Part shown: piece after piece, positions 1 to 64,000 of the stretch
Layout of the letters: every line of letters begins with the position of its first letter
How positions within the stretch are numbered: the stretch's first letter is position 1
Source: Myxococcota bacterium
Lineage (GTDB): Bacteria > Myxococcota_A > UBA796 > UBA2385
DNA: 64,000 nucleotides
Assembly: GCA_044344255.1 (NCBI GenBank)
Contig: JBIJDH010000004.1
Coordinates: 192,001 to 256,000, forward strand
Direction of reading: 5' to 3'
Notes under the pieces: model-generated
What the model saw: only the letters and a program-made list of their open reading frames with translations
Database searches by the model: none
What the model was told of the DNA's origin: nothing
Program-made: the position numbers and the translations under genes

Positions 1-692
1 GCGCGGAGGGCGCGGAGCGTGGTGACGTCGCCCCGCTCCGCGGCCGCCGCCCAGGCCACGGTGAGCCGCGGGGCCACGTTGCTCAGCACCGAGATCACGC
101 CCTGGCCGCCCATCACCATCATCGCGGCGAAGGTGAAGTCGTCCCCCGACAGGATCGCCCGGTCGGTGAGCTCCATCAGGTCTTGCTGGTACTGGATCTC
201 GCCGGTCGCCTCCTTCACGCCCACCACGCCGGGGAGGTTGCACAGCTCCGCGAGCTGAGCCACGCTGCAGCGGAGGCCGGTGCGGCCGGGGATGTGGTAG
301 AGCACCAGCGGCAGGCCGACCTTTCGTGCGGCGTCGATGTGGGCGCGGAGCCCCGCCGGGTTCGGCTTGTTGTAGTAGGGGAAGACCACGAGCGCGGCGT
401 CCGCGCCGAGCCGCCGCGCGGCGGCGATGTTGGACACGGTCCGCGCGGTGCTGTTGGAGCCGCAGCCCGCGATGACGGGCACCCGGCCACGGCTGAGGCG
501 CACGGTCCGCGCGACGAGGTCGGCCCACTCGTCGTCCTCGAGGGTGGGCGCCTCACCGGTGGTGCCGCAGGGCACGAGGCCGTGGATGCCCGCCGCGATC
601 TGCCGCTCCAGCAGGGCGTCGAAGCTGGCGGTGTCGAGGGCGCCATCTTCGAAGGGCGTGACGAGGGCCGTGTAGACGCCGGACAGCCGCAT
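1..692 (-). CDS. dapA: 4-hydroxy-tetrahydrodipicolinate synthase (3' end outside window)
   Basis: Absent from ORF track because it runs off the edge. Translated by hand from ATG at 692 with AGGAGAGG RBS: MRLSGVYTALVTPFEDGALD...GLVPCGTTGE...PYYNKP...VLYHIPGRTG...VVGVKEATG...ILSGDD, which are DHDPS motifs. Confidence 0.95.
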   Translation of the reverse strand, partial: MRLSGVYTALVTPFEDGALDTASFDALLERQIAAGIHGLVPCGTTGEAPTLEDDEWADLVARTVRLSRGRVPVIAGCGSNSTARTVSNIAAARRLGADAALVVFPYYNKPNPAGLRAHIDAARKVGLPLVLYHIPGRTGLRCSVAQLAELCNLPGVVGVKEATGEIQYQQDLMELTDRAILSGDDFTFAAMMVMGGQGVISVLSNVAPRLTVAWAAAAERGDVTTLRALR

Positions 693-711
693 GGGGCCTC
701 TCCTGTCGGGT

Positions 712-737
712 GGTCCTAGAACTGGGTCCTAGAACTG
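712..737. repeat. 13-bp tandem duplication (GGTCCTAGAACTG x2) spanning the stop codon of the upstream gene
   Basis: Exact direct repeat at 712-724 and 725-737. Confidence 0.85.
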
Positions 738-2135
738 GATCGTGGCCGAGACCTTGCTGCCGAAGGTGGCCTTGTCGAAGGCCCCGTCGAAGGCGTCGGT
801 CTCGAACTGGCTGTAGAACTTCCCGGGCAGGAACAGCCCCCCGGTGCCCTTCACGGTGAAGTGGGCGTAGGGGCTGTACTGTACGCTGAGGTCGATCTCC
901 GATCCGTAGCCGGTGTCTGTCTTCGAGCTGGCGTCAGCCTTGGACTGGCGGGCCGCGATGTAGGAGAGGTCGCCGCGGAGGTTGTCGAGGAGCTGGTATC
1001 CGGCGCTCGGGCGGAGGAAGAGCGCGTTGGACACGCTGTAGCCGGTGCGGGCGTAGGCGGTGGTGCGCCCGCCGTTGTCGGCGTTGGACACGTCGGGCTC
1101 GAGCGTGGGCATCGGCTCTTCGAACATCATCAGGGCGACGTCGAAGTCGGGGTCAAAGGTGAAGGTGTGGACGTTCTTGTCAGCGAGGTCCTTGTCGCCG
1201 CCTGCGAAGCCGACGAGCGCGTTGAGGCGCACCTTCCCGGGGTTGAAGCCGAGGCGGAGGTTGCTGCCGAAGGCGCTCACCCGGAGGTCGTTGACGCCCT
1301 CATCGAGGTCACCCCCGCCCACCTGGGCGGCGAACTCGAGGTCGGCCGTGGCGGCGCCGAGCCGGGCGCTGGCCCAGATGTCACCGGTGTAGAGGCGGAA
1401 CTTGGACTCCACCCCCGCGTCGTCGGTGAGCTTGCGCCAGCGGTAGGTGTGGTAGGTGCCGACGCCGACCTGCTCGTTCTGGTAGTAGACCGCGCCGACG
1501 AGGGCCCGATAGTCATCGGGCTCGCTGAGGAAGCCCTCGTAGCGGTTCTCGTAGCCGCCGAGGATGTAGACATCCTTGGCCTTGCCCGTGAACTGGATGC
1601 GATCGGCGGTGTCGCCGAAGTCGGAGTCGGGGGTGTTGCCGGCGTTGAAGACCATCCCGGTGCCCCACTCGACCGGCACGCGGCCGAAGCGGAGCTGGCC
1701 CACCGGGGTCTGCAGCTCACCCCACAGGCGAGTGACCTGGATGTTCTGCAGCGTGCTGCCGCCGTCTTCGGTGGTGGGGGAGGTGAGGGACTCGGCGTAG
1801 ACGACCGGCTCGACCTCCCCGGTGACGGGGTCGGTGCGCTGGGTGGGCTGCTCGCCGAACTTCACGAAGGGCAGCAGATCGACCTGGGTGAAGAGGCCGA
1901 CCTTGTCGCTCAGCAGGAAGCCGGGCTGGAGGCGGAGGTGGTGGTCCCAGTACCAGGCGGCGCCCTCGGGCTGCAGGCCGGTGGCGGGGCTGTCGTCCGA
2001 GAGGGAGAGAGAGTTGAAGCCGTAGCCAGTGGCTCGGTAGTAGCCGTCCCAGACGACCTCCGCAGCGGCGGCGGTGGGCGCGAAGCTGAGGCCGAGGAGG
2101 AGCAGGGGCCAGCGAAGATGAGTGCGGATCGACAA
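729..2135 (-). CDS. Outer-membrane beta-barrel protein (porin/alginate-export-like)
   Basis: Signal peptide ([19 protein letters not shown]), alternating amphipathic strands, [14 protein letters not shown] and GYGSEIDL motifs, C-terminal Phe. TTG start at 2135 is inferred; the ORF track starts at 2210. Confidence 0.7.
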
Positions 2136-2277
2136 GGCCCGAGCCTCCCGGGGAGTGGGGCGCTGGCCTAGCACGGGCTCCCCCGTACGGCAAAGCGCAG
2201 ACCGGGCCAAACCCCGGTCCGTCCCGGTTTCGTCCCGCCCGAGCCCAGCCCCGGGGAAGGGAGGGAGCGCGGCCGCT

Positions 2278-3711
2278 TCAGCGGGCGCCGACCCCGAAGA
2301 GCACGACGGGCACGGTGCGGAGGAGGAGCTTGACGTCGAGCAGCAGGGACCAGTTGTCGATGTACTCGAGGTCGAGCTTCATCCAGGTCTCAAAGTCGAT
2401 GTTGTTGCGGCCCGAGACCTGCCAGATGCAGGTGATGCCGGGCTTCATCGAGAGGCGACGGAGCTGCCACCGCTCGTACTTCTCGGTCTCGGCCGGCAGC
2501 GGCGGGCGCGGGCCGACGAGGCTCATCTCGCCGATGAACACGTTCCAGAACTGCGGCAGCTCGTCGATGCTGGTCTTGCGGATGAAGGCGCCGAAGCGGG
2601 TGATTCGAGGGTCTGCGGCGATCTTGAAGACCGGGCCGCTCATCTCGTTCATGTGCTCGAGCTCGCGCCGTCGGGCCTCGGCGTCGATCACCATGCTCCG
2701 GAATTTGAGCATCTTGAAGCGTCGCCCGTAGAGCCCCGAGCGCTCCTGGGCGAAGAGCACCGGGCCGCGGTCCTGGTACTTGACGACGGCGGCCACCCCG
2801 ATGAAGACCGGGGTGAGCGCGAGCAAGGCGAGGCCGGAGAGCACCACGTCCATCATGCGCTTGACGGCGAGGGCGGTGGTGTCGGTGGGGGTGGCGGAGA
2901 AGGTGAGCACGCCCGAGCCGTCGAAGTCGTCGAGCTGCACGCGGGCGGTCTTCAGGCCGAGGAAGTTCGCGTCCATCGAGAAACGAACGCCAAGCTCCTC
3001 GCAAGAGTCTGCGATGAAGCGGAGAGACTCGACGTCCCAGGTGCGCCCGGTGAGGAAGACCTGATCGACCGTCTCTCGTTCGAGGACGCGGGGGAGATCG
3101 GGCAGCGCGCCGAGGATCGGCAGGGGCGAAGTGATGCGCCCCTGATCGACCCAGATGAAGCCGATCACCCGGATGCCCCAGTGCTGATGCCGCTCGAGGG
3201 CCGAGATCAGCGGCCGGGCCTCGCTCGCGTTGCCGACGATGAGCAGGTTCCAGCTCCCGGACTTGGCCAACCACCGGCGCATCGCGTGGTTGAGGGCGAG
3301 CCGAGCCAGGAAGACGGTGGGCGCGTTGACCGCCGTGAAGGCCGCGACCAGCGATCGACTCGCGAAGTCGATGCGCAGCGTGAACAAGACCCCCATGAAC
3401 AAGAGGGTCGCGAGGACAGTCGCCTTGCTGATCTGCCAGAAGAGCTCGCGCTGGGGGGTGCGGCGAGGGTCCTCGTAGGTGCGCATGCGCCGCAGGGCGA
3501 GCAGCATGGCGCCCACGATGAAGACGACCAGCGTGGCGTGGCGGCCGACGGACAGGCCCTGGAAGATGGAGGGGCCGGGGAAGAGATCGAAGGTCCAGAT
3601 GTCACGAAACCAAGCTCGAAGCCAGGAGAGCCCGATCCAGGTGGTCGCGACTACCGCCGCGTCCGTGGCCGCGGCGGCGATGCGGTAGTTCATGAGTCGG
3701 TCGCGAAACAA
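2278..3711 (-). CDS. Polyprenyl glycosylphosphotransferase (WcaJ/CpsE-type priming sugar transferase)
   Basis: N-terminal TM helices, central Rossmann-like region, C-terminal KRMMDV...KFRSM...[36 protein letters not shown]...KPGIT..WQV.GRN...DLEYIDNWS. Start is TTG 3711 or ATG 3693. Confidence 0.93.
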
Positions 3712-3886
3712 GGCCCCCCCGTGAGACCTGAAGGTAGCCCCGCAGTGTAGACGGTGCACCGGGTCTCGCTTGACGTGGCGGTAAAAATGCGTCACCCAGG
3801 ACCGCGAGCCGGGCACCGCCGCCGACCTGGGGGCTGGGTGTCTCGGCGCCGCCGAGCGGCCCCACGGTCGGGCAGCCAGGAGGGGA

Positions 3887-4750
3887 GTGATGACGCAGCA
3901 GAGGGACAGCGGGGGCGCCTTCTCCGTGGGAAGCCGGGGGCTCCACGCGGTGCCGGTCGGGGGAGGCGCCCCGTTGGTGCTGATCGCCGGCCCCTGTGTG
4001 ATCGAGAGCGAGGAGGGGGTCAACCGGGTCGCCGAAGCCCTCGTGGCGCTCTGCGGGCGGCTCGGCCTGCCGCTCATCTTCAAGGCCAGCTTCGACAAGG
4101 CCAACCGGAGCTCGCTCGACGCCTTCCGAGGCCCCGGTCTCATCGAAGGGATGCGGATCCTGGGAGACCTGCGCGCGCGGCTGCGGCTCCCGGTCACGAC
4201 GGACATCCACGCGCCCGATCAGGCCGCACCGGTCGCTGAGGTGGTCGACCTGCTGCAGATCCCCGCCTTCCTCTGCCGGCAGACTGACCTGCTGGTCGCC
4301 GCGGCAGCCACCGGCGCGCCGGTCAACCTCAAGAAGGGGCAGTTCGTCGCCCCGGTCGACATGGGGCCGGCCCTCCATAAGCTCCGGGCCTCCGGCGCGG
4401 GGGGGGTGATGCTCACCGAGCGCGGCGCCACCTTCGGTTACCGCGATCTTGTGGTCGACATGCGCGCGCTCCCCACCCTGCGCGGCCTCGGCGCGCCGGT
4501 CTGCTTCGACGCGACCCACTCTGTCCAGCAGCCCGGGGCCCTCGGGGACCGGACGGGCGGGCGACGCGACCTCGTCCCCACCCTCGCCCGCGCCGCCGCC
4601 GCCGTCGGCATCGACGCCCTCTTCATGGAGGTGCACGAAGATCCCGACCGCGCCTTGTCCGACGGGCCCAATATGGTGCCGCTGGCCGAGCTCGAAGCCC
4701 TGCTCCGCGCCGTGATGGCCGTCGATCAGGCCGTCCGCGCCAACCCGTGA
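3887..4750 (+). CDS. kdsA: KDO8P synthase (2-dehydro-3-deoxyphosphooctonate aldolase)
   Basis: [83 protein letters not shown]. Confidence 0.97.
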
Positions 4751-4762
4751 GCCCGGGTTCGC

Positions 4763-5347
4763 TCAGGCCTGGACGGGGCGGCCCTTCGCGTCGTTGATCG
4801 CCGGGTACTTCGACGGATCGTCGGTCCAATGGATGCAGGTGACCGGACAGGCGTCGATCGCGTCTTGGATGAGGTCCATCGCCCCCTCCTGCCGGTAGGC
4901 GACGGCCTTGGCGTCATCGGGGAGGACGAAGACGGCGTCGGTGTTCTCGACGCATGTGCCACAATTGATACACTCCCACTGGTCTACGATGAGCGTGAGG
5001 CCGGCTGCCTTGGCGCGGGCCGACTCGTTGTCGATCGGGCCCCAGTAGAGGCCGCCGTCTTCGGCCTGCCGGAGCCCGCCCACGGCGGGGGCGCCCTTGG
5101 CCCCGGAGGTGAAGGAGGCGGCCCGTGGGGCCGGCGGCGCGGCGACCACCGGCGCGACGACGACGGGCGCGACGATGACGGGCGCGACGACGACGGGTGC
5201 GACGACCACCGGCGCGACGACCACGGGCGCGACGGGGCGCACCGTGGGGACGGGCGCTGGCGGCGGGGCCGGCGCCGCTGGGCGAGGCGCGGGTGCGGCG
5301 CGGCCGAGCGCGCTGTTCAGCCTGTCTTTGACGAGCTTGCGGAGCAT
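4763..5347 (-). CDS. Single-cluster ferredoxin with Pro/Val-rich N-terminal extension
   Basis: CINCGTC...AIDACPVTCIHW in the C-terminal ~70 aa, preceded by (APVVV)n low-complexity sequence. Confidence 0.85.
   Translation of the reverse strand: MLRKLVKDRLNSALGRAAPAPRPAAPAPPPAPVPTVRPVAPVVVAPVVVAPVVVAPVIVAPVVVAPVVAAPPAPRAASFTSGAKGAPAVGGLRQAEDGGLYWGPIDNESARAKAAGLTLIVDQWECINCGTCVENTDAVFVLPDDAKAVAYRQEGAMDLIQDAIDACPVTCIHWTDDPSKYPAINDAKGRPVQA
5136..5234. repeat. 15-bp coding tandem repeat (~6.5 units) encoding APVVV
   Basis: Units of GGCGCGACGACGACG with small variations. Confidence 0.9.
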
Positions 5348-5447
5348 GGGTCACCCGGGGCGGCGTTAACCCGATGGGTCGGCAGGACCAGCCCGCCCGT
5401 GGTCCGGCGCTCAGGCGCAGGTGCTCGACCCACCGTTCCGAGGGACC

Positions 5448-5861
5448 TCAGCGCGGCGGCGCCACCCGCCGCCAGTCGTCGGTGTGGAGCCGCACGAGGC
5501 GCCGGCGGGCCACGTCGGCGGCGGACTGGGTGTAGATCCAGGCGGGTACTCGATCCTCACCCACCCACACCGTCACCCGCTCGCGGATGTAGAGCCCGTC
5601 CGCGACGCCCTCGAAGTGGTCGAGCACGCTCAGCAGGCCCGCCTGCGGCAGGCGCACGAGCTCCCCCTGGATGGCGGTGGCGCTGGGATCGGGCACCAGG
5701 ACGGGGTATCCGGCGGGCAGGCGGAAGAGCCGGCCAGGGAGGCGGGCGGGTCGCACGGGCATCCCGGCGAGGTAGCCCTCGTTTGGCTGGCCCCGCATGA
5801 GGCTCCCGTAGACGAAGAGATCGAGCAGCTGCGATGATCGGGCGGGGGCGGCCGGGCGCAT
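5448..5861 (-). CDS. Gamma-glutamylcyclotransferase (AIG2/GGCT-like)
   Basis: LFVYGSLMRG.PN, GYPVLV, IQGELV, LDHFEG...LYIRERV, AWIY. Start at ATG 5861 is inferred. Confidence 0.9.
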   Translation of the reverse strand: MRPAAPARSSQLLDLFVYGSLMRGQPNEGYLAGMPVRPARLPGRLFRLPAGYPVLVPDPSATAIQGELVRLPQAGLLSVLDHFEGVADGLYIRERVTVWVGEDRVPAWIYTQSAADVARRRLVRLHTDDWRRVAPPR

Positions 5862-5923
5862 CGATGGACTCCGAGCCGGGGATCCCCGGGAAGAGATGCT
5901 CAGGTAATGCATCAAGGGCTGGG

Positions 5924-5952
5924 TTGACAGGTCCCCCTGAACAGCCTAGAAT
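5924..5952 (+). promoter_or_regulatory. Sigma70-type promoter for the 6008 gene/ligA unit
   Basis: TTGACA (5924-5929), 17-bp spacer, TAGAAT (5947-5952), 55 bp upstream of ATG 6008. Confidence 0.8.
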
Positions 5953-6007
5953 CGGCGTTGCTGCTCGCCCGGCCGATTCGGAGGTCGTGGCCGCTGAGGG
6001 AGGGTCC

Positions 6008-7015
6008 ATGTCGCGCTTAGCCCGTCGCATCCGGATCGGTGTCCGCCGCGAAGAGCCAAGGGTAGACGCTGAACAGCGCGCGATTGACGCCGCGCTGCGC
6101 GGCCGCACGGCGCGGAAGGTGCGCGCGCACCTCCGCCGGATGGAGTCCCTCGTGGTGCTCGCCCCCCGCTGGAGCGCCACCAGCCAGTTCCTCGAAGATC
6201 TCGCCCTTGACCTCGCGGTCGGCGAGCCGGCGGTCGGCTGCCGCACCGTCAGCTTTCGGCCCCTCAAGGGCCGGAGCGTGGCCGAGGCCTGGCAGTTCAC
6301 GCTCCAGATCTTCGGTCAGCTCGGTCACCGCGGCTGGCGGCCGAGCAGCCTGCCCACGGTGGCCGATCGCCGCGGCTTCCGCTGGGCGATGGAGCAGCTC
6401 CTCGAGGAGGCCCACCGGGGCAGCCGCCACCGTGTCGCCCTGCTCGCCCACGGCGCCGAGCACCTGCCGATGGAGATCACCGAAGATCTCACCGCCGTCT
6501 GGGGCGACTACGTGGGCCGCCACCCGGAGGGCCGGCGCTGCGCGGTCCTGCTCAGCGGCGCCTCCTCGGCGCGCTGGCTCAGCATCGGGGACGCCCCCCG
6601 CATCGAGCTCACCGACTTTGGGGAGGGGGAGGCCGCGGCGGCGATCGTCGGCCGGGCCGGCCCCCTGCCGATGCGCCAGCTCGAGCTCGCCGTGCGCTTC
6701 TCCGGTGGGGTCCCCGGCCTCGTCGAGGCCCTCGGTCGCGAGGCCCGCAGCTCCGGGCGCCTGCCCATGCGGCGGGAGGAGCTCCTCGGCTGCCTCGGCC
6801 CGCTGGGCGTCGAGATGCGGAGCGCCGTCGACATCGTCGCCGCGCACGATGAGCTCTCCGATCGGCTCCAAGAGCTGCTCCCGGGCGAGCCGATCCCCGA
6901 AGTGGAAGAGGTGGACACCCCGCTCGTGCTCGCCGGCCTCGTCCGTCGCGTCCGCGGGGGGCTCGAGCCCCACGTCACGCTGCGCGCCCCGGCCATCGCC
7001 GCCCTCGTCGGCTGA
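6008..7015 (+). CDS. Hypothetical protein; degenerate AAA/STAND-like P-loop fold
   Basis: GAGGGAGGG RBS. VVLAPRWSATS at the Walker A position, VALLAHGAEHL at the Walker B position, then IELTDF and SGGVPGLV (GxP motif). Confidence 0.65.
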   Translation: MSRLARRIRIGVRREEPRVDAEQRAIDAALRGRTARKVRAHLRRMESLVVLAPRWSATSQFLEDLALDLAVGEPAVGCRTVSFRPLKGRSVAEAWQFTLQIFGQLGHRGWRPSSLPTVADRRGFRWAMEQLLEEAHRGSRHRVALLAHGAEHLPMEITEDLTAVWGDYVGRHPEGRRCAVLLSGASSARWLSIGDAPRIELTDFGEGEAAAAIVGRAGPLPMRQLELAVRFSGGVPGLVEALGREARSSGRLPMRREELLGCLGPLGVEMRSAVDIVAAHDELSDRLQELLPGEPIPEVEEVDTPLVLAGLVRRVRGGLEPHVTLRAPAIAALVG

Positions 7016-9484
<2,469 letters not shown>

Positions 9485-9504
<20 letters not shown>

Positions 9505-10348
9505 CCCCCCGTCATCCTTCCGCGGTCGCCTCGCCCGGCGAGGCCTCGGTCTGCTGGGGCTGGCGGCGCTAGCCGGCGGCTGCGCCGAGCCCCAGAGCGT
9601 CCTCCTGCCGCGGCTGCTCGAGGCCTGGAGCCAGGAGGCCGCCGACATCGCCTCGCCCTCGGTCACCGCCGCCCTCGTCATGGGCGGCCTCGCGACCGAT
9701 CTCTGCGTGCGGGCCACCACGGGCACCGCCGAGGCCTTCGTCGTCGGTCAGCCGCCCCCCCTCGATCCGCTGCTGGTCGCTGCGATGGGCGATCCCGTGG
9801 TGGCCTCTCTCGAGACCTTCGGCAACGGCTCGATCGAGGTGCTGCTCATCGGCGTCTCGATCATGGATCGGGAGAGCGCGACGGTGCGGTATGTCACCAC
9901 GCCCGGCGCGGGGAGCTTCTCGGTCGAGGCCGTCACCATGGACGGCAAGCTCTCCGACGAAGACGTGATCTCCGGCACTCCCTTCGGCCGCATCGCGGTG
10001 ACGGTCGACAACGACTGCCAGCCGGGCTCGAACCGGGTGCAGGGCAGCGCCAAGTGGACCGACCTCGCGGGGCGCGCCCAGGCGGTGGAGATGCCCGCCG
10101 AGGAGTCCCTGTCGCAGGGCGTCGGCTTCGGCACCGACCCGCCTTGGATCCCGGCGGTCGGCACCCTCTCTTGGACCGGCCGCCTCGAGGATCAGGACCG
10201 CACCGTCACCACCATCGACGCCGCCGACATCGTCGTCGAGGAGACCACCGAGGTGGTGCCGGAGGCCATCTGGCCCGCCACCACCCTCGGGGAGGCCGAC
10301 CAGGGGGAGGAGTGGGAGCAGGCCTCGACCCTGTGGATCTCGCCCTGA
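9485..10348 (+). CDS. Hypothetical lipoprotein
   Basis: Basic n-region, hydrophobic stretch and lipobox LAGGC; genome-typical codon usage; start uncertain. Confidence 0.65.
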
Positions 10349-10376
10349 TCGGCCACGCCGGCCGCCCAACGACCGC

Positions 10377-11135
10377 TCAGTCGCGCTTGCGGCCCACGTG
10401 GAGCCCGAGGGGGTAGCGCACGCTCTTCAACATGCCGAGCAAGGCCATGATCTCCTCGGACTCGAGATCGGCGCGGCCGAGCAGCCGGAACATCGTGCTC
10501 TGAACCTGCTCGGCGCTCCGCCCCTTGAGGTAGCCGGTGTGCTCCAGCACCTCCATTGCCTCTCGGGTGACCCGGTCGCGGTGCTCCGCCGGGGCGCGCG
10601 GGGCGCGGGGCGGCGCCGTCGCCGAGCGCGCGACGGAGGCCGCGGCGGCGAGCGAGGCCGCGCAGACGGTCACCGCCTGGCCGAGGTTCAGAGAGGCGTG
10701 GCCGGCGGTGGGCAGCACGAGCATCGCGTCCACCCGCAGCAAGTCCTCATTCGAGAGGCCGCTGTCCTCCGGGCCGAAGAGGATCGCGGTGGGGACCGGC
10801 GCCGCCAGCAGCGTGCCTTGCAGCTCGGACGGCCCCCAACGTGGCCAGGTCCAGCGCCGCCAGCGCCCGGAGGTGGCGACGACGCGCTCGCGATCCGCGA
10901 CCGCCTCGGCGACGGTGCGGACAAAGCGGGCCTGATCGATCACCTCGTGGGCACCTGGGGCCATCCAGCGGGCCCGCTCGGGGTCGAAGCCCGGGGGATC
11001 GACCAGCACGAGGCGGCCGAGGCCGTGGTTGGCGATCGCGCGTGCCGCGGTGCCCACATTGGAGGGCTGCTGGGGGCGGACGAGCACGATGGAGACGTGA
11101 TCGAGGGGCCCCCCTTCGGGGCCGAGCGCCGTCAC
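10377..11135 (-). CDS. trmJ: SPOUT RNA methyltransferase, TrmJ/LasT family
   Basis: IVLVRPQQPSNVGTAARAIANHG, ILFGPEDSGLSNEDL, SLNLGQAV. Confidence 0.88.
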   Translation of the reverse strand: MTALGPEGGPLDHVSIVLVRPQQPSNVGTAARAIANHGLGRLVLVDPPGFDPERARWMAPGAHEVIDQARFVRTVAEAVADRERVVATSGRWRRWTWPRWGPSELQGTLLAAPVPTAILFGPEDSGLSNEDLLRVDAMLVLPTAGHASLNLGQAVTVCAASLAAAASVARSATAPPRAPRAPAEHRDRVTREAMEVLEHTGYLKGRSAEQVQSTMFRLLGRADLESEEIMALLGMLKSVRYPLGLHVGRKRD

Positions 11136-11136
11136 C

Positions 11137-13029
<1,893 letters not shown>

Positions 13030-13105
13030 GAACCAAACCCACCAGCTTTTAGGCCGGCTGCGAGGGGATGCCCCTGCAAGCCGACAGGGTCTACGAAAGT
13101 ATGGC

Positions 13106-14293
13106 CTAAGTCGTGCTCCCGCCTTTCGCCACCAGCAGGATCTTCGCATCCTGACGGTCTCTGCTCCGCTCCACCGCGCTCGCCGCTCGAGAGAGGGGGA
13201 GGCGACAGCTCACCATCTCACGGATGGGGAGGCGGTCGTGGGCGAGGAGCCGGAGGATGTGGGGGAAGACCCCACCCCCCGCGTGCCCTCGCGCGCCTAC
13301 GATACAGGAGGCGAGCGAGACAAGCACGTCCAGCATCACCGGCGCCCGCTCGCCGGTGCGGCCGAGGTAGACGACCTTCCCGGCCGGCGCGAGGCCGCGC
13401 TCGATCCAGGGGAGCGTTTGTGTGGCGGCTCCTGCGGCCTCCACCACCATGTCGGCCCCCCAGCCGGCGCTGATCCGGCGGAGCTCCTCGGCGGGATCGC
13501 CCCCGCCCGCGAGCAGGGCGCCGAGATCGATCGCCTCGTCAGCGCCGAGCTGGCGGGCGACCGCGAGGCGGGGGTTGGAGTAGTCCCAGGCTTGGATCGT
13601 CGCTGCCCCTGCGGCCCGGGCGAGGGCGATCGCGCCGAGGCCGATCGGGCCGCAGCCGAAGACCACGACGTGGCTCCCCGGGAGCATGCCGCCCGCGGCG
13701 ATGAACATGCCGTTGAAGGCGCAGCCGACCGGCTCGACGAGGCTCGCCAACTCGCAGGCGACCTCGGCGCTGCCCACCCGTTCGGCCAGCGGGTTGATCG
13801 TCCAGCAGTGCTTCTCGTGCACGGTGATCAGATCCGCATAGGCGCCTGGGCTGGAGAAGCCCACCATGTCGAGGCGGATGCACTGGTTGAACAGACCCTT
13901 TCGGCAGGCTTCGCAGACCCCGCAGTAGAGCATGCCTTCGGCGGTGACGAGGTCGCCGCGGGAGAGAGCTCGGACACCAGGGCCGACCGCCACCACCTCT
14001 CCGGCGTACTCGTGGCCGAGGACGCAGGGGAAGCGGGCGGGGCCCGAGAAGCGGACGTAGCCCTCGGCGTCGGTCTCGAGGCAGTGGGTGTCGGAGCCGC
14101 AGACCCCGCAGACCCTCACCGCCACCACCACCTCGCCGGGCCCGGGGGTCGGATCCGGCAGCGTGATCGACTCGAGGCGGGGCCGGCGCCAGACCTGGCT
14201 GGCCATGCGGGCCTTCTGGCTCCGCAGTTCGTCTTCGGTGACCCGATAGCCCTCTCGGGGCGCCCAGTCGGCCAGGAGCTGCACGGCGTTCAT
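13106..14293 (-). CDS. Zn-dependent MDR dehydrogenase resembling scyllo-inosose 3-dehydrogenase (IolM)
   Basis: CGVCGSD, LGHEYAG, CGVCEAC...C structural zinc site, GCGPIG. The N-terminal extension (ADWAPR...SQVWR.P) and TDAEGYV.F.G...FP resemble Thermotoga IolM as I recall it. Confidence 0.8.
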   Translation of the reverse strand: MNAVQLLADWAPREGYRVTEDELRSQKARMASQVWRRPRLESITLPDPTPGPGEVVVAVRVCGVCGSDTHCLETDAEGYVRFSGPARFPCVLGHEYAGEVVAVGPGVRALSRGDLVTAEGMLYCGVCEACRKGLFNQCIRLDMVGFSSPGAYADLITVHEKHCWTINPLAERVGSAEVACELASLVEPVGCAFNGMFIAAGGMLPGSHVVVFGCGPIGLGAIALARAAGAATIQAWDYSNPRLAVARQLGADEAIDLGALLAGGGDPAEELRRISAGWGADMVVEAAGAATQTLPWIERGLAPAGKVVYLGRTGERAPVMLDVLVSLASCIVGARGHAGGGVFPHILRLLAHDRLPIREMVSCRLPLSRAASAVERSRDRQDAKILLVAKGGSTT

Positions 14294-14333
14294 GGCGGGT
14301 AGCCTAGGCGCGGCGGAGCCCGATGTCGAGGGG

Positions 14334-15566
14334 TCAGCGCGCGCGCAGGATCTTCACCTCGAGGATGGCCCGCTCGTTCGCCTTGCTCACCGTGATCTTG
14401 TAGGCGCCCTGGGTGACGCCCTCGCCCACGGGCACCACCTTGCCGAGGCGGGAGAGCAGGAAGCCGGCGATGGTCTCGTACTGGCCCTCGGGGAGGATGA
14501 GGCCGGTGGCCTGCTCGAGGTGCTCGGTCTCGGCGCGCCCCGACGCCGTCCACTCGCGCTCGCCCGACTTGCGGACCAGGGCGCCGGAGGGGTCGTCGCC
14601 CTCATCGTCAATTTCGCCCACGATCTCCTCGAGCAGGTCCTCTGCGGTGATCAGCCCGACGGCGCCACCATACTCATCTACGGCCACCGCCATGCGCTGG
14701 CGGTTTCGCCGCATCTCCAGCATGAGCTCGTCTACGCGCTTGGTCTCGGGCACGAAGAAGGCCGGGCGAGCGACCTGGTGGCAAGGGGCGGTCCAATCTT
14801 CAGCGGCGAGGAGGTCCTGGTGCAGGATGATGCCGGTGATGCGGTCTATTCGCTCTTTGTACACGGGGAGGCGGGAGTGGCCGGACTCTGTCATCCGCCG
14901 GGCGGCCTCGGCCACTGAGGCGTTGTGGGGCACGGCCACGACCTCGATGAGGGGTACCATGGCGTCCTCGACCACCGCCTCCGTGAAGGCGAAGACCCGC
15001 TTGATGAGGGCGCGATCGTCGGGCGTGAGCTCCGAGGAATTGGCGGCGTCGGCGCTGTCGAGGAGCAGCTTCAGCTCCTGGCGGGTGATGGCGCGGTCCT
15101 CCTCGACGAAGGAGCCACCGAAGAGGCGGACGACGCGGTCGATCACGAAGAAGAGCGGCGCCAGCAGGAAGGAGATCGCCCGCAGGGGCACGATGATGAA
15201 GGGGACGAGGCGGTCGGCGTGGTGCTGGTAGAGCGCCTTGGGGAGCATCTCGCCGAAGGTGAGGGTGAAGGGGATGAGGAAGAGGGTCGCCACGACGGTG
15301 GGCAGCCCCAGCGACTCGGCGACGAGGTGCGCGGCGAGGGTGGCGCCGCCGAAGAGGCAGAGGTTGGTGCCGAGGAGGCAGGTGCCGAGGGTCCAGGCGG
15401 GGCGCTCGAGCATCGTGAGGGCGAGGCGGGCCCTTCGGCTGCCGGCGTCGGCGTCGGCGCGGAGCTTGAGGCGGTCGGCGGAGACGAGCGCGATCTCCGA
15501 GCCGGAGAAGAAGCCCTGCCCGAGCACACAGGCGGCGATGCCCAGCACGAGGAGCTCGGCGCTCAT
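14334..15566 (-). CDS. CNNM/HlyC-CorC family transporter (DUF21-CBS-CorC)
   Basis: FFSGSEIALVS, GEMLPK, GHSRLPVY, VDEYGGAVGLITAEDLLEEIVGEI, YETIAGF. Confidence 0.93.
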   Translation of the reverse strand: MSAELLVLGIAACVLGQGFFSGSEIALVSADRLKLRADADAGSRRARLALTMLERPAWTLGTCLLGTNLCLFGGATLAAHLVAESLGLPTVVATLFLIPFTLTFGEMLPKALYQHHADRLVPFIIVPLRAISFLLAPLFFVIDRVVRLFGGSFVEEDRAITRQELKLLLDSADAANSSELTPDDRALIKRVFAFTEAVVEDAMVPLIEVVAVPHNASVAEAARRMTESGHSRLPVYKERIDRITGIILHQDLLAAEDWTAPCHQVARPAFFVPETKRVDELMLEMRRNRQRMAVAVDEYGGAVGLITAEDLLEEIVGEIDDEGDDPSGALVRKSGEREWTASGRAETEHLEQATGLILPEGQYETIAGFLLSRLGKVVPVGEGVTQGAYKITVSKANERAILEVKILRAR

Positions 15567-16930
15567 GGCTCAGCCTCCGGGGTGCCGGCCCGGGTCTCGT
15601 CCGACTGGACCGCAGGCAGGTGCACGACCACCTCGGTCACCCGCCGGCTCTCGACCCCCATCACGGCGAAGCGGACGCCGTTCCAGAGCAGCTCTTCGCC
15701 CTTCTCGGGGAGCTTGCCCCACTCGGCGAGGATGAAGCCGCCGAGGGTGTTGTACTCGCCAGCGGGGAGCTCGACGTCGAAGCGGGTGGAGAAGTCGTCG
15801 ACGTCCATGCTGCCCCGCACCTGGAAGACACGGGCGGAGAGCTCCTTGACCTCGGGGTTCTCCTGATCGGTCTCGTCGAGCAGCTCGCCGACGAGCTCGG
15901 CGAGGAGGTCGTCGAGGCTGACGACACCCGCTACGCTGCCGTGCTCGTCGACCACGATGGCCATGTGGAAGCGCTCCTTGCGGAACTCGGCCAGCATGTC
16001 CTCGCTGCGCTTGGTGGTGGGCACGAAGCGGGGCGGGTGGAGGAGGCGCTGGATCTGGCGCAGCCCGGGGGAGAAAGTCTCGTCGCGCCGCTCCTGGAGC
16101 AGGGGGAGGAGGTCCTTGACGAGCAGCACGCCGACGATGTTGTCGGGGCTTCCCTGCCAGACGGGCACGCGGCTGTAGCCGGCGGTGCGGAGCTGGTGGA
16201 GGAGCTCGGGCCAGGGCGTGTTCAGGCGCACGCTGAAGACGTCGGGCCGCGGGGTCATCAGGCGGCTCACGGTCAGGTCTCCGAACTCGAAGACCTTGTG
16301 GATCATCTCCTGCTCCATCGGCATGATGTGGCCGTGCCGGTGGCCCTGATCGATGAGGGCGCGGAGCTGCTCTTCGCGGAGCTCGGCCTCGCGGGGGGCG
16401 GTGCTGCCGCCGGTGAAGCGCAGGGCGGCCTCGGCCACGAGGGTCAGCAGCACCCGGATCGGCGCCACGACGACGCTGAAGGCTCGCAGCGGGACGGCGA
16501 CGATGGGGGCGAGGCTGCGGTTGTTCCGCAGCGCGAAGACCTTGGGGAACATCTCGCCCACGATGAGCAGGATCGGCGGGACGATCACCACGTTCAACCA
16601 GGGCTGGTCAGGGGCGATGTGGAGGAAGAGCCCGGCGGTCACCGTCGACAGGCTGAGGTTGACCACCTCATTGCCGATCAGCAAGGTGGCGAGCGTGCGG
16701 CGCGGGTTGCGGAGCAGGGTGTCTACCCGCGCGCGGGCCTTCTCCGCCATGGATTGGCGGTCCATGGGCTGGAGGCTGAACAGCGCCGTCTCCGAGGCGG
16801 AGAAGAAGGCCGCGCCCAGGAGCAGGAGGACCGCGAGCGCGATGGCGGTGGGCGGATCCGACGGGCCCTCGAAGAGCTCCGAGCTGGACACAACGCCGAG
16901 CAAGGCGGACAAAGAGAGGGCGCTGTTCAC
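15563..16930 (-). CDS. CNNM/HlyC-CorC family transporter (second copy)
   Basis: FFSASETALFSL, GEMFPK, MTPRPDV, GYSRVPV, VDEHGSVAGVVSLDDLLAELVGE, YNTLGGF; 4-bp overlaps with both neighbours. Confidence 0.93.
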   Translation of the reverse strand: MNSALSLSALLGVVSSSELFEGPSDPPTAIALAVLLLLGAAFFSASETALFSLQPMDRQSMAEKARARVDTLLRNPRRTLATLLIGNEVVNLSLSTVTAGLFLHIAPDQPWLNVVIVPPILLIVGEMFPKVFALRNNRSLAPIVAVPLRAFSVVVAPIRVLLTLVAEAALRFTGGSTAPREAELREEQLRALIDQGHRHGHIMPMEQEMIHKVFEFGDLTVSRLMTPRPDVFSVRLNTPWPELLHQLRTAGYSRVPVWQGSPDNIVGVLLVKDLLPLLQERRDETFSPGLRQIQRLLHPPRFVPTTKRSEDMLAEFRKERFHMAIVVDEHGSVAGVVSLDDLLAELVGELLDETDQENPEVKELSARVFQVRGSMDVDDFSTRFDVELPAGEYNTLGGFILAEWGKLPEKGEELLWNGVRFAVMGVESRRVTEVVVHLPAVQSDETRAGTPEAEP

Positions 16931-17892
16931 GCGTCCGCCGAGAAGTGGCTGAACAGCGGGGAGGGCCAGGCGGCGTCGACCAGGTTCACGCGACCATCAT
17001 CGGTGATGTCCCCGATTCGGGTCAAGGGGGTGCCGAGGCGGTGGGCGAGCGCGAGGAGCGCGCCCGCCTGGGACTCTGGGGCGGTGAGCAGCAGCTCGTA
17101 GTCGTCTCCGAAGGCCACTTGGAGGGCGAGGGGCGCTGGACGTGCCGTGTCAGGGCAGGCCTGCAGCGCGGGCCCCCGGGGCAGCGCCGCGGCGGAGACC
17201 CGGGCCCCCACGCCGCTCGCCGCGCAGAGGCGGGGGAGGTCTGCGGCGAGGCCGTCGGAGAGGTCCATCATGGCGGTCGCCAGGCCCGCCTCGGCGAGGG
17301 CGGCGCCGAAGGCCACGGGGGGGCGCGGCCGGCGGAGGGCCGCGAGGCCGGGACCCCCGAAGTAGAAGCCTGCGGCGGCCTCGCCGAGGGAGCCGGTCAC
17401 CCAGAGGCCGTCGCCGGGCCTCGCGCCGCCGCGGGTGACGGGGTGTCGCACGCGCCCGCCCATCGACAGGCCGGCGATGATCGGGCCGGGGCTGCGGGTG
17501 GTGTCTCCGCCGATCAGGGCCACGCCGTAGTGGCGGAGGCCCTCGTGGAGCCCCTCTCGAAAGCCCATGAGCCACGCGGCGGGCGCAGGGCGGGGGAGGC
17601 AGAGGCTTAGCAGGGCCCACAGGGGCTGCCCGCCCATCGCCCCCACGTCGGAGGCGTTGACGGCCACAAGCTTCCAGCCGACATCGGCGGGGTGGAGATG
17701 GTCGTCCCAGTGGACACCCTCCACCATCGTGTCGTGCGTCAGCACCGTGCCATCGCCGAGCACAGCGCCGTCATCCCCCGCGTCTACCCGGATCAGCCCC
17801 TCCAAGGCGGGGAGGCGATCGGTGAGCAGAGCCTGGATGATGTCGCGCTCGTCGAGCGACGGGGGCCAGGCAGGTGGGGGAGGTTCGGACAT
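16927..17892 (-). CDS. thiL: Thiamine-monophosphate kinase
   Basis: GDDGAV, DTMVEGVHW, GWKLVAVNASDVGAMGG, LIGGDTT, MDLSDGL..DL, GDDYELL. Confidence 0.95.
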   Translation of the reverse strand: MSEPPPPAWPPSLDERDIIQALLTDRLPALEGLIRVDAGDDGAVLGDGTVLTHDTMVEGVHWDDHLHPADVGWKLVAVNASDVGAMGGQPLWALLSLCLPRPAPAAWLMGFREGLHEGLRHYGVALIGGDTTRSPGPIIAGLSMGGRVRHPVTRGGARPGDGLWVTGSLGEAAAGFYFGGPGLAALRRPRPPVAFGAALAEAGLATAMMDLSDGLAADLPRLCAASGVGARVSAAALPRGPALQACPDTARPAPLALQVAFGDDYELLLTAPESQAGALLALAHRLGTPLTRIGDITDDGRVNLVDAAWPSPLFSHFSADA

Positions 17893-17925
17893 GGGGCCGG
17901 GAACGAGGAGCGGCCTCGTATCCTG

Positions 17926-19968
17926 TCAAGGGTCGGCCGGCTGCTCCGGGGCGCTGTCACCGCCATCGGCCGTCCAGGGGCGGAGCTCATCACCGCGGAT
18001 GGTCAGCACCATCAGCTTGCGCTCGACGTCGCGGAGCTCGCCGAAGCCGGCGCCGCCGCCGACGGGGTGGTCGATGCGGGTCTTCAGGAGCTCTTCTCGG
18101 ATCTTCGCCCGGTTCGTACCCCCGGCGCTGACCGCGGCGCTGGCGATGCGGGTGACGTCCCAGGTGATGGCGTCGAGCACGTCCGGGCGGCGGTTGAAGT
18201 GGCTCTTGTAGGTCTCGACAAAGGCGCGGATGTCGGCCTTGTTGCTGCCCGACCAGAAGGCGTCGACGAGCACGCCCCCTTGCATGTAGTCGCCGCCGGC
18301 GCGGGCGGTGTCGGGGCTGTTCCAGCCGTTGAGCCCCATCAGCAGCACGGGGTCCATCCCCCACTGGGGCCGAAATTTTCCAACCGGGAACTCCTGGAAG
18401 GCGAGGGCGCTGGCGATGAGGGCCGCGCGCTGCCCGGAGTCGGGGATGAAGATCGCGTCGAAGGCGATGCTCGGGGGCAGCACGACCTTGCTGGGGTCCT
18501 GGCCCTTGGCCTTGGCGGCGGCGCGCAGGCGGGCGAGCTCGGCGGAGCCCGCCTTTTGGTCGCGGGCCGAGAGCTCTCGCGCGGCGGGGAGGAAGGAGCG
18601 GGAGGCGGGATCGTAGCCGACGGTGCGCGGCACCTCTCCGCCCCGCTTGGTGACCTCGGCGACGAAGGCGTCGCGGCTGGCGAGGCCGTAGGCGTTGTTC
18701 GGGTGCATGACGGCGAAGCGCCGCATGCTCCGCTGCCCCATCACGTGATCGAGGAGGGCCCCGACCTGCTGCTCCACCGGGAGGAAGCCGCGGAAGGCGA
18801 AGTCGCCCACCGAGGCCGGATCCTGTCCCTGGTTGAGCGTGATGATCGGCACCCCGAGGGAGTCGGCGGCCTCGGCCACTGGGCGGAGGTGCTCCTTCAA
18901 CAGGGGGCCGATGAGGGCGACGCAGCCCTTCTGGAGCACGAGCTGCTCGACGGCGGGTACGGGGTCGCCGCCCACGTCGCCCGTGTTGAGGAAGACGAGC
19001 TCGAGCTTGGCTCCGCTCCGCTGGTTGGCCAGCTCCATGTCGGCCTTGAGGCGCGCGGCGATCGAGGCGTAGTCGCCCGCCTCGGGCAGGAGCACGCCCA
19101 CCCGGCCGGCCACGGCGGGGTCCTTGGCGGCGGCGCGCTTCTGGAGCCCCTCGGCCATCCGCTTCACCCGTCCCTCGGGGCCGTTGGCGAGCAGCTCCTT
19201 GGCGCTGGCGGCGGCCTCGTCGAAGCGGTCGGCCTCGAGCAGGTCACGGATGCGCTCGACGGCCTGCTCCTCTTCGGTGCCACCCCGGCTGGCGCTGGCG
19301 GGGGGAGGGGCCCCGCTGGCGCCGTTGGCCACGATGTCGCCGACCTCTCCCTGGACGCGGGCGAGGACCTCGGGATCGGCGGCGGCGTATTGGACGGACT
19401 TCTCGGCGAGGGCCCGGACCTCGGCGGCGCTGGCCTTGTCTGCGGCGGCGACCCGGGCGAGGATGCGGTAGCGATCGGCGTTCAGGGTGTCGGGGACGTG
19501 CTTTGCGCTCGTGGCCTGCAGGCGAACGAGCCCCTTGCCGCTGGGGTCCTTCTTGTCGGCGTCGACCACCGCCATGCCGAGCAGAGCGGCCTCCTTGAGC
19601 GGGCCCGAGGGGTAGGCGGCGGCGAGCTGCTCGAACCAGGATCGGGCGACCGATCGGTCACCGGCGAGTCGGCGCTGCTCGCCCGCGTAGAGCATGGCCC
19701 AGGGGCGCACCTTCTCGTCGGCCTCGCCGGTCAGGTACTCCTCGAGGAGCCCGACGGCCGCTCGCCGATCGCTGCCCGCCTTCTCGAGCGCGTCTTCGAT
19801 GAGGGGCGGCGGCTTGGCCTGGGTCTTGGCCGACCACGCCGGCCCGGCGGACAGGGCCGAGACGAGCGCGAGGAGGAGCAGCGCGGCACGACCCGCGCTC
19901 CAGAGGCGGCGCCCGGGGGGCTGGGCGGGCGCGGAGGGCCAGGGAGTCAGGGGAGCGGTGAGCTTCAC
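17926..19968 (-). CDS. Periplasmic TPR plus type-1 PBP-fold protein (LpoA/penicillin-binding-protein-activator-like)
   Basis: Signal peptide, helical TPR-like N-terminal half, then VGVLLPEAGDY, LIGPLL, HPNNAYG, FDAIFIPD, LMGLNGWNS. Confidence 0.8.
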   Translation of the reverse strand: MKLTAPLTPWPSAPAQPPGRRLWSAGRAALLLLALVSALSAGPAWSAKTQAKPPPLIEDALEKAGSDRRAAVGLLEEYLTGEADEKVRPWAMLYAGEQRRLAGDRSVARSWFEQLAAAYPSGPLKEAALLGMAVVDADKKDPSGKGLVRLQATSAKHVPDTLNADRYRILARVAAADKASAAEVRALAEKSVQYAAADPEVLARVQGEVGDIVANGASGAPPPASASRGGTEEEQAVERIRDLLEADRFDEAAASAKELLANGPEGRVKRMAEGLQKRAAAKDPAVAGRVGVLLPEAGDYASIAARLKADMELANQRSGAKLELVFLNTGDVGGDPVPAVEQLVLQKGCVALIGPLLKEHLRPVAEAADSLGVPIITLNQGQDPASVGDFAFRGFLPVEQQVGALLDHVMGQRSMRRFAVMHPNNAYGLASRDAFVAEVTKRGGEVPRTVGYDPASRSFLPAARELSARDQKAGSAELARLRAAAKAKGQDPSKVVLPPSIAFDAIFIPDSGQRAALIASALAFQEFPVGKFRPQWGMDPVLLMGLNGWNSPDTARAGGDYMQGGVLVDAFWSGSNKADIRAFVETYKSHFNRRPDVLDAITWDVTRIASAAVSAGGTNRAKIREELLKTRIDHPVGGGAGFGELRDVERKLMVLTIRGDELRPWTADGGDSAPEQPADP

Positions 19969-19983
19969 GGAGCGTCCGATGCT

Positions 19984-21057
19984 TCAGGTGCGCGCGCGGA
20001 GGGCGTCGTCGTACTGTCTTCGTCGCGGGTGGGCGTCGGCGCCGAGCTGCGACGACAAGGCCGACAGGGCGCGCCGCTGCTCGGCGTTGAGCTCGGCGGG
20101 CACCTCGACGTTGACCTTGATGTGCAGATCGCCCGTCCGTCGACCGTCCAAGTCGGGGAGGCCTCGCCCGCTCAGGCGGAACACCTTGCCCGACGGCGTG
20201 CCGGCCGGGATGCGGATCGTGGTGCGGCCCTCGAGCGTGGGGACCACGAGATCTGTGCCCATCGCGGCCTCGGCGAAGAGCAGGGGCACGTCACAGAAGA
20301 GGTCAGCGCCGCGGCGGCGAAACAGTTCGTGATCGGTCACATTGACGAGCACGTAGAGGTCACCCGGGGGGCCGCCGCCGCGGGGCACGTTGCCCTTCCC
20401 GCGGAGCTTTAGCTTCTGACCGGTGGCCACCCCCGGGGGGACACGGATCTTCAGCCGCTCCAGGTTCTCTCGGGTGCCGGAGCCGCTGCAGGTGCCGCAC
20501 TTCTTGATCATCCGCCAGCCTCGGCCGTCGCAGCGCGGGCAGTCCGCGCGGAAGATGCGGCGGGTGGCTGACTTCCCGGTGCCGGTGCAGGCCTCACAGG
20601 CGGCGCGCCCCTCGTCGGGATCGGCGCCGGTGCCCTCACACTTCCGACAGGCGGACTGCCGGCGGAGGTCGATGGTCCGCTCGGCCCCCTGCACCACGTC
20701 TTCGAGGCTCACCGAGAGGGTGTACTTGAGGTCGTCGCCGCGGTCGTCGGGGCGCTTCTTACGAAACAAGCCGGAGAGGGCGTCGGAGACGAAGTCGTTG
20801 AGGTCGTCCGGCGAGGGCGGCCGGCCGTCGGGGCGGAAGAAGGGGCCCAGGCGGTCGTATCGCGTGCGCTGCTCGGGATCGGAGAGGACCTTGTAGGCTT
20901 CGGCCACCTCTCGGAAACGGTCATCCGCCTCGGGATCATCCGGCCGACGGTCCGGATGGAATTCCATCGCCAGGCCTCGAAAGGCCTTCTTGATCTCGTC
21001 CGGAGCGGCCGAGCGGGGGACACCGAGGACGGCGTAGTAGTCACGTCGGGAGGGCAA
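19984..21057 (-). CDS. dnaJ: DnaJ co-chaperone
   Basis: RDYYAVLGV, HPD motif, four CxxCxGxG repeats, C-terminal GDLYV/VPTLEG/GRGLP. Confidence 0.95.
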   Translation of the reverse strand: MPSRRDYYAVLGVPRSAAPDEIKKAFRGLAMEFHPDRRPDDPEADDRFREVAEAYKVLSDPEQRTRYDRLGPFFRPDGRPPSPDDLNDFVSDALSGLFRKKRPDDRGDDLKYTLSVSLEDVVQGAERTIDLRRQSACRKCEGTGADPDEGRAACEACTGTGKSATRRIFRADCPRCDGRGWRMIKKCGTCSGSGTRENLERLKIRVPPGVATGQKLKLRGKGNVPRGGGPPGDLYVLVNVTDHELFRRRGADLFCDVPLLFAEAAMGTDLVVPTLEGRTTIRIPAGTPSGKVFRLSGRGLPDLDGRRTGDLHIKVNVEVPAELNAEQRRALSALSSQLGADAHPRRRQYDDALRART

Positions 21058-21088
21058 TCGGGGCCTCCGTTATGCCGGGCGGCAGCGG

Positions 21089-22978
<1,890 letters not shown>

Positions 22979-23012
22979 GTCTCCGTTTGAGAGGGACCCG
23001 TTTGTACCACGG

Positions 23013-24074
23013 TCAGGGCAGCGCCGATCCAGCAGGGTCCGCGTCGATGTTGTCAGGCACCTGTGAAGAGGGCGCGGGCGGGGCCGTCGCCGAGGGGGCA
23101 GGCGCCAGCGCGGGGGCGGCCACGCTCACTCGGGCCGCGCGCAGCAGGCGCCCGTGCAGGGTGTAGCCGGCGGAGAGCTCGGCCTGGATGGTGCCTTCGG
23201 GGTGATCGGCGGACGGCACCCGCTGCATCGCCTCATGGAACTCCGGCTGGAACGGGGTGCCGGGGGTGGCGAGGATGCGCTGGGCCCCCGTGCGCTCGAT
23301 GGTGCGGCGGAGCTGCTCGGCGATCATCTGCACACCCTGGAGCACGCGGGCGGCGTCGGAGGATGCGTGCTGCAGCGCCATCTGGAGGTTGTCCTGGACG
23401 GGGAAGAGCTCGAGCAAGAGCGGGCTGGCGGCGAAGCGGCGGGCCTCCTCGACCTCGGACTTCCGGCGGTCGTTGAGGCGCTTGACGTCGGCCATCGAGC
23501 GTTCGAGGGCCTCCCGGGCGTTCTTGGCGGCGTCTTCGGCGGCGGCGCGAGCGTCCTGGGCGAGGCGGGCGGCGTGCTCCGCGCGCTGGATGCGATCGTT
23601 GGCGCGCAGCAGGATGGCGCCGGCTCGTTTCCGCTCGCCGATCTCGGCCTGCAGGGAGGCCTCGAGGGCCTCGATCCGACCCCGGGCTTGTGCGAGCTCG
23701 GCGCGTCCCTCGGCCAGCTCGGCGAGGAGGCCCTGGATGGCCTCCGGCCCGTCGCCTCCGTCCCGCTCGAGCCCGACGACGATGTCGCCGTCGGTCAGGC
23801 CGTCACCCTCGGGGTCGACGACCAGGTCGTCGAGGTCGAATTCGATCGGCGATGTGGCGCGGCTGGGCTCTGCGGCGCGGGGATCGGGGCTGACCGGCTC
23901 TGGGCTGCGGTTCGACCGGCGGGCGTCCACGGCGGCGAGGGCGGCGGCGAGCAGATCGTCACCGCCGGCGATCGACAACATGGGCCCGTCTTCTGAGGGG
24001 GGACGGGTCGAGCCGGTCGGCCGAAACGCGGGGTGGACCTTGACTGCCTTGGCGAGCTCGTTGGACATGGTCAT
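23013..24074 (-). CDS. grpE: Nucleotide exchange factor GrpE with long N-terminal extension
   Basis: [47 protein letters not shown]; directly upstream of dnaK. Confidence 0.9.
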
Positions 24075-24248
24075 GCTCGATAGCGTTGGGACCCGAACGA
24101 TCCCGCGAGTGAGCCCCGTGGAATGTCACGGCGACGGTCCCTTTTCCCATTCCGAGCCCGGCATGTCAAGGCCATTGTCAAGAGTGGCCCATCGACAGCA
24201 CATCAACTGGCGCCGAACCTGCCCGGCGGAGGCCGCCGTCGGGGCCGC

Positions 24249-25679
24249 TCAGCGCCCGGACGCCGCGCCGCCCCCGCCTTCGTCACCCTCGTCCCCGTCT
24301 TCGTCCTCGAGGTATCCGAGGGCGCGGAGCTGCTCCAGATCGGCCTCTGAAGCCTGGGACTCCCAAGTGAGCTGACGCGCCTCGTAGCCCTCCCGCAGCT
24401 CGTTCATCTTCCGTTGGAAGTGTTCGGCCCGAACCGGCTCATCGTGGAAGAGGTCCTCGGACTGGGCGAGGTCTGAGCTGCGGTAGAGCTCCTCCCTCCC
24501 TTCCGGCTCGGTGACGTCACCCGGGAAGGACTGGATGTAGATCCAGCCCTCCGTGGTGATCCGGGACTTGTTGGCGCCGCCGTAGCGGGTGACCGAGAGG
24601 GAATCGCGCACGCGGGTGATGCGGCGCTTGCCCTGGACCTCCTCTTTCAGCGAGACCCCGTCGAGGCTGGCGTCGCGCTCGATGCCCACGAGGTCGAGGA
24701 CGGTGGGAGCCACGTCGATGCTGCGGGCGAGGCCCTCCACCACGTTGTCGGGGCCGACGCGGCTGCCGTGGAGGATCCACGGCACCTTGAGGTTCCCGTT
24801 GTAGAGGCGACGGGCGTGGTTGGAGCCGGCCCGCTTGGGGATCCGCAGCCCCTCGCCGTGGTCGCCCACGAACACGAGGAGGCGGTCTTCGCGCCCCATG
24901 TCCGTCAGGGCGCGGTCGAGGTCGCGGACGTGCTCGTCGACGAGGGTGACGGCGGCGTCGTACTGATCGACGAGGTTGTAACGGAAGGGGCTGAGGCCCA
25001 GGCTGGCCCGCCGCCAACCCAGCCAGTCCAGCGGGCGGTGGGTGTCGACCAGCACCACCATGCCGTAGAGCTTGCCCTCCACCTCGCGGGCCTTCTCGAC
25101 GAAGGTGTCAATCACGTCGTCCCCGTCGATCTTGTCGATGCGACCCTGCCAGACGGTGCCCGTGTCGTCGTAGCTGTCGAAGCCTTGACCGAAGCCGAAG
25201 CGGGCGTTGGCGTTCGGGTTCGAGGTGACCCCGATCGTGTGCCAGCCGTCGGCCTGGAAGCGCTCGGCGGTGGTCTGGATCTCGGGGGAGATGCCGCGGT
25301 TGAAGCCCACCTCCTGGTCTTTGATGTCTACACCGAGCCGGAGCGGGTGGGCGCCGGTGACGAGCGCGCCGATGCCGGGGCGGGTCCACGGAGCGTTGGA
25401 GAGCATCTCGTCGAAGCGTGTGCCCGACCGGGCCAGGGCGTCGATGTAGGGCGAGGTGTCCCGCGTGTTGCCGTAGGCTCCGAGGCGCTCGGCGCGCATG
25501 GTGCAAGCGACCACCATGATCACGGTCTTCGGACGCCCGGCCCCGACGTCGGAGGGCTCGATCTGGGGCGGATCGCCGCACGCGAGGAGGGCCGCGCCAG
25601 CGAGGATCGGGCCGAGCCCTCGAGTGAGCAGGGCGGATCGGCTGGGCTTCAACGGAGGGGCGGGGGGAGGGGTCGGCAT
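24249..25679 (-). CDS. Sulfatase-like (alkaline-phosphatase superfamily) lipoprotein
   Basis: Lipobox LLAC; TSPYIDALA, APWTRPG...LVTG, GFGQGFDSY, YDAAV..VD, GDHGEG, IDVAPTVLDL; C-terminal LRALGYL. Confidence 0.85.
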   Translation of the reverse strand: MPTPPPAPPLKPSRSALLTRGLGPILAGAALLACGDPPQIEPSDVGAGRPKTVIMVVACTMRAERLGAYGNTRDTSPYIDALARSGTRFDEMLSNAPWTRPGIGALVTGAHPLRLGVDIKDQEVGFNRGISPEIQTTAERFQADGWHTIGVTSNPNANARFGFGQGFDSYDDTGTVWQGRIDKIDGDDVIDTFVEKAREVEGKLYGMVVLVDTHRPLDWLGWRRASLGLSPFRYNLVDQYDAAVTLVDEHVRDLDRALTDMGREDRLLVFVGDHGEGLRIPKRAGSNHARRLYNGNLKVPWILHGSRVGPDNVVEGLARSIDVAPTVLDLVGIERDASLDGVSLKEEVQGKRRITRVRDSLSVTRYGGANKSRITTEGWIYIQSFPGDVTEPEGREELYRSSDLAQSEDLFHDEPVRAEHFQRKMNELREGYEARQLTWESQASEADLEQLRALGYLEDEDGDEGDEGGGGAASGR

Positions 25680-25689
25680 GGCGGCTCGC

Positions 25690-26976
25690 TTAACCGCGCG
25701 AGGCGGGCCGGAGCCCGTCGGCGAGCCGCCGAACGACGCCGTCGATGAGGGGCCAGGCCGCTGGGGTCGGCCGCAGGTGAGCGCCCGCTCGGTGGAGGAG
25801 GCCCTCCCGCTCCAGGCGCGCGATCACCTGGGGATCGATGGTGTGGCCACATCGCTCCGCCAGCCGGTCGGTGGGCAGACCGTCGATGTGTCGGAAGGTG
25901 GAGAGGAGCAGGTCGGTGGCCGCCTGCTCCAGGCTCGGCGCCTCGACCTCCCCCTCGGGCGCGGCGATCCAGTCCTCGAAGCGCGCGTGCCCGAGGCGGC
26001 GCAGGCCGCTCGGGGTGAAGCCATGCGCCCCGGGGCCGAGGCCCGCGTAGGGACCGCCACGCCAGACCGCTTCGTTGTGGCGGGAGCGGTGGCCCGGCCG
26101 CGCGAAATTGCTCACCTCGTAGCGCTCCCACCCCGCGGCCCCGAGGCGGTCTCCGATCTCATCGAAGGCGCTCCGCCAGCGATCCTCGTCGACGGGCACG
26201 AGGCGCCCCTCGTCGCGGGCCCGGGTGAAGGGCGTGCCCTCCTCGAAGCTGAGCCCGTAGATGGAGACGTGAGGCGGGGCGAGCTCGATCACCGCGTCGA
26301 GGTCGGCGGTCACCTCGGCCTCTGTCTGACCCGGCACCGAGAAGATCAGGTCGAAGGACCAGCTCTCGAAGCCGGCCTCGGCGACGAGCTGGAGCAGCTC
26401 CCGTGACTGTTCGACGGTGTGTCCGCGGTTGAGCAGCCGGGCCATGCGGGGCTGAAAGGTCTGGATGCCCACGGAGAGGCGGTTCACCCCGGCAGCCTTG
26501 AAGTCCTGCAGCCGCGAGCGGGTGATCGTGCCCGGGTTGGTCTCCAGCGTCACCTCCGCCCCGCGCGCGAGGGGGAGGCGGTCGATCAGGGTTCGGACGG
26601 CCTCGGGCGGGGCGAGGCTGGGCGTGCCTCCGCCGAAGTAGAGGCTGTGCGCCTCGCCGTCGAAGCTCGCGCGCTCCAGCCGCCACTGAGCGAGGATGCC
26701 CTCGACCCAGCGCCCGTAGGGGGGCGCCGCCTCGACGTAGGTGTTGAAGGCGCAGTAGGGGCAGCGGGTCGAGCACCACGGGACATGGACGTAGATCCCG
26801 AACGCTGCGGGCTTTGCCTCCGGGAGGTCCCCGGCGGTCGCCCGCGCGGTGGCGCTGGAGGTGGAGTCGGAGGTCGAGTCGAAGGTCGAGTCGGAATTCG
26901 ACGGGGGAGCGGGGGGCATCGGGGCGGCTCCGGGGCGCAAGGCGAAGGCGGGAGCGACGGGCCGGGCAGGCTCCAC
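25690..26976 (-). CDS. hemW: Radical SAM heme chaperone HemW (HemN-like)
   Basis: IYVHVPWCSTRCPYCAFN, YFGGGTPS, NRLSVGIQTF, YEVSNFA, HN...W, GLGPGAHG. Start is uncertain (ATG 26919 is an alternative). Confidence 0.9.
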   Translation of the reverse strand: MEPARPVAPAFALRPGAAPMPPAPPSNSDSTFDSTSDSTSSATARATAGDLPEAKPAAFGIYVHVPWCSTRCPYCAFNTYVEAAPPYGRWVEGILAQWRLERASFDGEAHSLYFGGGTPSLAPPEAVRTLIDRLPLARGAEVTLETNPGTITRSRLQDFKAAGVNRLSVGIQTFQPRMARLLNRGHTVEQSRELLQLVAEAGFESWSFDLIFSVPGQTEAEVTADLDAVIELAPPHVSIYGLSFEEGTPFTRARDEGRLVPVDEDRWRSAFDEIGDRLGAAGWERYEVSNFARPGHRSRHNEAVWRGGPYAGLGPGAHGFTPSGLRRLGHARFEDWIAAPEGEVEAPSLEQAATDLLLSTFRHIDGLPTDRLAERCGHTIDPQVIARLEREGLLHRAGAHLRPTPAAWPLIDGVVRRLADGLRPASRG

Positions 26977-27035
26977 CCTGTCTCCACCCGGTCTGCACCC
27001 TGTCCGCGGACAGGTTCCGGGCTAACCCCTCGGCC

Positions 27036-29630
27036 ATGCTGTACGTCGAGACCCTCCCTGGGGGGGCCACCCTCCTCATCGATCCCACGGGCCCCGTGCC
27101 CGTGGCTGCCTGTTACCTCTGGTTCAACGTGGGCTCTGCCTGGGAGGGGCCCGGTCTAGAGGGCGCGGCCCACCTCCTCGAGCACATGCTGTTCAAGGGG
27201 ACAGGGGAGCTCGGTCCTGGCGAGATCACCGCCCGCTTGGAGGCGGTGGGAGGAGATTTGAACGCCTGGACCTCGGTGGAGGAGACCGTCTTCCACTGCA
27301 CGATCCCGTCGGCTCAGGTGCTGCTCGCCCTCGACACCCTGGTGGGCATGGGCCTCAACCCCCGCCTCGACGGTCGCGAGCTCCGCCGGGAGAAGGGCGT
27401 GGTGGTCGAGGAGATTCGAGGCGCGAAGGACGATCCGGGCGGCCAGCTCACCGACGCCCTCCGCGCGCGAGCCTGGGGGCAGCACCCCTATGGGCGGCCC
27501 ATCCTCGGCACCGAGGCGAGCGTCAAGGGCATCCGGCGAGAGGCCCTCGTCGCCTTCCACCAGGCCCACTACATCGCGTCCAACGCGGTGCTCGTGGTCA
27601 CCGGACCGGTCGATCAGGCCGCCGTCATCGCCTTCGCGCGCGAGCGGCTCTCTGGGGGCCCGGTCGCGCCGCCGCGCCCGGTGCGCCCGGCGCGCCCAGA
27701 GGTGGTCGAGGACCCCATCCTCCACCTCGACCCTGGCTTCGACGAGCGCATCGTCGAGGTGCTCTTCCCCATCCCCGACCTCGGCCACGACGAGATCGCC
27801 GCCCTCGACCTCCTCGCCTCGGGGCTCTCCGACGGCGCCGCGGCGATCCTCCCAGCGGTGCTTCGGCACGAGCGCGACCTCGTGCACTCCACCTGGGCGG
27901 AGCTCGAGGTCGAGGTCGACGGCGGCCTCCTGGCCGTCGGGGCTACGGCCCGGGACGGTAAGCTCGAAGAGACGGTCGAGGTGCTGTTCGCCAGCCTCGC
28001 GCGTGTGGCCCGCGAGGGGCTGCCCGCCGCCGCCCTCCGGCGAGCTCGGACCAGCATCCTCGGCGACCGGGTCCGCGAGACCGAGACGGTGGACGGCCGG
28101 GCCCACCGGCTCGCCTGGTATCAGGTCTGGTTCAAGGACCCGCGCGCCGACGCGCGGTACGACGCCGCCATCCAGCGCACCACCGCCGAGGCCGTCCGCG
28201 CGGCGGCCGCTCGTTACCTGGATCGGAGCCGGGCGGTGCTGGGCGCGCTGTCCCCCAAGGCCGAGCTCGATCAGGAGCGCCTCGCCCGCGCCGCCGATCG
28301 CGGCTGGAGCACCCCCTCGGCGCCGCTGGTCGCCCGCGCTGGCCTGTTCCGGCGGCGCCTCTCCTGTGGGGCGACGGTCGTATGTGAGCCAGACGAGCGC
28401 GGCGATCTCGCCAGCGTCTCGGTGGTGGGCATCGGCGGAGGCCTGGTCGAGGGGAGCGGCAACGCCGGCCTGTCCGGGGCCTGGTCCGCCCTGCTCTCCC
28501 GCGGGGCCGGCGATCTGGACGCCATGAGCTTCGCCGCCGCGGTGGAGGACCGTTCGGGCTCCCTGCGCCCCTGGGCAGGGCGGAACAGCGCAGGGATCCA
28601 GATCGTGTTCCCGTCCGGTGACGTTCAGCTCGGCGTCGAGCTGCTCGCGGAGGCCCTCCTCTCGCCTCGCTTCGACCCGCTCGAGGTGGAGCGCACCCGG
28701 GCCGACCTGGTCGCCGGGCAGCGAGCCACGCGCGACGATCCCTCCGCCCTCGCTTGGGATCTGGCCTTCTCCGCGCTGTATCCGGGCCACCCCTGGGGCC
28801 ACCCCGGTTCGGGCACCGCCGCCAGCGCAGCGCGCCTCAGCCCGGCGAGGCTCCGAGCCTTTCACCGTCGGGTGGTGCAGGGAGAGAACCTCGTCTTTGG
28901 GCTCGCCGGTGGGGTTGATCCCGAGGAGCTATGTCGCCGCCTCGAGCATCTCCTCCGAGGCTTGGCACCGGGCGCCGCCCAGGTGGCGCGTCCGCCAACG
29001 CCCCCCGCCCGCTTCCAGCGTCGCCGCAGCGCCACCGTGCCCCGCGCCGAGGCGGTCGCCCAAGTGCTGGTGGCCTTCCCGTCGGTGGGGGTCGAGCACC
29101 CCGATGAGCCCGTGCTCTCTGTGCTGAGCGCGCTCCTCGGGGGCGCTGTGGGCGGCGGTGGGCGGCTCTTTGATCGCATCCGCGAGAAGCACGGGCTGGC
29201 CTACGACGTCTCCGCCCACCCCGAGCGCGGCCTCGGGGGCGGCGCCCTCGTCTTCTCGGTGATCACCGACCCGGACCGCGTCGAGGAGGCGAAGCGGGCC
29301 CTGTGGGTCGAGCTCGATCGGGTCGTGGCCGAGCCGGTCGCGCCAGCCGAGCTCGAGCGGGTGAAGGCCGGCCTCGTCGAGGGGGCCGTGCTCGGCCTCC
29401 AGCGTGCCGCCTCCCGCGCCGACCACGTCGCCACCGCCGAACGGTACGGGGGCGGCGCCGACCGTTGGCGGGAGCGGCTGCTCGCCCCTCGTGCCGTCAC
29501 CGCGTCGCAGCTGCAGGCCTTCGCCGCCGAGACGCTGCGGCGCGATCGGTGTGTCCGGGTCGAGACGGGGCCCGATCGCAGCGCGAAGGTCCGGCCAAAG
29601 GGCAAGCGGCGCAGCCCAGCGCCCCGCTGA
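27036..29630 (+). CDS. M16 family zinc peptidase (two-module pitrilysin-like)
   Basis: HLLEHMLFKG (HxxEH), NAWTS, HPYGRPILGT; second module lacks HxxEH and has GRLFDRIREKHGLAY. Confidence 0.93.
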   Translation: MLYVETLPGGATLLIDPTGPVPVAACYLWFNVGSAWEGPGLEGAAHLLEHMLFKGTGELGPGEITARLEAVGGDLNAWTSVEETVFHCTIPSAQVLLALDTLVGMGLNPRLDGRELRREKGVVVEEIRGAKDDPGGQLTDALRARAWGQHPYGRPILGTEASVKGIRREALVAFHQAHYIASNAVLVVTGPVDQAAVIAFARERLSGGPVAPPRPVRPARPEVVEDPILHLDPGFDERIVEVLFPIPDLGHDEIAALDLLASGLSDGAAAILPAVLRHERDLVHSTWAELEVEVDGGLLAVGATARDGKLEETVEVLFASLARVAREGLPAAALRRARTSILGDRVRETETVDGRAHRLAWYQVWFKDPRADARYDAAIQRTTAEAVRAAAARYLDRSRAVLGALSPKAELDQERLARAADRGWSTPSAPLVARAGLFRRRLSCGATVVCEPDERGDLASVSVVGIGGGLVEGSGNAGLSGAWSALLSRGAGDLDAMSFAAAVEDRSGSLRPWAGRNSAGIQIVFPSGDVQLGVELLAEALLSPRFDPLEVERTRADLVAGQRATRDDPSALAWDLAFSALYPGHPWGHPGSGTAASAARLSPARLRAFHRRVVQGENLVFGLAGGVDPEELCRRLEHLLRGLAPGAAQVARPPTPPARFQRRRSATVPRAEAVAQVLVAFPSVGVEHPDEPVLSVLSALLGGAVGGGGRLFDRIREKHGLAYDVSAHPERGLGGGALVFSVITDPDRVEEAKRALWVELDRVVAEPVAPAELERVKAGLVEGAVLGLQRAASRADHVATAERYGGGADRWRERLLAPRAVTASQLQAFAAETLRRDRCVRVETGPDRSAKVRPKGKRRSPAPR

Positions 29631-29691
29631 GCGACGGGCGGCCCTCGGCAGGGCCGTGGCGGAGCGCCCGAAAAGGTGAGAAGCTCAAACG

Positions 29692-30786
29692 ATGTCCGAC
29701 GAACCGACCGCCCTCGAGCTCTTGAAGAAGAAGAAGGTCCCGACCCGCCGGTCGCTCGGGGACGGGCTGGTGGGCAAGGTCGGAGCGCGGGGCTGGCAGC
29801 GGCCGAACGTGGCGGTCAGTGACCGCCTGTTCAAGCATTATCATGTGGTCGATCCCTGGGATCCCGAAGGGAAGCAGGAGAAGGACCCCATCGGCCTCGG
29901 CGACAGCGCGCTCCGGATGGGCGAGCCCAAGCGGGAGGTCGCCCCGCACCTCAAGCCCCCGGAGGTCGGCGGAGGGGCGCTCGGCCCCGGCAAGGCGGCG
30001 GCCAGCCCGGGCGGCAAGCCGTCCGAGGTCGATCCGCTGGCCAAGTGGCGCCGTCCTGCGGTCAAGCCGACCGGCGAGGAGGCGGCGCCCACCCACAAGC
30101 CCGCCGCGGCGCCAGCCGGGGAGGCCGGGGCCCGCCCGCCCTTGCCCACTCCGATCCCGGGTGCGCCGAAGGAGCGGAAGCTCACACCGGGGCTCTTCGA
30201 CGGCTCGAAGAAGCCGGGAGCCAGTGGAGAGTTCGGCGGCAGCAAGGACCGCCCCGCCCTCAAGGGGCCGCTGCCGATGCGCCCCGACGCTCCGCCGGGG
30301 AAGGCCCCGCCGCAGGCCCCGGGGGGCGCTGCGGGGGGAGGCTCGGCCCGGCCCGCGTCGGCGGCCCCCGCCAAGGCGCCGCCGGCCCCCGCCCGCGCGG
30401 TCGGCGCCCCGAACCCGGCCGCTGCCCTGCCCCGCCCGCCGATCGCCCGCCCGGCGGGCGTTGGGGGAGGCGCCAGCGGGGGGCGCGCCGCCGGGCCTGC
30501 GTCGGGGGCCAACACCGGCAGCGGTCGCTTCGGGGCCCGCAATCAAGTGCGGAGCCTGAGCGTCGAGGACGTAGAGCCAGAGATCCGCGAGGTCACGCTC
30601 GCGCCCGTCGGGACCTCGCCCCCTCCGATGAGCGAGTCCGCGTCGGAGGCGCCGGCGCCTGCCAAGGTCGAGCCCGCCAAGGTCATCGATCGGCGGATCC
30701 CCACCGGCCCCATCGGCCTCGACGACATCTTTGGCGGGAGCTCCGAGGGCCGTATCCGGCGCCCCAAGAAGGGGGAGGGGAAGTGA
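29692..30786 (+). CDS. Hypothetical Pro/Ala/Gly/Lys-rich, largely disordered protein
   Basis: Genome-typical codon usage in this frame; fills the gap between + strand genes; no recognisable domain. Confidence 0.7.
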   Translation: MSDEPTALELLKKKKVPTRRSLGDGLVGKVGARGWQRPNVAVSDRLFKHYHVVDPWDPEGKQEKDPIGLGDSALRMGEPKREVAPHLKPPEVGGGALGPGKAAASPGGKPSEVDPLAKWRRPAVKPTGEEAAPTHKPAAAPAGEAGARPPLPTPIPGAPKERKLTPGLFDGSKKPGASGEFGGSKDRPALKGPLPMRPDAPPGKAPPQAPGGAAGGGSARPASAAPAKAPPAPARAVGAPNPAAALPRPPIARPAGVGGGASGGRAAGPASGANTGSGRFGARNQVRSLSVEDVEPEIREVTLAPVGTSPPPMSESASEAPAPAKVEPAKVIDRRIPTGPIGLDDIFGGSSEGRIRRPKKGEGK

Positions 30787-30861
30787 AGCCGTGGTGAAAT
30801 TCGCCCGCGGAGAGCGGAGGTCGAAGGAGTCGGCTACAATGTGCAGATGGAAGGAGTCCTC

Positions 30862-31620
30862 ATGAAGATCCTGACTGCGGTGCGGTCCCCCTCCTCGGCC
30901 TCACGCTTCGCCGCGGTCGGCCTGCTGCTGGTGGCGTGCGGCACCGCGAAGGTGGACATCCAGCTCGGTGACGAGATGGACAGTGATGAAGATGGGCTGT
31001 CCGACGCGGGTGAGATCGACGAGGGCACCGACCCGACCTCCGATGACTCGGACGGCGACACCTGGAGCGACGGCGAAGAGTTCGAGCAGGGCACCGACCC
31101 CCTGAGCGAGCTCGATCACCCGTACACGGGCGGCTGGAAGATCGACAAGGAGTGTCGAAACATGGCGCCCGACACCACGGGGGCCAATGAGGGCGACATC
31201 GCGGCCAACTTCACGTTGGTCGACCAGTACGGTGACAATGTTCGCCTCTATGATTTCTGCAACCACGCGGTGTTGTTGATATCGGCCGCCTTCTGGTGAG
31301 GCAGCTGCGTCTCTGAGGCTCAGGGACTCGAAGAAGAATACCAGGCTCGTAAAGATCGCGGCTTCATCATCCTCAGCATGATCGGGGAAGATCTGACTGG
31401 GGCCGCGCCCACAGCCGAGCAGCTCAAGGTGGACTGGGCTGACAAATACGGCATCACGGCGCCGGTCTTGTCGGACGGTGGCTTCGGCGTCGGGTGGACT
31501 TACATGAGCGGTGGCCTCCCCAGCCAGACGCTCCTCGCTCCTGGCATGGAGATCATCATCAAAGATGGGTACCCCATCTCCGGCGAAGCCATCGACGAAG
31601 TGCTGCCCGTCCCGGAGTGA
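30862..31620 (+). CDS. Probable selenoprotein: thioredoxin-fold (TlpA/redoxin-like) lipoprotein with DxDxDG Ca-binding repeats; TGA 31297-31299 read as Sec (UGSC)
   Basis: AAGGAG RBS and ATG 30862; lipobox LLVAC. The track ORFs 30841-31299 and 31378-31620 are in one frame, separated only by TGA in ...LLISAAFW-TGA-GSCVSEAQGLEEEY...; SECIS-like hairpin follows; Cys paralog at 34341. Confidence 0.85.
31309..31327 (+). promoter_or_regulatory. Putative bacterial SECIS hairpin
   Basis: GUCUCUGA-GGC-UCAGGGAC: 8-bp stem with one G-U pair; apical loop begins with G, 17 nt after the UGA. Confidence 0.7.
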
Positions 31621-31638
31621 CCCCTCAGGAGAGTTCCC

Positions 31639-34230
31639 TTGCGCAGCGTGCTCTTGTGGCTGGCGATGGCGGGCTTCGGCCCGGTCGCCTCTGCCTCGGA
31701 TGGTCTCTTGTTGTTGCCGCCGGGCCCGATCCTCGCCGATGGCGAGACGGTGACCCGCATTCAGGTCTGGGGCCCCATGATCGGCCCCGACTCGAAGGTG
31801 AAGGCGAAGGGCAGCGGACTGAAGGTCGTCGAGATCAGCGCGGCCCCGGGTCTGCTCACGCTCTCGTTGACCGCCTCCGAACAGACGGCCCCGGCGAACG
31901 CGTCCTTGCACGTGTCCGTGAAGGGGGCGGGAGGTGAGGCGGAGGCTGATCTTGGCCTCTCCCTGGTCCCGCCTCCCGATCAGCCGCTCCCCCTCAGCTT
32001 CGAGCCCGCCCTCGCTCGCGCTGGGGTGGACGCCAGCGTGCTGGTGCGGGTCCGTGTCCCGCCCGGACCGCAGGCCGCCGCGAGCCGACGGCTCCTCCTG
32101 ACCGCCTCGGTGGGCACGGTGGACGCCGTCACCCCCTCCGCTGACGGCTCCTTCGTCGCGCGATGGACGCCCCCTCCGAAGCCCGACCGTTCGCGGATCG
32201 TGGTCTTCACGGCGGCCGACGCCGCGGCCCCCGACACCGCCGTGGGGGTGGGGCTCCTGCCGCTCGTGGTCAAACGATCGGTCACCGTCGACGCCCCGGC
32301 GGGCAGCTCCAACCTGCTCGTCCTCGGCGATCGCAGCTACGGTCCGGTCCCGGCGTCCCCGGCGGGCACGGTGGCCTTCGACGTCGAGGTCAACCCCACC
32401 GCGCCGAGCGCGACGCTGCGGAGCACGATCCAGGGCGCGACCACCGACAAGCCGGTCGATCTCGCCTACGGTGAGGCCCCCGCTTGGTCCTTCCTGCCCC
32501 TGCCCGCCGTCGCTCTGGCCGATCCTTCCACCCCCTTTTTGGTCGGGTTGGCGGTCGTCGGGGCCGATGGGGGTCCTTGGAAGGGCTCGCTCCCCAGCCT
32601 CACCGCCAACCAGGGACAGATCGGCCCGGTCACGGCCGGCGAGCTGGCCGGCGTCTACCGCGCGCTCTACACCCCGAGTCCGGCCCCGGGCCCCGTCACC
32701 TTTGCCGCGAAGCTCGACAGCATGGAGCTGAGCCGCACGGTCGCGCTGGCGGCCCGCTTGCCGACGCTCTCGGTCACGACGACGCCCACCTCGCTCGAGC
32801 CGGGTAAGAAGGAGGTGGTGATCACCGCCCTCCTCAAGGACGCCAATGGCACCTCCGTGCCCGGCGCGCCGCCCGACATCCTGGTCGACGGGCTCGAGAA
32901 GGTGGGCAAGCCCATCGACAACAAAGACGGCACCTACCGCCTCAACACCAAGGTGAAGGCCTCGGCCGGGCAAGCCCTCGTGTTGGCCGAGCCGAACATG
33001 AAGGCCTCCGCGGAGGGGCCGGCGCGCCTCGTCGCCTGGACCGCCGACGCCTCCGTGGAGCCCGGCCATGTGGACTACCTCGTGGTGGCCGCGGTGGACC
33101 GCTTCGGGAACCCGATCGCCAACCTTCCGCTGAGCTTCTCGGTGCCGGTGGGGGACGGCAGTCTCAGCCCCTCCGGGAAGACCGACGGCAAGGGCCTCGC
33201 CTGGGTCGCATACACGGCGGGCAGCCGATTGGGGCCGGTGACGCTGCGGGTGCAGGGCGCGGGCCTGCAGGACGAGCTCGCGCTCTTCCAGGGTGCGGCG
33301 CCAGCCGGCCTCCTCCCCCCTGACGCCCTCGAGGCGCGCTGGCGCGCCGCGGTCGGGCTCGCCGTGCTGGACGGCCCGAAGGCTGCCGTGCCGGTGGCGG
33401 TGGCCGCCCCGGCTGGCTCCCCGTCGACCTCCGCGGCCGCGGCGCCGGTCGCGAGCGCGGCGCCGGTCACCTCGGCCGCGCCCGCCGCCGCCGCTGCGGC
33501 GACCTCGACGACGAAGGTCAAGGCGCCCAAGGCCCCGCGCGCCGCCTCGAGCGGCGACAAGGCTCCGACGCGGCTGATGCTCGGGCTCGCGACGATGCCG
33601 CGCACCTTCTCGATGACCGCCGAGGACGCGGCCGGCTCGGTGCCGCCCGAGGCGAGCTACTCCTCGGGTGACCTGTTTGGTGGTGACCCGTTCGGCGGCG
33701 CCGGGATTGACCTCCGGGCCGAGCTCGGCTTTAACGAGACCTGGGTGGCAGATGTCCGCGCGCGGCTGGGCGTCGAGTCGGTCGAGGCGGGCCACGACGA
33801 GCAGTCGATCAAGTCCTGGTCGGGGGCCGTGGGCGCCCGCTATCGGCGGGAGCTGACGGACGGGGTGCATTACTACGGCATCGGCCAGATCCACCGTATC
33901 TCCGCACCCTACTTTCAGTATGGGGACGAGCGGAAGGTGGTCGTGGACGTCCACCAGGCGAGCAAGGTCGGCCTGCGGGCGGGCGGCGGCCTGGAAGCGG
34001 CGATCGGGCCGGTCTTCGCCGAGCTGGAGGCCACCGAGACCTTGGTCCCCTTGCCCGCCGATGCGCACCTCGGACTCCTCCTCGGCGTGGCGGTCCAGAG
34101 CAACATGGCCGTGCACCTCGGGGTCGATCTTGACTGGCTGGCCATCCGCGAGACGGTGGACGAGGTCGACATCAAGCTCAAGTCAAAGGAGCAGGTGCTC
34201 TTCCTCGGCGGGACGCTCGCCTTCGATTGA
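31639..34230 (+). CDS. Secreted/outer-membrane protein with several Ig-like (Big_1/invasin-like) domains and a C-terminal beta-barrel
   Basis: AGGAG RBS and TTG start; signal peptide; repeated DGSFVARWTPP / GVYRALYTP / DGTYRL; VDRFGNPI...TDGKGLA Big_1-like unit; Ala-rich linker; amphipathic strands ending LAFD. Confidence 0.7.
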   Translation: MRSVLLWLAMAGFGPVASASDGLLLLPPGPILADGETVTRIQVWGPMIGPDSKVKAKGSGLKVVEISAAPGLLTLSLTASEQTAPANASLHVSVKGAGGEAEADLGLSLVPPPDQPLPLSFEPALARAGVDASVLVRVRVPPGPQAAASRRLLLTASVGTVDAVTPSADGSFVARWTPPPKPDRSRIVVFTAADAAAPDTAVGVGLLPLVVKRSVTVDAPAGSSNLLVLGDRSYGPVPASPAGTVAFDVEVNPTAPSATLRSTIQGATTDKPVDLAYGEAPAWSFLPLPAVALADPSTPFLVGLAVVGADGGPWKGSLPSLTANQGQIGPVTAGELAGVYRALYTPSPAPGPVTFAAKLDSMELSRTVALAARLPTLSVTTTPTSLEPGKKEVVITALLKDANGTSVPGAPPDILVDGLEKVGKPIDNKDGTYRLNTKVKASAGQALVLAEPNMKASAEGPARLVAWTADASVEPGHVDYLVVAAVDRFGNPIANLPLSFSVPVGDGSLSPSGKTDGKGLAWVAYTAGSRLGPVTLRVQGAGLQDELALFQGAAPAGLLPPDALEARWRAAVGLAVLDGPKAAVPVAVAAPAGSPSTSAAAAPVASAAPVTSAAPAAAAAATSTTKVKAPKAPRAASSGDKAPTRLMLGLATMPRTFSMTAEDAAGSVPPEASYSSGDLFGGDPFGGAGIDLRAELGFNETWVADVRARLGVESVEAGHDEQSIKSWSGAVGARYRRELTDGVHYYGIGQIHRISAPYFQYGDERKVVVDVHQASKVGLRAGGGLEAAIGPVFAELEATETLVPLPADAHLGLLLGVAVQSNMAVHLGVDLDWLAIRETVDEVDIKLKSKEQVLFLGGTLAFD

Positions 34231-34340
34231 CCGGGGCGCCCTCGCCAGACCTGACCTGAAGTTGGCGAGCGCGGAAGATGTCCCGCTGCCGATCGTCAGT
34301 CGCTTTGGCTATACTCTTGCAGTCTTCCACGGAGCCTTCG

Positions 34341-35222
34341 ATGCGCCTTCTCCTCCTCGGCCTCCCCCTGTTCGTTGTCGCTTGCTCAGGCGGCAAGAGC
34401 TCCTCTGACCGTTCGAATGACCAGAGCACGAGCGGCGACGGGGGCGGCGGCGATTCGACCACCGACACCGACGGCGACGGTGTAACGGACAGCGACGAAG
34501 AGGCCGCCGGCACTGACCCTGCTGCCGCTGACTCCGACGCCGACGGGATCATGGATGGGGACGAGCTCGCGGGTGGCACGGATCCCCTCTCCGGTGACTC
34601 CGATGAAGACGGCTACCCCGACGGCGCGGAGGTCGCCGCTGGCTCCGATCCCAACGACGCCTCCAGCCTCCTCTACACCGGCGGCTGGCCTTACAACCCG
34701 AACAAGGACTCCATGACCGCCGGTGACCCGGAGGACATGGCCGCCGTGGACGGTGTGGTGCCGCGCTTCGTGTTCATGGACCAGTATGGCGACATGGTCG
34801 ACATCTATGACTTCGCCCAGCAGGGCAAGCCGATGATCATCGACCTCTCGGGCGTCTGGTGCTACTGGTGTAATGAGGCCGCCAAGCTCATCGAAGGGAG
34901 CCCCAGCGCGCTCGACGGATACGGCTTTGAGGGCATCCACGACGCCATTGTCAACGGTGACGTGTACTGGATCACCATCCTCGACTCCAATCGCTCCGGG
35001 GCCCCGGCCGCCGACGACACCGCCGAGAACTGGTTCAACCTCTACCCCTTTGAGCCCGTGCTGGTGCTGAGCGACGTGAACCAAGAGTCCACCGCCTGGA
35101 TCGCGCCCTCCGGCTACCCCACCATGATGTTCGTCGATGAGAACATGGTCATCACGAACTACAAGAAGGCCGACTACACCAAGGCGATCACCGCGGCGAT
35201 CAACTACTCCGAGTCGCTCTGA
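34341..35222 (+). CDS. Thioredoxin-fold lipoprotein with DxDxDG (bacterial TSP3-like) repeats, WCYWC active site
   Basis: Lipobox VVAC; three DxDxDG..D..E...G.DP repeats; YTGGW; DQYGDMVDIYDF; IIDLSGVWCYWC; SGYPT cis-Pro loop; TATACT -10-like hexamer at 34310-34315. Confidence 0.88.
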   Translation: MRLLLLGLPLFVVACSGGKSSSDRSNDQSTSGDGGGGDSTTDTDGDGVTDSDEEAAGTDPAAADSDADGIMDGDELAGGTDPLSGDSDEDGYPDGAEVAAGSDPNDASSLLYTGGWPYNPNKDSMTAGDPEDMAAVDGVVPRFVFMDQYGDMVDIYDFAQQGKPMIIDLSGVWCYWCNEAAKLIEGSPSALDGYGFEGIHDAIVNGDVYWITILDSNRSGAPAADDTAENWFNLYPFEPVLVLSDVNQESTAWIAPSGYPTMMFVDENMVITNYKKADYTKAITAAINYSESL

Positions 35223-35254
35223 GTCGGCCACCCCGATGACGGGGTGACCCAGGT

Positions 35255-35298
35255 AGGCCCCGGGGAGCACGATCCAAGGATCGTGCTCTTCGGGGCCT
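35255..35298. terminator. Long hairpin between convergent genes (likely terminator)
   Basis: 21-nt arms AGGCCCCGGGGAGCACGATCC / GGATCGTGCTCTTCGGGGCCT with two G-U pairs, followed by CTCTCTTT; a small hairpin at 35229-35246 precedes it. Confidence 0.75.
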
Positions 35299-35328
35299 CT
35301 CTCTTTGGGCTCGTAGCCGTCCGTCGGT

Positions 35329-36915
35329 CTACTTCCCCGGGGGCGCGGCTTCGCGCATTCCGGCGGGGCAGTCCGGCTTAGCCTCGATCCGGTAGTAGCC
35401 CACCTCGTCGGCCCAGAACTCGCCCTCGTAGGGCCAGGCTCGCCAGCCCGGCTTGACCCGGGCCTTCCGGCCGACGGTGTCGCGGACCTTCGCCATGTCG
35501 CCGGTGGCCGCGGCCATCTCGTAGAGGCGCGTCTCCATGCTGAGCATGTCCAGCTTGGAGAGCTCGGCGTCGGCCAACATCTGGTCGAGGGCGGCGCTCA
35601 TCTTCTGGGCGTCGGCCTGGATGCGCTTGCCTTCGGTCTGGCGGATGGAGGCCTTACGGTCGGCCACCCAGCCCTTCGCGGCGCGGCTGAAGGGGTTGGC
35701 GGCGATGTTGTCGAGCCGCTTTGACTCGTCTTCGGCGGAGCGCACGGCGCGCAGGCTGCCCAGGAAGCGGTCTTCTGCCTCGAAGTGCCAGGTCACCATC
35801 GCAGGGATCTGGTTGCTGCCGCCGTTCTTCTTCTCGACGTGGTCGGCCATCTGGTCGAAGAGGGCGTCCGGGGTCTCGGCGGCGACCCGCTTCAGCTCGG
35901 CGGCCTTGGGCGTGTAAGCCACCTGGAAGGCGGCCACCTGGCGGCTCGCTTCGGGGAACTTGCACATCAAGAAGAGCGAGTGGATGCGGAGCAGCCAAGC
36001 CTCTGGGTAGAACCACTGGTCGAAGAAGGGCGACACGTGGTTCTGGAGGAGGCTCAGGGCGCCGTTCATGTCATTGACACGGAAGTGCGCCCAGGCCCGC
36101 TCGAATTCCGCCTCCGGCCAGTCCCGGCTGCCGCGCTGCACCTTCGCGTAGTACTCGATGGCGCGCGGGAAGTTGCCCGCCGCGTAGTAAGCGCGGGCGA
36201 TGTTGAGGTCGGTGTGATTGAAGAACTCGCTGCCGCGGCCGAGCTTCTCGGCGGAGCCCCGCGCGGTGAGCAGCGGCGCGAGGGCGTCTACGGGCTTTCC
36301 CTGGAGCGAGAAGTTGATGCCCTCGAGGGTCTTGGCCTCCGGGTACCAGGGGTCCTCGGGGCGCACCATCTTGAGGATGGCCCCGGCGGTGCCGAAGTTA
36401 CCGGAGTGGACGGACTCGCGGGCCGCGAGGTAGGCCATCCGGCTGCGGGTGGCGGGATCGACCTCGAGGCCGACGTTTGCAGCGAACACCTTCTCGAGGA
36501 CCCCGGTGTCACCGACCTTCTCGCCGAGCTCAATCGCCAGCTTGGCGGAGTCGCTGACGAGGACGGGATCTTTGGCGAGGGCCTTCTCGTAGGCGAGGAG
36601 GGCGGCGTAGGGCAGGTCGAGCTCGCGCAGCACGCCGCCGAGCCGGGCCCAGGCCTCGGCGTGAAACTTGTCGTTGGCCGGGTTCTCGACGATCTCGACC
36701 AGCAGGTCAGCGGCCTTGGCCTTCCGCCCTTCTTTGTAGGCCGTGTCGACCTCGCCGAAGACCTTGGCCCGCTCGGCCATGTCGAGCGTGGAGCCAGCCT
36801 CGGTCTTCGAGGCGGTCTCGGGCTTCTTGGCCTCACCCTTCTCGTTCTTCTTCGCCGCCCAAGCCGGCCCGCCGAGGCAGAGCGCGAGCCCGAGCAGCAG
36901 GGCGGAGGGCCTCAT
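35329..36915 (-). CDS. TPR protein, GltC-like (myxobacterial gliding complex)
   Basis: Signal peptide; TPR helices (LNIARAYYAAGNF, AEFERAWAHF); SPFFDQWFYPEA; C-terminal WPYEGEFWADEVGYYR...C, characteristic of GltC-type proteins; ATGA overlap with the upstream gene. Confidence 0.75.
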   Translation of the reverse strand: MRPSALLLGLALCLGGPAWAAKKNEKGEAKKPETASKTEAGSTLDMAERAKVFGEVDTAYKEGRKAKAADLLVEIVENPANDKFHAEAWARLGGVLRELDLPYAALLAYEKALAKDPVLVSDSAKLAIELGEKVGDTGVLEKVFAANVGLEVDPATRSRMAYLAARESVHSGNFGTAGAILKMVRPEDPWYPEAKTLEGINFSLQGKPVDALAPLLTARGSAEKLGRGSEFFNHTDLNIARAYYAAGNFPRAIEYYAKVQRGSRDWPEAEFERAWAHFRVNDMNGALSLLQNHVSPFFDQWFYPEAWLLRIHSLFLMCKFPEASRQVAAFQVAYTPKAAELKRVAAETPDALFDQMADHVEKKNGGSNQIPAMVTWHFEAEDRFLGSLRAVRSAEDESKRLDNIAANPFSRAAKGWVADRKASIRQTEGKRIQADAQKMSAALDQMLADAELSKLDMLSMETRLYEMAAATGDMAKVRDTVGRKARVKPGWRAWPYEGEFWADEVGYYRIEAKPDCPAGMREAAPPGK

Positions 36916-37646
36916 GACTTCCTCTTGCCGAGCTTGCTGTAGCCGATGGTGATGGCCGCGTTCTGCTTGAGGAAGAAGCCCTGGGAGTCGGCGGTCTTGA
37001 CCCGCTTCTCTCGCAGGAGGTCGTCTCGGACCTGCACGCGGATGGTGCCGGTGTCGTGTACGAAGAAGCGCATCCCCACCCCGAGGCCGAGGGTGGGGGA
37101 GAAGGCCATCGCGTTGTCGGGCAAGATGGCCTGCTCGGCCGAGACGCCGAGGCCGCCGAGGCCGTAGATGTCGTAGTGGGCGATCTTCTTGCCGGCGAGG
37201 CTCATCTTGGCGTAGATCGGCGACCACTGGGCGTCGACGAGGAAGCTGCCGAGGAAGCGATAGGCGTCGGGCGTGATGCCGTAAGCGTCGCTCTCCAAGA
37301 TCTTGTAGTTGGCGTTCTTCAGGCCGTAGCCCCCGGTGAAGGAGCCTTCGAAGCCGAGCTGTTCGCTCTTGCTCCACATGCCGGTGAGCTGGAACACCGG
37401 CGTGGTGGTGTAGGTGTCGAAGGGCATCCAGCCGAGGTGGGCGCCGAGCTCCAGGCGGCCCGTCTTCGGGAAGAGCAGCTTCTGCACGACGGTGATGTCC
37501 TGGTTCTTCAGGACGCCGATGTCGAGCGGGCTGCTCACCGCCGGCTTGTCCGCGCTCGGCGGCGGAATATCGTCGTCACTCTGGGCGAAGGCCGCGCGGG
37601 AGGCCAGGAGGGCCATGCCGGTCGCGAGGAGGGCGCGCAACATCAT
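36912..37646 (-). CDS. Small outer-membrane beta-barrel, GltA/GltB-like
   Basis: Signal peptide; ITVVQKLLFPKTGRLEL, WSPIYAKMSL, GLGVGMRFF, as seen in the myxobacterial GltA/B-type OMP family. Confidence 0.75.
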   Translation of the reverse strand: MMLRALLATGMALLASRAAFAQSDDDIPPPSADKPAVSSPLDIGVLKNQDITVVQKLLFPKTGRLELGAHLGWMPFDTYTTTPVFQLTGMWSKSEQLGFEGSFTGGYGLKNANYKILESDAYGITPDAYRFLGSFLVDAQWSPIYAKMSLAGKKIAHYDIYGLGGLGVSAEQAILPDNAMAFSPTLGLGVGMRFFVHDTGTIRVQVRDDLLREKRVKTADSQGFFLKQNAAITIGYSKLGKRKS

Positions 37647-37708
37647 CGACACACCACGGAAGACAGGGGGACAAACAGGGAAGGGCGAGAGACGGGGCGC
37701 ACGCGGGG

Positions 37709-39112
37709 CTAAAAGGGCAGCTCCCGCGGGTTTCCGGACAGCGGCCGGTAGTAGATGCGGACGTCGGCGTTGTAGCCGGGCACCTGATCGGGCCAGAAGA
37801 CCACCGCGTTCTGGGCGGAGTCGTAGCTCCAGCCGTCGGCGTAGATGGGCTCGGTGGAGGGGTCTTCAGAGATCGCATCGGCGTTCTCGATGGTCGCCGA
37901 AGGGATCTCCTCCCCGTCGATCCACACCTGGATGGTGCTGGTGTCGGGCACGCTCTGGAGCTGGAACACCGTCTGCAGGTTGTTCAGCAGGTCGCCGAGC
38001 TGCTCGAGGTAGGTGGCGAAGTCGGAGAGCTCGCAGGCGTCGTCGGAGGCGCCGGGGGCGACGATGTTCTGGTAGAAGCCGCCTGTCACGGTGGCGGCGT
38101 CTTGCAGGCGCTCGACGCTCCAGGTGGGGACGGCGTCGGCGCACTTCACGCCGCCGGTGGCCGGATCGAGGTAGGGCCCGATGGCCACGATCTTGATCGG
38201 GCGCTCGAACTCGGAGAGGAGGTCGAGGTAGGGCTGGGGGTCCGCCTCGCCCTGCGAGAGGCGGCGCGAGTTGTCTCCTTCATCGCTGACGATCACCACC
38301 ACGACCGTGCTGTCGTCGCGGAGGAAGCCGTCGTTGGTGTACTCAGGCGGCACGATGAAGGGGGAGAGGGGGTCATAGCAGCCCTCGGGGGGCTCCTCGA
38401 CCGAGCGGCACAAGGCGAGGTACGCCGCCTCGAGCGGCTCCTCCTGGCCGGAGCCGCTGTTGCCCTGCCAGCCGTCGATACCGCACTCGCAGTCGAGGTA
38501 CTCGAGGGAGATGAGGTCGTCGGGGCCGAGGGGGGTGCCGCAGATGTAGGCGGAATCCGAGGTGAGCGCGCTCTCGTTCCAGCTCGCCGCCTCACAGAGC
38601 AGGTTGCGGCGGAAGTCTCCCTCCACATCGTCTCCGCCGCGGGCCACGACGGTGGGATCGCCGAGCAGCCGCCCGGCCTCACCGGGGTCTACGCCGTCGG
38701 AGTCACCGAAGCCGGCGTAGTCCACCGAGGTGGACGTGATCGCGAGGTGGTAGTCGATGATGCTGCCGCGGTCGCTCGTGTAGGTCACGTAATTGGCGAC
38801 GGCGTCTTCGAGGCTGCCGGTGGGGGGCTCGGAGCCCCGCAGCGTCTCGATGAACGTATTGAAATTGAGCCCGAGCGAGGCTGTCTCCTCTACCATCGAC
38901 GGGGAGTTGTCGATGACGAAGAGGATGTCGGCCTGGTTCGAGTACGAGACCTGCTCGTATCCGGCGACGTTGAACATCGCGTACCGGTTGCAGCCGGGCA
39001 GGGCGCCGAGCGCGGCGATCGCCGCGAGGCCGGCGAAGCGGGCGGTGACCCGGTCTGCGCGGTGGAGCAAGGCAGGGAAGGCAGAACGTACGGGCTGGTG
39101 AAGGGCCACCAT
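37709..39112 (-). CDS. Cys-rich VWA-domain lipoprotein, CglB-like
   Basis: GGAGG RBS; lipobox LPGC; MIDAS DILFVIDNSPSM; GSGQEEPLEAA; GFLRDDSTVVVVIVSDEGDNS; several Cys residues. Confidence 0.75.
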   Translation of the reverse strand: MVALHQPVRSAFPALLHRADRVTARFAGLAAIAALGALPGCNRYAMFNVAGYEQVSYSNQADILFVIDNSPSMVEETASLGLNFNTFIETLRGSEPPTGSLEDAVANYVTYTSDRGSIIDYHLAITSTSVDYAGFGDSDGVDPGEAGRLLGDPTVVARGGDDVEGDFRRNLLCEAASWNESALTSDSAYICGTPLGPDDLISLEYLDCECGIDGWQGNSGSGQEEPLEAAYLALCRSVEEPPEGCYDPLSPFIVPPEYTNDGFLRDDSTVVVVIVSDEGDNSRRLSQGEADPQPYLDLLSEFERPIKIVAIGPYLDPATGGVKCADAVPTWSVERLQDAATVTGGFYQNIVAPGASDDACELSDFATYLEQLGDLLNNLQTVFQLQSVPDTSTIQVWIDGEEIPSATIENADAISEDPSTEPIYADGWSYDSAQNAVVFWPDQVPGYNADVRIYYRPLSGNPRELPF

Positions 39113-39297
39113 CGCCTCCGGGGAGCGGCGCTCAGTGTACCGGGGTCGGGTGGGCTGCCGCAAGGAAGCCACCCCGGAGAGGACCTGCAAGTTTGTGTCA
39201 ACTGCGCTGCCCGGGGGAGCAGAGCGCGGGGAGCGTCGTGCCGGTGCGGCGCAGCGCAGGGGGGGAGACCGAGAGGGGAGGGGAGGGCGTCGGGGGG

Positions 39298-41868
39298 TCA
39301 GAGGTTGCGGACGATCGTCTCGATCGTGCGGAAGGTGTGTGAGACCCTCGGTTGGACGGCCTGACCGCGCGTCCGATGGTGCTCGATGAGGTGGGCCCAC
39401 AGGGAGGCGAACTCATCACGGATCTTGTCGTAGTCGCGGTTCTGGACGAGCTCGCCCATACGGACCACCGGCGGGGGTGCGCCCTCCGGGTAGCAGGCGC
39501 GCATCCGCCCCACCGTCTCTTGGAGGAGCATCGCGATGGGGTCTTGTGCGGGCGGTGCGGCCGCCGCGGGCCGGGGCGCGCGCGGGGGAGCGCCGCTGGG
39601 GGCAGGGGCCTCGTCCTCCACCATCATGAGCGGGGTGGTGACGGGGCTCCCGGCAGGGGAGGGAGGTCGGAAGGGGACGTCTTCGACGATGCGGGCGGGC
39701 GCGAGCGGGGCCTCGGTCGTCGGTCGGGTCGGGGCAGGGGAGCGCTGCGGGGGGGTGGGCTCCGGGGTGGGCAAGGAGGGCGCGCTGCGGGGGAGCCGAG
39801 CGGTGGGCTCGGCGGCGATCTGCGCGCCGCCCCGCGGCGGGGCAGGGGTGAGCGCGCCGGACATGTCGAAGACGGCGTCCGCCGACAGGTCGTCGGCCAC
39901 GTCTTCCATGCCGATGAGCTCGACCGGCAGCCGGTGGGTGTCGGTCGGCTCGTCGAGGGGCTCTGGCGCCGGCATCTGGGGGGCTGGCGTGGCGGCGGGG
40001 GCCGGGGGGCTCGGCTCCACGGGCGGCGGGGCGGTGGTCTCGTCGGAGGGCGTGAGCTGGAACAGGACCTCGACCGAGCTGTTCGGATCGGGCCAGCCCG
40101 CGGACGGTCGGGCGGCCTTCGCTCCCGGCTCGTCGCTCGTGGCGACCTGGGGAGCGGGCGCGCCCACCTCGTCGGTCGGGTCTACCAGCAACATCGGCGG
40201 CGCGATCCGCGGCGAGGCGGGGGCCGCGGCGGCGCTCGCTTCGACGGTGGGCGGATCGCTGACGGGCGGGGCCAGGGGCGCGGCGGCGGGGGGTGTCTCG
40301 GGCGCCGCGGCCTCTCTGGCCTGTTGTGCCGCGAGCTCGATCTCGGCGGCGAGCAGCTCGGCCTCGATCTGGGCTGCGATCTGGCGTTCGATCTGCTCGG
40401 CCTGCGCCTGCTCGGCTCGTCGCGCGGCTTCGCGCTCTTCGGCGGCTCGCAGCGCCGCCGCGGCCGCCTCCTGCGCGGCGCGGCGCTGCTCCTCGGCGGC
40501 TCGTTCGGCCTCAAGTCGCTCGGCCTCGAGTCGCTCGGCCTCGAGTCGTTCGGCCTCGAGTCGTTCGGCCTCGAGTCGTTCGGCCTCGAGTCGCTCGGCC
40601 TCGAGTCGTTCGGCCTCGAGTCGTTCGGCCTCGAGTCGCTGGACCTCTCGCCGGGCGGCCTCCAGCCGCTCGGCCTCTCGGCGAGCGACCTCCTGCCTCT
40701 CGGCCTCTCGGCGCTCGGCCTCTCGCCGGGCGGCCTCGGATCGCTCGGCCTCGACGCGGGCGGCCTCGAGCCGCGCCGCCTCGACGCGGGCGGCCTCGGC
40801 GCGGGCGGCCTCGGCGCGGGCGGCGTCGACTCGGGCCTCCTCCGCCTTCGCGGCGGCCTCGGCGCGGGCGGCGGCCAGCCGATCGGCGTCGATCCGGGCG
40901 GCCTCGATCCGGGCGGCCTCGGCCTGCGCCGCCTCCATCCGCGTGACCTCCTCGGCCAAGGGCGTGCGGGCCGGGGTGGGCAGGCGGTGCAGGCCGCGGT
41001 CGTTGAGGAAGCGGTCCACGTCCTGGCCGAGCAGGGACTCGAGGTCGCTCAGGCGGAGGCAGCCCTTGACGCCGGTGAGGCTGAGCTGCTCGTGGTTGTG
41101 GCACTCCACCACCGTGACCCGGCCGGCGGTGCCCGCCTCGAAGCTCACGGTGGGGGCGATGAAGACGTCGGACTGCAGGCGGGTCTCGCCCACTCGGATG
41201 CTCGTACGGGCCTGGGCGACCTTGAGCTCCGCCCGCCCGCCGTCGAGGCGGATGGTGTCCGCGCGGAGGGAGTCGGCCTCGACGTTGCCGTGCAGCTCTG
41301 CGCTCTCACCGGCTCGGAGCTCCGTGGCGTGGACCGGGCCTCGGGCCTCGAGGTCGGTCCCGGCGACGATCAGGCGGGCGCGGGTGGCGCCCCGGAGGTC
41401 GAGGCGCCCCTCGGTGGCCTCGACGCGATCGGCCACGGTGTCGCCGCCGATCGACACGGCGCCGTGCCGGGCGAGGATGTCGCCCTTCACACGGCAGGCG
41501 CCGCTCACGACCAGGTCGCCCACTTCGATGTGGAGGCTGTTGGCCTCGACGTTCCCTTCGATACGGACCTCGGCGCCGACCACGGTGTGCGCCCGCAGGT
41601 TCCCGCCGATCCGAAGCCCCTGGGCCGTGACCGCCTCGGCGGTGAGCGAGCCCGTGACCTCGATGTTGCCCTCGGGCGCCTCGACCCGGCTGAGCTGGGC
41701 GTCAAAGTGGAGGTGGACGTTGCCGAGCCGCGAGCGGACCTTGTGGAGGCGCTGCCCGAGGGTGCCGTACAGGACGATGTCCCCGTCGTGCTCGATCTCG
41801 AGCCCACCCTCGACCTGATGGAAGACGAGGCCGGCGGGGACGACAAAGGGGTCGGTTCGGGTGCCCAT
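39298..41868 (-). CDS. Bactofilin-like beta-solenoid protein with charged helical repeat and Pro-rich linker
   Basis: N-terminal ~300 aa of repeated (I/V)xGx(L/V)xA units (IEVTGSLTAE, LRIGGNLRA, VRIEGNVEA, ELHGNVEA), then (ERLEA)n, a Pro-rich region and a short helical C-terminal domain. Confidence 0.65.
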   Translation of the reverse strand: MGTRTDPFVVPAGLVFHQVEGGLEIEHDGDIVLYGTLGQRLHKVRSRLGNVHLHFDAQLSRVEAPEGNIEVTGSLTAEAVTAQGLRIGGNLRAHTVVGAEVRIEGNVEANSLHIEVGDLVVSGACRVKGDILARHGAVSIGGDTVADRVEATEGRLDLRGATRARLIVAGTDLEARGPVHATELRAGESAELHGNVEADSLRADTIRLDGGRAELKVAQARTSIRVGETRLQSDVFIAPTVSFEAGTAGRVTVVECHNHEQLSLTGVKGCLRLSDLESLLGQDVDRFLNDRGLHRLPTPARTPLAEEVTRMEAAQAEAARIEAARIDADRLAAARAEAAAKAEEARVDAARAEAARAEAARVEAARLEAARVEAERSEAARREAERREAERQEVARREAERLEAARREVQRLEAERLEAERLEAERLEAERLEAERLEAERLEAERLEAERLEAERAAEEQRRAAQEAAAAALRAAEEREAARRAEQAQAEQIERQIAAQIEAELLAAEIELAAQQAREAAAPETPPAAAPLAPPVSDPPTVEASAAAAPASPRIAPPMLLVDPTDEVGAPAPQVATSDEPGAKAARPSAGWPDPNSSVEVLFQLTPSDETTAPPPVEPSPPAPAATPAPQMPAPEPLDEPTDTHRLPVELIGMEDVADDLSADAVFDMSGALTPAPPRGGAQIAAEPTARLPRSAPSLPTPEPTPPQRSPAPTRPTTEAPLAPARIVEDVPFRPPSPAGSPVTTPLMMVEDEAPAPSGAPPRAPRPAAAAPPAQDPIAMLLQETVGRMRACYPEGAPPPVVRMGELVQNRDYDKIRDEFASLWAHLIEHHRTRGQAVQPRVSHTFRTIETIVRNL
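40501..40635. repeat. 15-bp coding tandem repeat x9 (encodes LEAER)
   Basis: TCG(C/T)TCGGCCTCGAG units; degenerate 15-bp units continue to about 40920. Confidence 0.95.
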
Positions 41869-42018
41869 GATCGCAGACGTACTCGGGTGGGAGCTCAGGG
41901 GGGAGCGCGGTCGCCGCTGGGAGGCCCAGCAGGCCGGACCGAGGCGGGGACGGGTGCCGCAGGCGCGCCACTTTACCGATCGGATCGACCCTTGGGAAGG
42001 GGCCCCGGGGCTGGCCAT

Positions 42019-43326
42019 CTACCCCGTCCTTGGGGCCTCGGGCAGGTGCGAGGTGTTCCGCGTCGGGCCGAGCGCTCGGGCGTACGGGCCGGCCAGCAGG
42101 TCGTGGGCGTGACCGAGGGGGTCCGTCCACGTGAGCGGCGCTTGACGACCTCGGCCGCGGTGGAGCTCGGCCTGCAGCGCGGCCTCGAGCTCGTGGAGCC
42201 CGATCGGCCCCACGAGCCGGGCCCCGGGGCAGAGCTCCGCGGCGCCGCCCTCCCGGCTGACCACCACCCGAAGGCCCGCTGCGGTGGCCTCGCGGATCAC
42301 GAGCGGGCTGTTCTCGGGCCAGGTGGAAGGGAGCACGAGCACGTCGTGATCGTCGAGCAGCGCCTGCATCTCGTCGGGGCGGACCCCCCCCTTCCAGTGG
42401 GCGTTCGGCGTCCGCGCCACCTCGGCCCGCAGGCGTTCGGCGAAGCTGGGGTCACCGTCGAAGGGCGGGCAGGGGCCGGCCAACGTGAGGCTCGCGGCGC
42501 CGACCGGGAGGCGACCGAAGGCGGCGAGCAGGCGGTCCGGGCCCTTCGTGGGGAGGATCGCGCTGGCGAAGAGCAGGCGGAGGGGCCCCGGGGGCGGCGT
42601 GGGCGCGGCGCGGATCGGGCGAATCAACGGGAGGGGCGCGTGCTCGGGGCGCCGGAGGCCGAGGTCGGCGAAGCGGCGCGCGAGGTCGTGCGAGGGCGAG
42701 AGCAGCGTGTGGACCGAGCTCAGGAGGGCCTCGACCGCGGCGATCCGTCGGGAGACTCGGAGGGTGTCGCTCGGACGGAGCGGGCGGTCGCTCACGCGCT
42801 GGTGGAGCGCCGCTCGGGCCCCGGGCCAGGCGCGGAGGCGGCCGCCCAGGCGGGCGGAGAGGGGATCGAGGCGGAGGTGGGCCCCGAGGCAGGCCGCGCA
42901 GGCTTCGGGGCTGGGGCCCCCGCAGGGCTCGCCGGACCCCGTGACGAGCTGCCCGCGGGCGCAGGGGATCGCGTAGTCGTGGAGGGTGAGGACGGTGGGG
43001 ATGCCGTGCTCGGCCGCGATCCGGGGGAGCCCGAAGCTCAGCCCCGAGAGGTGGTGGACATGTACGAGGTCGGGGCGAGCGAGGCGGAGCCAGGCTCGCC
43101 AGCGCGCCTCGACGTCCCGACGCCGGAAGCTCTCCTCCCAGAAGAGGGGCGGGGAGGGCGTGAGGAGCAGCCGGGACTCCGAGGCCTCCGGAGGCCCCCT
43201 GGTGGGCGCGACCAGGGAGACGGCCACCCCGGCTTGCGCGAGGGCCTCCCCCAGCGCGGCGACGTAGAGGCCGGTCCCGCCCATCTGCTCCGGCGGCCAG
43301 CCGTGGAGCACCAGGGCGACCCGCAC
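42019..43326 (-). CDS. GT-B glycosyltransferase (GT4-like)
   Basis: HGWPPEQMGGTGLY, PDLVHVHH, LTLHDY..PC.RG, KGPDRLL.AF, DVLVLPSTWPENSPLVIREA. Confidence 0.9.
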   Translation of the reverse strand: MRVALVLHGWPPEQMGGTGLYVAALGEALAQAGVAVSLVAPTRGPPEASESRLLLTPSPPLFWEESFRRRDVEARWRAWLRLARPDLVHVHHLSGLSFGLPRIAAEHGIPTVLTLHDYAIPCARGQLVTGSGEPCGGPSPEACAACLGAHLRLDPLSARLGGRLRAWPGARAALHQRVSDRPLRPSDTLRVSRRIAAVEALLSSVHTLLSPSHDLARRFADLGLRRPEHAPLPLIRPIRAAPTPPPGPLRLLFASAILPTKGPDRLLAAFGRLPVGAASLTLAGPCPPFDGDPSFAERLRAEVARTPNAHWKGGVRPDEMQALLDDHDVLVLPSTWPENSPLVIREATAAGLRVVVSREGGAAELCPGARLVGPIGLHELEAALQAELHRGRGRQAPLTWTDPLGHAHDLLAGPYARALGPTRNTSHLPEAPRTG

Positions 43327-43788
43327 TCAGAGCGCCGGGTGGTCGAAGCGGTGGGCGCGGGCCTCCGCCTCTTCCCTCGCCGCGGGGCCAGGGCGCATCG
43401 CGCCAAACTGGATGCCGGGCAGGCCCACGATCTTGGTGAGCAGCCACCCCTTGAGGCGCGGGGCCAACCAGCGACGGATGGGCGGGATGATGATGAGCAG
43501 GCCGAGGAGGTCGGTCAACACGCCGGGGCTGATCAGGAGGACGGACCCCACGAGCACCAGCAGGCCCTCCACCACCCGGTCACCGGGGGGGATCCCGAGG
43601 ACGGACTCCTCTTTGAGCTGCCGGATGACACCGAGGCCCTCCCGCTTGGCGAGCCACGCCCCCAGCATCCCGGTTCCGACCACGAAGGCGACCGTCGCGG
43701 CGGGCCCCATCAGCGCCCCCACCCGGATGAGGAGGTAGAGCTCGATGGTGGGCACCACCGTCATCAGGAGGAAGAGGCGCGCGAGCAT
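43327..43788 (-). CDS. fxsA: FxsA family membrane protein
   Basis: VPTIELYLLIRVG, TGMLGAWLAKREG, GSVLLISPGVLTDLLGL. Confidence 0.92.
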   Translation of the reverse strand: MLARLFLLMTVVPTIELYLLIRVGALMGPAATVAFVVGTGMLGAWLAKREGLGVIRQLKEESVLGIPPGDRVVEGLLVLVGSVLLISPGVLTDLLGLLIIIPPIRRWLAPRLKGWLLTKIVGLPGIQFGAMRPGPAAREEAEARAHRFDHPAL

Positions 43789-43800
43789 GGTGGAGTCTAT

Positions 43801-44262
43801 TCACGCCGATCGGGGCGGGGAAGGGGCCGCTACAACGCCGTCGGGGCTGGGGGGGTGCTCATCGGCCTGGAGCTGCCGCTTGGACTCGACCCACAGGGCG
43901 TCGAGCGCGGCGGCGTCGGCCTCTTCGAGGCGCAGGCCCCGGAGGGCGGCGTTCGCCTCGAGGCGCGCGAATCGGCGGGCGAATCGCTGGTTCGCGCGCC
44001 CCAGGCTGGGCTCGGGCTCAAGGCCCAGGTGGCGACCCACCGACGCCACCGCCATCAGGAGGTCGCCGTACTCGTGGTCGAGGGCCGCGGGGTCTCCGCT
44101 CGCGATGGCCTCGCGGAGCTCGGCGAGCTCCTCCTCCACCTTGGCGAGGACGCCGTGAACATCAGGCCAATCGAAGCCCACTCGGGCCACCCTGGCCGCG
44201 GTCTCGTGGGCGCAGATGAGCGCGGGGGAGGCGGGGTGATCGATCTCGTCGCTGGGGAGCAT
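43801..44262 (-). CDS. Single-domain MazG-type nucleotide pyrophosphohydrolase (resembles the C-terminal half of MazG)
   Basis: PAL...ARVGFDW, KVEEELAELREA, HEYGDLL, ANQRFARRF, LDALWVESK. Start is uncertain (44262 or 44328). Confidence 0.85.
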   Translation of the reverse strand: MLPSDEIDHPASPALICAHETAARVARVGFDWPDVHGVLAKVEEELAELREAIASGDPAALDHEYGDLLMAVASVGRHLGLEPEPSLGRANQRFARRFARLEANAALRGLRLEEADAAALDALWVESKRQLQADEHPPSPDGVVAAPSPPRSA

Positions 44263-44369
44263 CGCCGAGTGGGCTCCACGCTCGAGGGGGCTGTTGTCCA
44301 GGTTTGCGGTCAACGTCGTGACACTCAAGCAGAGAGGGTGGTACTATCCGCTCTTCATCGGGGCTCCTC

Positions 44370-46151
44370 ATGAATCCAGACAATTCCGCCGCTCGCCTGT
44401 TGCCCACCCGCCGCGCCCTCCGTGCGGCCCTCCGTCCCTCCGCCGGGCGCCTCGTCCTGCTGGGCGTGCTCGCGGTCGCCTGTCAGAGCGACTACGACAT
44501 CAAGGGTGAGCACATCGGATCGGTGCTCAGCCTCGAGGTGACGAGCCCCACCTACGGCGAATTCATGGGGGACTCCGACATCACCGTGACGGGCACGGTT
44601 TACCCCCGTCAGGCGGTGCTCACGATTGAAGGGGAGACGGTCGAGGTGTCGGACGATGGCTCCTTCTCCGTCTCGGTCCCTGTCGACTACGCCTACCGGA
44701 TCGTCGACATCGAGGCCCACCTCGACAGCCAGGCCGAGCGCATCCGCCTCCCGGTCTTCCAGGGCCACAACCCCGCCGACACCTGGCCGGGCGGGATGTC
44801 GGCGCGGCTCCTGCCCTCCGGCCTCGACAAGCTCGGCGTGCAGGTGGGCGCGATGGTCGACGGCCTCGGCTGGAAGGAGCAGATCTCGGCGGCGCTGCCG
44901 TCGTACACCTCAGACTTCTTGTCGCTGACCTCGCTCGGCGTCACCTCAGACCCCACCGTGGTCCTCCTCGAGCCGGCGCTCGGCGGCCTCGACACCTACT
45001 TCACGATCAACAACGTCCTCGTCGCCTACCAGATCGACATCGACTACTGGATCGGCACCTACACCGGTGAGATGTCGATCGGCTTCACCGAGGTCGCCAT
45101 CGGCGGCCTCATGGTGCCCTCCCTCGACGAGGCGGGCATCCTCACGCTCGAGCTCACCGATGCCTCCCTCGACATCTCCGAGCCCGATCTCACGCTCGGC
45201 CCCCTGGACGGCACCGTCCTCGAGTGGGTCATGGGCGCGCTCAACGACTACATCCTCGAGCCCCTCGTGGATCTGCTCCTCGGCGTGATCCTGGACCAGG
45301 TGGGCGTCATCGAGGTGGGCGGGCCCTTTGACTTCAGCACCGACCTCTTCGGCACCTCGATCGACATCAGCCTCGCCTCCGTCTTCGCAGACCTCGACGG
45401 CCTCGGCGCGCTGCTCGGCATGGGCATCGGAGAGCCGATTGACCTCGCCGGCCTCGACGTCCCCGTGCCGGGGCTGACGACCACCTACGGCGATCAGTCC
45501 GACGTCGCGATCGGCGTCCATGAGGGCCTGCTCCAGCTCGTCATCGTCAACACGCTCGACGAGCTGTTGGGCGGCGGCTTCGACATCGGCTCTTACGCCT
45601 TCCTGCTCGACGGTCCGATCCGCGCCCTCCCGGGTGGCTCGGAGGCCCCGGAGGGCGCCGCCTGGTGCCTCGCCATCGACCCCGGCACCGCCTACGTCGC
45701 CCGCTTCGTCGAGGGCACCGACCGCCTGGGCGCCGTCTACATGCCCGACTTTCTGGTCGACATCGGCATCGACGACGGTTCGACGTGCAACCCCTGGCTG
45801 AAGACCTCCCTCGCGATGGAGCTCGGCCTCGTGGTCGAAGACGGGACCAACATCACCTTCGACATGTCGGTGCGGGAGGGCGCGGTGCTCGAGTACGGCG
45901 CCAGCGAGTACGACGAGGCGGAGGTGGTCAACCAGCTCGGCACCCTGCTCTCGACGATGATCGGCCTCGTGGGCGGCAGCCTCTCCTTCAACCTCACCGA
46001 TCTCGTGGGCGGCCTCGGCGCCGACACCACCGGGGGCCTCTCGCTCGGCGAGCTCGCCCCCACGGTGGTGGGGACGACGAAGCTGTACAACACCGACGGC
46101 AGCTGGAACGAGGGCCTCTACGCCCTCTGCCTCGACCTCTGGGCCGATTGA
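44370..46151 (+). CDS. Acidic lipoprotein with N-terminal Ig-like domain
   Basis: Lipobox AVAC; LEVTSPTYG...ITVTGTV...DDGSFSVSV Ig-like unit; remainder is acidic/hydrophobic alpha-beta. Confidence 0.75.
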   Translation: MNPDNSAARLLPTRRALRAALRPSAGRLVLLGVLAVACQSDYDIKGEHIGSVLSLEVTSPTYGEFMGDSDITVTGTVYPRQAVLTIEGETVEVSDDGSFSVSVPVDYAYRIVDIEAHLDSQAERIRLPVFQGHNPADTWPGGMSARLLPSGLDKLGVQVGAMVDGLGWKEQISAALPSYTSDFLSLTSLGVTSDPTVVLLEPALGGLDTYFTINNVLVAYQIDIDYWIGTYTGEMSIGFTEVAIGGLMVPSLDEAGILTLELTDASLDISEPDLTLGPLDGTVLEWVMGALNDYILEPLVDLLLGVILDQVGVIEVGGPFDFSTDLFGTSIDISLASVFADLDGLGALLGMGIGEPIDLAGLDVPVPGLTTTYGDQSDVAIGVHEGLLQLVIVNTLDELLGGGFDIGSYAFLLDGPIRALPGGSEAPEGAAWCLAIDPGTAYVARFVEGTDRLGAVYMPDFLVDIGIDDGSTCNPWLKTSLAMELGLVVEDGTNITFDMSVREGAVLEYGASEYDEAEVVNQLGTLLSTMIGLVGGSLSFNLTDLVGGLGADTTGGLSLGELAPTVVGTTKLYNTDGSWNEGLYALCLDLWAD

Positions 46152-46215
46152 GACGCCGGTCGGGCTGACGCGCGGGGGCGCTTTGGCGCTCCTGGCGGCT
46201 GAGCCGAGGCGTAGG

Positions 46216-46266
46216 CTCGGCCGCGGCGCGATCTCGGCCGCGGCGCGATCTCGGCCGCGGCGCGGT
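46216..46266. repeat. 17-bp intergenic tandem repeat x3 (CTCGGCCGCGGCGCGAT)
   Basis: Two exact copies plus one with a single mismatch, just past the pntB stop. Confidence 0.9.
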
Positions 46267-46269
46267 CTC

Positions 46270-47694
46270 TCAGGCCTTGAGCGCGCTCACGAGCTTCTGC
46301 ATGCTGTCCTTGGCGTCGCCGTACAGCATGTGGCAGTTGTCGTAGTAGAAGAGCGGGTTCTCGATGCCTGCGTAGCCGGCTCCCTTGCCGCGCTTGAGCA
46401 CCACGACCGTCTTCGACTTCCAGACCTGGATCACTGGCATGCCGTAGATCGGGCTCGACCCGTCGGTCTCGGCGCCGGGGTTCACGATGTCGTTGGCCCC
46501 GATGATGAGGACGAGGTCGGTGGTCGGGCAGTCGCCGTTGATCTCGTCCATCTCGAGGACGATGTCGTAGGGCACCCCCGCCTCGGCCAGCAGCACGTTC
46601 ATGTGGCCGGGGAGGCGGCCTGCGACGGGGTGGATCGCGTAGCGGACGTTGACGCCGCGGGCGCGCAGCACCTTGGAGAAGTCGTGCACGAGGTGCTGCG
46701 CGCGGCCGACGGCCATGCCGTAGCCGGGCACGATCATGATCTCCTTGGCCGACTGCGCGGCGCTGACCACGTCGGCCACCGTCATCTCGGTGATGCTGCC
46801 GACGATGGGCTCCGCCGGGGCCGAGGGCTTGCCGCCGTCCGTGCCGAAGCCGCCGAAGACCACGTTCAAGATCGAGCGGTTCATCGCCCGACACATGATG
46901 ATCGAGAGGATGGCGCCCGAGGAGCCCACGAGGGCGCCGGTGACGATGAGCAGGTCATTGCCGAGCATGAAGCCGGCCGCCGCCGCCGCCCAGCCCGAGT
47001 AGCTGTTGAGCAGGGAGACCACGACCGGCATGTCGGCCCCGCCGATCGCCATCACGAGGTGCACGCCGAGGAGGCTGGCCAGGGCCGTCATGCCGAGGAT
47101 GAGCGGCAGGGCGAGGGTGGGCGCGCCCGCGCCAAGGTGGTCGATCACGAAGGGGACGCCGAGGCCGAGGATGGTGATGGCCAGCGCGGCGTTGAGCAGG
47201 TGGCGGCCCGGCAGCAGCAGGGGCCTCCCGCCGATGCTGCCCTTGAGCTTGGCCCAGGCGATGATCGAGCCGGTGAGCGTCACCGCGCCGATGGCCACGC
47301 CGAGCCAGACCTCGATGAGGTGCACGACGAGCTCGCCCTTGTGGAGCTCGGGCGGTAGGGCCATCGCGCTCGAGATGCCGACCAGCACGGCGGCGAGGCC
47401 GACGAAGCTGTGCAACACCGCGACGAGCTCGGGCATCGCCGTCATCGCGACCCTGCTGGCGAGGAAGGCCCCCACCGCGCCGCCGATCACGACGGCGCCG
47501 ATCAGCATCCCGAAGGCGTGCACGGTGGGGTTGAGGGCCGTCGCCGCGATGGCGATCGCCATGCCGATCATGCCGTAGAGGTTGCCTTGGCGGGCCGTCT
47601 GCTGGTTGGCCAGACCCCCGAGGCTCAGGATGAACAGGATGGCCGCGAGGAGGTAGGCCGCGGTCAGCGCGCCCATCGGCAGCAGGTTCTCCAT
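46270..47694 (-). CDS. pntB: NAD(P) transhydrogenase subunit beta
   Basis: MTAMPELVA.LHSFVGLAAV, IGGADMPVVVSLLNSYSGW, PGYGMAV, IHPVAGRLPGHMNVLLAEA, IGANDIVNP, GYAGIENPLF. Confidence 0.98.
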   Translation of the reverse strand: MENLLPMGALTAAYLLAAILFILSLGGLANQQTARQGNLYGMIGMAIAIAATALNPTVHAFGMLIGAVVIGGAVGAFLASRVAMTAMPELVAVLHSFVGLAAVLVGISSAMALPPELHKGELVVHLIEVWLGVAIGAVTLTGSIIAWAKLKGSIGGRPLLLPGRHLLNAALAITILGLGVPFVIDHLGAGAPTLALPLILGMTALASLLGVHLVMAIGGADMPVVVSLLNSYSGWAAAAAGFMLGNDLLIVTGALVGSSGAILSIIMCRAMNRSILNVVFGGFGTDGGKPSAPAEPIVGSITEMTVADVVSAAQSAKEIMIVPGYGMAVGRAQHLVHDFSKVLRARGVNVRYAIHPVAGRLPGHMNVLLAEAGVPYDIVLEMDEINGDCPTTDLVLIIGANDIVNPGAETDGSSPIYGMPVIQVWKSKTVVVLKRGKGAGYAGIENPLFYYDNCHMLYGDAKDSMQKLVSALKA

Positions 47695-47696
47695 GT

Positions 47697-49361
47697 CTAC
47701 TCACCCTCTCTGCGGAACATCTGGAGCATGCGCTGGGTGACCAGGAAGCCCCCCGCGATGTTGATGGAGGCCACGAGGATGGCCACCGCGCCGAGCACAG
47801 CGGCGATGTTCATCTCGCCGGAGGCCGCCTGGAGCATGCCGCCGACGATGATGATCCCCGAGATGGCGTTCGTGACGCTCATCAGGGGCGTGTGCAGGGC
47901 GGGGCTCACGCTCCAGACCACCTGCCAGCCGACGAAGCAGGCGAGGACAAAGACCGTGAAGTGCTGGATGAACTCGCTCGGCGCGAAGACGCCGATCGCG
48001 GCCAGCATGGCGGCGACCACCGCGATGACGACGTTCTGCGCCACGCCGGACATCCCAGCGCCGCCGCCATGGCCGTGGCCGCCGGACTTGGCCTTCTTGG
48101 CTGCGGGAGGGAGCAGGGTGGGGTGCGCGATCGGCTCGCTGGCCTTCGGCGCCGTTGGGCTCGGCGCGGGGGTCGCTGCGGGGGTCGCTGCGGGGGCCGG
48201 CGCGGGGGTGGCCACCGCCTTGGGCGGCGGGGGCGGCCAGACCAGGGCGCCCTCCTGGAGCACGATCGCGCCACGAACGACCTCATCGCTGAGGTTGATC
48301 CTGTACTTGTCGCCTCCGCCCATGTCGGTGAGGAGGTGGACCAGGTTGGAGGCGAAGAGCTGCGAGGCCTGGCCGGGCAGCCGGCTCGGGAGGTCTGTCC
48401 AGCCGAGGATCGTGACACCGTGGACGTTCACCACCTCACCGGGCACCGTGTACTCGCAGTTCCCACCCTGCTCTGCCGCGAGATCGACCACCACAGACCC
48501 GGCCTTCATGCGATCGATCACATGGCCGGGGAGGAGGATGGGGGCGCGGCGGCCGGGGATGAGGGCCGTCGTGATGATGATGTCCACCTCGCGGGCCTGC
48601 TCTCCGAAGAGCTTCATCTCCGCGTCGTAGAACTCCTGGCTCATCACGTTGGCGTAGCCGCCCTTCGTCTCGGCCGACTCGCCCATCGGGAAGTCGAGGA
48701 GGAGGAAGGTGGCGCCGAGGCTCTCACACTGCTCCTTGGTGGCCGGGCGCACGTCGAAGGCGCGCACCTCCGCCCCGAGGCCGCGGGCGGCGGCGATGGC
48801 GGCGAGGCCGGCCACCCCGGCGCCGATGATCAGCACCCGCGCCGGGCGCGTGCGACCCGCGGCGGTGATCATGCCGGCGAAGAAGCCGCCGAAGTGATTG
48901 GCGGCCTCGATGACCGCCTTGTAGCCGGAGATGTTCCCCATGCTCGACAGCACGTCCATCTTCTGGGCGCGGCTGATGCGGGGGATCTGATCGAGGGCGA
49001 TCACGGTCGCCTTGCGGGCCGCGAGGCGCTCGATCAGCTCTTTGTTCTGGGCGGGGAAGAGCAGGCAGATGAGGTGCCCGCCCTCGCGCAGCAGATCGGC
49101 CTCGTGCACGCCGGTGGCGGGGTCGACCCCGGGTGGCCGCACCTTGGTGACGACGTCGGCGGCGGCCCACAGCGGAGCTGCCCCCTCGATGATCGTGGCG
49201 CCGGCCGCGGCGAAGTCAGCGTCGGACAAGCAGGCGCCGGCGCCAGCGCCAGCCTCTACGAGGACTTCAAAGCCGAGCTTTCGCAGCCGAGTGACGGTGT
49301 CGGGCGTCCCCGCGACGCGGCGTTCGCCGGCGTGGGTCTCCCGGGGGATGCCGATCTTCAT
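47697..49361 (-). CDS. pntA: NAD(P) transhydrogenase subunit alpha (dI and TM parts fused)
   Basis: IGIPRE...[75 protein letters not shown]. Confidence 0.98.
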
Positions 49362-49408
49362 CGGGCCTCCGAATGGGCGGCCCTGCTATCTCGCCCCGGG
49401 GCCTTCGG

Positions 49409-50002
49409 TCAGCCCCGCTCGTCGGTGGATTGTATGATCCAGTCCATGGCCATGTTGTCGAGCAGGGCGGCGCCAGCGTCGTCCTCTGGGGAGAGCGCGG
49501 CCCGGGCCTCGGCGAGGCGGCCGAGCAGCGGAGGGTCGGCCAGCTCGCCGAGGGGGGGGCTGGTGAGCGCGCCCTGCCAGCGCCCCTCGACGAAGGTGTC
49601 CTGGATGGGCAGGCCTCCGCCGCGCTTGAGCGCGAAACAAGGGGTGCCGAAGCAGCGCAGCAGGCGGCCGAGGGCGTCGTCCCGCGCCGCCGCTCCGGCG
49701 AGCACCGCGACCACGGCCGCCTCGGGGTCGTCCTCCTCGGCGGGCTGGCTGAGGGCCCAGAGGCCGTAGAGCCCCGACCAGGCGAGGGCGGGGTCTGCGG
49801 CCCAGCGTGCGGCGCCGTCGCCGAGCACCCAGGCCCGGAGCTGACGCACGGGGCCGAAGGTGGCGAGCGCCTCGCTGACCTGCTCGATCACCTCGAGGTC
49901 GTCGAAGGCCTGGGCGGGCAGGACGCGGGTGTCGATGACCACGCCGCCGGAGCGCAGCCGGGTGAGGAGGGCGGCCGAAGGGCGAAGGGTGGGGGATGCC
50001 AT
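49409..50002 (-). CDS. Hypothetical protein
   Basis: Fills the gap upstream of pntA with genome-typical codon usage; no domain recognised. Confidence 0.55.
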   Translation of the reverse strand: MASPTLRPSAALLTRLRSGGVVIDTRVLPAQAFDDLEVIEQVSEALATFGPVRQLRAWVLGDGAARWAADPALAWSGLYGLWALSQPAEEDDPEAAVVAVLAGAAARDDALGRLLRCFGTPCFALKRGGGLPIQDTFVEGRWQGALTSPPLGELADPPLLGRLAEARAALSPEDDAGAALLDNMAMDWIIQSTDERG

Positions 50003-50057
50003 CGGGGGCTCCAGGGCGGGTGCCTCTGTTATGCTGGCGGAGCGAGGAGCACCCGCC

Positions 50058-52190
50058 ATGACCCTGGACCCCCGATTCTTCCCCGTTCATCGACGGCTCG
50101 CCCTCGGGGCGCTGCTCGGGTTGGCCGCCTGCGCGGGCGGCGAGGCCGGGAAGGGTGGCGCGGCCGGTGAAGGGGGCGTCACCGGCCAGGACCGTGACCT
50201 CGACGGCTACTCGGGGCTGGACGACTGCAACGACGAGGACCCCGCCGTTCACGTGGACGCCGCCGAGATCTGCGACGGCGTCGACAACAACTGCGACGGG
50301 GAGGTGGACGAGGGTGTGCTCACCACCTGGTACAGCGACCTCGACGACGACGGCTTCGGCGACGCCGCGAGCCCCATCGAGGCCTGCTCTCCGGATGAGG
50401 GCATGGTGACGAACGACACGGACTGCGATGACGACGAGGAGCGGGTCTACCCCGGTGCTTATGACGCCTGCGACGGCCTCGACAACGACTGCGACGGCGA
50501 GATCGACGAGGCGGAGAGCGTCACCTGGTACGCCGACGAAGACGGGGACGGCTACGGTGACCCCGCCGCCTGGGTCGAGGCTTGCGCCGCCCCCGACGGC
50601 TACACGCGCGACGATCAGGACTGCGACGACACCACCGCGGCGGCCGCCCCGGCGGCCGCGGAGGTCTGTGATGAGATCGACAATGACTGCGACGGTGACA
50701 TCGACGAGGCCGTGACCTCCACCTACTACGAGGACCGCGACGGAGACGGCTGGGGCCTCCTCGCCGAGACCACCGAGGCCTGCACCCGCCCCACCGGCTA
50801 CTCGGTCGACGCCGGGGACTGTGACGACACCGACGTCGCCTACAACCCCGACGCGCTCGAGCTCGACTGCACCGATCCCCACGACTACAACTGCGACGGC
50901 AGCGTGGGCTACGCCGACGCCGACGGGGACGGCTGGGCCGCCTGCGAGGACTGCGACGACAGCGACGCCCTCGTCCGCCCCGACGGCCTCGAGGTCTGTA
51001 ACGGCGTCGATGACGACTGCGACACCCTCATCGATGACGCGGACCCCTCCGCTGACCTCAGCACCGGCTCCACTTGGTACGCCGACGCCGACGGGGACGG
51101 CTTCGGGGACGCCGGCGTCGCCGTCTCGGCCTGCGGGGCGCCGTTCGGCTACGTCTCGAACACGCTCGACTGTGATGACCACGACAGCCTCGTGAGCCCC
51201 AGCGCCACGGAGATCTGCAACGAGATCGACGATGACTGCGACGGGGACATCGACGGGGACGACAGCTCCGTCGATCTGTCCACGGGTGTGGTGTCCTACG
51301 CCGACGTGGATGGAGATGGGTACGGCGACGCCGCCGCCCCCGCCGAGGGCTGCGTGATCGAGGCCGGCTACGTCGACAACGACTCCGACTGTGACGACGC
51401 GGCGGTGGCGGTCAACCCGGCGGCGATCGAGGTCTGTAATGGTTACGACGACGACTGCGACCTGGCGATCGATGACGCGGACGGCAGCCTCAGCCTCGGC
51501 TCGGCCGGCACCTGGTATCAGGACAGCGACGGCGACGGCTACGGGCTCAGCAGCTCCACCACCCGCGCCTGCCTCGAGCCCGCCGGCTACGCCGCTTCGA
51601 GCGCGGACTGCGACGACGGGGCCGGGGCGGTCCACCCGGGGGCCACCGAGGTCTGTGACGCCGTAGACAATGACTGCGACACGAGCGTCGACGAGGGCTG
51701 GGACGCGGACGGAGACTCGATCACCGACTGCAAGGAGATCTCCCACACGGTGACGCTCTACCTCTCCGTCGATGACGCCTGGAGCGGCTACATCGACGGG
51801 ACCTCCATCGGCTCGGGGGGCGGCTGGTCCACCGTCCACACCATCACGAGCACCCTCGACTCCGGTGACCACGTGCTCGCCATCTACGGTGTCGACACGG
51901 GAGCGGCCATCGCGGGCTTCCTGGCCGCCGTCTACATCGATGGGAGCCTGTACTCGGTCTCGGGAGACGGGAAGTGGAAGGTCGGCGCCTCTGGCCCCAG
52001 CGGCTGGACCACGGCCGCGTACAACGACGCCGCCTGGGGCACCGGCACGGCCTGCACCGCCTCCCAGATGTCGACCTACTGGGGAGGGGCGCCGGCCAGC
52101 CTGCGGGCCACCGGCGCCTCCTGGATCTGGTCGCAGAGCTGCACCAGCCTTGGGGCGGGCTACTTCCGCTTGAACCTGACCTTGCCCTGA
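50058..52190 (+). CDS. Lipoprotein with eight MopE-like Cys/Asp metal-binding repeats and a C-terminal lectin-like beta-sandwich
   Basis: GAGGAG RBS; lipobox LAAC; eight DxDxDG...DC(D/N)D...C...DxxCD units; tail SVDDAWSGYIDG...HVLAI...AGFLAA...WK...GWTTAAYNDAAW...WIW. Confidence 0.88.
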   Translation: MTLDPRFFPVHRRLALGALLGLAACAGGEAGKGGAAGEGGVTGQDRDLDGYSGLDDCNDEDPAVHVDAAEICDGVDNNCDGEVDEGVLTTWYSDLDDDGFGDAASPIEACSPDEGMVTNDTDCDDDEERVYPGAYDACDGLDNDCDGEIDEAESVTWYADEDGDGYGDPAAWVEACAAPDGYTRDDQDCDDTTAAAAPAAAEVCDEIDNDCDGDIDEAVTSTYYEDRDGDGWGLLAETTEACTRPTGYSVDAGDCDDTDVAYNPDALELDCTDPHDYNCDGSVGYADADGDGWAACEDCDDSDALVRPDGLEVCNGVDDDCDTLIDDADPSADLSTGSTWYADADGDGFGDAGVAVSACGAPFGYVSNTLDCDDHDSLVSPSATEICNEIDDDCDGDIDGDDSSVDLSTGVVSYADVDGDGYGDAAAPAEGCVIEAGYVDNDSDCDDAAVAVNPAAIEVCNGYDDDCDLAIDDADGSLSLGSAGTWYQDSDGDGYGLSSSTTRACLEPAGYAASSADCDDGAGAVHPGATEVCDAVDNDCDTSVDEGWDADGDSITDCKEISHTVTLYLSVDDAWSGYIDGTSIGSGGGWSTVHTITSTLDSGDHVLAIYGVDTGAAIAGFLAAVYIDGSLYSVSGDGKWKVGASGPSGWTTAAYNDAAWGTGTACTASQMSTYWGGAPASLRATGASWIWSQSCTSLGAGYFRLNLTLP

Positions 52191-52203
52191 GGCCGGGCCC
52201 TCC

Positions 52204-52240
52204 CCCCGTGTCCCCTCGCTCCGGGTGAGGGGACACGGGG
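52204..52240. terminator. GC-rich hairpin between convergent genes
   Basis: CCCCGTGTCCCCTCGC-TCCGG-GTGAGGGGACACGGGG; 16-bp stem with one G-U pair. Confidence 0.7.
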
Positions 52241-52249
52241 ATCGGTCGG

Positions 52250-53431
52250 TCAGCCCTCGCGCTCGAAGACCGCCGCCGCGCCCATGCCGCCGCCGATGCA
52301 CATCGAGACGACGCCGTAGCGGCTGCCGCGGCGCTTCATCTCGTGGAGCAGGGAGGCGGTGAGCTTGGCGCCCGTGCAGCCCAAGGGGTGACCGAGGGCG
52401 ATGGCGCCGCCGTTCACGTTGACCTTGGCGGCGTCGATGCCGAGCTCGCGCACGCAGTAGACGGCCTGGCTGGCGAAGGCCTCGTTGATCTCGAAGACGT
52501 CGATGTCTTCGACCGCCACGCCGGCCTTCTTGGCGGCGACGGGGATGGCGGCGGCGGGGCCGATGCCCATCACCGCGGGGTCCACGCCGACGACCGCGTA
52601 GGAGCGCAGCACGCCGAGGATCGGCAGGCCCTGGGCCTCGGCGGCCTCTCGCGCCATGACGAGGGTGGCGGCGGCGCCGTCGCTCATCTGGCTCGAGTTG
52701 CCGGCGGTGGTGGTGCCGGTGGTCGAGAAGGCGGGCTTGAGCTTGGAGAGCCCCTCCGCCGTGGTGTCGCCGCGCACGCCGTCATCGATGGTGATGGTGG
52801 TGTCGGTCCAGGCGCCGTCCTTGTACAGGCGGGTCGCGACCGGCACGATCTCGTCGGTGAACTTGCCATCGCGGATGGCGGCGGCCGCCTTCTGGTGTGA
52901 GGAAGCAGCGAAGGCGTCCTGGTCGGCCCGGGAGACGTTGTAGCGCTTGGCCACGTTCTCCGAGGTGATGCCCATCGGCGTGTAGATCTCGGGGTGCTCC
53001 GCCATGATGGTCGGGTTCGGGCTCGGCCGGTCCCCGCCCATCGGGATCTGGGACATGGACTCCACGCCCCCCGAGATGCCGGCGTCGTACCAGCCGGCGT
53101 TGATGCTGGCCGCCACCTGCGCGAGGGACTGGAGGCCCGACGAGCAGAAGCGATTGATGGTCATCGCGGGGACGCTGTCGGGCACGCCGGCCGCGAGGGC
53201 AGCGATGCGGGCCACGTTCATGCCCTGCTCGCCTTCGGGCATCGCGGTGCCGATGACGACGTCACCCACCTGGGTGGCGTCGAAGCCGGGCACCCGCTCG
53301 AGCAGGCCACGGATGGCGATGGTGATGAGGTCGTCGGGGCGGGTGTCCTTGAGACCACCACGCTTGGCCTTGGTGACGGGGGTGCGGACCGCCGCCACCA
53401 CGACCGCGTCCCGGGGGTTCTTCTGTGCCAT
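52250..53431 (-). CDS. fadA: Acetyl-CoA C-acyltransferase (thiolase)
   Basis: INRFCSSGLQ, GGVESMS, GNSSQMSDGAAA, EINEAFA, NGGAIALGHPLGCTG, MCIGGGMGAA; GGAG RBS. Confidence 0.95.
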   Translation of the reverse strand: MAQKNPRDAVVVAAVRTPVTKAKRGGLKDTRPDDLITIAIRGLLERVPGFDATQVGDVVIGTAMPEGEQGMNVARIAALAAGVPDSVPAMTINRFCSSGLQSLAQVAASINAGWYDAGISGGVESMSQIPMGGDRPSPNPTIMAEHPEIYTPMGITSENVAKRYNVSRADQDAFAASSHQKAAAAIRDGKFTDEIVPVATRLYKDGAWTDTTITIDDGVRGDTTAEGLSKLKPAFSTTGTTTAGNSSQMSDGAAATLVMAREAAEAQGLPILGVLRSYAVVGVDPAVMGIGPAAAIPVAAKKAGVAVEDIDVFEINEAFASQAVYCVRELGIDAAKVNVNGGAIALGHPLGCTGAKLTASLLHEMKRRGSRYGVVSMCIGGGMGAAAVFEREG

Positions 53432-53486
53432 TGGAAACACTCCGAATTCAGGTACGAAGGAAGTCGGAAACTGTGGTGGGAGCGGA

Positions 53487-55889
53487 TCAGTTCCGGAGGG
53501 GCTTGCCCTTCTCCAGCATGTACATGATGCGGGCCTGGGTGCCCTCGGTGCCGCAGAGGCTGAGGAAGGCCTCGCGCTCGAGCTCGAGGATGCGCTCCTC
53601 GGTGACCCAGGTGCCGTTCGGCACGTCGCCGCCGGTGAGCACGCGGGCGAGCTGCTTCGAGACGACCAGGTCATGGTCGGTGGCGAAGCCGCCCTCGTGC
53701 ATCTGGTAGAGGAAGAGCTCGATCGCGGCGCGGCCCTGCGAGCCGGGCAGCTTGAACTTCCGCTTGCGGGGCGGCTGGTAGCCCGAGGCGGCGAGGCCGA
53801 GGCCGACGCGCTTCGCGCTCTGGATGAGGGAGTCGGGGTCGAGGATGACGCTGTCGGTCGGGCGGAGGTAGCCGATGGCCCGGGCCTCTTCGGCCGACAC
53901 CGCCACCTTCGCGAGGCCGATGCTCTTGAAGGCGGCCTGCACGAAGGGGTTGGGGTCGTACTCGGTGCCCTCGGGGATGTCGCCGAGGTAGCGCGCGAGC
54001 ATCTCCTTACAGCCGCCGCCGGCGGGGATGAGGCCCACGCCGACCTCGACGAGGCCCATGTAGGTCTCACCGGCGGCCCGGGTGTGGGCGCACTGCATCG
54101 CGATCTCAGCGCCGCCGCCGAGCACGAGGCCCCAGGGTGCGGTGACCACGGGGACGCGGCTGTACTTGGCGCGCTGGAGCACGTTCTGGAGGCGGGTGAT
54201 CATCGCCCCCAGCTGCTCCCACTCCTGCGACATCGCCGCGGTGCCCACCATCATCAGGTTGGCGCCGGCGCAGAAGGCCGGCCCGCCCTGGTTGCCGACG
54301 ACGATGGACTTCCAGCGGCCGGCCTCTGCCTCATCGAGCGCCTGCTCGTAGAGGCCGATGATGGCGTCGTCGATCGCGTTCATCTTGGTGTGGAAGGAGA
54401 GGCAGACCACGCCGTCGCCGAGGTCGATGAGGTCAGCGGAGTCGTTGCTGTGGACGACGTTGCTCTTGTGGACGGTGACGTCCTTGAGGAACAACCAGTC
54501 CTCGCTCATCGGCACGCGCTTGGCGCTGGCGGTGGTCGGGTCCCAGTAGGTCTGGAAGCCGGCCTCGTCGCGGCCGTAGAAGCTGGCGCGGCCGGTGGCC
54601 AGCATCGCCTTGACCCAGGCGGGCACCTCGCGGCCCTCGGCCTCCATCCGGGCGACGGTGGCGGCGACGCCGATGCCGTCCCAGCCCTCGAAGGGGCCCA
54701 TGTCCCAGGCGAAGCCCCAGCGCATGGCCCGGTCGATGTTGACGATGTCGTCGGCGATCTCGGGGATGCGGTTGGCCGAGTAGATGAGGGTGTCGGCCGT
54801 GCAGGCCCAGGCGATCTGGGAGGCCTTGTCGTCGCCCTGGAGCACGATCTGGGTGGAGACGGAGGGGTCGTCGGCGAAGGGGCGGGCGGCGCCGAGGCTG
54901 GCGAAGCGGACCTTGGCCGAGGGGGCGTACTGCCCCGTCTTCCAGTTGCGGGCGAGGATGGTCTTACCGCCGTCGCCGCGCAGCTTCTGGTAGAAGCCCT
55001 TGCCGGTCTTGTCGCCGAGGGCGCCCTCGGCCACCATCTGCTTGAGCCAGGGGGGGCTCACGAACCAGTCGCGACGTTCGTCTTCGGGGCAGCCGTCGTA
55101 GACGTTGGCCAGCACGTGGTCGAGGGTGTCGAGGCCGACGAGGTCGCCCGTCCGGAAGACGGCCGACTTCGGGCGGCCGAGCGGCTTGCCGAAGATGGCG
55201 TCGACCTCCTCCACCGAGAGGTCAAAGGCCTCCATGTGGCGGAAGACGCTCACGATGCCGAAGGTGCCGATGCGGTTGGCGACGAAGTTCGGCGTGTCCT
55301 TGCCGTAGACGATGCCCTTGCCGAGCGTCTTCTCGCCGAAGGAGGCCACGGCGGCCGTCACCGCGGGGAGGGTCTCGGGGCCGCTCACGAGCTCGAGCAG
55401 CCGCATGTAGCGGACCGGGTTGAAGAAGTGGGTGATGAGGAAGTGCTGGCGCATCTCCTCGGGCATGGAGGCCGCCATGTCGACCAGCTTGAGGCCCGAC
55501 GTGTTGGAGGCGACGATGGAGCCCGGGCGGCGGTGGGTGGCGACCCACTCGTAGACGCGGCTCTTGATGTCGAGGCGCTCGACCACCACCTCGATGACGA
55601 GGTCACAGCCGGCGAGGAGCGCGCCGTCGTCGTCGTAGTTGGCCGGAGAGATGAGGGCGGAGAGGTCAGCCCGGAAGAAGGCGGCGGGCTTGAGCTTGGC
55701 GGCGTTGGCGATGCCGTCGATCGCGAGCTTCGAGCGGGGCTCTCCAGCGACCAGCGTGCGGGGCACGATGTCGAAGAGGATGGAGGGGATGCCGGCGTTG
55801 GCCAGGTGGGCGGCGATGCCCTGACCCATCACACCGGCTCCAAGCACGGCCACCTTTCGAATTGGGTAGGCCTTGGGCTGGGAGACCAT
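53487..55889 (-). CDS. fadN: 3-hydroxyacyl-CoA dehydrogenase/enoyl-CoA hydratase (FadN-type domain order)
   Basis: VAVLGAGVMG, SNTSG, THFFNPVRYMRLLE, KDTPNFVANRIG, then crotonase FCAGANL, LGGGAE, GLVEVGVGLIPAGGG; ends GKPLRN. Confidence 0.92.
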   Translation of the reverse strand: MVSQPKAYPIRKVAVLGAGVMGQGIAAHLANAGIPSILFDIVPRTLVAGEPRSKLAIDGIANAAKLKPAAFFRADLSALISPANYDDDGALLAGCDLVIEVVVERLDIKSRVYEWVATHRRPGSIVASNTSGLKLVDMAASMPEEMRQHFLITHFFNPVRYMRLLELVSGPETLPAVTAAVASFGEKTLGKGIVYGKDTPNFVANRIGTFGIVSVFRHMEAFDLSVEEVDAIFGKPLGRPKSAVFRTGDLVGLDTLDHVLANVYDGCPEDERRDWFVSPPWLKQMVAEGALGDKTGKGFYQKLRGDGGKTILARNWKTGQYAPSAKVRFASLGAARPFADDPSVSTQIVLQGDDKASQIAWACTADTLIYSANRIPEIADDIVNIDRAMRWGFAWDMGPFEGWDGIGVAATVARMEAEGREVPAWVKAMLATGRASFYGRDEAGFQTYWDPTTASAKRVPMSEDWLFLKDVTVHKSNVVHSNDSADLIDLGDGVVCLSFHTKMNAIDDAIIGLYEQALDEAEAGRWKSIVVGNQGGPAFCAGANLMMVGTAAMSQEWEQLGAMITRLQNVLQRAKYSRVPVVTAPWGLVLGGGAEIAMQCAHTRAAGETYMGLVEVGVGLIPAGGGCKEMLARYLGDIPEGTEYDPNPFVQAAFKSIGLAKVAVSAEEARAIGYLRPTDSVILDPDSLIQSAKRVGLGLAASGYQPPRKRKFKLPGSQGRAAIELFLYQMHEGGFATDHDLVVSKQLARVLTGGDVPNGTWVTEERILELEREAFLSLCGTEGTQARIMYMLEKGKPLRN

Positions 55890-55918
55890 GGGACGCGCTC
55901 CAAAGTTGGGGAGAGGTG

Positions 55919-55938
55919 CTGAATGAACCCTCATTCAG
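55919..55938. promoter_or_regulatory. Palindromic operator, TetR-family FadR-like box
   Basis: CTGAATGA-ACCC-TCATTCAG; perfect 8-bp inverted arms, AT-rich, about 30 bp upstream of the fadN start. Confidence 0.75.
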
Positions 55939-56096
55939 TGACGCGCTTATCCCCGCCCCTCGGGGGGCGCACGCTGACCCGGGTCGGGGATCTGTGAGGA
56001 GCTTGATCCGCGACCCTGGCGCGGCTACGCGGGAGAGGCCCCGCCTTCGGTCGGGCCGCCGCGGCCTTCGTGGCGATCTCCTTCGGAGGAGCACGC

Positions 56097-57716
<1,620 letters not shown>

Positions 57717-57724
57717 CGCGGCGC

Positions 57725-57766
57725 GGCGGACGGCGGACGGCGGACGGCGGAGGGCGGACGGCGGCT
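57725..57766. repeat. 7-bp intergenic tandem repeat x6 (GGCGGAC)
   Basis: Four exact and two variant units between the convergent kinase and GNAT stops. Confidence 0.85.
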
Positions 57767-58227
57767 CAGGCGAGCGATCGACAGTAGGTGACGCAGTCGT
57801 CCCCGGGCTGGTAGTAGTCCTTCACCCGCCCCACCTCGAGGTAGCCGGCCTCCTCGTAGAAGCGCCGTGTGCGCGCATAGTCGGGGCGACCGCTCGTCTC
57901 GAGCACGAGCCTCGCGCCACCGCGCTCCGTCACCAGCGCCTCCCCCGCCGCGAGCAGGTTGCGCCCGCTGCCGAGGCCTTGGGCCTCCGGGCTGACCGCG
58001 ATCCAGTAGAGGTGCCAGGAGGAGCGGGTCGCGGCGATGGGCCCGACGCAGATGTAGCCGATGACGCTCCCGCCGCGCTCGAGCACGAGGTGGGGGTAGG
58101 CGTCGGTGGACAAGCCAAGCTGCATCACCTCGAAGGCGAGCGCCTGCTCTTCGAGGGAGAAGGCGCCGCAGCGGCGGGTGATCGGGAGCAGGTGCTCCAC
58201 ATCGGACAGCAGCATGGGGCGGATCAT
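57766..58227 (-). CDS. GNAT family N-acetyltransferase
   Basis: VIGYICVGP, WHLYWIAVSPEAQGLGSGR (motif A), ETSGRPDYARTRRFYEEAGY; ATGA overlap with the upstream gene. Confidence 0.92.
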   Translation of the reverse strand: MIRPMLLSDVEHLLPITRRCGAFSLEEQALAFEVMQLGLSTDAYPHLVLERGGSVIGYICVGPIAATRSSWHLYWIAVSPEAQGLGSGRNLLAAGEALVTERGGARLVLETSGRPDYARTRRFYEEAGYLEVGRVKDYYQPGDDCVTYCRSLA

Positions 58228-59132
58228 CGCGCGATCTCCACCTGGAAGCGGATGAAGTCGGCCCAGGACCATCCTGCAGAGAGCACGGCCCGCGCCATTC
58301 CCGAGGTGGAGGTGAGCCCGTCGTCGGGGGTGAGATCGGGGTTCGGGTTCACGTCGATCACCCGCGGTCGGCCCTCGGCGTCGAGCCGCAGGTCCATCCT
58401 CGCGTAGCCCCAGAGCCCGATCGCCGCCCAGGCCCCGCGGGCCGCTTGGAGCAGCTCCGCCGCCAGCGCCGGCGAGACGTCGGCCGGGTACGTGGTCGTG
58501 GTGCCCCGATAGTCGTCGCTGGTGGGGAGCCACTTGGCCTCCCACGTCAGGAAGGGCCGGTGCGCCGGGAAGCGGACCTCGCCGACGGCGGCGTGCTCCG
58601 CCTCGCGCCCCCAGAGGGCCACCACCAGCTCCCGGCCGGGCAGGTAATCCTCGACCACCACCTCGCCGAGCCGGGCGCGCTGGGCCTCCACCTCGGTCGC
58701 GTCCCGGCAGAGGCAGCCGGCCTCGATGCCCGCCGAGCCGTGCTCCGCGACGGGCTTGACGAAGGCCGGCAGGCCCCCAGAGCCGGGGATGGGCACGCTG
58801 GCCGCGCGCAAGAGGGCCCGCACGCGGTCTTTGCGGTGACAGAGGGCGAGGGCCTCGCTGCCCGCGCCGGTGTGCCGCTGCCCGAGCCATGCGAGCAGCG
58901 CGGGGACGTGCGGCTCCCAGGTCGGCACGCCGCAGGGCGCCTCGCAGAGGTTGAAGACCACGTCGGGGCGGTGGCGGTGGAGCAGGGCCAGGAGCTCGCC
59001 CGGCTCACCTCGGACCCCCTCCACGACCACGTCTTCGAGGGCGGCGGCCACGCCGGCGGCGGGGAGCGAGAGGTCGGTGTCGATGAGGGTGGGATCGGCG
59101 GGCAGGGTGTGCAGGACGAGCGTGCGGGTCAC
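58224..59132 (-). CDS. ATP-grasp ligase, D-Ala-D-Ala ligase-like
   Basis: PDVVFNLCE, HTGAG, FVKPVAEHGSAGI, VEDYLPGREL, YARMDLRLD, IDVNPNPDL; lacks the N-terminal GG.S.E motif of true Ddl. Confidence 0.85.
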   Translation of the reverse strand: MTRTLVLHTLPADPTLIDTDLSLPAAGVAAALEDVVVEGVRGEPGELLALLHRHRPDVVFNLCEAPCGVPTWEPHVPALLAWLGQRHTGAGSEALALCHRKDRVRALLRAASVPIPGSGGLPAFVKPVAEHGSAGIEAGCLCRDATEVEAQRARLGEVVVEDYLPGRELVVALWGREAEHAAVGEVRFPAHRPFLTWEAKWLPTSDDYRGTTTTYPADVSPALAAELLQAARGAWAAIGLWGYARMDLRLDAEGRPRVIDVNPNPDLTPDDGLTSTSGMARAVLSAGWSWADFIRFQVEIAR

Positions 59133-59270
59133 GTCGTGGGCTCTTCGGGGCTCGGGTGGGTCGCGCCTCTCCCGAGGGGGGCGCGGGACCCGTATCCGAC
59201 CGCTGGCGAGGCGACCGCGCGGGTCGAGATCTGGCGCCCGCTCATCCGTGCAGCACGTTAGGCAGCGCCG

Positions 59271-60752
59271 GTGAACAGCACCCAGGACGCCGCTCCGCTC
59301 TTTGCTTCACGCCGCAGCGAGGCTGGGGGCGATCGGCTCGCGTTGTCCCTGGTCTGGTCGCGGGAAGAGCCCCACCGTGTCGGAGAGATCGTGCTCCCCG
59401 GCCCCACGCCAGCGGTCCTCGGTCGCGGGCCGGCGCTCGGCGCGGGTCGCCTGGGCCTCGGGCGCGCCCGCCCGGGCTCGACGTGGGACCCCTCCCAGCT
59501 CGGCTCACCGCGCATCTCTCGAGACCAGCTTCGACTGTGGACCGAGGGCGGGAGCCTCCGCGTCGAGAACGTGGGGCGCTGCCGGCTGCTCGTTGATGGC
59601 GCGGCGGTGACCGAGGTCACCGTCGACCCGCACGACCAGGTCTTGCTCGAAGACGAGGCCCTCTTCATCGTCGTCCGGCGTCCCTGGCCGGTCACCGCCT
59701 GGAGCGCCACGCCGCGCCCGCCGCGCTTCCCCTTCGGAGAGGCGGATGAGGACGGGCTCGTCGGCGAGAGCCCGGCGATGTGGGCCTTACGCAGCCAGCT
59801 CGCCCTGCTCGGGCCGCGGGCCGCCCACGTCTTGGTGCGGGGCGAGAGCGGCACGGGCAAGGAGCTCGTGGCGCGGGGTCTCCACCGCCGGTCGACGCGC
59901 GCCTCCCGAGCGCTGGTCGCGCGAAACGCCGCCACCCTCCCCGCCACCCTGGTCGACGCCGAGCTCTTCGGAAACGCGCGGAACTACCCGAACCCGGGCA
60001 TGGCCGAGCGCCCGGGGCTCGTGGGTGAGGCCGATGGCGGCAGCCTCTTCCTCGATGAGTTCGCCGAGCTGCCGGTCGAGGCCCAGGCCCACCTCCTCCG
60101 CGTGCTCGACCAGGGGGAGTACCACCGCCTCGGGGAGGCCAAGGCCCGCGTGGCCGACCTCCGCCTGATCGCGGCCACCAACCGGCCAGAGACCGCGATC
60201 AAGCACGACGTGCTGGCGCGGATGCCGCTGCGGGTGGAGCTCCCCCCGCTCACCGCGCGCCCCGAAGACGTGCCCCTGCTGCTTCGGCACCTCCTCTTGG
60301 GCATCACCCGCCGCGATCCTGCGCTGATGGCCCAGCTCATCGGCCCCACCGGGCTCCCTCGCACCACGCCGGGCCTCATCGCGGGGCTCTGTCGGTGGCG
60401 GTGGACCACCCACGTGCGGGAGCTCGAGCAGCTCCTCTGGAGGGCGATCGGCGAGGCCACGGACGGCCTGCTCGACTGGCCCCGGGGCCTCGACGCCCGG
60501 CCCGCCGCCGCGCGGCCCGTCACGCCCCTGGGGCCGCTCGTCGATCCCGAAGAGGCGGAGCGGGGTGACGGAGACAGCGGTGGGGTCGATCCCGAGACCC
60601 TCGATCCCGCTCATGTGCAGGATGTCCTCGACGAACATGGGGGCCAACAGGAGCCCGCCTGGCGCGCCCTCGGGCTCGCGAGCCGGCATGTGCTCACCCG
60701 GCTCGTCAAGAAGCACGGGCTCCGGGTGCGGGGCCGCAGGGGCCCCGCTTGA
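59271..60752 (+). CDS. FHA-AAA+-Fis-HTH transcriptional regulator (bEBP-like, GAFTGA replaced by NYPNPG)
   Basis: FHA-like LGRG...ISR; GESGTGKELVA; ELFGNARNYPNPG; ADGGSLFLDE; RLIAATNR; WTTHVRELEQ; C-terminal AWRALGLASRHVLTRLVKKHG. Confidence 0.9.
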   Translation: MNSTQDAAPLFASRRSEAGGDRLALSLVWSREEPHRVGEIVLPGPTPAVLGRGPALGAGRLGLGRARPGSTWDPSQLGSPRISRDQLRLWTEGGSLRVENVGRCRLLVDGAAVTEVTVDPHDQVLLEDEALFIVVRRPWPVTAWSATPRPPRFPFGEADEDGLVGESPAMWALRSQLALLGPRAAHVLVRGESGTGKELVARGLHRRSTRASRALVARNAATLPATLVDAELFGNARNYPNPGMAERPGLVGEADGGSLFLDEFAELPVEAQAHLLRVLDQGEYHRLGEAKARVADLRLIAATNRPETAIKHDVLARMPLRVELPPLTARPEDVPLLLRHLLLGITRRDPALMAQLIGPTGLPRTTPGLIAGLCRWRWTTHVRELEQLLWRAIGEATDGLLDWPRGLDARPAAARPVTPLGPLVDPEEAERGDGDSGGVDPETLDPAHVQDVLDEHGGQQEPAWRALGLASRHVLTRLVKKHGLRVRGRRGPA

Positions 60753-63700
60753 CGAGCTGGGTACTCCCCGATCAGTTCGATGGGCTGCGGGTCGTGAGGG
60801 CGCTCGGCCGCGGGGGGATGGGCGCGGTTTACCTCGCGCACGACGTCGCCCTGGATCGCCCGACCGCCCTCAAGCTGATCAGCGCCGAGGAGCCCACGAG
60901 CGCGCTGCGTTCGCGCTTCCTCGTCGAGGCCCGCGCCCTGGCCCGGCTCCAGCACCCCAACGTGGTCGGGGTGTATCGGTTCGGTGAGGTCGATGGCCGG
61001 CCCTACCTCGCCTACGAGTTCGTCGAGGGGGGCTCCCTCGCCGGTGTGGGCCAGATGCCGTGGGTGCGGGCGCTGAGCATCTGCGCGCAGGTGGCCCGCG
61101 GTATGGCCGCCTCCCATGAGCGGGGGGTGGTGCACCGGGACATCAAGCCGGCCAACATCATGGTCGGCGTCGACGGGTCGGTGAAGCTGCTCGACTTCGG
61201 CCTCGCCGTCCTCGGCGCCACCGGAGATCGACCCGCCCAGGCCCTCACCCTCGACGGCCGCGTCGTGGGCACCCCCGCCTACATGGCCCCCGAACGCTGG
61301 CTCGGCGAGGCCCCCTCTCCGGCCGCCGACGTCTGGGCTTGGGCGATGGTCTTCCGCCTCCTGCTCACAGGCTCCCACCCCTTGGAGGGGGTGCCGGTCT
61401 CCGAGCTGCCGCGGGAGCTCACCCTCCGGGACCTCCCGCCCTGCAGCAGCGTCCTCCCCGACCTCCCGCCCGTGCTCTCCTCGCTGATCGATCGCTGCCT
61501 CTCCCGCTCGCCGGAGCGCCGGCCCCCCTCCGGCGTCGAGGTGCGGGACGCCCTGGAGGCGGTCACGGCGCTCCTGCTCCCCGCGGGCGGCGGCTCCCCC
61601 ACTGAGGGGCGCATCGGCCTCGTGGGGGCCTCCTTCTCGCGGGTGGCGCAGTCCGTCGAGCTCTTCTCCCGGCGCTTCTATGAGCGCCTCTTCGCCCTCT
61701 CCCCCGGCCTGCGCCCGCTCTTCCCGCTCGACATGTCGAGCCAACGCGACAAGCTGGTCGGCGCCTTGCAGCTCAGCGTACAGTCGCTGCGGGTGCCCGA
61801 GGTGCTGGTCCCCTTGCTTCGGGACCTTGGGCGGCGCCACGCGGCCTACGGGGTCGAGGCGCGGCACTTCGAGCCGGTGGGGGCGGCGCTGCTCGGCGCG
61901 CTGCAAGAGATCGAGGGCAGCGCCTGGACGCCGGCCCTCGCCCAGGCCTGGCAGGCCACCTGGGCCGATCTGGCGCGGCCCGTGCTCGCCGGCCTCGCCG
62001 AGGCGCGGGGAGGGGACACCCTGGGGATGCTCACCGAGGGCGGCGGCGCCATCGCCCGGGTCGCCCTGCCCACCCACCTGCCCCTCTCCGGGCCCTCGGC
62101 GATGGCGACCCCCGCCAGCGACGCCCGCGCCCCCTCGCTCCCGCCGCGGGGCGCAACGCCCTCCAACGGCCCCGGGGCCTCCCGGCCGCCGCTCTCCGCG
62201 CCGCCCCGCGCCTCCGGCTCGTCCCCGCCCCCCTCGCTGCCGTCGCCCTTGACCCGCTTCTTCGGCCGCACGCGGGAGCTCGAGGAGCTCGTCGCCCAGG
62301 TGGCCGAGGGAGTGCGGCTGCTCACGATCCTCGGCATGGGCGGCTCGGGCAAGACCCGCCTCGCCCTCGAGCTCGCCCGGCGCCTGCACGCGGCCAGCCT
62401 CGGACGGCCGGTCGTCTGGGTGGCCCTCGCCGACGCTCGCGACCACGAGGGGGCCCTCTCCCTGATGTTGCGGGCGCTCGGGGTCAAGGACGCCCAAGGC
62501 GAGCCCCTCGATCTCCTCATCGAGACGCTCCACACCCGCCCAGCGCTGATCTTCCTCGACAACGTCGAGGACATCGCCGATGAGCTCGGCGACAGCCTCA
62601 GCGGCGTGCTCGAGCAGTGTCCGGACGCCACCTGCATCATCACCTCCCAGCGCCCGCTCCACATCATGGGGGAGCTGCTCTACCGCCTCGAGCCGCTGCC
62701 GCTGCCCTCCGCCGACGCCGCGACCCTGGAGATCGAGGCCAGCGACGCCGTCGCGCTGCTGATCGACCGCATCCGCCTGCAGCGCCCCACCTTCCGGCCC
62801 GATCCCACCTCGCTCCCGCAGCTCCTGGCGTTGGCCCGCCGCCTCGACGGCATCCCGCTGGCCCTCGAGCTCGTGGCGGTGCGGGTGGGCAAGATGCAGC
62901 TCTCGTCGCTCATCGAGCGGCTGGAGCGTGATCTCGGGCTGATCGAGGACGGCGCCCGAAACCGCCCCGGCCGACAGCGCTCGCTCACCGCCGCGCTCCG
63001 GTGGACGGCCGAGCGCCTCGACCCCGAGCTCCGTGCGCTCTTCTCCGATCTGGCGGTCTTCCCCGGAGAGTTCGGCCTCGAAGACCTGCGCGAAGTGCTC
63101 GGCGTCCCGGTCACCCACGAGGAGCTGGAGTCGCTGATCGAGCACTCCCTCGTGGTGCCCGTCGGCGGCTCCGAGGGGCGCTATCGGATGCTGAGCACCG
63201 TGCGGGCCTACGCCGCCGGCCTGAGCTCTCCCGAGCGCAGCGCGGCCCTCCAGCTCGCCCTGGTCGAGATGATCACCTCGATGGCCGGGAAGTGGATCGA
63301 TCAGCTCGGCACCTCGGAGGCCCAGCGGAGCACCGCGCGCTTGGAGGCGAGCTGGTCCACCCTGCTCGCGGTGGTCGATCTGGCCACCCCCGAGCGGGCC
63401 GCGCACATCCTCGGCCGCGTCCCCGTCTTCGTGATGATGACGAAGCGCTTCGCCGATGTCCTACCCCGCATCGAGCGGCTCTTCGCCAGTGACATCCTGC
63501 CGAAGCTGAGCTCGGACGTGCGAGTGCGCCTCTGCCGGGCCGGCCACCGCCTCAACCTCGTCACCGGCCACGCCGATCGCACCGAGGCCTGGCGGCTCCA
63601 GCTCCTGCACTGCGCGGCCCTGCCGCTCTCGGAAGTCATTCGAGACGGCCTCGACGCCGAGCTCGGTCTCTCGGCCATGGAGCGGGGCAGCTATCGGGAG

Positions 63701-64000
63701 GCGCGCGAGATCTACCAGCGCCTGCGCGAGGGGGAGCAGCGCCGCGGGAACACGCGCCAGGAGGCCGTTCACGTGGACTCCCTGTCCCGTGTCGCCTTCT
63801 ACGCGGGTGATCTCCGGCTCGCGAATTCGCTGGCGGTCGAGTGCGCTGCGCTCGTGCACCAAGTGGCTGATCCGCAGCTCGCCGAGGCGAACCTCCGCAT
63901 GCGCATCGGCCTCCAGGCCGACCTCGAGGACGCCGAGGAGGTCGAGTCGCTCTACGACGCCCTCGTCGAGCTCCGGCGGGCCTCCGGACAGCCAGAGCGC
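60749..64000 (+). CDS. Ser/Thr kinase-globin-STAND NTPase-TPR fusion (3' end outside window)
   Basis: Absent from ORF track. TTG 60749 overlaps the upstream stop and the frame is open for 1084 codons. Kinase: LGRGGMGAVY, ALK, HRDIKPAN, DFG, GTPAYMAPE. Globin (~61601-62000): FYERLF..SP.LRPLF, QRDKL, LGRRHAAYGVEARHF, WT....AW. STAND: FFGRTREL, GMGGSGKT, LIFLDNVE, LDGIPLALEL, YRML; then TPR-like helices. Confidence 0.92.
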   Translation, partial: MTSWVLPDQFDGLRVVRALGRGGMGAVYLAHDVALDRPTALKLISAEEPTSALRSRFLVEARALARLQHPNVVGVYRFGEVDGRPYLAYEFVEGGSLAGVGQMPWVRALSICAQVARGMAASHERGVVHRDIKPANIMVGVDGSVKLLDFGLAVLGATGDRPAQALTLDGRVVGTPAYMAPERWLGEAPSPAADVWAWAMVFRLLLTGSHPLEGVPVSELPRELTLRDLPPCSSVLPDLPPVLSSLIDRCLSRSPERRPPSGVEVRDALEAVTALLLPAGGGSPTEGRIGLVGASFSRVAQSVELFSRRFYERLFALSPGLRPLFPLDMSSQRDKLVGALQLSVQSLRVPEVLVPLLRDLGRRHAAYGVEARHFEPVGAALLGALQEIEGSAWTPALAQAWQATWADLARPVLAGLAEARGGDTLGMLTEGGGAIARVALPTHLPLSGPSAMATPASDARAPSLPPRGATPSNGPGASRPPLSAPPRASGSSPPPSLPSPLTRFFGRTRELEELVAQVAEGVRLLTILGMGGSGKTRLALELARRLHAASLGRPVVWVALADARDHEGALSLMLRALGVKDAQGEPLDLLIETLHTRPALIFLDNVEDIADELGDSLSGVLEQCPDATCIITSQRPLHIMGELLYRLEPLPLPSADAATLEIEASDAVALLIDRIRLQRPTFRPDPTSLPQLLALARRLDGIPLALELVAVRVGKMQLSSLIERLERDLGLIEDGARNRPGRQRSLTAALRWTAERLDPELRALFSDLAVFPGEFGLEDLREVLGVPVTHEELESLIEHSLVVPVGGSEGRYRMLSTVRAYAAGLSSPERSAALQLALVEMITSMAGKWIDQLGTSEAQRSTARLEASWSTLLAVVDLATPERAAHILGRVPVFVMMTKRFADVLPRIERLFASDILPKLSSDVRVRLCRAGHRLNLVTGHADRTEAWRLQLLHCAALPLSEVIRDGLDAELGLSAMERGSYREAREIYQRLREGEQRRGNTRQEAVHVDSLSRVAFYAGDLRLANSLAVECAALVHQVADPQLAEANLRMRIGLQADLEDAEEVESLYDALVELRRASGQPER

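Follow-up and report, generated by a model that had tools for sequence, protein, structure and literature searches.

Genes and features of the locus

The window, by which we mean the whole stretch of 64,000 nucleotides that was analysed, belongs to an 8.2 Mb Myxococcota genome (G000; 71% GC, 95% complete). Two open reading frames in it, 30841-31299 and 31378-31620, form one frame, and the sole in-frame stop before 31618 is the TGA at 31297-31299. Read through this TGA, a single frame runs from the ATG at 30862 to the TGA at 31618-31620 on the plus strand and encodes a TSP3-repeat, ResA/TlpA-like putative lipoprotein of 252 residues, in which codon 146 lies in the context A-A-F-W-U-G-S-C (Table 1). 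An earlier note on this DNA had described two same-frame ORFs split by one TGA, a lipobox LLVAC with two D-x-D-x-D repeats, and a TGA at the first Cys of a redoxin WCxxC motif. The frame check confirmed the split gene and its 252-residue read-through product. The lipobox and the repeats are both present, the latter above the Pfam cut-off for TSP3_bac and with Asp residues that are invariant in 31/31 aligned rows. The position of the TGA was also borne out because the AhpC-TSA/Redoxin matches of the read-through product extend across it and exceed their cut-offs (PF08534, 39.3 bits against 26; PF00578, 29.0 bits against 26.6). An assembly error, which the note had allowed for and which should have left TGC or TGT in the reads, did not materialise: codon 146 is TGA in contigs from three independent runs of other studies, two of DNA (X8 and X11) and one of RNA (X15). 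The RNA contig has two differences in the downstream half of the gene, both at third positions and both synonymous. The stretch occurs in 20 runs, every one a metagenome from a freshwater, lake or river site.

The gene leads a run of three, namely, the redoxin, an Ig/barrel gene and a Cys paralogue, followed by a terminator. The Ig/barrel protein has a signal peptide, tandem Ig-like (Big_1/invasin-type) domains, a Pro/Ala linker and a C-terminal beta-barrel of about 10 strands; it contains no Cys in G000 and 0-3 in relatives. A sigma-70 promoter scan gave 0 sites. Upstream of the operon lies a Pro/Ala-rich ORF of 364 residues with no Pfam match (29692-30786, plus strand), which is found there in G007, G016 and G019 as well. 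On the minus strand at 35329-39400 there is a gliding-like cluster that consists of a GltC-like TPR protein, a MIDAS/VWA-like protein and an OMP_myx_plus barrel; apart from the barrel, their scores are under or close to the NCBIfam cut-offs. A conserved linkage of the operon to these gliding-like genes (GltC-like, OMP_myx_plus) was rejected, since it was seen in 1/20 long loci.

Table 1 Features of the locus (window positions) and other probable selenoprotein genes of G000 (genome:contig:positions)
Feature	Position	Strand	Evidence or remark
Selenoprotein gene (very probable)	30862..31620	+	frame, Pfam, TGA/Cys column, structure model and fold matches
GGAG, ribosome-binding-site-like motif	30853..30856	+	5 nt before ATG 30862; database fragment shares start Met
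Putative lipoprotein signal peptide, lipobox LLVA-C26 (Cys codon 30937-30939)	30862..30939	+	sequence
Two bacterial TSP3 (D-x-D-x-D-G) repeats	30979..31107	+	PF18884, 27.2 bits against cut-off 25; putative Ca2+ binding
Cys98, first of non-catalytic Cys pair	31153..31155	+	invariant in 31/31 aligned rows; putative structural disulfide
Cys133 (D-F-C), second of pair	31258..31260	+	invariant in 31/31 aligned rows
TGA, almost certainly Sec146, predicted attacking residue of U-G-S-C	31297..31299	+	TGA/Cys column, independent contigs, database fragments
Cys149, predicted resolving Cys	31306..31308	+	kept in 75/75 TGA members
Bacterial SECIS-like hairpin, 8-bp stem, GGC loop 17 nt past UGA	31309..31327	+	folding, recoding, consensus given in PMC13188914
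Pro220 of G-L-P, cis-Pro loop position	31519..31521	+	invariant in 31/31 rows; cis geometry presumed from fold family
Downstream operon partner, 863 aa, Ig-like/beta-barrel	31639..34230	+	domain searches, model, homologous loci
Cys paralogue: lipobox, 3 TSP3 repeats, W-C-Y-W-C	34338..35222	+	last gene of probable operon
Strong terminator-like hairpin closing three-gene run	35255..35298	+	20 pairs; consensus scan only
BCP-type T-G-G-U lipoprotein	G000:C18:120176-121126	+	
Propeller + ResA-like W-U-P-A-C lipoprotein	G000:C18:61929-63956	-	
TUGYCR lipoprotein	G000:C26:174945-175661	-	
UshA-like multihaem lipoprotein	G000:C14:172697-174472	-	
SelL-related	G000:C51:89087-89716	+	
FdhA	G000:C54:29210-31210	-	

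TGA and Cys at the same column in the homologues

The homologue search gave matches in 61/61 genomes, 150 of 349 being listed. We took the DNA at about 110 of these 150 places (30 loci and the next-best rows), which yielded 131 distinct genes once duplicates and short or gapped matches, three named loci among them, had been dropped. A pattern search that required Cys, and was blind to TGA members, gave 8 close named loci; a search of representatives with a profile was overwhelmed by giant TSP3-repeat proteins, and we made no use of it. In the 131 genes, which are kin and whose counts are not independent, the Sec column holds TGA in 75, Cys in 52 and another residue in 4, and TGA occurs in 40 genomes. 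The note had looked to TGA/TGC alternation with conservation on both sides as a check, and this is what we found. Cys follows at +3 in all 75 TGA genes, giving U-x-x-C, and the frame past the TGA is 85-119 codons long in 74 of them, one ending at the edge of its locus. A G-P dipeptide is mostly gone from the TGA genes and is kept in 35/52 Cys genes. In eight close pairs pN/pS was 0.07-0.50 downstream of the TGA compared to 0.03-0.51 upstream. Neither the all-Cys orthologues nor the relaxed selection past the TGA that the note had named as evidence against its reading was observed. The family is multi-copy, with up to 7 TGA copies in one genome among the genes examined. The expectation that annotation pipelines would fragment such genes also held, because 66 of the 120 best homologues in the protein database stop on the residue just before the Sec column. 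None of these best 120 was seen to carry U as a full-length entry, and the display may render U as C.

With the TSP3 part omitted, matches at E 1e-14 were obtained in 54/58 sampled genomes of the window's class versus 2/243 elsewhere in the phylum; members with TGA extend to other orders of this class and to a single genome beyond it. The source labels on homologues and neighbours indicate Myxococcota. Two records labelled Enterobacterales and Klebsiella pneumoniae (L060 and L063) carry the redoxin family, the latter with an Ig/barrel neighbour; the labels look doubtful. Four members, one at G000:C31:26197-27006 on the minus strand (L100) and those at L164, L171 and L183, carry Asp, Ser or His in place of the catalytic residue and keep the lipobox and the fold, and two further members carry C-x-x-N/S. 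It is possible that members without the catalytic residue are non-redox paralogues. The homologues G023:C64:240-890 and G040:C56:8938-9606 have two TGA codons inside the listed match; in both, the matched core contained a single U, and the second TGA is probably a true stop.

The SECIS-like hairpin

The hairpin that follows codon 146 has a folding energy of -8.9 kcal/mol. According to section 5 of PMC13188914, the bacterial SECIS consensus is a loop of 3-9 nt with G first, a stem of 4-16 bp, a distance of 16-37 nt from the UGA and an energy of -7.5 kcal/mol or lower, and the hairpin agrees with all four of these terms. Its stem uses the rare codons TCT (3/110), GCT (18/191) and GGA (7/150), and when the gene was recoded synonymously only 1 in 2000 sequences gave a hairpin at -6 kcal/mol or better. 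Across the family, a G[G/U]N-loop hairpin of -6 kcal/mol or lower is present in 53/75 TGA genes and in 0/52 Cys genes, whereas in synonymous shuffles of the 75 TGA genes a mean of 10.2 and a maximum of 17 pass the same rule. Twenty-two of the 75 TGA members fail at -6 kcal/mol and 11 fail at -5. In six other G000 genes with known-type Sec sites a loop lies at 17-19 nt, compared to 96/4173 ordinary TGA gene ends. The fold of the hairpin depends on its context in silico: in a 64-nt window starting at the UGA another fold is more stable than the hairpin (pair probability about 0.27, z +1.08), and the hairpin is lost when the first 12 nt past the UGA are excluded from folding. Redoxins at the same position beside an Ig/barrel gene have their hairpin at 17, 20, 21, 23 or 29 nt, largely by family. 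RNAalifold on ungapped rows found no consensus hairpin because the hairpins lie in different registers.

Codon 146 as a selenocysteine codon

The genes selA, selB, selD and selC, which the note had proposed to look for, are all present in G000: SelA at E 1e-118, SelB above its cut-off, SelD, and a tRNA-Sec of 64 bits with anticodon UCA. SelD, on C52 at about 341150-343530 of the plus strand (L017), is a Cys form (C-G-G-C-A-A-K) fused, in a frame of 793 codons, to a preceding domain that resembles pyridine-nucleotide oxidoreductases, this N-terminal domain having been named by eye. SelA was found in 59 of the 61 genomes searched. One of the two negative genomes (G014) is just 78% complete; the other (G056) is 97% complete, has no SelA match and no tRNA-Sec above the cut-off, and its six query matches are all Cys forms, none with TGA.

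Because of the Sec machinery, the TGA/Cys alternation, the SECIS-like hairpin, purifying selection on both sides of the codon and the truncated database entries, we conclude that UGA codon 146 is almost certainly a conserved selenocysteine codon, at which SelB and Sec-tRNA, bound to the hairpin, would insert Sec. The same five lines uphold the main claim of the earlier note, a selenoprotein hidden as a split gene. If instead the UGA were decoded as Trp or Cys without Sec, or were a regulated stop giving mainly a TSP3-only lipoprotein, then the context dependence of the hairpin would be in keeping with it and so would a truncated product, which probably co-exists because Sec insertion in bacteria is incomplete. 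This is very unlikely, as TGA is the main stop codon of G000 (3522/4454 long gene ends), the Sec column alternates with Cys only, the hairpins track the TGA, and the SelA-less genome G056 has Cys. That the gene is a pseudogene or carries a sequencing error has a negligible probability, given that the codon is identical in independent contigs and in 75 homologues, that the downstream half is under purifying selection and that both differences in the RNA contig are synonymous.

Predicted fold, export and function

The AlphaFold2 model of residues 38-252 has a pLDDT of 96 and a pTM of 0.90. The best fold matches are to ResA and its extracytoplasmic thioredoxin relatives (for ResA, Foldseek E 1e-11; VIA Z 18.2 to 2f9s, rmsd 1.9 over 134 residues), and these bear little on the N-terminal 68 residues. 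ResA also scores best by sequence in 31/31 rows, and the model combines a thioredoxin fold with C/U-x-x-C and the cis-Pro loop position; the predicted product belongs to the ResA/TlpA type of thioredoxin-fold protein and has U-G-S-C. A Glu three residues past the second Cys is present in 24/26 TGA rows, and we take it to correspond to E80 of ResA in position and presumably in role (PDB 2h1b is among the matches). The earlier note had envisaged an exported, lipid-anchored selenoenzyme on a Ca-repeat stalk; the selenoenzyme part stands and the stalk is doubtful, since the TSP3 part is modelled as ordered and the high pTM suggests that it packs on the redoxin rather than forming a loose stalk. 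Cys98 and Cys133 tend to co-occur or to be jointly absent across the wider homologue set, and such a pattern would suit a structural disulfide formed in an oxidising compartment. By regular expression, a similar lipobox is found in 55/75 Sec and 38/52 Cys homologues (93/127); that of the query, with its short h-region, was recognised by eye. In the M. xanthus sorting rules, as given in PMC3222651, +2 Lys directs a lipoprotein to the inner membrane and +7 Ala to the matrix. The predicted mature N-terminus has neither, and by analogy an outer membrane location would be a weak default if these rules carry over.

We favour, with moderate confidence, a joint reading in which the protein is a Sec-recoded, lipid-anchored envelope disulfide reductase that has a TSP3 unit, is recharged by DsbD and acts on envelope clients. 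The putative signal would export the protein, with the lipid anchor on Cys26 and the domain facing the periplasm; the TSP3 repeats would bind Ca2+ and, together with the Cys98-Cys133 disulfide, make a rigid N-terminal unit. Sec146 would attack a disulfide (or a sulfenic acid) on an envelope protein, Cys149 would resolve the mixed selenosulfide, and DsbD, which G000 encodes, would re-reduce the redoxin. Its clients are likely to be enzymes of envelope repair or antioxidant defence, such as the exported MsrA with a lipobox that G000 encodes and the lipoprotein BCP-type selenoperoxiredoxin; an exported MsrA is the type of client described for the pneumococcal Etrx lipoproteins (PMC3914529). A role in cytochrome c maturation was rejected because G000 has a separate CcmG-like gene beside ccmF in its ccm operon.

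With the usual G-P dipeptide gone from most Sec members, the sequence fits a reductase, oxidase, isomerase or peroxidase alike, and two other functions of a true selenoprotein have to be weighed. An envelope peroxidase or sulfenic-acid reductase with GPx/Prx-like selenol chemistry would agree with the loss of the G-P dipeptide in Sec forms, with a weak GSHPx match (E 0.0016, below cut-off), with weak matches among the 31 rows to models of glutathione peroxidase (12 rows) and of BCP (8 rows), with BCP/AhpE folds at Z 15, and with the three haem-copper oxidase subunits of G000, which make oxidative stress plausible. We consider it improbable because the query has A-A-F-W-U-G-S-C in place of the PxxxTxxC/U peroxiredoxin motif, ResA is the best match both by sequence and by structure (Z 18.2 versus 15.3), and the resolving Cys at +3 is kept in every TGA gene. 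The second is that the selenoprotein is a dedicated partner of the Ig/barrel protein, either as a folding or isomerase helper or as a redox head on an outer-membrane scaffold. A family redoxin lies directly upstream of the Ig/barrel gene in 16 of 25 assessable loci (of the 30 best), and with further loci the pair is found in 24 genomes of 6 families; in the window the two genes are 18 nt apart and have a common terminator, and the RNA-library contig spans the query into the next gene, which is not proof of a single transcript. On the other hand, 9/25 loci have no redoxin before the Ig/barrel gene, in G007, G016, G023, G029 and G045 another upstream neighbour abuts it directly, the partner is Cys-free in G000, and most members of the redoxin family are located elsewhere, so that a dedicated partnership is unlikely. 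The abutting neighbours in these five genomes show that the link between the redoxin and the Ig/barrel gene is old but dispensable. As to the envelope disulfide reductase that we favour, no conserved redox partner gene was found near the query among the loci compared.

The Ig/barrel protein itself is present in 57/61 genomes, often in 2-4 copies, with its domain order reversed relative to invasins. It matched no named family, and a fold search of its model gave generic Ig-array matches only. In G019 (contig C124) the gene is in three frame-shifted pieces.

Other probable selenoproteins of the genome

Six more probable selenoprotein genes were found in G000, namely, FdhA, SelL-related, BCP-type, ResA-like, TUGYCR and UshA-like (Table 1), by a heuristic scan that misses genes with weak or distant hairpins. 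Five of the seven selenoproteins found, the query included, have a lipobox. The BCP lipoprotein and the propeller fusion do not reach any NCBIfam cut-off. The candidate at C75:18826 has no redox motif and was dropped, its TGA being probably a genuine stop. On the minus strand of G000:C43, at 63408 and 63687, lie two short frames (42 + 24 codons) that resemble each other and are 279 nt apart; each is split by a TGA and has a GU/GG-loop hairpin at 21 nt, and they may belong to a repeat-protein gene read from its opposite strand. The selenoproteome looks mostly exported, in a freshwater organism with haem-copper oxidases, and PMC13188914 expects few selenoproteins in such oxidase-bearing organisms.

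Switching between Sec and Cys

Among 24 redoxins at the same position, which is not proof of orthology, 22 have Sec and 2 have Cys, the latter in two members of one genus, G012 and G019. G019 retains SelA and tRNA-Sec along with a Sec paralogue, and its whole neighbourhood is common to G000. The trees, a quick tree of 127 rows and a chosen 51-row subset without a mixture model, in which deep nodes are not resolved, need 11 Sec/Cys changes counted without direction; at least four are forced by strong branches and 0/200 bootstrap trees allow a single change. On these sequence comparisons, Sec and Cys have switched several times in the redoxin family. The published view, as stated in PMC1794560 and in section 10 of PMC13188914, is that a change from Sec to Cys is uncommon and that the phylogenies of SECIS elements match those of the proteins.

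A wider reading is possible but doubtful, namely, that an order-wide operon forms one envelope redox device, made of a Ca-binding selenoenzyme and an outer-membrane Ig/beta-barrel scaffold, whose SECIS would have been rebuilt inside the gene's coding part on five or more occasions (17, 20, 21, 23 and 29 nt) and whose Sec would have given way repeatedly to Cys while the genomes retained the Sec machinery, all in oxidase-bearing, uncultured myxobacteria-like bacteria. If this is the case, then it would contradict the catalogued views that reversion from Sec to Cys seldom happens and that few aerobes retain selenoproteins. The same-position genes with five SECIS distances and the syntenic Sec/Cys pair of G000 and G019 offer a natural test of how a SECIS arises and moves within coding sequence and of the benefit of Sec over Cys in the cell envelope.

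Comparison with known systems

Thioredoxins of the ResA/TlpA/CcmG/Etrx type have in common with the query the fold (Z 18.2 to ResA 2f9s, as above, and 14.7 to the lipoprotein Etrx2), the C/U-x-x-C-x-x-E motif, the L-P loop and an export signal, which in the query is putative. The query differs in having Sec for the attacking Cys, a TSP3 unit and multiple copies; it does not belong to the ResA or CcmG families as defined, since it scores 41 bits against the NCBIfam ResA cut-off of 170 and lies outside the ccm operon. CglD and MtsD of the myxobacterial envelope are weak matches with TSP3-type repeats in an exported protein, but they are adhesion proteins of large size that lack a redoxin domain, and the repeat alone is common to them and the query.

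NCBIfam already names lipoprotein selenoproteins. NF041054 (ResA-like, WAxxUGC) and NF053656 (TUGYCR) are thioredoxin-fold selenoprotein families like that of the query with a different motif, and the TUGYCR member in G000 is also a lipoprotein. The query matched neither of these nor any other selenoprotein model of NCBIfam (release 20.0) at E 0.01; 14/31 relatives match NF041054 weakly (best E 6e-9) and 0/31 match NF053656. By these model searches, the query belongs to the broad redoxin superfamily (PF08534, PF00578) and its family is outside every NCBIfam-defined family, selenoprotein or not. UxxC selenoproteins of PF00578, PF08534 and cd02966 are catalogued in Table 1 of PMC13188914, and with these the query shares the Pfam domains, the U-x-x-C motif and the recoding route; PMC9312934 also records UxxC selenoproteins of this type. 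Its lipobox, TSP3 repeats and extra Cys pair do not figure in the descriptions of these types there, a distinction by description and not by sequence, and a term check of that paper for 'lipoprotein', 'thrombospondin' and 'Myxococc' gave 0 occurrences. In the literature searched, including term checks of PMC13188914, PMC9312934, PMC13326102 and PMC12013277, we found no description of a TSP3-lipoprotein selenoprotein. BSepDB screened Myxococcota genomes, the genome list in its supplement having at least 447 occurrences of 'Myxococc', and it may hold members of the family under a generic label.

Since UxxC redoxin selenoproteins are already catalogued, the query is a lineage-specific variant of a selenium-enzyme type that is known in general, and not a new kind. 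What it adds is a multi-copy, class-wide selenoprotein family that is unnamed in NCBIfam and truncated in the database in 66/120 best matches, and its interest lies in this truncation, the moving SECIS and the switching between Sec and Cys more than in the enzyme itself.

Follow-up and report, generated by a model that had tools for sequence, protein, structure and literature searches.

At the end of a 64,000-nucleotide stretch of a Myxococcota genome (the window), a single gene joins a Hanks-type Ser/Thr kinase, a globin, and an AfsR-type STAND module. We read its product, with a probability of roughly 0.55, as a one-component Ser/Thr kinase regulated by gas or redox state through heme, with heme binding and its coupling to the kinase as predicted properties and with a swappable second regulatory module. 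The conserved unit is the kinase-globin pair, which is the core of a myxobacterial family apparently not described before. As a predicted function, this family probably turns oxygen, nitric oxide, or redox signals into Ser/Thr phosphorylation. The features of the locus are as follows, in window coordinates.

59271..60752, + strand: sigma-54-type enhancer-binding protein with an FHA-like N-terminus and an AAA+ domain (Sigma54_activat, E 3e-39)
60749..64000, continuing to 64480 past the window, + strand: kinase-globin-STAND-helical repeat ORF, 1243 aa (G000:C59:252749-256480)
60773..61579, + strand: Hanks-type RD Ser/Thr kinase (Pfam; catalytic residues; PknB fold)
61598..62005, + strand: F-family 3/3 globin without a D helix, HGbI/HGbRL-like (Pfam, PDB alignments, AF2)
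61679 (TyrB10), 61721 (PheCD1), 61742 (GlnE7), 61751 (LysE10), and 61838 (HisF8), + strand: globin pocket residues
62009..62236, + strand: Pro/Ser/Ala-rich linker, probably disordered (from sequence; length varies among the four STAND forms)
62237..63238, + strand: AfsR-type STAND NOD (Walker A/B, GxP, winged helix)
62333-62356 (Walker A, residues 529-536), 62546-62569 (Walker B, LIFLDNVE), and 62849 (GxP), + strand: STAND motifs
62648 (sensor-1 TSQ, Gln634 for Arg) and 63191 (winged-helix LST for LET), + strand: atypical STAND sites
63239..64000 within the window, + strand: arm and TPR-like helical region, residues 831-1243 (homology to SARP-STAND tails)

The ORF is a real, intact gene. Its TTG start codon shares bases with the TGA stop of the gene before it (TTGA), and its closest homolog (P0003) starts at the same alignment column. 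The initial annotation had described the gene as missed by the ORF track. This is probably an effect of the window edge, given that public collections include the 1243-aa protein among their gene calls. All coordinates from that annotation checked out, the frame is open through 64000, and the C-terminus was retrieved from beyond the window, with a stop at the window-equivalent position 64480. The source is a metagenome-assembled genome, and the architecture is rare, as had been supposed (four clusters at 90% identity; 2 of 182 class genomes), both of which could point to an assembly chimera or a decayed, accidental fusion. Against this, the whole ORF is covered without indels by one contig each from two runs of different studies (X5 and X12), 12 of 13 differences inside the ORF are synonymous, and the full kinase-globin-STAND-tail architecture is kept in orthologs at 45 to 68% identity. 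On the strength of the spanning contigs and the orthologs, we ruled out a chimera or frameshift between the domains; the probability of such an artifact is negligible.

Judged by its motifs, the kinase is an active-type RD Hanks Ser/Thr kinase, as first described. Pfam matched Pkinase at residues 15-259 (E 5e-41). The Gly loop, VAIK Lys (K42), alphaC Glu (E60), HRDxKxxN (HRD129-131, K133, N136), DFG (149-151), APE (180-182), and subdomain XI Arg (R258) are all present, together with activation-loop T167 and GT174-175. The catalytic residues are invariant in our alignment (A1). A model of the kinase resembles PknB (Z 31.2, rmsd 2.0, 254 residues aligned), a comparison that speaks for the kinase part, as the fold-search match lists were filled by kinases.

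The globin behind it matched Pfam Globin (PF00042) at residues 309-408 (E 1.4e-12; 48.6 bits versus a cut-off of 22). TyrB10 (residue 311), PheCD1 (325), GlnE7 (332), and HisF8 (364, codon 61838-40) are the residues that the initial annotation had named when it proposed a full 3/3 globin with a flavohemoglobin/Vitreoscilla-type pocket, and the TyrB10/GlnE7 pair of that pocket is present. Position G5 is Phe (61868), not Tyr. An AF2 model of residues 1-424, built on a 73-row alignment (pLDDT 36 from single-sequence input), predicts a globin of seven helices that lacks the D helix, with a pLDDT of 90.6 and a pTM of 0.74. The nearest solved sequences are HGbRL, the top PDB match, and HGbI (PDB 3WFW, 3S1I, 3UBC; E 2e-20 and 4e-16), and the pocket residues agree with both alignments. 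We infer that the globin binds heme b. The NCBIfam flavohemoprotein match spans the globin only; Pfam and NCBIfam searches of the protein gave no match to an FAD/NAD reductase domain, and none was seen among neighboring ORFs on inspection of the ORF lists. We rejected identity as a flavohemoglobin (NO dioxygenase) because the C-terminal FAD/NAD reductase module is missing. Identity as an S-family globin-coupled sensor was likewise rejected, because the globin is internal, behind the kinase, and matches Globin, with no Pfam match to Protoglobin at E ≤ 0.01.

The kinase-globin pair recurs in at least 122 distinct proteins, which belong to Myxococcota wherever named, including cultured Sorangium and Minicystis. 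A LipJ-like hydrolase follows in 93 of the 122, the chain ends with the globin in 20, and STAND-TPR is present in only 4; one complete two-domain gene encodes 480 aa (L113:6751-8193). A profile search of genome contigs, which is not a census, yielded at least 80 loci, most of them free globins among the matches listed. Four pocket residues are kept in 115 to 121 of the 122 fused globins (TyrB10 120, PheCD1 119, GlnE7 115, HisF8 121) and LysE10 in 107, consistent with the earlier suggestion that heme could gate the kinase. Family kinase motifs are intact in 95-98 of 100, and kinase Arg258 lies 52-61 residues from TyrB10 in 108 of 122. Fused and free globins differ at two sites: G5 is Tyr in 4/122 versus 122/126, and A-helix Arg298, present in 118/122 fused globins, is not one of the three residues seen most often at that site in free globins. 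All 80 fused globins tested fell within one 90-row branch (SH-aLRT 98). In this tree of only 130 columns, the four STAND forms separate from the main 81-row branch of fused globins, a weakly supported placement (82). The kinases of fused globins also form one branch (SH-aLRT 98; 97 with seven globin-less kinase domains inside), and those seven domains led us to reject an exclusively globin-linked kinase subfamily. The LipJ assignment comes from an NCBIfam match (E 1e-74 for P0009) that is below the cut-off. Only 11 of 90 of these hydrolases have the nucleophile Ser, so the kinase is the only clearly intact catalytic output in the commonest form. An ESM Atlas search with residues 200-430 returned low-score leads only. 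We found no description of the family, or of a globin-gated Hanks kinase, in literature that covered reviews of globin-coupled sensors and myxobacterial kinomes incompletely. In Myxococcota, free globins of the flavohemoglobin-related family adjoin Rrf2-like genes, as judged by eye.

The Pro-rich linker and AfsR-type STAND were also borne out. Pfam matches to AAA_16, NB-ARC, and nSTAND at about residues 500-620 were all below cut-offs, and comparison with the plant NLR 9JBN gave an E of 3.6e-4; Walker A (GxGGxGKT), Walker B (hhhhDNxE), GxP, winged helix, and helical tail are all present. Two positions are atypical. Sensor-1 is Gln in 4/4 kinase-globin STANDs versus Arg in 104/104 other AfsR-type STANDs, and the LET-motif position is Ser in 4/4 versus Glu in 85/104. 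The sensor-1 Arg presumably senses the ATP gamma-phosphate. Classical nucleotide switching is uncertain because this otherwise invariant Arg is missing, although the Arg one position on (TSQR) may compensate. The closest STAND-TPR sisters carry a wHTH/SARP-type N-terminus (SH-aLRT 99). Both SARP-type sister proteins have the sensor-1 Gln as well, which led us to reject decay after fusion. The "TPR-like helices" are the weakest element of the initial annotation: the tail is homologous to those of two SARP-STAND regulators (29-31% identity), but Pfam matches to TPR were below threshold (TPR_12 at E 0.049 in the tail of the window protein; E 2.8e-4 in P0004). The relationship to the SARP-type sisters marks STAND-TPR as a regulatory module that can be transplanted. 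A metagenome search with the STAND alignment turned up 80 loci of the generic AfsR type (29-40% identity), with a globin match in 0 of the 69 STAND ORFs parsed. The "NLR-like" framing is unsupported or at best uncertain, given how few family members have a STAND and the replacement of sensor-1 Arg and LET Glu. The STAND-tail matched 0 PADLOC families and the locus neighbors are metabolic or regulatory genes, with no defense island, on which grounds we also rejected identity as an anti-phage Avs-type NLR.

Three other readings grant that the parts are real and assign control differently. In one, to which we give a low probability, a TPR-bound ligand would drive ATP-dependent STAND oligomerization and trans-autophosphorylation of the kinase, with the globin as a secondary modulator. 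The intact Walker A, Walker B, and GxP motifs favor it, as do the SARP-type N-termini borne by the same module in sister proteins and the citing of kinase-STAND proteins such as Mycobacterium tuberculosis PknK as STANDs in the available text of PMC4381067. The rarity of the STAND in the family, its altered sensor-1 and LET sites, the subthreshold TPR match, and the PADLOC result all argue the other way.

The globin could instead gate the kinase when a lipid or a fatty acid enters the heme pocket, or in response to pH, rather than to a gas. HGb-I, a near solved relative, binds oleate (Kd about 0.7 uM) with a change in heme coordination, and globins of the HGbI type are responsive to pH as well as to fatty acids, according to the part of PMC11203436 available; phospholipid can be held by this globin group (PMC4476040). 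The mostly serine-less hydrolase of most members would then be a second lipid-binding input. Still, the near-universal TyrB10/GlnE7 pair is gas-stabilizing, and hydrolase-free forms exist (the 20 short-tailed and 4 STAND proteins), so this reading seems unlikely. The flavohemoglobin family is best known for NO detoxification, and the globin's kinship with it, like the Rrf2-like neighbors of its free relatives, would also suit cargo: a globin that buffers O2 or scavenges NO while tethered to the kinase or regulated by it, with no control over kinase activity. We think this quite improbable in view of the missing reductase, the almost invariable loss of G5 Tyr on fusion, and the tightly kept kinase-globin spacing.

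The overlapping upstream gene, an FHA-like activator, was overlooked in the initial annotation. Its GAFTGA loop is replaced by NYPNPG, and a similar loop occurs in all of its best 29 homologs; lacking GAFTGA, the protein may fail to activate sigma-54. The subfamily profile matches the FHA protein GarA (E 3e-5), and 11 of 32 members, the window's activator not among them, have a Pfam FHA match at E ≤ 0.05. Its FHA-like domain keeps GR and SR, with the usual His and Asn-Gly replaced. HTH_8 was detected in three homologs. A sigma-70 scan found no sigma-70-like promoter upstream of the two-gene unit. Of 10 kinase-globin loci, 4 have an NYPNPG activator no more than about 3 kb away, in arrangements that differ between loci; the other six have none nearby, among them L244, the one further STAND-type locus that was seen. 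These activators adjoin many kinds of kinase and are not specific to globin kinases. At one locus (L150), the same parts are split in tandem as a kinase-AAA_16 gene, a free globin, and an NYPNPG activator. The activator is a plausible candidate phospho-Thr reader downstream of the kinase.

Under the heme-regulated reading that we prefer, O2, NO, CO, or the redox state of the iron would move the globin, close behind a kinase with every catalytic motif, and so change autophosphorylation and kinase output. Reversible LysE10 coordination, as in HGbRL, is a possible route for this signal. In this lineage, by the STAND phylogeny, the kinase-globin unit has replaced the effector of an AfsR-type STAND-TPR regulator, whose module, with sensor-1 Gln and hence a non-canonical nucleotide switch, may add a second input or an oligomerization scaffold. 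The activator encoded beside the kinase could recognize phospho-Thr made by it through the FHA-like domain and change transcription, perhaps of free globin or other O2/NO-stress genes. A broader reading, which we hold tentatively and at somewhat less than even odds, is that these proteins are dedicated myxobacterial heme gas receptors, in which direct control of a eukaryote-like Ser/Thr kinase falls to an F-family globin, the signal passes on through a non-canonical FHA/AAA+ activator with the NYPNPG loop, and second inputs can be plugged in (pseudo-hydrolase, STAND-TPR, or cNMP-binding). That would define a globin-to-Hanks-kinase pathway, in which the window protein integrates gas and a second ligand via an atypical STAND. 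Myxobacterial kinomes are very large (101-106 kinase ORFs in the source genome), and few of these kinases have a known input signal; a heme domain supplies one that can be set and monitored by spectroscopy. The natural 480-aa form and the homologs in cultured genera make testing easy. If true, the heme-regulated reading would connect O2/NO sensing with bacterial Ser/Thr phosphorylation and make available a compact kinase that gas can switch.

Several known systems share parts of this design. HGbRL and HGbI of Methylacidiphilum infernorum also lack a D helix and have TyrB10, GlnE7, and LysE10, but their G5 is Tyr rather than the Phe or Leu of kinase-fused globins. HGbRL, a putative sensor with Lys(E10)-His heme coordination (PMC4476040), is fused to Roadblock/LC7 and HGbI is single-domain, whereas the window globin is fused to a kinase. 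Flavohemoglobin and Vitreoscilla hemoglobin share its globin family and distal pair; the window protein differs in having no reductase domain and in the loss of the proximal G5 Tyr. Globin-coupled sensors (HemAT-MCP, diguanylate-cyclase, histidine-kinase, and adenylate-cyclase types) likewise combine a heme globin and a signaling output in one chain, and the outputs named in the review text available are chemotaxis, (histidine) kinase, cyclase, and gene-regulatory, all with S-family globins (PMC7475203, PMC1457004). There an N-terminal S-family globin precedes the output, whereas here an F-family globin lies C-terminal to a Hanks Ser/Thr kinase, the presumed output. HRI, the heme-regulated eIF2-alpha kinase, is also a heme-responsive Ser/Thr kinase but is eukaryotic, and its heme domain is not recognized as a globin in the available text of PMC1457004. 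LipJ, an alpha/beta hydrolase-cyclase, resembles the C-terminal module of the family's majority form, which has mostly lost the Ser and is absent from the window protein. M. tuberculosis PknB-type kinases with FHA partners have a similar kinase fold, and here an FHA-like sigma-54-type activator is co-encoded; the window kinase differs in being soluble and without a PASTA domain. Relative to myxobacterial FHA-EBPs, the activator has a degenerate FHA domain and NYPNPG for GAFTGA. AfsR/SARP-type STAND regulators have an N-terminal effector followed by a NOD, an arm, and a TPR-like tail, as the window protein does, but its effector differs from theirs and from that of PknK in being a kinase-globin unit, and its STAND carries the sensor-1 Gln in common with two SARP sisters.

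The open reading frame that starts at window position 60749 remained open to the end of the window, as the initial annotation had proposed, and in the adjoining sequence it reaches a stop at window-equivalent position 64480, giving a protein of 1243 aa. A domain scan bore out both the kinase (Pfam Pkinase, residues 15 to 259, E = 5e-41) and the globin (Pfam Globin, residues 309 to 408, E = 1.4e-12, above the cut-off) of that annotation, and the residues it had named lie where it placed them. Its STAND assignment held in part: the Walker A, Walker B, and GxP motifs are intact, and the Pfam STAND-type matches at about residues 500 to 620 were all sub-threshold. Against solved structures, the STAND part gave a weak match to the plant NLR 9JBN (E = 3.6e-4). 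For the tail, Pfam TPR_12 matched only at E = 0.049, and PADLOC returned zero matches for the STAND-tail portion. An AF2 model of residues 1 to 424, built from an alignment of 73 sequences, had a pLDDT of 90.6 and a pTM of 0.74. Its globin has seven helices, with D absent, and its kinase part matched PknB in a fold search, which bears on the kinase and not on the globin.

The initial annotation had also raised the prospect of a chimera or frameshift. DNA of the gene was found in 20 of 23 listed sequencing runs (16 studies; lake, freshwater, and river metagenomes). Two runs (X5 and X12) each contained one contig across the entire reading frame, two others (X11 and X17) covered it piecewise, and indels were absent in all four runs compared. 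Twelve of the 13 variant sites within the frame were synonymous, and GC3 was 0.91 to 0.97 in every domain. The gene is real and well conserved, and an artefactual architecture is barely conceivable.

The full architecture forms four clusters at 90% identity (proteins P0002 to P0005) and was present in at least 2 of the 182 genomes of the class in a strict first-pass search. One of these proteins (P0004) is labelled as coming from a Myxococcota MAG; an identical protein occurs in G455, a genome that shares its order with the window's own. To define the wider family, we pooled the best 120 of 164 matches, the best 150 of 17,638, and the best 120 of 1,682 with loci L001 to L119, and deduplicated the kinase-globin proteins by globin sequence. 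These pooled best matches yielded at least 122 distinct proteins with the globin directly behind the kinase. Most (93/122) run on into an alpha/beta hydrolase, 20 stop within 45 residues after the globin (some possibly clipped at contig ends), 4 carry the STAND, and the remaining 5 are of other kinds or incomplete. One complete 480-aa kinase-globin gene (L113:6751-8193) lies within a 3.2-Mb contig. Named carriers include Sorangium spp., Minicystis rosea, Polyangium, Kofleriaceae, Nannocystis, and Polyangiales, and one locus (L006) is labelled merely "Proteobacteria bacterium." Automatic JGI names of some members read "kinase/haemoglobin-like." The family is patchy, since a contiguous match to kinase C-lobe and globin occurred in 4 of 401 phylum genomes (six candidates scored per genome). 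Judged by sequence, kinase-globin is the conserved unit; the STAND form is a rare offshoot of this larger family. Among individual members, P0224 (Polyangium sp. 15x6) carries two cNMP-binding domains behind its kinase-globin part, together with an aminotransferase class V domain, and three Sorangium kinase-globin-hydrolase proteins (P0353, P0357, and P0363) also match zf-HC2 (PF13490).

A globin tree (217 rows, 130 columns, quick search, multi-globin proteins excluded) placed 80 of 80 fused globins within one 90-row branch (SH-aLRT 98). The remaining ten rows comprised a pair of globin-MCP proteins and eight globins marked as free, some of which resemble kinase-globin fragments (P0193, P0223, and P0248). 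The four STAND forms fell outside an inner 81-row branch, with weak support. In a first kinase tree, 63 family kinases grouped in a single branch when set against 88 kinases from the window's genome (support 98). When 140 globin-less database kinase domains were added and 12 of the 88 retained, this branch persisted (97), now with 7 globin-less domains inside. Both kinase trees nested the STAND forms among other kinase-globin members. A kinase-LRR-globin protein (P0020), with its globin outside the fused branch and its kinase outside the family, represents an independent fusion. The STAND of the four forms was sister (99) to those of two proteins with wHTH/SARP-type N-termini from the same family and order (L242 and L243), SARP-type STAND-TPR regulators of a small non-canonical subfamily with Gln at sensor-1. 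The data show the protein's anatomy, conservation, and history. The simplest account is that a kinase-globin unit took the place of the DNA-binding effector in an AfsR-type regulator, a direction that we infer from unrooted trees.

The following features lie upstream in the window:

49860-52190 (+): 776-aa Asp/Cys-rich protein with DCDD-type repeats, probably a secreted lipoprotein
56070-57716 (+): second Ser/Thr kinase, unrelated to that of the fusion
57766-59132 (-): GNAT and D-Ala-D-Ala-ligase-like pair, its transcription directed away from the activator and kinase genes
59271-60752 (+): sigma-54-type activator, its stop overlapping the kinase start (TTGA)

The N-terminus of the activator is FHA-like (subfamily profile against GarA, E = 3e-5; Pfam FHA match in 11 of 32 members) without the usual His and Asn-Gly. 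Its GAFTGA loop is replaced by NYPNPG, as seen in 2 of the 34 sigma-54-type activators of the same genome, and the motif was present in 29 of 29 non-self loci among the best-ranked activator relatives; close relatives were detected in 42 of the 401 genomes of the phylum. These loci (L121 to L149) represent a Myxococcota subfamily whose FHA is degenerate and whose GAFTGA site holds a conserved N(Y/F)PN(P/A/V)G, often adjoining a Ser/Thr kinase gene. Such activators may have a target other than sigma-54. Of 10 kinase-globin loci, 4 (L001, L004, L005, and L006) have an activator at a distance of about 3 kb or less, and none was found near the other six (L003, L007/L009, L113, L114, L115, and L244). 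A free globin sits between activator and kinase-globin gene in L004 and L006. Within 1.5-kb flanks of the 29 activator loci, 8 had a kinase profile match and 2 a free globin, and the globin search added a third globin-activator pair (L108). A kinase was nearby in 9 of 10 widened loci, a biased sample picked as promising. Of the 101 kinases in the window's genome, only 8 are found 1.5 kb or less from an activator of this kind. One locus (L150) holds a kinase-AAA_16 gene, a globin, and an activator in tandem, the same parts unfused. Because related loci are not independent, this co-location is only suggestive.

We infer haem binding, coupling to the kinase, the ligand, and the substrate. In our preferred reading (probability about 0.55), haem state would tune kinase autophosphorylation via the closely attached globin, the STAND-TPR part would supply a second, non-canonical input or a scaffold, and the FHA-like activator would read the kinase output. 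Across the 122 pooled proteins, the pocket retains TyrB10 in 120, PheCD1 in 119, GlnE7 in 115, LysE10 in 107, and HisF8 in 121; helix A Arg298 is kept in 118, and the spacing from kinase Arg258 to TyrB10 is 52 to 61 residues in 108. Strict kinase motifs are present in 95 to 98 of 100 near-complete members, and an activation-loop Leu-Thr in 79 of 107. A globin carried as mere cargo seems unlikely. At position G5, 113 of the 122 kinase-fused globins have Phe or Leu and 4 have Tyr, compared with Tyr in 122 of the 126 globins that are free or fused to other partners. TyrG5 has a role in flavohaemoglobin chemistry. At the nucleophile position of the hydrolase, 11 of 90 members have Ser and 66 have Gly.

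A switch dominated by the STAND is an unlikely alternative to haem-tuned autophosphorylation; it would draw on the retained Walker motifs, and the domain occurs in the four offshoot forms. Sensor-1, whose Arg we take to sense the gamma-phosphate, is Gln in 4/4 kinase-globin forms versus Arg in 104/104 other STANDs compared; a further 69 gave Arg in 64, Gln in 1, and 4 unparsed. The Glu position of LET, presumably the MHD equivalent, is Ser in 4/4 versus Glu in 85/104. Both SARP sisters also carry the sensor-1 Gln, which rules out decay and marks an old subfamily trait. That the globin senses lipid or pH is likewise unlikely. The solved sequences closest to it are HGbRL (3WFW, E = 2.3e-20), HGbI (3S1I and 3UBC), and then Vitreoscilla haemoglobin, and HGb-I responds to lipid and pH (PMC11203436).

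Globins also occur in other settings. Some long proteins (P0225, P0250, L076, L116, L117, and L118) begin with an F-family globin or carry one close to their N-terminus; the first two are MCPs by Pfam, and the four loci resemble chemotaxis operons by eye. In P0253, a globin is fused to a gamma-chain domain of soluble methane monooxygenase (PF02964, E = 1e-26), and in P0256 a Protoglobin domain is fused to an F-family globin. Free Myxococcota globins at L098, L103, L105, and L112 adjoin Rrf2/NsrR-looking regulator genes by eye; the window's genome has one other globin of this type (G000:C81:38-523). Open-library searches yielded no account of a bacterial Ser/Thr kinase joined to a globin, and tables in the myxobacterial kinome literature, sensor reviews, or later globin censuses in subscription journals may already list the architecture; the passages of PMC7159879 contain no reference to globin. 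In published accounts, sensor globins are S-family and N-terminal (PMC7475203, PMC1457004), the haem domain of HRI is not recognised as a globin (PMC1457004), and the STAND scheme counts PknK among its examples (PMC4381067). The kinase-globin-STAND protein would be a new variation on haem-based one-component sensing, assembled from known parts.
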